DNA from: Candidatus Micrarchaeota archaeon
GTDB lineage: Archaea > Micrarchaeota > Micrarchaeia > Anstonellales > Bilamarchaeaceae
Length of the DNA: 17,500 bases
Direction of reading: 5' to 3'
Assembly (NCBI GenBank): GCA_043816005.1
Contig: JBDRIM010000008.1
Coordinates: 1 to 17,500 of the forward strand
In this document: piece by piece, positions 1 through 17,500 of the stretch
How the letters are laid out: each line of letters opens with the position of its first letter
Numbering within the stretch: position 1 is the first letter of the stretch
Translations under genes and position numbers: made by a program
Notes under the pieces: model-generated
What the model saw: only the letters and a program-made list of their open reading frames with translations
Database searches by the model: none
Told to the model about the DNA's origin: nothing

Positions 1-629
1 ATAAAGAAATGAAAAAAAGATTACTGAAACAGTATATAGACGACATCATCAATAAAGATATTGTAAATAGACACAATATACGTGATGCACGGCAAGTTCT
101 CCTATTAGCAAAGTACTTAAATTCCAATGTCGGTCAGAAAATAAGTTTTAATAAGATAGCCAAAGCGTTTGGACTATCGGTTGAAACAGTAATTAGATAT
201 GTACAGTACATGATTGACTCGTACCTCATCTGTGAAGTGCCATTTCACTCTTATTCAGTCAAAGTTAAATATGACAAGACCAAACAACCAAAATATTATG
301 TTGCTGATAACGGCCTGATAAACATAATGGATATCGAATTTTCCAGGAATTTAGATAAGAAATACGAAAATACGGTTTTCCTCAAGCTTAGTGAGAAATA
401 CAGCTTAACTTATTGGCAAGATGAAAAAGAGGTTGATTTTGTATTTGAAAGTACTGGAGTTAATGTGACCGCAACAGATAAAATTGCCGCTAGAGAATTG
501 GAAGGCTTGAGAAAACTAAGGGAAGATGATAAAAATATAAAAAATCTGTTACTTGTTACTCCGAAGACTTCGAAATATGAAGAAGAGATAAATATCATTC
601 CGTTATTGGATTTTTTAATGAGTAGATAG
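1..629 (+). CDS. AAA-family ATP-binding protein, C-terminal DUF4143 part (5'-truncated by window edge)
   Basis: Frame is open from the window edge. Motifs DII..RHNIR, HTH-like SFNKIAKAFGLSVETV..Y, KYYVADNGL, ENTVF and YW...KEVDFV are typical of AAA_14/DUF4143 proteins. No Walker A/B in view. Confidence 0.8.
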   Translation, partial: KEMKKRLLKQYIDDIINKDIVNRHNIRDARQVLLLAKYLNSNVGQKISFNKIAKAFGLSVETVIRYVQYMIDSYLICEVPFHSYSVKVKYDKTKQPKYYVADNGLINIMDIEFSRNLDKKYENTVFLKLSEKYSLTYWQDEKEVDFVFESTGVNVTATDKIAARELEGLRKLREDDKNIKNLLLVTPKTSKYEEEINIIPLLDFLMSR

Positions 630-705
630 CGTGACAAAATACAAACTATTTTTTGTCATGTAATTAGATGATATGACAGGAAGAGCTGATCTGAGTTCCT
701 CAGGG

Positions 706-762
706 CATGCTATTGTCGCTTGCGACAATGGCAGTCAAGAACGTTGCGACGTTCTTGCCATG
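706..762. repeat. Double-hairpin dispersed element, copy 1
   Basis: CA-TGCTATTGTCGC-TT-GCGACAATGGCA-GT-CAAGAACGT-TGCG-ACGTTCTTG-CCATG. Same architecture and same AGTCAAGAAC...GTTCTTGCCATG core as 12233-12283. Confidence 0.75.
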
Positions 763-848
763 ATTTGAGATCTAATCTGAGAACCTAAAAGGTTAGCATC
801 CTCAGACCAGATCTAATTGCAGGGGAAGGGATTTTCGTATTTAACAAC

Positions 849-878
849 TTTTTGCCGAGCTTTTTGGTAAAAAGCGAG
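849..878 (+). repeat. tRNA-associated T5-N3-A5 hairpin element (in Leu 59/60 intron, antisense to the tRNA)
   Basis: TTTTTGCCGAGCTTTTT-GGT-AAAAAGCGAG; 21/30 identical to the leader copy, preceded by TTTAACAAC. Confidence 0.65.
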
Positions 879-934
879 TTCGAACCCTCGAAGGCACTAA
901 GCCACTGAACTTTTCATCGAGCTTTAACAAGCCC

Positions 935-965
935 GTTTTTTGGTTCTTTTTTACTAAAAAAGAAC
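935..965 (+). repeat. tRNA-associated hairpin element (in Leu 37/38 intron, antisense to the tRNA)
   Basis: GTTTTTTG-GTTCTTTTTT-ACT-AAAAAAGAAC; perfect 10-bp stem, preceded by TTTAACAA. Confidence 0.6.
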
Positions 966-1004
966 AACCTGAATCCAGCACGTTTGACCGCTTCGCTACC
1001 CCTG

Positions 1005-1037
1005 CAAACTTTTTGAAAAAAAGTTTGACAAAAACTC
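1005..1037 (-). repeat. tRNA-associated hairpin element (5' leader of tRNA-Leu)
   Basis: Minus strand GAGTTTTTGTCAAACTTTTTTTCAAAAAGTTTG, ending on G1 of the tRNA; 30/33 identical to 7180-7212. Confidence 0.8.
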
Positions 1038-1048
1038 TGGTTGTTAGA

Positions 1049-1057
1049 TTATAAAAA
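1049..1057 (-). promoter_or_regulatory. Putative TATA box for tRNA-Leu
   Basis: TTTTTATAA on the minus strand about 45 nt upstream of tRNA position 1. Confidence 0.45.
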
Positions 1058-1058
1058 A

Positions 1059-1364
1059 CTAAGCTAACGCTTCTTCTGCCAACACACATGCTCTTTCAAA
1101 ACGAGAAACACTAGTTCTTGTTCCTACTCGTACTGCTCTTGTTGCCCTTTCATGATCTAATTTATCTAATAGTTCGGATTTCTTTCCAAATAATTCATAC
1201 AAAAATGTTGATCCTTCACCATGAGTTGCAGATCTGAAACCATTCGGACCTTCAATCATAAGTTTTCCAGTTGTTGGAAAAAATTTGCATTTTAAGGTTT
1301 CTCCACCATGGTCAATAGAACCAGTTACAACGGTGATTCTATTTCTTTTCATTATTACATGCAT
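1059..1364 (-). CDS. Hypothetical protein (paralogue of 1374-1757); start may be ATG at 1352
   Basis: 101-aa ORF packed 9 nt behind the upstream ORF. Shares RxRI, GxLMxExP, RxATxxE and RxERx5E motifs with its neighbour. Confidence 0.65.
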   Translation of the reverse strand: MHVIMKRNRITVVTGSIDHGGETLKCKFFPTTGKLMIEGPNGFRSATHGEGSTFLYELFGKKSELLDKLDHERATRAVRVGTRTSVSRFERACVLAEEALA

Positions 1365-1373
1365 AAAAAAACC

Positions 1374-1757
1374 TTAAATTAAACTTTCAACCATTCCCAC
1401 AATTCTTTCTAATCTATCAAGTCTTAATCTTACACTAGGGTAAGTAGTTGCATTTGCTCTTCCCTCTGCTATCCTTGCATCCGTAAGTGTATCATCAACT
1501 TTACCAACAAATGCTCGTTTTTCAACAACAGTTGCTTCCCTTGCTTGAGTATGTGGAGGTTCAACCATAAGCACCCCATCTCCACGAGAAAAACCAAACC
1601 TAAATGGAGGCAATGTTCTATCCATCTTTATAGTTGTTGAAACACCAATTATTCTTCTTCTAATAACTGTATCACAAATTCTCTTATCTTTAGTTAAAAA
1701 AGTTAATCCATTCCCTAGCTCATTACCCATTCTACCATTGATTCTAGTTCTGTTCAT
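1374..1757 (-). CDS. Hypothetical protein (paralogue of 1059-1364)
   Basis: 127-aa ATG ORF with an upstream TTTAAAA TATA-like box; motifs shared with the downstream ORF. Confidence 0.7.
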   Translation of the reverse strand: MNRTRINGRMGNELGNGLTFLTKDKRICDTVIRRRIIGVSTTIKMDRTLPPFRFGFSRGDGVLMVEPPHTQAREATVVEKRAFVGKVDDTLTDARIAEGRANATTYPSVRLRLDRLERIVGMVESLI

Positions 1758-1810
1758 AATAATGGTAGTATATGAATACTCTTTTAAATATGCAATACCA
1801 CTCTTAAAAA

Positions 1811-2242
1811 TTAAGCATACTTTCCAACTGCTTTTCCTTCTAAAACCATTTTCTTATATTCTTCAGCTTTATCAGAATAAATTTTATCTATTCTTCTGAA
1901 ACGATTTGAATATTTTCTGTATGCTTTCAAAGCTGCAGCATAAGCATCTCGAATATGGATATCCATCGCATCTTTTGCCATAAATCTTTTAGATTCCTGA
2001 GTAAGATTTTTACTTGGAGAAAAAACTTTTATATTGAATTTTGCTGCAACGGATTTTACAAAAGAAGGTGGTTTTGCAACATCACAAGCAACAAGAAGTG
2101 GAATTCCAATTTGAGAGATAAGTCCAACAACGTTATTTGCATTTTTTTGTTTTGTTACCCCAGCACCAACTAATTTTCCATTTAGATCAAGTGCAGCATA
2201 ACCAACATTTATTCCTGGATCAATGCCAATGATTAGATACAT
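1811..2242 (-). CDS. DUF460-family protein (RNase H-like fold), short form
   Basis: N-terminus MYLIIGIDPGINVGYAALDLNG, VACDV..PP..V and H.RDAYAAA.KAY..Y match DUF460. Start moved to ATG 2242, just after the upstream stop at 2247. Confidence 0.8.
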   Translation of the reverse strand: MYLIIGIDPGINVGYAALDLNGKLVGAGVTKQKNANNVVGLISQIGIPLLVACDVAKPPSFVKSVAAKFNIKVFSPSKNLTQESKRFMAKDAMDIHIRDAYAAALKAYRKYSNRFRRIDKIYSDKAEEYKKMVLEGKAVGKYA

Positions 2243-2246
2243 AAAA

Positions 2247-3371
2247 TCAGCAGGTGCAATAACCACTAGCACCATAGCCACAGTTCACACACTTGTAACT
2301 TGAACATTTTTTACAACCAGAACATTGAGAACTTGAGGTACATTGAACACTGATACATTTACCATTCAAACATCTTTTCTTATACCCGCATCCGGCATTT
2401 GTTGTACACTCACTACCAGATGAAGGAGTTGAAGATGTGGTGCATTTACCATCAGAACAGGTTACTGGGCATGTATAGAATTCAAAATCAGAAGTACCAT
2501 CTGCTTTGCAATAGTATTCATAAAGTAGCTTTGTATTGCCACTAGAACAAAAATCTGAATCAACATTACTTCCAGAGGTAGTTGTTCCTTTAACTGCATA
2601 ATTAATTCCGCCATCAGAGTCTGTGCAAGTGAGAGAAGTTGGATCAGATGCAGAATTGCATTTTCCATTAGAACAACCATATGTACAAGGCTGGGAGAGT
2701 TCATACATATCATTACCAGAACAGAAATACTCTAGAATACTACTCCCATTACAAGTATCTGCCATTATCAATGTTCCTTTTGCAGCTATTCCCTTAACGT
2801 TAAGATCTTGTCCACCATCAGAGTCAGTACAAGCAGATGGATCAGATCCAGAATTACATTTACCATCAGAACAGCCATAGTTGCAAGTCTGTAGGATTTC
2901 GTATATTGCACTACCTTGACAAACATACTCCACAACGCTACTTTCTTCACAGATATCAGTTAGAGTAAATGTTCCATTTGTAGCTGTTCCCTTAACATTG
3001 AAATTAGATCCTCCATCAGAGTCAGTACAAGTAGACGAAGGCTGGGAGGGTGGAGTGGAGGAAACACAGTGTCCGTCAGAACAGCCATACATACAATATT
3101 GTGAAAGTTTGTATATATCATTACCAACACAGGAATATTCTAGGACATCGTCCCCACTACATACATCAGTTTGAGTTAGTGTTCCGTTTGTGGCTGTTCC
3201 TTTGACATTGTAATTAATTCCACCGTCAGAATCTGAGCAAGTAATAACTTGTTGTGGAACAGGCGGGGGGTCAGGTTGTGGAGGTACTGGATTCACTACG
3301 TTTTGCCAATCAGGTACGATACACCCAAAAAATAGAAATGTTATGAGGAAAATTATTGCGAACTTCATCAA
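2247..3371 (-). CDS. Secreted Cys-rich lipoprotein with four C-x-DSDGG repeats
   Basis: Signal peptide ending LFFGC, Pro-rich linker, four 6-Cys repeats (CxDSDGG..VKG...DxC...EYxC...CxxxCSxGxC) and a Cys-rich C-terminal tail. Confidence 0.85.
   Translation of the reverse strand: MMKFAIIFLITFLFFGCIVPDWQNVVNPVPPQPDPPPVPQQVITCSDSDGGINYNVKGTATNGTLTQTDVCSGDDVLEYSCVGNDIYKLSQYCMYGCSDGHCVSSTPPSQPSSTCTDSDGGSNFNVKGTATNGTFTLTDICEESSVVEYVCQGSAIYEILQTCNYGCSDGKCNSGSDPSACTDSDGGQDLNVKGIAAKGTLIMADTCNGSSILEYFCSGNDMYELSQPCTYGCSNGKCNSASDPTSLTCTDSDGGINYAVKGTTTSGSNVDSDFCSSGNTKLLYEYYCKADGTSDFEFYTCPVTCSDGKCTTSSTPSSGSECTTNAGCGYKKRCLNGKCISVQCTSSSQCSGCKKCSSYKCVNCGYGASGYCTC
2442..3239 (-). repeat. Four intragenic tandem repeats of about 200 bp
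   Basis: Recurrent plus-strand CCATCAGAGTC(A/T)GT(A/G)CAAG and GAACA(G/A)CCATA blocks, matching the protein repeats. Confidence 0.85.
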
Positions 3372-3404
3372 TTTATCTCTGCAAAAATATTAATAAAGGT
3401 GCCT

Positions 3405-4634
3405 TCATTCTTTTTTCTCTTTGGTCACAATAGTTTCCTGCTTTACAAAAATATGATTATTTGAATCAAGATTTTCTTTTACAACAACACCAGAACCAAT
3501 CCAGCAATTACTGCCAATTAATTTACCAGGCATAGTACAAGAAAGAATACCGAATTTAGTATTATCACCAACAAAAATACCTAACTTTTTCTTTCCGGAA
3601 TTTGTCCATCCTCTTTCAGTTATAACGTTGATGTGACCACCGTCAAACCTATAATTTGCAATCTGAGTTCCAGAGCCAAAATTAACATTTTCGCCGATTA
3701 CACTATCACCTATATATGCAAGGTGTTTCGCATTAACATTATCAAAAAGAATACTATTTTTTAGTGTGGTACCACCACCAATCGAACAGTTTTGACCGAT
3801 TGAATTAAAACCACGAAGATATGCATTTGGACCGATAATTGTATTTGCACCAACATAGGCACATCCTTCGATGTAGCTATTGATTATCTTTGCACCTTCT
3901 TCCATAATTACTCGCCCATCAATTGTTGAATTTTCAATATGGCCTGTTTTTACTTCCATTTTCGAGAGTAAAAATTCATTTGCATCCAAAAGATCCCATG
4001 GGAATGCAATGTCTTGCCAATAACCGTCAACAACAACTCCACGTGCACCAATAAACAAACTTACAAGTTCGTATTCACCACGTTCGGATTTAGCTACGGA
4101 TTTTAACTCGCTAAAAATAGTTGGTTCCATACAATAAACAGAAATGTTTGCTAAATTGCTTTTGGGGTGTTTTGGCTTTTCTTCAAAAAGACTTATTTTG
4201 TCTCCGGAAAGTTCTACAACCCCATACAAATGAGAATTTGAAACTTTCTTGAGACCAACTGTTATTCCGCCTTTGTGTGCATCTATTACTTTTTTTATTA
4301 CTGATGCTTCAGTTACAATATCACCTGCCAAAACAACAAAAGTATCACCTATTTCTTTTTGGACAGTGAGTAATGCTGCACCAGTACCCTTTTCTGGTCC
4401 CTGTTCAATAAATTTGATTTTCATTCCAAAATCAGTTTTAGATAAATATTCGATTATCTTCTCTTTTTTATAACGAACAACTATCACGACTTCGTTAATT
4501 CCGGCTTTTTTGGCTTCAGTAAGAAGATGGTAAATAAGTGGTTTGCCTGCTACATAAAGCATTGGTTTTGGTCGTGTTTCAGTAAGTGGCCTAAGCCTTG
4601 TGCCTTCGCCTGCTGCTAAGATAACTCCTTTCAT
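3405..4634 (-). CDS. glmU: Bifunctional sugar-1-phosphate nucleotidyltransferase/acetyltransferase (archaeal GlmU type)
   Basis: ILAAGEGTRLRPLT..RPKPM nucleotidyltransferase motif, EKP, SERGEYEL, W.DI..PWDLL, then hexapeptide repeats with HLAYIGDSVIG and ANYRFD. Confidence 0.88.
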   Translation of the reverse strand: MKGVILAAGEGTRLRPLTETRPKPMLYVAGKPLIYHLLTEAKKAGINEVVIVVRYKKEKIIEYLSKTDFGMKIKFIEQGPEKGTGAALLTVQKEIGDTFVVLAGDIVTEASVIKKVIDAHKGGITVGLKKVSNSHLYGVVELSGDKISLFEEKPKHPKSNLANISVYCMEPTIFSELKSVAKSERGEYELVSLFIGARGVVVDGYWQDIAFPWDLLDANEFLLSKMEVKTGHIENSTIDGRVIMEEGAKIINSYIEGCAYVGANTIIGPNAYLRGFNSIGQNCSIGGGTTLKNSILFDNVNAKHLAYIGDSVIGENVNFGSGTQIANYRFDGGHINVITERGWTNSGKKKLGIFVGDNTKFGILSCTMPGKLIGSNCWIGSGVVVKENLDSNNHIFVKQETIVTKEKKE

Positions 4635-4876
4635 CGATAAAACCCACTAATATGTCACTCGGATGGTTTTAAACACCTATTTATTGATAAACACAATAGT
4701 TTATAAACTGTAACAACCACATTAATATCATGAATTATATGCTAAAATTGGCATTTGGGCTCGGTAAACCCATGAGAATAAGAAAATTATTTTTCAATAT
4801 TTATCACTAGTTTTATTAAATTTTATAATTTAGGTGGGTGCATAAGGTTTTTAAGAAGTTTATCTTCAATCACAAT

Positions 4877-5917
4877 ATGCTCGATAAGAAAAAAGTAGAT
4901 GAAATAGTATCTGATTATAAAAATTTCAAAATTGCCACTATCTGTTCTCATTCGTCGCTCCAGATTTTCAAAGGTGCACGAGAGGAAGGAATAAAGACAA
5001 TAGGAATCGTTCAAAAAGACAAGAGAAAACTCTATGAATCATTCCCGCTTGGCAGACCAGATGAATTTGTGGAAATTGACAATTACGAAGACATACCAGT
5101 TGACTATCTTGTTGATGAACATGCAATAATAATTCCACATGGTTCTTTTGTTGAATATGTTGGTAAAAAATTCGATGACTTGAGAATTCCAATTTATGGG
5201 AATAGAACAAGCATAATATGGGAACGGAATAGAGATAAGATGTATAGTTGGTTGGCAAAAGCAGGTATAAAAACACCAAAAATATACAAACCAGACGAGA
5301 TAGATGGTCCTGCAATGGTAAAATTTCCGGGTGCAAAGGGTGGCCGGGGCTATATGATAGTTGGATCTGAAGCAGAATTTAAGAAAAAAATTGGAAACAA
5401 AGAATGTATCATACAGGAATTCATTGTTGGTGTAAGAGCATACCCACACTACTTTTTCAGTCCATTTAGCAAATTTGGATATCCAACAAAACAGGGAAGA
5501 TTAGAGTTGCTTGGAGTTGACAGACGAGTTGAAAGCAGTGCTGATGAAATTGCACGCGCAGTTTCGCTTGGGATGAATATAGATTTGGCGTTTACAGTTG
5601 TTGGGAATGAACCCATGGTACTTAGAGAATCTCTTCTTTCAGAGTATATGGAAATTGGAAGAAAAATAAGTGAAACTTCATTTGATCTTTTTGATGGGCT
5701 TTGGGGGCCATATTGTGTCGAAACAATAATAACAGAAGATCTGCAAATTTATGCATTTGAGATTAGTGCAAGAATAGTTGCCGGTACTAATGTTTTCCCT
5801 GAAGGATCGCCATATTCCGTTTATTATTATAAAGAACCCATGAGTGCTGGTCGTAGGATTGCACGTGAGTTAAAGATAGCAGCAAAGAATAAGAAGTTGA
5901 AACAGATTTTGTACTAG
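4877..5917 (+). CDS. purP: Formate--phosphoribosylaminoimidazolecarboxamide ligase (PurP family, ATP-grasp)
   Basis: IATICSHSSLQI, PHGSFVEY, GNR, GAKGGRGY and FEISARIVAGTN. ATG 4877 preferred over GTG 4838 because a TTTTTAAG box lies about 25 nt upstream of it. Confidence 0.92.
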   Translation: MLDKKKVDEIVSDYKNFKIATICSHSSLQIFKGAREEGIKTIGIVQKDKRKLYESFPLGRPDEFVEIDNYEDIPVDYLVDEHAIIIPHGSFVEYVGKKFDDLRIPIYGNRTSIIWERNRDKMYSWLAKAGIKTPKIYKPDEIDGPAMVKFPGAKGGRGYMIVGSEAEFKKKIGNKECIIQEFIVGVRAYPHYFFSPFSKFGYPTKQGRLELLGVDRRVESSADEIARAVSLGMNIDLAFTVVGNEPMVLRESLLSEYMEIGRKISETSFDLFDGLWGPYCVETIITEDLQIYAFEISARIVAGTNVFPEGSPYSVYYYKEPMSAGRRIARELKIAAKNKKLKQILY

Positions 5918-5929
5918 GTGATTTGAGCG

Positions 5930-6625
5930 ATGTCGGATTCCATTGTGCCAACTCATATAGCCATTATACCTGATGGAAATCGCAGGTGGAGTATTAAACA
6001 TGGCTTAAGCAAACATGAAGGTTACGCCAAGGGAATACAAAAAATAGGTGATGTACTCAAATGGTGTAGAGAGTTCAATGTAACTATGCTTACCATGTGG
6101 GGATTTTCAACAGATAATTTTAAGCGCGATAAAAACGAGGTAAATGATCTTTTTGGTTTGTTCAAAAAAAATCTAAAAGATGCTATAGAAAGCGATGATA
6201 GAAACAAAGAAGAATTAAGAGTACGTTTTTTTGGAAGAATCAACTTGTTTCCTCGGGAAATCCAATATATGATAAAGAAAGCTGAAGAGATAACAACCGG
6301 AGAAAAAAGGAAGTACCAGCTTAATCTGCTTTTATCATATGGTGGAAGAGAAGAGATGGTTGATGCAGTAAATGAGATTTTAGCCAGTGGAATAAAAAAA
6401 ATTGATGAACAAGTAATTAATGACCATGTGTATACTCATGGATTACCTGACCCGGATCTTGTTATAAGAACGTCAGGAGAACAACGGCTTTCTGGTCTTA
6501 TGCCATGGCAAACGTGTTATAGTGAATTTTATTTCTGTAAAAAATTATGGCCGGATTTTTCGAAGAAAGATTTCAAAACAGCAATAGATGAGTATACAAG
6601 AAGAAAAAGACGGTTTGGAAAATAA
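5930..6625 (+). CDS. uppS: Polyprenyl diphosphate synthase (cis-prenyltransferase)
   Basis: HIAIIPDGNRRW, FSTDNFKR, YGGREE and DPDLVIRTSGEQRLSG; GGTGA RBS at 5917-5921. Confidence 0.95.
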   Translation: MSDSIVPTHIAIIPDGNRRWSIKHGLSKHEGYAKGIQKIGDVLKWCREFNVTMLTMWGFSTDNFKRDKNEVNDLFGLFKKNLKDAIESDDRNKEELRVRFFGRINLFPREIQYMIKKAEEITTGEKRKYQLNLLLSYGGREEMVDAVNEILASGIKKIDEQVINDHVYTHGLPDPDLVIRTSGEQRLSGLMPWQTCYSEFYFCKKLWPDFSKKDFKTAIDEYTRRKRRFGK

Positions 6626-6865
6626 CTATTCGTTTTCAGGTTGCGGAACAGAATCAATCCTTTTTCTATATCGCCACATCATACCCTCAACTTCGTTGGC
6701 TTGATCGATAGTGTGTAGTATTTTGGCTGCCATAAAACTTATGACAATAGGTAAAAGTAGAAGGGCACGAGCATTAACATCATCAGAGACAACCATCAGC
6801 CCGACAAATAGGAACATACCTAGGCCGACTATGAAATGTAATTTCGAGATTGCCCTAAAAATCAT
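6626..6865 (-). CDS. Small hypothetical membrane protein (2 TM)
   Basis: 79 aa with two hydrophobic segments; GGAG RBS upstream; stop codon abuts the uppS stop. Confidence 0.6.
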   Translation of the reverse strand: MIFRAISKLHFIVGLGMFLFVGLMVVSDDVNARALLLLPIVISFMAAKILHTIDQANEVEGMMWRYRKRIDSVPQPENE

Positions 6866-7046
6866 GGTGGTACTCCTACCAACCCCCTTAATGCTTTCTG
6901 ACTATTCGGAAATTTTTGTGGTAAATTACCTCAATAACAGCCGAGCTGCTAAAAACTTATCGAGGTACGTAAGATTTCGCAAACCTATCAACAGCTAAAC
7001 GAAATCTTTTTTGCGTGGTTATTACGTAAAGATATGGTAAACAACA

Positions 7047-7053
7047 TTTAAAA
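7047..7053 (+). promoter_or_regulatory. Putative TATA box for tRNA-Phe
   Basis: TTTAAAA about 32-38 nt upstream of tRNA position 1. Confidence 0.45.
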
Positions 7054-7084
7054 TAGCCATCCTCCATAAAACATCTTACGATTC

Positions 7085-7250
7085 GCCGCAGTAGCTCAGC
7101 TGGGAGAGCATTCGAATTTCTCTGAATGAAAATTCATAGAGATGATGAAGCTGAAGTGTTTTGGAAACCAATTACCACTGAGTTTTGGTCAAACTTTTTT
7201 CCAAAGAGTTTGAAACCGAAGGGTCGCTTGTTCAAATCAGGCCTGCGGCA
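7085..7250 (+). tRNA. tRNA-Phe(GAA) with two introns (30/31: 7115-7149, 35 nt; 37/38: 7157-7214, 58 nt)
   Basis: Spliced sequence GCCGCAG-TA-GCTCAGCTGGGAGAGC-A-TTCGG-CTGAAGA-CCGAA-GGGTC-GCTTG-TTCAAAT-CAGGC-CTGCGGC-A. Intron 1 has a full BHB (CATT/GATG, bulges CG|A and AA|G, outer helix ATTTCT/AGAGAT). Intron 2 helix CTGA/TTTG is imperfect. Confidence 0.9.
7180..7212 (+). repeat. tRNA-associated hairpin element (in Phe 37/38 intron, sense)
   Basis: GAGTTTTGGTCAAACTTTTTTCCAAAGAGTTTG; 30/33 identical to the reverse complement of 1005-1037. Confidence 0.8.
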
Positions 7251-7260
7251 TTTCTTTTTT
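7251..7260 (+). terminator. Oligo-T tract directly after tRNA-Phe
   Basis: TTTCTTTTTT immediately 3' of the discriminator base, as in archaeal T-tract terminators. Confidence 0.5.
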
Positions 7261-7322
7261 GCTAAAAATTTCGCTGGAGCGAAGTTTGTGAAATATCTCA
7301 CGAATTTGGTATTGTAGTTAAT

Positions 7323-7344
7323 ATTGACCGAAGCTTCGGTCAAT
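7323..7344. repeat. Perfect 22-bp palindrome
   Basis: ATTGACCGAAGCTTCGGTCAAT is its own reverse complement. Confidence 0.9.
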
Positions 7345-7383
7345 TATAAAAATTTCCAGAAGAAATTGGATGGTGAAATTTTT

Positions 7384-7869
7384 ATGGTAAAATTTACAGG
7401 TAAAGAAATGGAAGCTCCTTTCAGTGGAAATATGTGTGTTTATTTTGAAATTGCTTTGTTCTATGAGGTTGGAACTAGTACTGGGCACCATCATTCACAA
7501 GAAAAATTTATTGCACAGATAGATGGTAAAACTGTAGAGATAGGTGTACCGCCAGCTAGATTGAGTTTGCAACCAATATTCGAAAAAGAATTTGAAACAA
7601 AAAAAGCGCCAGAAAAATTCACGGAAATTTTCAACAATGTTTTCGGAGAAGAAATGCCAGAAAAAGTTGTTGTAAAGGAATGGGTGTTGTTAGCTGATAA
7701 CGATTATATTGTAAATGTCAAAAAAGAAAAATATTACTTGCCTCCTTTACCCGGTTCTGATGAACCAAACGAAGAAAATTATACAATGTACGAAATAATG
7801 GATAAAGAATATAATAAAGAGGAAAAAGAAAAATATAGAACTCCCGCAAGTTTTTGGACAGGTGGATAA
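7384..7869 (+). CDS. Hypothetical acidic protein
   Basis: Long ORF. ATG 7384 follows a GGTGA RBS at 7372-7376; the tracked TTG start at 7324 lies inside the palindrome and is unlikely. Confidence 0.7.
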   Translation: MVKFTGKEMEAPFSGNMCVYFEIALFYEVGTSTGHHHSQEKFIAQIDGKTVEIGVPPARLSLQPIFEKEFETKKAPEKFTEIFNNVFGEEMPEKVVVKEWVLLADNDYIVNVKKEKYYLPPLPGSDEPNEENYTMYEIMDKEYNKEEKEKYRTPASFWTGG

Positions 7870-7991
7870 TCAAGTATTTCTCTTCCTGGTTTTGGAAGTG
7901 GGGGAATACCAGGATAGATAGAACCACCAGAATCTGGCAATGGGCACATATCCCAACTGGAGTATAAACTAGCTGCCTGGAAGGTGATTAT

Positions 7992-8372
7992 ATGTTAACA
8001 AGAATCTCTGAAAATTATTTGCGTGTGGCATACCAGATTATCAACAAAAAAGGATACGCCAGACCAAAGGATATTGCAACAACTATGTGCGTTTCATCTG
8101 CTAGTGTCACTGAGATGATGCAGAAATTAGCAAGAGAGAAACTAATCAATTACGAGAAACATGCAGCTGTAACGCTGACCCCCGAAGGCAATAAAAAAGC
8201 AGTTTCAATTATGATGCGCTACCAGGTTTTTCTAAAGCTTTTTGAGATGGCTGGTGTATCGCCACAAACTGCTTATACTGACGCGTGTAGTGTAGAACAT
8301 CATCTAAGCGAAGAGACGGTTTCAAAATTAGTGAATTTTGTAGAAAAACTCGAAAAGAATAAATCACCATAA
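7992..8372 (+). CDS. DtxR/MntR-family metal-dependent transcriptional regulator (no FeoA/SH3 domain)
   Basis: ENYL...Y, DIA....VSSASVTEMMQKL, LTPEG...A and DAC.VEHHLS; GGTGA RBS at 7983-7987. Confidence 0.92.
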   Translation: MLTRISENYLRVAYQIINKKGYARPKDIATTMCVSSASVTEMMQKLAREKLINYEKHAAVTLTPEGNKKAVSIMMRYQVFLKLFEMAGVSPQTAYTDACSVEHHLSEETVSKLVNFVEKLEKNKSP

Positions 8373-8384
8373 ATAAAGACATAG

Positions 8385-8443
8385 TTTCGGATTTTAATAC
8401 ATATCCTAAATCTTTTTGGTCAGTGTATAAATAGACCTAAAGA
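8385..8443. promoter_or_regulatory. Two imperfect inverted repeats over the FTR1 promoter (candidate operator)
   Basis: TTTCGGAT-N10-ATCCTAAA (8385-8410) and TTTTGGTC-N12-GACCTAAA (8414-8441); the second encloses TATAAATA. Confidence 0.4.
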
Positions 8444-8456
8444 CCAGATCGGTAGA

Positions 8457-9275
8457 ATGGCATTAGCTGAATTTACAGTTCTTTTTAGAGAGGTATTGGA
8501 ATCCGCATTTGTAATAGGAATAATGTTGACATATTTAACTAAAACAAAAAATTCCAAATATAACAAATTTGTTTGGGGCGGAGCCCTGGTTGGAATATTT
8601 CTGAGTGTTTTAGTTGCATACACATTTCAATTTAGCATTGAATCATTTGAACAATATGAGGAGATCTTTGAAGGTACATTCATGATCGTAACTTCATTAC
8701 TAGTAACAGGAATGATTTTGTGGATAATAAAGCAAAAACATATAGTTGAAAGCATTAAAGGCGATATAAAGATTAAATTAGACAACGGGCAACCAATAGG
8801 ATTGTTTGTGTTAAGCGCGATTTCTGTACTGAGAGAGGGGGTTGAGGTTATATTATTCTTAGCAGGGATTTTTTTGACAACAGGAACACTGTCTTTGATA
8901 GGCGGTGTTTTAGGTGCGATAGCAGCATTGATCACATGCATACTGATTTTCAATTATGCAGTAAAGTTCAATATTGGTTTGTTTTTCAAGGCAACTGCAG
9001 CAGTTTTGGTGTTATTGGCAGCAGGTTTGTTCTCTCAGGGGTTACATGAATTACAAGAGGCAAAAATTTTGCCAGAATGGATAGAACATGTATATGACTT
9101 GAACTTACAGCAGAATGCTGACGGTACTTACCCGATATTCCACGAAAAGGGCATTTTTGGTGGAACGTTGAAAGGGCTTATTGGGTATGATACTAATCCA
9201 AGTGATCTGCAGGTAATCGGATATCTGGCATACTTGGGTTGTGCATACTGGGTTTATACAAGAAAATTAGATTAA
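8457..9275 (+). CDS. FTR1/EfeU-family high-affinity iron permease
   Basis: Two RExxE motifs (FREVLE, LREGVE), about 7 TM segments, LAAGL...G.HELQEA. Confidence 0.92.
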   Translation: MALAEFTVLFREVLESAFVIGIMLTYLTKTKNSKYNKFVWGGALVGIFLSVLVAYTFQFSIESFEQYEEIFEGTFMIVTSLLVTGMILWIIKQKHIVESIKGDIKIKLDNGQPIGLFVLSAISVLREGVEVILFLAGIFLTTGTLSLIGGVLGAIAALITCILIFNYAVKFNIGLFFKATAAVLVLLAAGLFSQGLHELQEAKILPEWIEHVYDLNLQQNADGTYPIFHEKGIFGGTLKGLIGYDTNPSDLQVIGYLAYLGCAYWVYTRKLD

Positions 9276-9797
9276 TTCTAATAATCTGCCATAATGTAAA
9301 CTGTTAATATGACCGGCATTTTTTTCAATAATAAAATCAGCATCAAGAATTTTAGCAACACGTTCTCCTTCGCTTAATTCTATGAATGGATCATTATCTG
9401 AATTTATCACAATAAATTTGTCTGATTTTGTTTTGATTTTTTCAAAATCAAATTCCATATCGAAAAAATTCTTTAATTCTGGAATACCAAGATCTTTTGC
9501 AGAACCAGCAACAAGAATGACTTTCTTCACGTGTTCATCTTGATCAAATGATTCGAGCAAACTAAGGATAGTTGGACACCCAAGAGAATGACCGATAAGA
9601 ACCCACTCATCTTTTTTATTGAATTTTTTGACATTGTTACGAACAGTTACTAACCATTTTTCTAATTTTGGGGTATTTGTATCTGGAAAATCAGGTGAGA
9701 TAACTTCGATGCCGCGTTCCTTCAACCGATTACTAAGCCAAAAGGACCAACAACTTTTACCGTCTCCGCCCCAACAATGGAAAAGAAAAACTTTCAT
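9267..9797 (-). CDS. RBBP9/YdeN-family alpha/beta serine hydrolase
   Basis: H.WGG....W..WL, GHSLG nucleophile elbow, SDNDPFI and AGHIN. Confidence 0.9.
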   Translation of the reverse strand: MKVFLFHCWGGDGKSCWSFWLSNRLKERGIEVISPDFPDTNTPKLEKWLVTVRNNVKKFNKKDEWVLIGHSLGCPTILSLLESFDQDEHVKKVILVAGSAKDLGIPELKNFFDMEFDFEKIKTKSDKFIVINSDNDPFIELSEGERVAKILDADFIIEKNAGHINSLHYGRLLELI

Positions 9798-9866
9798 TTG
9801 TAAAACCTAAAATAATTAATGAACAGATCATTTAAATTAGTGATTTTAGAACGTATATGGATTAAG

Positions 9867-10697
9867 ATGAAGTATTTGATCATGTTATTTGTTTTACTGC
9901 TGGTTTTTGGTTGTGTCAAAGATATTACTCAGACAAACAATTCTAATACGACAAATCCGACCCAAAATTTAACTGATCTAAATCAGATATGGATTCCTGA
10001 AAAAAATTCAACATTCCAATGGCAGTTAGATGGTGAGCTTGATACCACCATAAATGCAACTGTTTACGATATTGACCTTTTTGATAATAATGCAGATGAT
10101 ATAGAAAATTTACATAGTAAAGGAAAAAAAGTCATCTGCTACATAAGTGCAGGATCATGGGAAAATTGGAGAGACGATAAAGATGACTTCCCTTTGCAAA
10201 TAATTGGTAAAAATTATGATGGATGGGATGGAGAAAAATGGCTAGATATTAGAAGAATAGATTTACTAGGACCAGTGATTACTAAACGCCTTGATCTAGC
10301 AAAGGAAAAAGGCTGTGATGGGATTGAACCGGACAACATTGATGGATACGAAACTGAAACAGGTTTTCCAATAACAGAATATGATCAATTAGAATACAAC
10401 ATTTGGCTAGCAAATGAAACACATAAAAGAGGAATGTCAATAGGGCTCAAGAATGATGCTATGCAGACTACGGAATTAGTCGGTTATTTTGATTGGGCCT
10501 TAACAGAAGACTGCTATGCAGAAAACTGGTGTGAGAAAGTAAAAATATTTTCAATGAATGGAAAGACGGTGTTTCAAGTGGAGTATACTGATCAAGGGAC
10601 TGTATTAGGGGATTTCTGCCTTGAATCCAAAAAAAATGAATATGTTGGTATTTTGAAGAATAAAGAATTGGACGCATGGCGTGAGAGTTGTTCATAA
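9867..10697 (+). CDS. Endo-alpha-1,4-polygalactosaminidase (GH114 family), predicted lipoprotein
   Basis: Signal peptide ending VFGC, N/T-rich linker, FQWQL, YDIDLFD, ICYISAGSWENWR.D, GE.WLDIR, GCDGIEPDNIDGY, IGLKND. Start placed at ATG 9867. Confidence 0.9.
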   Translation: MKYLIMLFVLLLVFGCVKDITQTNNSNTTNPTQNLTDLNQIWIPEKNSTFQWQLDGELDTTINATVYDIDLFDNNADDIENLHSKGKKVICYISAGSWENWRDDKDDFPLQIIGKNYDGWDGEKWLDIRRIDLLGPVITKRLDLAKEKGCDGIEPDNIDGYETETGFPITEYDQLEYNIWLANETHKRGMSIGLKNDAMQTTELVGYFDWALTEDCYAENWCEKVKIFSMNGKTVFQVEYTDQGTVLGDFCLESKKNEYVGILKNKELDAWRESCS

Positions 10698-11042
10698 AAG
10701 CTTTAATTTCCCAAAAACTTTATCCAATTCTTCTTCTTTCCATGGTCCTGCTGCAAAACAAGTAACAGTGCCGGGTTCTAATTGAGTGCGCCCGGCATCA
10801 CAAACGATTTCACATGGGATTCCTGCATCCTTTCCTTTTTGGAAATATTCAAAAAGTTCTTTTTCACCATTCACCTTTAGTACAACTTTTGCCTGGCCTT
10901 CGGCTTCCCATTTTTTAACGAACTCTGGATTTGATTTCAGGGCTTTTTTATAAGATGAAAGCGAAGCATGGCAACATTGTGCTGCAAGCTTTCCTTTTCC
11001 CATCTTCAGATCAGCGCGAACAACAATTGTTTGTTTGAACAT
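10692..11042 (-). CDS. pth2: Peptidyl-tRNA hydrolase 2
   Basis: KQ.IVVR.DLKMGKGKLAAQCCHA, GQAKVVLK, DAGRTQL.PGT.T and LKLL C-terminus. Start placed at ATG 11042. Confidence 0.95.
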   Translation of the reverse strand: MFKQTIVVRADLKMGKGKLAAQCCHASLSSYKKALKSNPEFVKKWEAEGQAKVVLKVNGEKELFEYFQKGKDAGIPCEIVCDAGRTQLEPGTVTCFAAGPWKEEELDKVFGKLKLL

Positions 11043-11071
11043 GATAGGATAAAGAGAGTAAGAAATTAAAA

Positions 11072-11626
11072 TTAGGAAGGATTTTGGTTTAGTAGAGCTT
11101 TTGCCTTTGGAGAAAGTAGGCATTCTTTTTTGTTAAGAAATTTAAGAAGCATGATAAGATTTTTCTGGTGTAATAATTGAATAGAGAGAGCGAGATTACC
11201 TTTGAATGTAAATTTAACTGTACTCATAAACAAAAAATGGGTAACATCTACCAATTCAACTTCAGAATAACGCTTATTTCTTGGTCTGATGCCAATTGCA
11301 CTTGGATTGAATTCACAATGATCTTGAAAGAAAACAATTTTCGGAGCAAATCCACTAACATCTTCTTGTGGAATAAAATCTGGAAAAATTTTTGCTCTTT
11401 CATGCATGCCAAGTACTGGAACATCAATTGGATATTTTGTAAAATCTATTTCTTTTGATAATCTTTGAGTGATGAACAGATAGAGAAGACAGAAAAATAA
11501 GAGGATATCAATGGTAAGAATGATAAGTGCCAAACCACGATCCAAAATATTAAAGGCTAAGGCGAACAGTAGAACAAATATAAATGCAAATAAGACATAC
11601 AGAATAAAACTGGGCAAACGCATCAT
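11072..11626 (-). CDS. Hypothetical membrane protein (2 N-terminal TM plus soluble domain)
   Basis: 184-aa ORF with two strongly hydrophobic helices, co-oriented with its neighbours. Confidence 0.7.
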   Translation of the reverse strand: MMRLPSFILYVLFAFIFVLLFALAFNILDRGLALIILTIDILLFFCLLYLFITQRLSKEIDFTKYPIDVPVLGMHERAKIFPDFIPQEDVSGFAPKIVFFQDHCEFNPSAIGIRPRNKRYSEVELVDVTHFLFMSTVKFTFKGNLALSIQLLHQKNLIMLLKFLNKKECLLSPKAKALLNQNPS

Positions 11627-11653
11627 ATGTACTTTTAAATAAAATTAATAAAA

Positions 11654-12235
11654 TTATGTTCTCAGCGCAACACTACGATCTTCGAATGCCCCCTTTGGAA
11701 TTATGATTGGTTGTTTGGTACCAACAGGAAATTGTACTACATTATCAGGTAATTCAACAGTATATTGTTCCAACATCTTTGTAAGACGAAGAAGATTTTC
11801 AGTGATAGATGCAACTGATGAAAATTCAGAAGTTGATTGATACCTACTTTCACTCAAAATATATACGTGCTCTTCTACTGGTTTAACATTATGACGAAGT
11901 ACCAGATTGAATCCCATGCCTACAACCAGATTATGTAAATCTTCATCAAGTCGCAGATGGTCAGTAAGGAACTCAAGTCTAGCAGCTATTCTTATTGCAC
12001 CTTGATAAACTTGAACTAGTTCGACAACACCGCCAAATTCCTGTAGTGCTTTTTTGGCTTTGTAGTATCTTGAAAGAATACCTTGTGGATTAAGATAGCT
12101 CATACGAAACATGATGCGAGATACTTCATTATCTTGAAGTACACGAATGCCCTCAGCAAGAACTGACGCGGGTCTGAATTTTGGCCTGAGAGTTGGGCTT
12201 GCACCTGCACATTGTATCTTTAACGGACTGGTCAT
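11654..12235 (-). CDS. Hypothetical protein
   Basis: 193-aa ORF filling the gap; no motif recognised. Its ATG overlaps the end of the double-hairpin element. Confidence 0.65.
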   Translation of the reverse strand: MTSPLKIQCAGASPTLRPKFRPASVLAEGIRVLQDNEVSRIMFRMSYLNPQGILSRYYKAKKALQEFGGVVELVQVYQGAIRIAARLEFLTDHLRLDEDLHNLVVGMGFNLVLRHNVKPVEEHVYILSESRYQSTSEFSSVASITENLLRLTKMLEQYTVELPDNVVQFPVGTKQPIIIPKGAFEDRSVALRT

Positions 12236-12283
12236 ATAATGAACCTTTGGTTCATGATAGTCAAGAACTTGGTTCTTGCCATG
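12233..12283. repeat. Double-hairpin dispersed element, copy 2
   Basis: CA-TATAATGAACC-TTT-GGTTCATGATA-GT-CAAGAAC-TTG-GTTCTTG-CCATG; matches the architecture of 706-762. Confidence 0.75.
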
Positions 12284-12300
12284 GTAAAGTGTGGTTCAAT

Positions 12301-12313
12301 AAAAGCTTATAAA
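12301..12313 (+). promoter_or_regulatory. Putative BRE/TATA for the MgtC-family gene
   Basis: AAAAGCTTATAAA with the TATA about 25-30 nt before ATG 12336 (leaderless spacing). Confidence 0.5.
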
Positions 12314-12335
12314 GCTCTGTCACAAATATCGAAGT

Positions 12336-12761
12336 ATGGTTAATGAATTTGAAGTTATAATCAGACTTCTTGCTTCTGTTATTGTTGGTTTGCTCATAGG
12401 ATTATCAAGAAGACGCAAATCAGCGGGAGTTCGGACTTTTGCATTAATTTCATTGGGTTCTGCAATATTTACAATAGTATCAATTGCAGATATGTTTTTA
12501 CCATATAGTAACAGTTATGACCCAACAAGAGTAATTGCCCAGATAGTTGCTGGTGTTGGTTTTCTTGGACTCGCTGTAATTTGGAGACAAGGGACGACAA
12601 AACCCGCTGGAGTTACAACAGCTGCTGCAATTTGGGTTACTGCTTCGATAGGAGTTTTGGCAGGATTAGGAATGTGGCTGGAAACAATAGTTGGAACAGT
12701 ATTAGTGCTTGCGTTATTGTATTCTAAAAAACCACTAATGCGTGCACATATTGAAGAGTAA
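12336..12761 (+). CDS. MgtC/SapB-family membrane protein
   Basis: G.LIGL.R, AGVRTFALISLGS, DPTRVIAQIVAGVGFLG and G.TTAAAIW.TA.IG...G.G. Confidence 0.92.
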   Translation: MVNEFEVIIRLLASVIVGLLIGLSRRRKSAGVRTFALISLGSAIFTIVSIADMFLPYSNSYDPTRVIAQIVAGVGFLGLAVIWRQGTTKPAGVTTAAAIWVTASIGVLAGLGMWLETIVGTVLVLALLYSKKPLMRAHIEE

Positions 12762-15335
12762 TTATAATTTCCAATATTTTTTATTCTTAATAAAATTTTT
12801 CTGTACCTCAATCAAATCCAGATAAAATGCTTCTTCTGATTTGTGTAATCTTCTTAGAACACGATCGGCTGTTTGTGGCCCAACTCCATAGGTGGAAAGT
12901 GCAATCAGTGCCTGCTTTCCATATGCTCTTATCAAACCAGCGGAAAATTCCTGATCTGATTTTGGCTCTCCATCTTTATTCATAAGTGCAAGTGATAGTT
13001 GATTGCATTTGTGACAGATGATTTTATCTGGAGCACCAGCCAAATGCATAAATCTTGTTGCATTGCAATTAAGGCAAGCTAAACGAAGTGTTTTGGAAAG
13101 TGCATTTTCTTTGAATGCAGAAACTATCCTTTCACGAGGTTCAAATGCACCAATTGATTCTGCACCTGATACGCGTTCAAGACCTATTTGTGCAAAATAA
13201 CTTGGTTTTTTTCTGATGTCATAAACAATTTTTATATGACCATTACGAATTTTACGTAAAATTTCTTCTGTTTTATCAACATCAAAATATCTGAAAAAAA
13301 TAGAGCGAACTGTTTCTTCGTAAACAACAGAATTACGCATCATCTGAATGTAGCGTGAATTTGGATTTGCATCAGGAGAAAGAAGACCAAACATCCTCCC
13401 AACATGAAGGAATTTGAATTTTAGTAAGGAAGAAAATTCAAGTGCATCTATAAGTTGATTTTTGATATTTCGAATACCTTCGAATGCGCGTTTGAGATAC
13501 TCCTCTTTCATTGGAAATGGCAGTTTGATAAGAATACGATAGGGATCTGAAACTGCAATTACATTTTCACCAATTAAATTTGAAAGTTGCTTGGAAAAAA
13601 CACGAGATAACGTATCGTTGACTCTTGTTCCAAAACACGCGTGGATAACAACAAGATCCTGAACCATCTCAATTACAACTGTTTTGTCATCAGGCAATGG
13701 AGAAACATCTTTTTTCAATTTTCTCATTCGACCAACATCCTGCGCAACTTCAAAAGAAACAGGTATGTCTTCTCCAGTCCATGAAGGGATCATAATGTCC
13801 AAACCAGATGTTGGTTCTGCAAGTACTTCTTTGTCAGTAATATCAACAACACGCCATGCCATTCCATGGGATAGGAAACTTGAACCAGATTCTAAGTTTA
13901 CAACAAATTCCTCATCAAGGCTGGAGATAAATCGATTTGCAGAAATGTCACGCATTGCGAATTTTTTTGTTTTTGGTATTGTGCTCAGGAAATCGACATA
14001 ATACATCCTTGCTCTTGGTTTTGTGTTTATAAAAATTTCTTTGGGATCTTCATCGTAATAGATTAATCCTTCGCCGTAAAGTTGAAGCGCTATCATTCTG
14101 AGCTTATTGAAATCTATTCCATAAGCATAGGATCTAGACAAAATAGAATGGACTTTTGAAAGTTCAATTCTTCCAAAATCAAGACAGATGCCAATGACTT
14201 GGTGGGCAATTACATCTAGAGCGCCACGTTCAGCTTTTTTGTCTTCCATCCAGCCATTTTTAGCAAGTACTGTTATCACTTCACTTTCCAACCGATCATC
14301 AAAATCTGAATTGAAAATTATCCCTCTCGGTGTTTTTGTAAGACTATGACCAGATCTACCAACTCTTTGAATGAGCCGAAAAACCTGGTGGGGTGAACCA
14401 TATTGCATAACTAATGACACATCGCCAACATCAATCCCAAGTTCAAGTGACGACGTACATAAAATTGAATTAATCTTTCCACTTTTAAAATCATCTTCAG
14501 TTGTCAAACGAATGTCTTTTGCAAGCGAACCGTGGTGGACACCAATAGGTGCATTCATTTTTTTCAAAGAAGCGCCTATTTCTTCTGCCGTACTTCGCGT
14601 ATTAACAAAAACTAATGAACGAAATTCCTCGGAAAGGTCTTTAATCTTTTCAAGACGTTTTTCATTTGAAAGTTCTTCTACCTTAATATCAAGCTCCCTA
14701 TTCTTGCCACTTTCACATACTTGAAATTCTCTTTCACCAAACAAAAGTTTTGCAGCCTCTGATTCATTTGCAACAGTTGCACTAATCCCTAATCTTTGAA
14801 ATGTTGCAATTTCATTAAGTCTTTCAAGGCCAAGAGAAAGCTGTGCTCCGCGTTTGTTGTCAAGAATATCATGAATCTCATCTACAATAACAAATTCTAT
14901 AGTAGTAAGATGTTTACGCATTACCCTTCCAAGAAGAAGTGCTTGAAGAGATTCAACAGTTGTAAGAAGGACTTGGGGTGGTTTTGTTCTGTGTTTTGCT
15001 CTTTCAGATTGAGTGGTGTCCCCAGTTCTTATATCATGAGTTATTTCAAGACGATCACACCACCAATTAAATCTTTGTTTAAGATCGCGAGAAAGAGCAC
15101 GTAATGGAGTTATGTAAAGTGCACGAATACCGATTGTTTGATTTTTTGTTCCTTGATTAGCACTTGTTTTTATTTTCTCTAAGATTGGAAGAAGAACACT
15201 TTCTGTTTTTCCAGAACCAGTTGGCGCTAGGATGAGAACATTTTTGCCAGCAAGAACATTAGGCATTGCGATTTTTTGAATTGGTGTGAGTTCGCCAAAC
15301 CGTTCTCTGATTAATTCCGCTACACTTGGCATCAT
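12762..15335 (-). CDS. lhr: Lhr-like ATP-dependent SF2 helicase with C-terminal Cys4 motif
   Basis: APTGSGKT, YITPLRAL, DEIH, KRG.QL...LERL, SAT, HHGSL, TSSLELGIDVG, QRVGRSGH, LDEEF, PSW.GE; C-terminal CLNC...CHKC and YGVGP.TA.R.L. Confidence 0.92.
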   Translation of the reverse strand: MMPSVAELIRERFGELTPIQKIAMPNVLAGKNVLILAPTGSGKTESVLLPILEKIKTSANQGTKNQTIGIRALYITPLRALSRDLKQRFNWWCDRLEITHDIRTGDTTQSERAKHRTKPPQVLLTTVESLQALLLGRVMRKHLTTIEFVIVDEIHDILDNKRGAQLSLGLERLNEIATFQRLGISATVANESEAAKLLFGEREFQVCESGKNRELDIKVEELSNEKRLEKIKDLSEEFRSLVFVNTRSTAEEIGASLKKMNAPIGVHHGSLAKDIRLTTEDDFKSGKINSILCTSSLELGIDVGDVSLVMQYGSPHQVFRLIQRVGRSGHSLTKTPRGIIFNSDFDDRLESEVITVLAKNGWMEDKKAERGALDVIAHQVIGICLDFGRIELSKVHSILSRSYAYGIDFNKLRMIALQLYGEGLIYYDEDPKEIFINTKPRARMYYVDFLSTIPKTKKFAMRDISANRFISSLDEEFVVNLESGSSFLSHGMAWRVVDITDKEVLAEPTSGLDIMIPSWTGEDIPVSFEVAQDVGRMRKLKKDVSPLPDDKTVVIEMVQDLVVIHACFGTRVNDTLSRVFSKQLSNLIGENVIAVSDPYRILIKLPFPMKEEYLKRAFEGIRNIKNQLIDALEFSSLLKFKFLHVGRMFGLLSPDANPNSRYIQMMRNSVVYEETVRSIFFRYFDVDKTEEILRKIRNGHIKIVYDIRKKPSYFAQIGLERVSGAESIGAFEPRERIVSAFKENALSKTLRLACLNCNATRFMHLAGAPDKIICHKCNQLSLALMNKDGEPKSDQEFSAGLIRAYGKQALIALSTYGVGPQTADRVLRRLHKSEEAFYLDLIEVQKNFIKNKKYWKL

Positions 15336-15394
15336 ATCAACTATGTGAAGAAGGATTAATGAGGATAAGGATGATATAACCTAGTAAGAGAATA

Positions 15395-15691
15395 TCAAAT
15401 TTGTATTATTACAACACCACGCTCTTTTTTTGGCGATTCGTCTCTTGGTTGCCATCCAGGTGGTGGCTCATCATAAAGAGGTAATTCTAATCGCGGACGA
15501 TCTTCTTTTTGTGGTTGTTGTTCACGCTTAAGTTTTTCAAGTGCACCGGGAGGTACCCAGCTTGGATCAAAATCGGGGATAGGTAATCGTGTGATACTTT
15601 TCATCATTGGAATTGATGGTTTCGCAACCCGTTCGATAGGTTTCTTCGGAGCATGTTGCCCAAAACGGAGTTCCATGCAACTAGCGCTCAA
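15395..15691 (-). CDS. Small Pro-rich hypothetical protein (start may be ATG 15676)
   Basis: 98-aa ORF, low complexity, ends RGVVIIQI; TTTAAATA box just upstream. Confidence 0.55.
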   Translation of the reverse strand: MSASCMELRFGQHAPKKPIERVAKPSIPMMKSITRLPIPDFDPSWVPPGALEKLKREQQPQKEDRPRLELPLYDEPPPGWQPRDESPKKERGVVIIQI

Positions 15692-15786
15692 TTTGTATAT
15701 TTAAATGTTTGTATCAGTAATATTTTGTGGAATAGACAGGAAGAAATGTTTTTTAAATTGAAAACGACAAATAGAGGGTGATACTC

Positions 15787-16683
15787 ATGTCTGATGACGA
15801 ATTAGAGAAATTTAGAAAGGCAGGTAAAATTGCTGTCAAAATACGTGAAGAAAGCAAACGCCTTATCATGGTAGGAGAATCATTGCTTGATATAGCAGAT
15901 ATGGTTGAACAAAGTATACGGGATGAAGGTGCAAAACCAGCATTCCCAGTAAACATTTCAATAAATGATATAGCAGCCCATTACACACCTGAATATGATT
16001 CTACTGCTTTGATGGAAGATGATGCTCTAGTCAAAATAGATTTAGGTATAGAAATAGATGGTGCACTTTCAGACACTGCATATACTATTGATTTAAGCGA
16101 CAAAAATGAAAATTTAGTAAGAGCATCAGAAGAGGCACTTGAAAATGCAATAAAAGCAATCAAACCAGGAATGATGGTTGGGGATATTGGGGGAATAATA
16201 GAGGAAACAATAAACAAATATGGATTCAAGCCAATTTCCAATCTTTCTGGGCATATGATAAAATCAAATGAACTTCATGCTGGAGTTGAGATACCAAATA
16301 TAAAAACTCGTGATCCTTACAAGCTCAAAGAAGGAGATATATTTGCAGTTGAGCCTTTTGCAACAACAGGAACAGGGCATGTAGAAGACCTTGAACAAGT
16401 TGAAATTTTTTCGCTTTATTCACCATCTAATGTGAGGATGAGGCAATCGCGTAAAATCGTAGAATATGCAATAAAAAATTATGGGATGCTTCCGTTTGCA
16501 GAAAGATGGATAAGGAAGGAGTTTCCATCGAAATTGCTTGTTAGCGCTGCATTAAAAGAGCTTTTGCAGAACCGATTCATACGCGGCTACCCTATTTTAA
16601 GGGAAGCAAGCAGAGGGTTGGTTTCGCAGGCAGAGCATACCATTTTAGTAACTAAAGATGGTTGTGAAATTTTAACAGAATAA
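15787..16683 (+). CDS. map: Methionine aminopeptidase type II
   Basis: AFPVNISIN.IAAHYTP, KIDLG..IDG..SDTA.T, NLSGH, AVEPFAT and SQAEHT; GAGGGTGA RBS before ATG 15787. Confidence 0.96.
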   Translation: MSDDELEKFRKAGKIAVKIREESKRLIMVGESLLDIADMVEQSIRDEGAKPAFPVNISINDIAAHYTPEYDSTALMEDDALVKIDLGIEIDGALSDTAYTIDLSDKNENLVRASEEALENAIKAIKPGMMVGDIGGIIEETINKYGFKPISNLSGHMIKSNELHAGVEIPNIKTRDPYKLKEGDIFAVEPFATTGTGHVEDLEQVEIFSLYSPSNVRMRQSRKIVEYAIKNYGMLPFAERWIRKEFPSKLLVSAALKELLQNRFIRGYPILREASRGLVSQAEHTILVTKDGCEILTE

Positions 16684-16715
16684 CGGATCAGAGGGCTAAA
16701 CTAGACTTGTATGAA

Positions 16716-17384
16716 TCAACAGATATTAGATATGGACAAGTAATCCATAACTTTCTGTTTTTTATATTCTAACTGAATAAATGGGAATACAAATTCCATA
16801 AAATTAGTCATATTTTTTTTAGAAAGATAAAAACAATGTCGGTATCCAGTACTTTGTATCTTTCTGCCTTCGATTGTAGGTTCGCAACTAAATTTTTCAA
16901 TTCTTGCAGAGCACTTCAAATGAAACGAAATTAGTTTGATTAGATTATCATCTGGTTTACCTACGGTTATTCTAATTTCACATTGGGGCCATTTCGGACG
17001 TTTTATTCTTATATCGCCATCTCCATCGATCAAACCAGCCAAGTAAGCACAAAATAAATGAGTATCAGAGCGAATGTGCTCGGGTATATTGCCTTTAATT
17101 ATACCGAGCTCGTCAAGAACTACAAGCATCGAATTTACAGATGTGCCTATAGAATATATTCCAGTACCATATGAATTGATTTCATCCTTACAGATAGTCA
17201 AACTTCTATTAAATTCGAGCTCGAAAATTTTTTGTATAAAATTAAGCATTGGTAATGATTTTTCACCCACCTGAAAACGAATTCTATAAATTATCCGATT
17301 TCTTTTTTTATAAAAAAAGTTATAGAATGTACCGTCTGAATTTAATGCACCTAGAAAATAAGCAAGCCTGGCATTTAACCTCAC
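16716..17384 (-). CDS. Free-standing double-motif LAGLIDADG homing endonuclease
   Basis: Motif 1 AYFLGALNSDGT and motif 2 AYLAGLIDGDGD; basic protein; GTG start after GGTGGGA; no intein splicing blocks. Confidence 0.88.
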   Translation of the reverse strand: MRLNARLAYFLGALNSDGTFYNFFYKKRNRIIYRIRFQVGEKSLPMLNFIQKIFELEFNRSLTICKDEINSYGTGIYSIGTSVNSMLVVLDELGIIKGNIPEHIRSDTHLFCAYLAGLIDGDGDIRIKRPKWPQCEIRITVGKPDDNLIKLISFHLKCSARIEKFSCEPTIEGRKIQSTGYRHCFYLSKKNMTNFMEFVFPFIQLEYKKQKVMDYLSISNIC

Positions 17385-17434
17385 TCATCCCACCGTAGGG
17401 TATTTATATTGAATTTCTTATTAAACTTTGTTAC

Positions 17435-17500
17435 GGGCCCGTGGCCTAACCTGGACAGGGCGATTGGCTTCGAATGCCACCTCCAATGGCGGAGGACACC
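17435..17500 (+). tRNA. tRNA-Arg(TCG), 5' part, with 24-nt 37/38 intron (17474-17497); truncated by window end
   Basis: GGGCCCG-TG-GCCT-AACCTGGACA-GGGC-G-ATTGG-CT-TCG-A. BHB helix CTTC/GAGG, bulges GA|A and AC|A, intron stem TGCCA/TGGCG. Exon 2 begins A-CC, as needed to pair with ATTGG. Confidence 0.82.

Follow-up and report, generated by a model that had tools for sequence, protein, structure and literature searches.

The window analysed here, a stretch of 17,500 nt from a Micrarchaeota genome (1.26 Mb, 36.5% G+C, 86% complete), contains two interrupted tRNA genes in whose introns, and in the leader of one, a short hairpin repeat recurs in both orientations. This raises the question of what the repeat is, why it is placed where it is, and how it came there. 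We suggest, with slightly better than even confidence, that the repeats, here called arms, are the ends of a modular family of BHB, protein-spliced introns which fills tRNA genes, and whose members proliferate and are exchangeable.

Two interrupted tRNA genes and the architecture of the arm

Both genes, tRNA-Leu(CAG) and tRNA-Phe(GAA), are missed by ARAGORN at default settings and by Rfam at the gathering score, and when introns are allowed ARAGORN miscalls tRNA-Phe as tRNA-Arg. Removing the introns by hand restores a normal cloverleaf for each, and the spliced models agree with intron-free orthologues (L010 of G004 for tRNA-Leu; L096 of G049, 72 nt, for tRNA-Phe). The features are the following.

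1058-1049, minus strand: TATA-box-like TTTTTTATAA, immediately upstream of the Leu leader arm
1046-1005, minus strand: Leu leader arm, sense; TAACAA at 1046-1041, then GAGTTTTTG at 1037-1029
1027-1005, minus strand: Leu leader hairpin CAAA-CTTTTTTT-C-AAAAAG-TTTG, whose final base is G1 of the tRNA (1005)
1005-818, minus strand: tRNA-Leu(CAG) with two introns (hand-built cloverleaf, exons placed by BLAST)
1005-968, 910-879 and 831-818, minus strand: Leu exons 1, 2 and 3
967-911, minus strand: Leu intron 1, 57 nt, at position 37/38, with an antisense arm
942-966, plus-strand coordinates: Leu intron 1 hairpin GTTC-TTTTTT-AGT-AAAAAA-GAAC, starting 2-3 nt past the 5' splice site
878-832, minus strand: Leu intron 2, 47 nt, in the T-loop at 59/60, with an antisense arm (profile E 0.058)
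856-878, plus-strand coordinates: Leu intron 2 hairpin core GCTTTTT-ACC-AAAAAGC, followed by CAAAAAG, TTGTTA and CGAA+AA
7085-7250, plus strand: tRNA-Phe(GAA) with two introns (hand-built model)
7085-7114, 7150-7156 and 7215-7250, plus strand: Phe exons
7115-7149, plus strand: Phe intron 1, 35 nt, after position 30
7157-7214, plus strand: Phe intron 2, 58 nt, at position 37/38
7168-7212, plus strand: sense arm of Phe intron 2 (profile E 2.8e-5), ending 2 nt ahead of the 3' splice site
7251-7295, plus strand: Phe trailer TTTCTTTTTTGCTAAAAATTTCGC-TGGA-GCGAAGTTTG, a terminator-like hairpin module

The TTTTTTATAA box is a putative promoter. Direct reading of the 33-mers at 1037-1005 (minus, tRNA-Leu) and 7180-7212 (plus, tRNA-Phe) gives 3 mismatches in 33 positions, which bears out the 30/33 identity that the earlier note had reported between the Leu leader and Phe intron 2; its antisense copies in both Leu introns (hairpins at 856-878 and 942-966) and the preceding TAACAA or TTACCAC likewise proved to be there. 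The arm of Phe intron 2 runs TTACCAC, GAGTTTTGG, then the hairpin CAAA-CTTTTT-TCC-AAAGAG-TTTG, and beyond its hairpin Leu intron 1 continues with CAAAAAAC, TTGTTA and a 3'-terminal TGAA+AA. One supposed copy was misassigned: the stretch after tRNA-Phe (7254-7268), taken for a degenerate copy, is not an arm hairpin. It is part of another recurrent module of trailers, TTTCTTTTTTGCTAAAAATTTCGC-loop-GCGAA, found behind at least six tRNA genes, among them genes on C61, C64, C78 and C85 (two on C85), and similar to the distal part of the arms.

The repeat is one arm, a GTTTTTGG mini-hairpin followed by the hairpin N4-CTTTTT-N3-AAAAAG-N4'. It has three parts: an optional outermost GC hairpin or AAAAATTAGCAA; the mini-hairpin with loop (A/C)GTTTT(T), which is the GTTTTTGG motif; and the exon-proximal N4 hairpin. 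Read as RNA, a 5'-side arm consists of the exon, 1-3 nt, the hairpin and CCAAAAAC..., while a 3'-side arm is its reverse complement (...GUUUUUGG, hairpin, 0-6 nt, exon), so that the two orientations differ in loop (CCU versus AGG) and tail (U5 versus A5). The earlier observation of compensated stems was confirmed on a larger set: among 44 copies picked without any pairing filter, N4 and N4' pair at all four positions in 31 and at three or more in 41, with 26 different N4 sequences, whereas shuffled partners gave full pairing in 3.3 copies on average and in 10 at most. The N4 sequences define sub-families of 2-4 strict copies each, spread over different tRNAs; the Leu leader arm shares 97% identity over 32 nt with a T-loop arm at C64:40800-40831.

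Genomic placement and orientation

An nhmmer profile (E<0.1) run over the whole genome found 56 non-overlapping arms at 36 loci. The pattern GTTTTN{5,10}CTTTTN{3,9}AAAAG has 43 genome matches against 3 for its reversed control, and for 21 of the 56 arms an Rfam tRNA match is no more than 300 nt away (mean expectation 0.81, maximum 5, in 2000 random placements), a 26-fold enrichment. The genome-wide search and the enrichment test proposed earlier thus both gave a positive result. They bear on the view that the arms are chance poly-T/poly-A matches, or generic terminators spread evenly over the genome. The low G+C content (36.5%) speaks for it, as do the bare core CTTTT-N-AAAAG, which also occurs in coding DNA (for example at window positions 4176 and 17302), and TTGCTAA plus an A/T run, which with 111 matches against 91 for its reversed control is no commoner than that control. 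Yet the pattern control, the enrichment beside tRNA matches and the compensated N4 pairing refute this view, and the same sequences stand at orthologous introns in 18 of 18 congeneric genomes; we regard its probability as practically nil. Nor do the arms have the placement of general 3'-end terminators: they concentrate inside and beside tRNA genes, and the common trailer of tRNA genes is the other module, described above. ARAGORN found only 14 tRNA genes in the whole genome and Rfam 12 above the cut-off; most tRNA genes of this genome are missed by standard tRNA finders.

We sorted the 56 arms by eye from their 60-nt flanks, and most splice sites were judged likewise. By this sorting, 39 arms stand at splice sites, 21 of them on the 5' side and 18 on the 3' side; leaders hold 5 and trailers 2 (one of tRNA-His, one of RNase P RNA), and 3 more lie inside long tRNA introns; the remaining 7 are in non-coding DNA with no recognisable neighbour. 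The arm that adjoins the 3' end of RNase P RNA, together with these 7, means that the earlier statement of occurrence only at tRNA genes was nearly right rather than exact, whereas the restriction to discarded parts of stable-RNA precursors is supported by the arm positions. Separately, we noted small RNAs on C80 that begin with AGAGTGGGAGGCGA.

In all 46 arms that adjoin a mature-RNA boundary the hairpin end faces the mature RNA. At splice sites orientation follows the side of the intron, with 21 of 21 arms at 5' sites antisense and 18 of 18 at 3' sites sense. Ten introns have one arm of each orientation, and about 21 of the 39 splice-site arms are alone in their intron (13 at 5' sites, 8 at 3' sites, by eye). 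Since orientation is bound to intron side, the two orientations are best seen as the two ends of imperfectly palindromic introns and not as random insertion; the earlier argument that both orientations speak against an RNA route therefore fails, given how strictly orientation follows intron side by eye. A two-armed intron would be an imperfect palindrome that could fold into a rod, and the leader and trailer copies would be the same arms standing just beyond the mature ends. Attempts by hand to build a leader-trailer BHB for tRNA-His, or for leader copies generally, yielded no consistent register. In two-armed introns the two arms usually differ in N4 and loop, that is, they come from different sub-families. 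The idea that N4 is an address pairing the two arms of one intron was rejected: the N4 match in 2 of the 5 two-armed introns examined.

That count also bears on another view, according to which the introns are gene boundaries, so that each tRNA piece has a transcript of its own and the pieces are united in trans, as in Nanoarchaeum. The split tRNA halves of Nanoarchaeum equitans carry complementary leader and trailer sequences, and here too reverse-complementary flanks of tRNA pieces would build a helix beside the BHB motif. Under this view, which we hold to be very improbable, transcription would end at the T5-T7 runs of the 5'-side arm, acting as a terminator cassette, while the 3'-side arm would serve the next piece as promoter and leader. 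It would accommodate the runs of T5 or longer, at least two per arm on either strand and present in every arm, the identity of the distal arm part (TTGCTAATTTTT plus GC hairpin) with the module found after tRNA genes, and the TATA-like box that leader copies have where intronic arms have AAAAATTAGCAA. However, single-armed introns such as Leu introns 1 and 2 have no promoter-like sequence before the downstream exon; with agreement in just 2 of the 5 two-armed introns examined, the N4 stems are ruled out as a pairing address; and the exons invariably follow one another directly, in the right order, along a single strand. In Nanoarchaeum, moreover, flanks are pair-specific, whereas in the present genome the pieces lie next to each other on the same strand, all tRNAs share one generic kind of arm and most introns are single-armed.

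A third possibility is that the arm is an RNA or DNA recognition signal by which a conserved protein marks the ends of stable-RNA domains to be processed, so that it is kept by selection and not by copying. Its core and GTTTTTGG are conserved across families of the class while N4 and the rest of the intron vary. Arms also adjoin tRNA-His (at both ends), Leu-CAG, Leu-TAA, a Leu-like gene on C41, one further tRNA (C24) and RNase P RNA, and by BLAST the leader arm is joined to the tRNA-Leu 5' exon in at least nine other genomes of the genus. On the other hand, the two orientations give different RNAs (CCU/AGG, U5/A5), which one RNA-binding protein would not both read; many tRNA genes and introns are entirely without an arm, as the intron-free orthologues illustrate; the T/A core has decayed while the hairpin is kept in L089, L093, L097 and L098; and no candidate protein was found. 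We consider such a signal quite unlikely, and equally so the conceivable readers, namely a splicing cofactor, an end-maturation factor or an Sm-like protein on AGUUUUUGG.

Splicing fit and intron turnover among relatives

Our favoured reading, that the arms are the ends of BHB introns, was compared with the splice motifs. The proposed mechanism is that the hairpin would supply the intron-side helix next to a 3-nt splice-site bulge, that a 4-nt stretch near the intron 3' end would pair with the exon to form the central helix, and that a broad-specificity epsilon2 endonuclease would cut and a ligase would join the exons. In the seven introns with 5'-side arms checked by hand (Leu introns 1 and 2, the C6 and C24 T-loop introns, L037, L003 and L018) the central helix is fully paired, 4/4 in 7/7, and the hairpin begins 1-3 nt past the splice site; the helices are TTCA/TGAA in Leu intron 1 and TTCG/CGAA in Leu intron 2. 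Phe intron 1 (30/31) is a minimal canonical BHB intron, composed of one bulge base, one hairpin, GATG (the complement of exon CATT) and AA, and the 27-nt D-loop intron of G031 follows the same plan of one base, hairpin, 4-nt complement and AA.

For 3'-side arms the fit is poor. The 4 exon-pairing nt match at only 2-3 positions (3/4 in Phe intron 2; 3, 3, 2, 3 and 2 in its orthologues), and since they lie within the hairpin's own stem, the hairpin should compete with the splice motif, which counts against the notion that it helps splicing. The seven leader and trailer copies, which face mature RNA where splicing is not expected, also count against the BHB-intron reading. Moreover, a generic helix needs neither a conserved CTTTTT/AAAAAG core nor GTTTTTGG, so that their class-wide conservation suggests a constraint beyond the BHB model. 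Some T-loop introns have no outer exon helix, and the predicted splice motifs are of a relaxed type. Splicing, the splice sites and read-through of the T5-T7 runs are predictions from sequence. A strict BHB filter left several candidates per arm and missed the T-loop introns that have no outer exon helix; automated reconstruction of tRNAs from BHB-compatible introns and ARAGORN was set aside, as it returned many contradictory solutions per locus.

The enzyme side fits such motifs. A 391-aa ORF on C64 matches the EndA of PDB 4fz2 over its full length (residues 4-391, E 1.9e-133) and has one N-terminal and two catalytic-type domains; a second EndA-like reading frame lies on C5. The splicing endonuclease of this genome is thus of the predicted epsilon2 type, an enzyme described as cutting both BHB and relaxed BHL substrates (PMC12397907). 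As a side observation, DNA contigs from four groundwater metagenome runs contain joints at which Leu intron 1 and both Phe introns are left out; with sides of 21-29 nt and 85% likeness, these joints probably stem from related organisms, and we do not count them as evidence.

All 18 same-genus genomes of the first sample have the arm pattern, as do, with controls near zero, 39 of 151 genomes of the class, other families included, where each genome holds 1-9 copies; over all genomes compared, copy number runs from 0 to about 50. By eye, tRNA genes contain at least 10 of the 18 copies fetched from outside the genus or from other species. Judged by this distribution, the arm family is old, being class-wide at low copy and amplified in the source genus. 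In this groundwater archaeon and its relatives, almost every tRNA gene has introns from this family of related sequences.

The comparison of orthologues proposed earlier revealed that the introns and arms of tRNA-Leu (8 orthologues) and tRNA-Phe (27 orthologues recovered from 30 loci) differ within the genus. Among the tRNA-Leu(CAG) genes, introns are present or missing at D-loop, D-arm, 37/38 and T-loop positions. G031, at 98% identity, has neither the T-loop intron nor the leader arm and has an extra D-loop intron, and its intron 1 is 98% identical; intron 2 is missing from the orthologues of G031, G038, G043 and G004, and the leader arm from that of the closest relative (L002). One and the same CCGC hairpin with CCCAAAAC occupies the D-arm of the G043 gene and position 37/38 of the G051 gene. 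In tRNA-Phe, intron 1 is present in 14 of 27 orthologues, with the hairpin core CTTTTT..AAAAAG in L088, L097 and L099, and the 37/38 intron in 26 of 27, 12 of them with the strict hairpin core. Here the N4 of the arm is CAAA, GAAA, CCAC, GCGC or CCGC depending on the species, and these variants match sub-families elsewhere in the genomes. A link to intron gain and loss, in line with the earlier note's suggestion that the element may generate or expand tRNA introns, is supported, as orthologous introns differ between species. Because arms at orthologous sites belong to different genome-wide sub-families, we infer DNA-level copying or gene conversion between introns.

Routes of spread and comparison with known systems

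In our favoured reading of a modular intron family, the introns would come and go at different positions of the same tRNA across species, and their spread, through copying at the DNA level or gene conversion from one intron to another, would parallel the "intron transposition" of Thermoproteales. For the arms we found no donor-recipient pair, target duplication or DNA-copying enzyme. The same data can be read in terms of a mobile unit at the DNA level, whose ends are the arms and which creates protein-spliced introns: a palindromic, hairpin-ended element would insert beside structured RNA domains, and its far end would build or select an inverted copy of 4 exon bases, yielding an endonuclease substrate. 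We consider this unlikely, and the same holds for its more specific form, in which the arms are terminal inverted repeats of a MITE-like non-autonomous DNA transposon that enters structured RNA genes or lands next to them and persists only where splicing or trimming of the transcript removes it. Eukaryotic MITEs and introners are short, non-coding, multicopy units bounded by inverted repeats and removed from transcripts as introns; the arm-bearing introns resemble them in being short, non-coding and multicopy, in their predicted removal and, in the ten two-armed cases, in having inverted arms. A transposon would fit the ten introns with two inverted arms around a variable centre, the recurrence of same-N4 sub-families at different tRNAs and positions, and the presence/absence differences between near-identical orthologues. 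It would also fit the 5 leader and 2 trailer copies that keep the hairpin-to-RNA orientation free of any splicing constraint, and the asymmetric loop and tail, which make the two orientations equivalent only as double-stranded DNA or as an arm-arm duplex.

Against this stands the lack of a target-site duplication. None was seen at filled versus empty Leu T-loop or G031 D-loop sites, the palindromic TTCGAA aside; both inserts carry an inverted copy of 4 exon bases, not a direct repeat. Of about 10 introns examined, only three, namely L037, L003 and the T-loop intron of C6, have a direct copy of N4' flanking the tail. It is missing in Leu introns 1 and 2, in Ile, in Gly and in the C85 T-loop intron, and such a copy beside the 3' complement was dropped as a general target duplication. 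Further points against a transposon are that the two arms of one intron usually come from different sub-families, that no long ORF-bearing copy was found, and that persistence across the class at 1-9 copies per genome would be unusual for an element with no conserved partner enzyme. In the search for a mobiliser flanked by the same hairpin, none was found in the genome: no transposase was found beside any arm, and a search of the 86% complete genome with PF01797 and RVT_1 gave no PF01797 match and hence no Y1/HUH transposase. A group-II-like reverse transcriptase, split over two ORFs, lies 3 kb from the nearest arm, and a weak LAGLIDADG ORF in the window has no arm alongside. A 1352-nt "tRNA-Trp intron" called by ARAGORN on C54, considered as a full-length element, is a false call with neither tRNA-like ends nor an arm. 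Of the earlier proposal of a DNA-level element, then, the repeat, the compensated stems and the link to introns stand; neither a hairpin-flanked mobiliser nor a target-site duplication was found, and the element is not recent. Unlike MITEs and introners, the present family has no target-site duplication or cognate transposase that we could find, and in contrast to introners its predicted splicing is of the protein-catalysed BHB type and not spliceosomal. REP/RAYT and IS200/IS605-derived palindromes are also short multicopy hairpin repeats with compensated stems, but such palindromes are scattered through intergenic DNA in general and require a Y1/HUH transposase, whereas the arms cluster in stable-RNA genes and the search of the 86% complete genome yielded no Y1 transposase.

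The closest parallel is offered by Thermoproteales, in which sequence-related tRNA introns and "large-scale intron transposition" were described by Fujishima et al. 2010, as cited in PMC4090602 and in a 2026 preprint (10.64898/2026.10.13.758758). According to these citing papers, close relatives differ in their introns and the spread is thought to occur at the DNA level. Two traits of that type are found here as well: closely related arms occur in different tRNA types and positions within one genome, and orthologous genes of related genomes vary in whether and where they have introns. Compared with the account in the citing papers, however, the host here is a DPANN micrarchaeote with a small, low-G+C genome, the shared part is a hairpin module at the intron ends and not the whole intron, inverted arms stand at both splice sites and also in leaders, in trailers and after RNase P RNA, and the module is conserved across a class. 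From the same lineage, ARMAN-2 (Candidatus Micrarchaeum acidiphilum) is known for disrupted tRNA genes and an epsilon2 splicing endonuclease (PMC3239211; PMC12397907). It shares with the present genome multiple and non-canonical tRNA introns and a three-unit EndA (the PDB 4fz2 homologue); judged by a search of its text for relevant terms, the main text of PMC3239211 does not describe a conserved arm module. In the literature searched, we found no earlier description of the module.

The 2026 preprint on Asgard archaea (10.64898/2026.10.13.758758) is cited here for two points, that no tested route explains the tRNA intron gains in that group, and that Thermoproteales were the only positive control for copying between genes. 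For the question of the route by which archaeal tRNA introns arrive, this Micrarchaeota genus would offer a second, cleaner study system. Its end module is defined by sequence and recurs dozens of times in a genome, and more than 40 of its species have been sequenced. Moreover, its orthologous genes range from intron-free to three introns, and near-identical genomes differ by single introns. With a defined module, many species and single-intron differences, gains, donors and insertion boundaries should be directly readable. In practical terms, the arm profile can serve as a marker for tRNA genes that standard finders miss. If the mobile-unit reading were true, the arms would be an archaeal counterpart of eukaryotic introners and supply the missing "route of arrival" for tRNA introns, and the excised two-armed introns would be rod-shaped RNA circles.

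tRNA genes of the window and the repeated arm

The earlier note had drawn attention to a 33-mer common to the leader of tRNA-Leu and intron 2 of tRNA-Phe, and the likeness holds: the two copies differ at 3 of 33 positions, and the leader copy ends on G1 of tRNA-Leu. The two genes are built as follows.

1005-818, minus: tRNA-Leu(CAG), three exons (1005-968, 910-879, 831-818)
tRNA-Leu(CAG) intron 1: 57 nt, canonical 37/38 position
tRNA-Leu(CAG) intron 2: 47 nt, T-loop
7085-7250, plus: tRNA-Phe(GAA), two introns
tRNA-Phe(GAA) intron 1: 35 nt, after position 30
tRNA-Phe(GAA) intron 2: 58 nt, 37/38

Neither gene was detected by ARAGORN at default settings or by Rfam at the gathering score. Orthologues without introns, found in other species, confirm both models: L010 for Leu and the 72-nt L096 for Phe. 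With introns allowed, ARAGORN miscalled the tRNA-Phe(GAA) gene as tRNA-Arg; its long 'intron' on contig C54 is likewise a false call. Since only 14 tRNA genes (ARAGORN, introns allowed, some false) or 12 (Rfam above cut-off) were found in the whole genome (1.26 Mb, 85 contigs, 36.5% G+C, 86% complete), most tRNA genes are evidently too disrupted for standard tools. The window is contig C8 of this assembly, whose PurP protein shares 74-86% identity with proteins recorded under Candidatus Micrarchaeota or Bilamarchaeum. A tRNA at C64:40702-40860 with the anticodon loop CTTATA, possibly tRNA-Ile(UAU), is interrupted at 37/38 and in the T-loop, the T-loop intron carrying the repeat described below.

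The 33-mer is one copy of a repeated element, hereafter the arm, of which a genome-wide regular expression followed by an nhmmer profile (41 input copies) gave 56 non-overlapping matches at 36 loci (E<0.1). Its parts, in the orientation with GTTTTTG at the 5' side, are:

Part 1: optional small GC hairpin with GAAA or TTCG loop, then TTTT; alternatively AAAAATTAGCAA
Part 2: (C/T)AACA(G/A)
Part 3: mini-hairpin with loop (A/C)GTTTT(T) and compensated 3-4-bp stem, e.g. GCC/GGC, CCCC/GGGG, GTCC/GGAC, ACC/GGT
Part 4: main hairpin N4-CTTTT(T)-N1-4-(A)AAAAG-N4', with variable 4-nt stem strands N4 and N4'

The compensated stems proposed earlier were borne out. In 44 copies picked by flank motif and T/A core only, N4 was fully paired in 31 and formed at least three pairs in 41, with 26 distinct N4 sequences, as against a mean of 3.3 and a maximum of 10 fully paired copies when N4 partners were shuffled (1000 trials). 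The full arm pattern occurred 43 times in the genome and its reversed control three times. Moreover, 21 of the 56 arms had an Rfam tRNA match (E<=10) no more than 300 nt away, whereas 2000 random placements averaged 0.81 such arms and never exceeded 5, in agreement with the enrichment at tRNA loci that had been suggested.

Arms as ends of predicted introns

We sorted the 60-nt flanks of all arms by eye and combined them with the Rfam result; among arms at splice sites, the sense ones lie at the 3' side and the antisense ones at the 5' side.

Positions of the 56 arms
Antisense, hairpin behind an identifiable 5' exon end (in D-loop, anticodon loop or T-loop): 21
Sense, hairpin ahead of an identifiable 3' exon start: 18
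Sense, immediately upstream of a tRNA 5' end (Leu-CAG, Leu-TAA, Leu-like gene on C41, gene on C24, His): 5
Antisense, immediately after the tRNA-His 3' end: 1
Within long tRNA introns: 3
Antisense, at the archaeal RNase P RNA 3' end (RNA match 59.7 bits, E 9e-15): 1
In non-coding DNA, neighbours without assignment: 7

The earlier claim that the element occurs at tRNA loci only stands for most arms, which lie in or beside tRNA genes; it fails for the one at RNase P RNA and may fail for the seven elsewhere in non-coding DNA. Wherever an arm adjoins the boundary of a mature RNA, its hairpin end is the one turned towards that boundary, and ten introns have both a sense and an antisense arm (e.g., the C41 D-loop, C24 T-loop and C41 Pro-CGG introns). 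Hence, each orientation marks one end of an imperfectly palindromic intron, and single-armed introns retain just one of these ends. In the C41 D-loop intron the two arms pair into one long stem (RNAfold). The occurrence of both orientations, formerly held to speak against an RNA route, loses its force, since the orientations are intron ends; the RNA route itself is not proven thereby.

Several loci deserve separate mention. The RNase P RNA (C61:10378-10736; L061:479-837) scores under the Rfam gathering score of 84, and a decayed arm begins at the first base past its 3' end, with no arm upstream. At C60:1-260 a 54-nt repeat starting TCCCCGGGGCGTTTTTGTTCACTGACC has two copies, at a spacing of about 204 nt, that enclose an arm, and CCCCGGGGCG occurs three times. 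Two small structured non-coding stretches (C80:2270-2330 and C80:9560-9620), both starting AAGAGTGGGAGGCGA, have an arm behind one and in front of the other, with no Rfam match at E<=1. At C85:10190-10340, perhaps a piece of a tRNA or else a gene with heavy disruption, CGAGAGG (5' strand) and CCTCTCG (3' strand) surround T-arm-like sequence; an arm lies between the two strands, and two inserted hairpins separate the 3' strand of its hairpin from the core. In another genome, L105 (G175:C3:16280-16600) contains, in this order, a complete tRNA 3' end, a sense arm and a second copy of the T-arm/acceptor 3' fragment, so that a duplicated 3' exon piece adjoins the arm.

In archaeal bulge-helix-bulge (BHB) introns, the last six exon bases comprise a 4-nt helix strand and two bulge bases; the intron supplies the third bulge base as its first nucleotide and closes with the complement of the 4-nt strand, followed by two further bases. 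Seven introns with a 5'-side arm were checked by hand; all have a perfect 4-bp central helix, and the hairpin starts 1-3 nt past the splice site.

Central helices of introns with a 5'-side arm
Leu intron 1: TTCA/TGAA
Leu intron 2: TTCG/CGAA
C6 T-loop intron: GTTC/GAAC
C24 T-loop intron: GTTC/GAAC
Locus L037: GGTC/GACC
Locus L003: TTCA/TGAA
Locus L018: TTCA/TGAA

This geometry puts the arm hairpin in the place of the intron-side outer helix of the predicted splice motif. In the smallest introns the hairpin sits flush between bulge base and 4-nt complement, forming a textbook mini BHB intron; examples are the window's Phe 30/31 intron, the same intron in L088, L097 and L099 (where the hairpin has the CTTTTT..AAAAAG core) and the D-loop intron of G031 (27 nt). 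Larger introns resemble this mini scaffold extended by further hairpin modules, placed behind the hairpin in 5'-side arms, ahead of it in 3'-side arms and within its loop in L085. At 3'-side arms, the motif is at best of a relaxed kind, because the 4 nt expected to form the exon pairing double as the 3' strand of the N4 stem of the hairpin itself and match the exon at only 2-3 of 4 positions. The genome encodes a three-unit EndA (391 aa; full-length match to PDB 4fz2, E 1.9e-133), and PMC12397907 states that this epsilon2 enzyme cuts BHB as well as BHL substrates. The epsilon2-type gene lies on C64; a second EndA-like catalytic domain occurs in a 333-aa open frame (C5:14421-14663).

Orthologous loci and age of the family

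Presence and absence of introns and arms vary among species at both genes.

tRNA-Leu(CAG) in related genomes
G004: intron-free
G012: T-loop intron only, of a different kind
G043: single D-arm intron
G051: 37/38 intron with CCGC hairpin and CCCAAAAC, as in the G043 D-arm
G038: 240-nt two-armed 37/38 intron and mini D-loop intron
G033: introns at 37/38 and T-loop
G031: closest relative (98% identity over exon 1-intron 1-exon 2), sharing the window's 37/38 intron

G031 lacks the window's T-loop intron and leader arm and has a D-loop intron absent from the window. Leader arms joined to tRNA-Leu 5' exons were found by BLAST in at least nine other genomes. Among 27 tRNA-Phe orthologues from 30 loci, the 37/38 intron is present in 26 (strict hairpin core in 12, decayed in about 7), the 30/31 intron in 14 and a D-loop intron in one; one is intron-free. 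In the Phe 37/38 arm, N4 is CAAA, GAAA, CCAC, GCGC or CCGC depending on the species, while flanking motif and core are unchanged. These N4 types are sub-families that recur at other loci, so replacement or gene conversion between arm copies would explain the swaps more easily than three independent double substitutions.

The surroundings of tRNA-Leu are also structured. A long hairpin, AGATCTGGTCTGAGGATGCTAACC-TTTT-AGGTTCTCAGATTAGATCT, directly follows the gene (737-817, minus-strand trailer); it is 79% conserved in G031 and recognisable in further orthologues. Further perfect hairpins adjoin it at 700-765 (GTCAAGAACGTTGCGACGTTCTTGCC and GCTATTGTCGCTTGCGACAATGGC), and hairpins of these types recur on C5 and within long introns elsewhere, e.g. 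CCCATTGTTC..GAACAATGGG. A variable region (about 1040-3404) begins exactly at the tRNA-Leu 5' end, with four ORFs before a nucleotidyl-transferase gene: two unknown (101 and 127 aa), a DUF460 fragment and an unknown one of 374 aa. They are partly present in G031 and G043 and absent in G012, G004 and G038, where the tRNA adjoins the transferase gene.

The arm pattern occurs in 18/18 same-genus genomes of a first sample (4-50 matches; control 0-9) and stays at background level in most other families of the order. A stricter pattern was positive in 39 of 151 genomes of the class (controls 0-2), with low copy numbers outside the genus (9, 5, 4, 4 and 4 in the best genomes). By eye, at least 10 of 18 places fetched from low-copy genomes lie in tRNA genes, including 5'-side arms at 37/38, T-loop and D-loop and one tRNA trailer. 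Hence, the arm module is old and was amplified in this genus.

Mobility, alternative roles and known intron families

The co-occurring mobiliser flanked by the hairpin that the earlier note had envisaged did not emerge. No Y1/HUH transposase was found in the genome (86% complete). A group-II-intron-like reverse transcriptase/maturase (C41:53160-54304; L070:1270-2414, minus) is split, possibly by a frameshift, into two overlapping ORFs (171 and 224 aa); its 114.7 bits fall short of the curated cut-off (300), and some 3 kb separate it from the closest arm. A 222-aa ORF of the window (16716-17384, minus) matches LAGLIDADG/homing endonucleases weakly (E 1e-4 to 3e-3) and has no neighbouring arm; PMC6125680 reportedly deals with archaeal group I introns and mentions Micrarchaeota. 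At two readable filled-versus-empty sites no direct target duplication was seen, and the insert carries an inverted copy of the four exon bases found two positions upstream of the point of insertion.

Three other accounts of the arms, as a DNA transposon, as a protein-binding signal, or as promoter/terminator cassettes of genes transcribed in pieces, are kept alive jointly by four features. The core CTTTTT/AAAAAG and the loop GTTTTTGG are kept across the class, though a generic helix would suffice for splicing. Leader and trailer copies, where no splicing is expected, point the hairpin towards the mature RNA in 7/7 cases. Every arm has T5-T7 runs on both strands, and such runs are expected to hinder archaeal RNA polymerase. 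Finally, the distal part is similar to the hairpin that commonly trails tRNA genes (TTGCTAA(A/T)n, then a GC stem), and in leader copies a TATA-like box occupies the place of AAAAATTAGCAA in intronic arms.

The closest described phenomenon is the recurrent tRNA intron families of Thermoproteales, termed 'intron transposition' (Fujishima et al. 2010, as cited in PMC4090602 and in the 2026 Asgard preprint 10.64898/2026.10.13.758758). In lineage and splicing enzyme, the ARMAN-2 work matches the window's genome (PMC3239211, PMC12397907); the main text of PMC3239211 makes no mention of hairpin, leader, conserved sequence or palindrome. The literature searched contained no earlier description of the arm module. 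Collectively, the element is best read as predicted BHB introns that form a sequence family. Four of its features appear to be previously undescribed: the end module is conserved, both splice sites can bear arms in inverted orientation, arms also adjoin the mature ends of tRNAs and of RNase P RNA, and conservation extends across the class.
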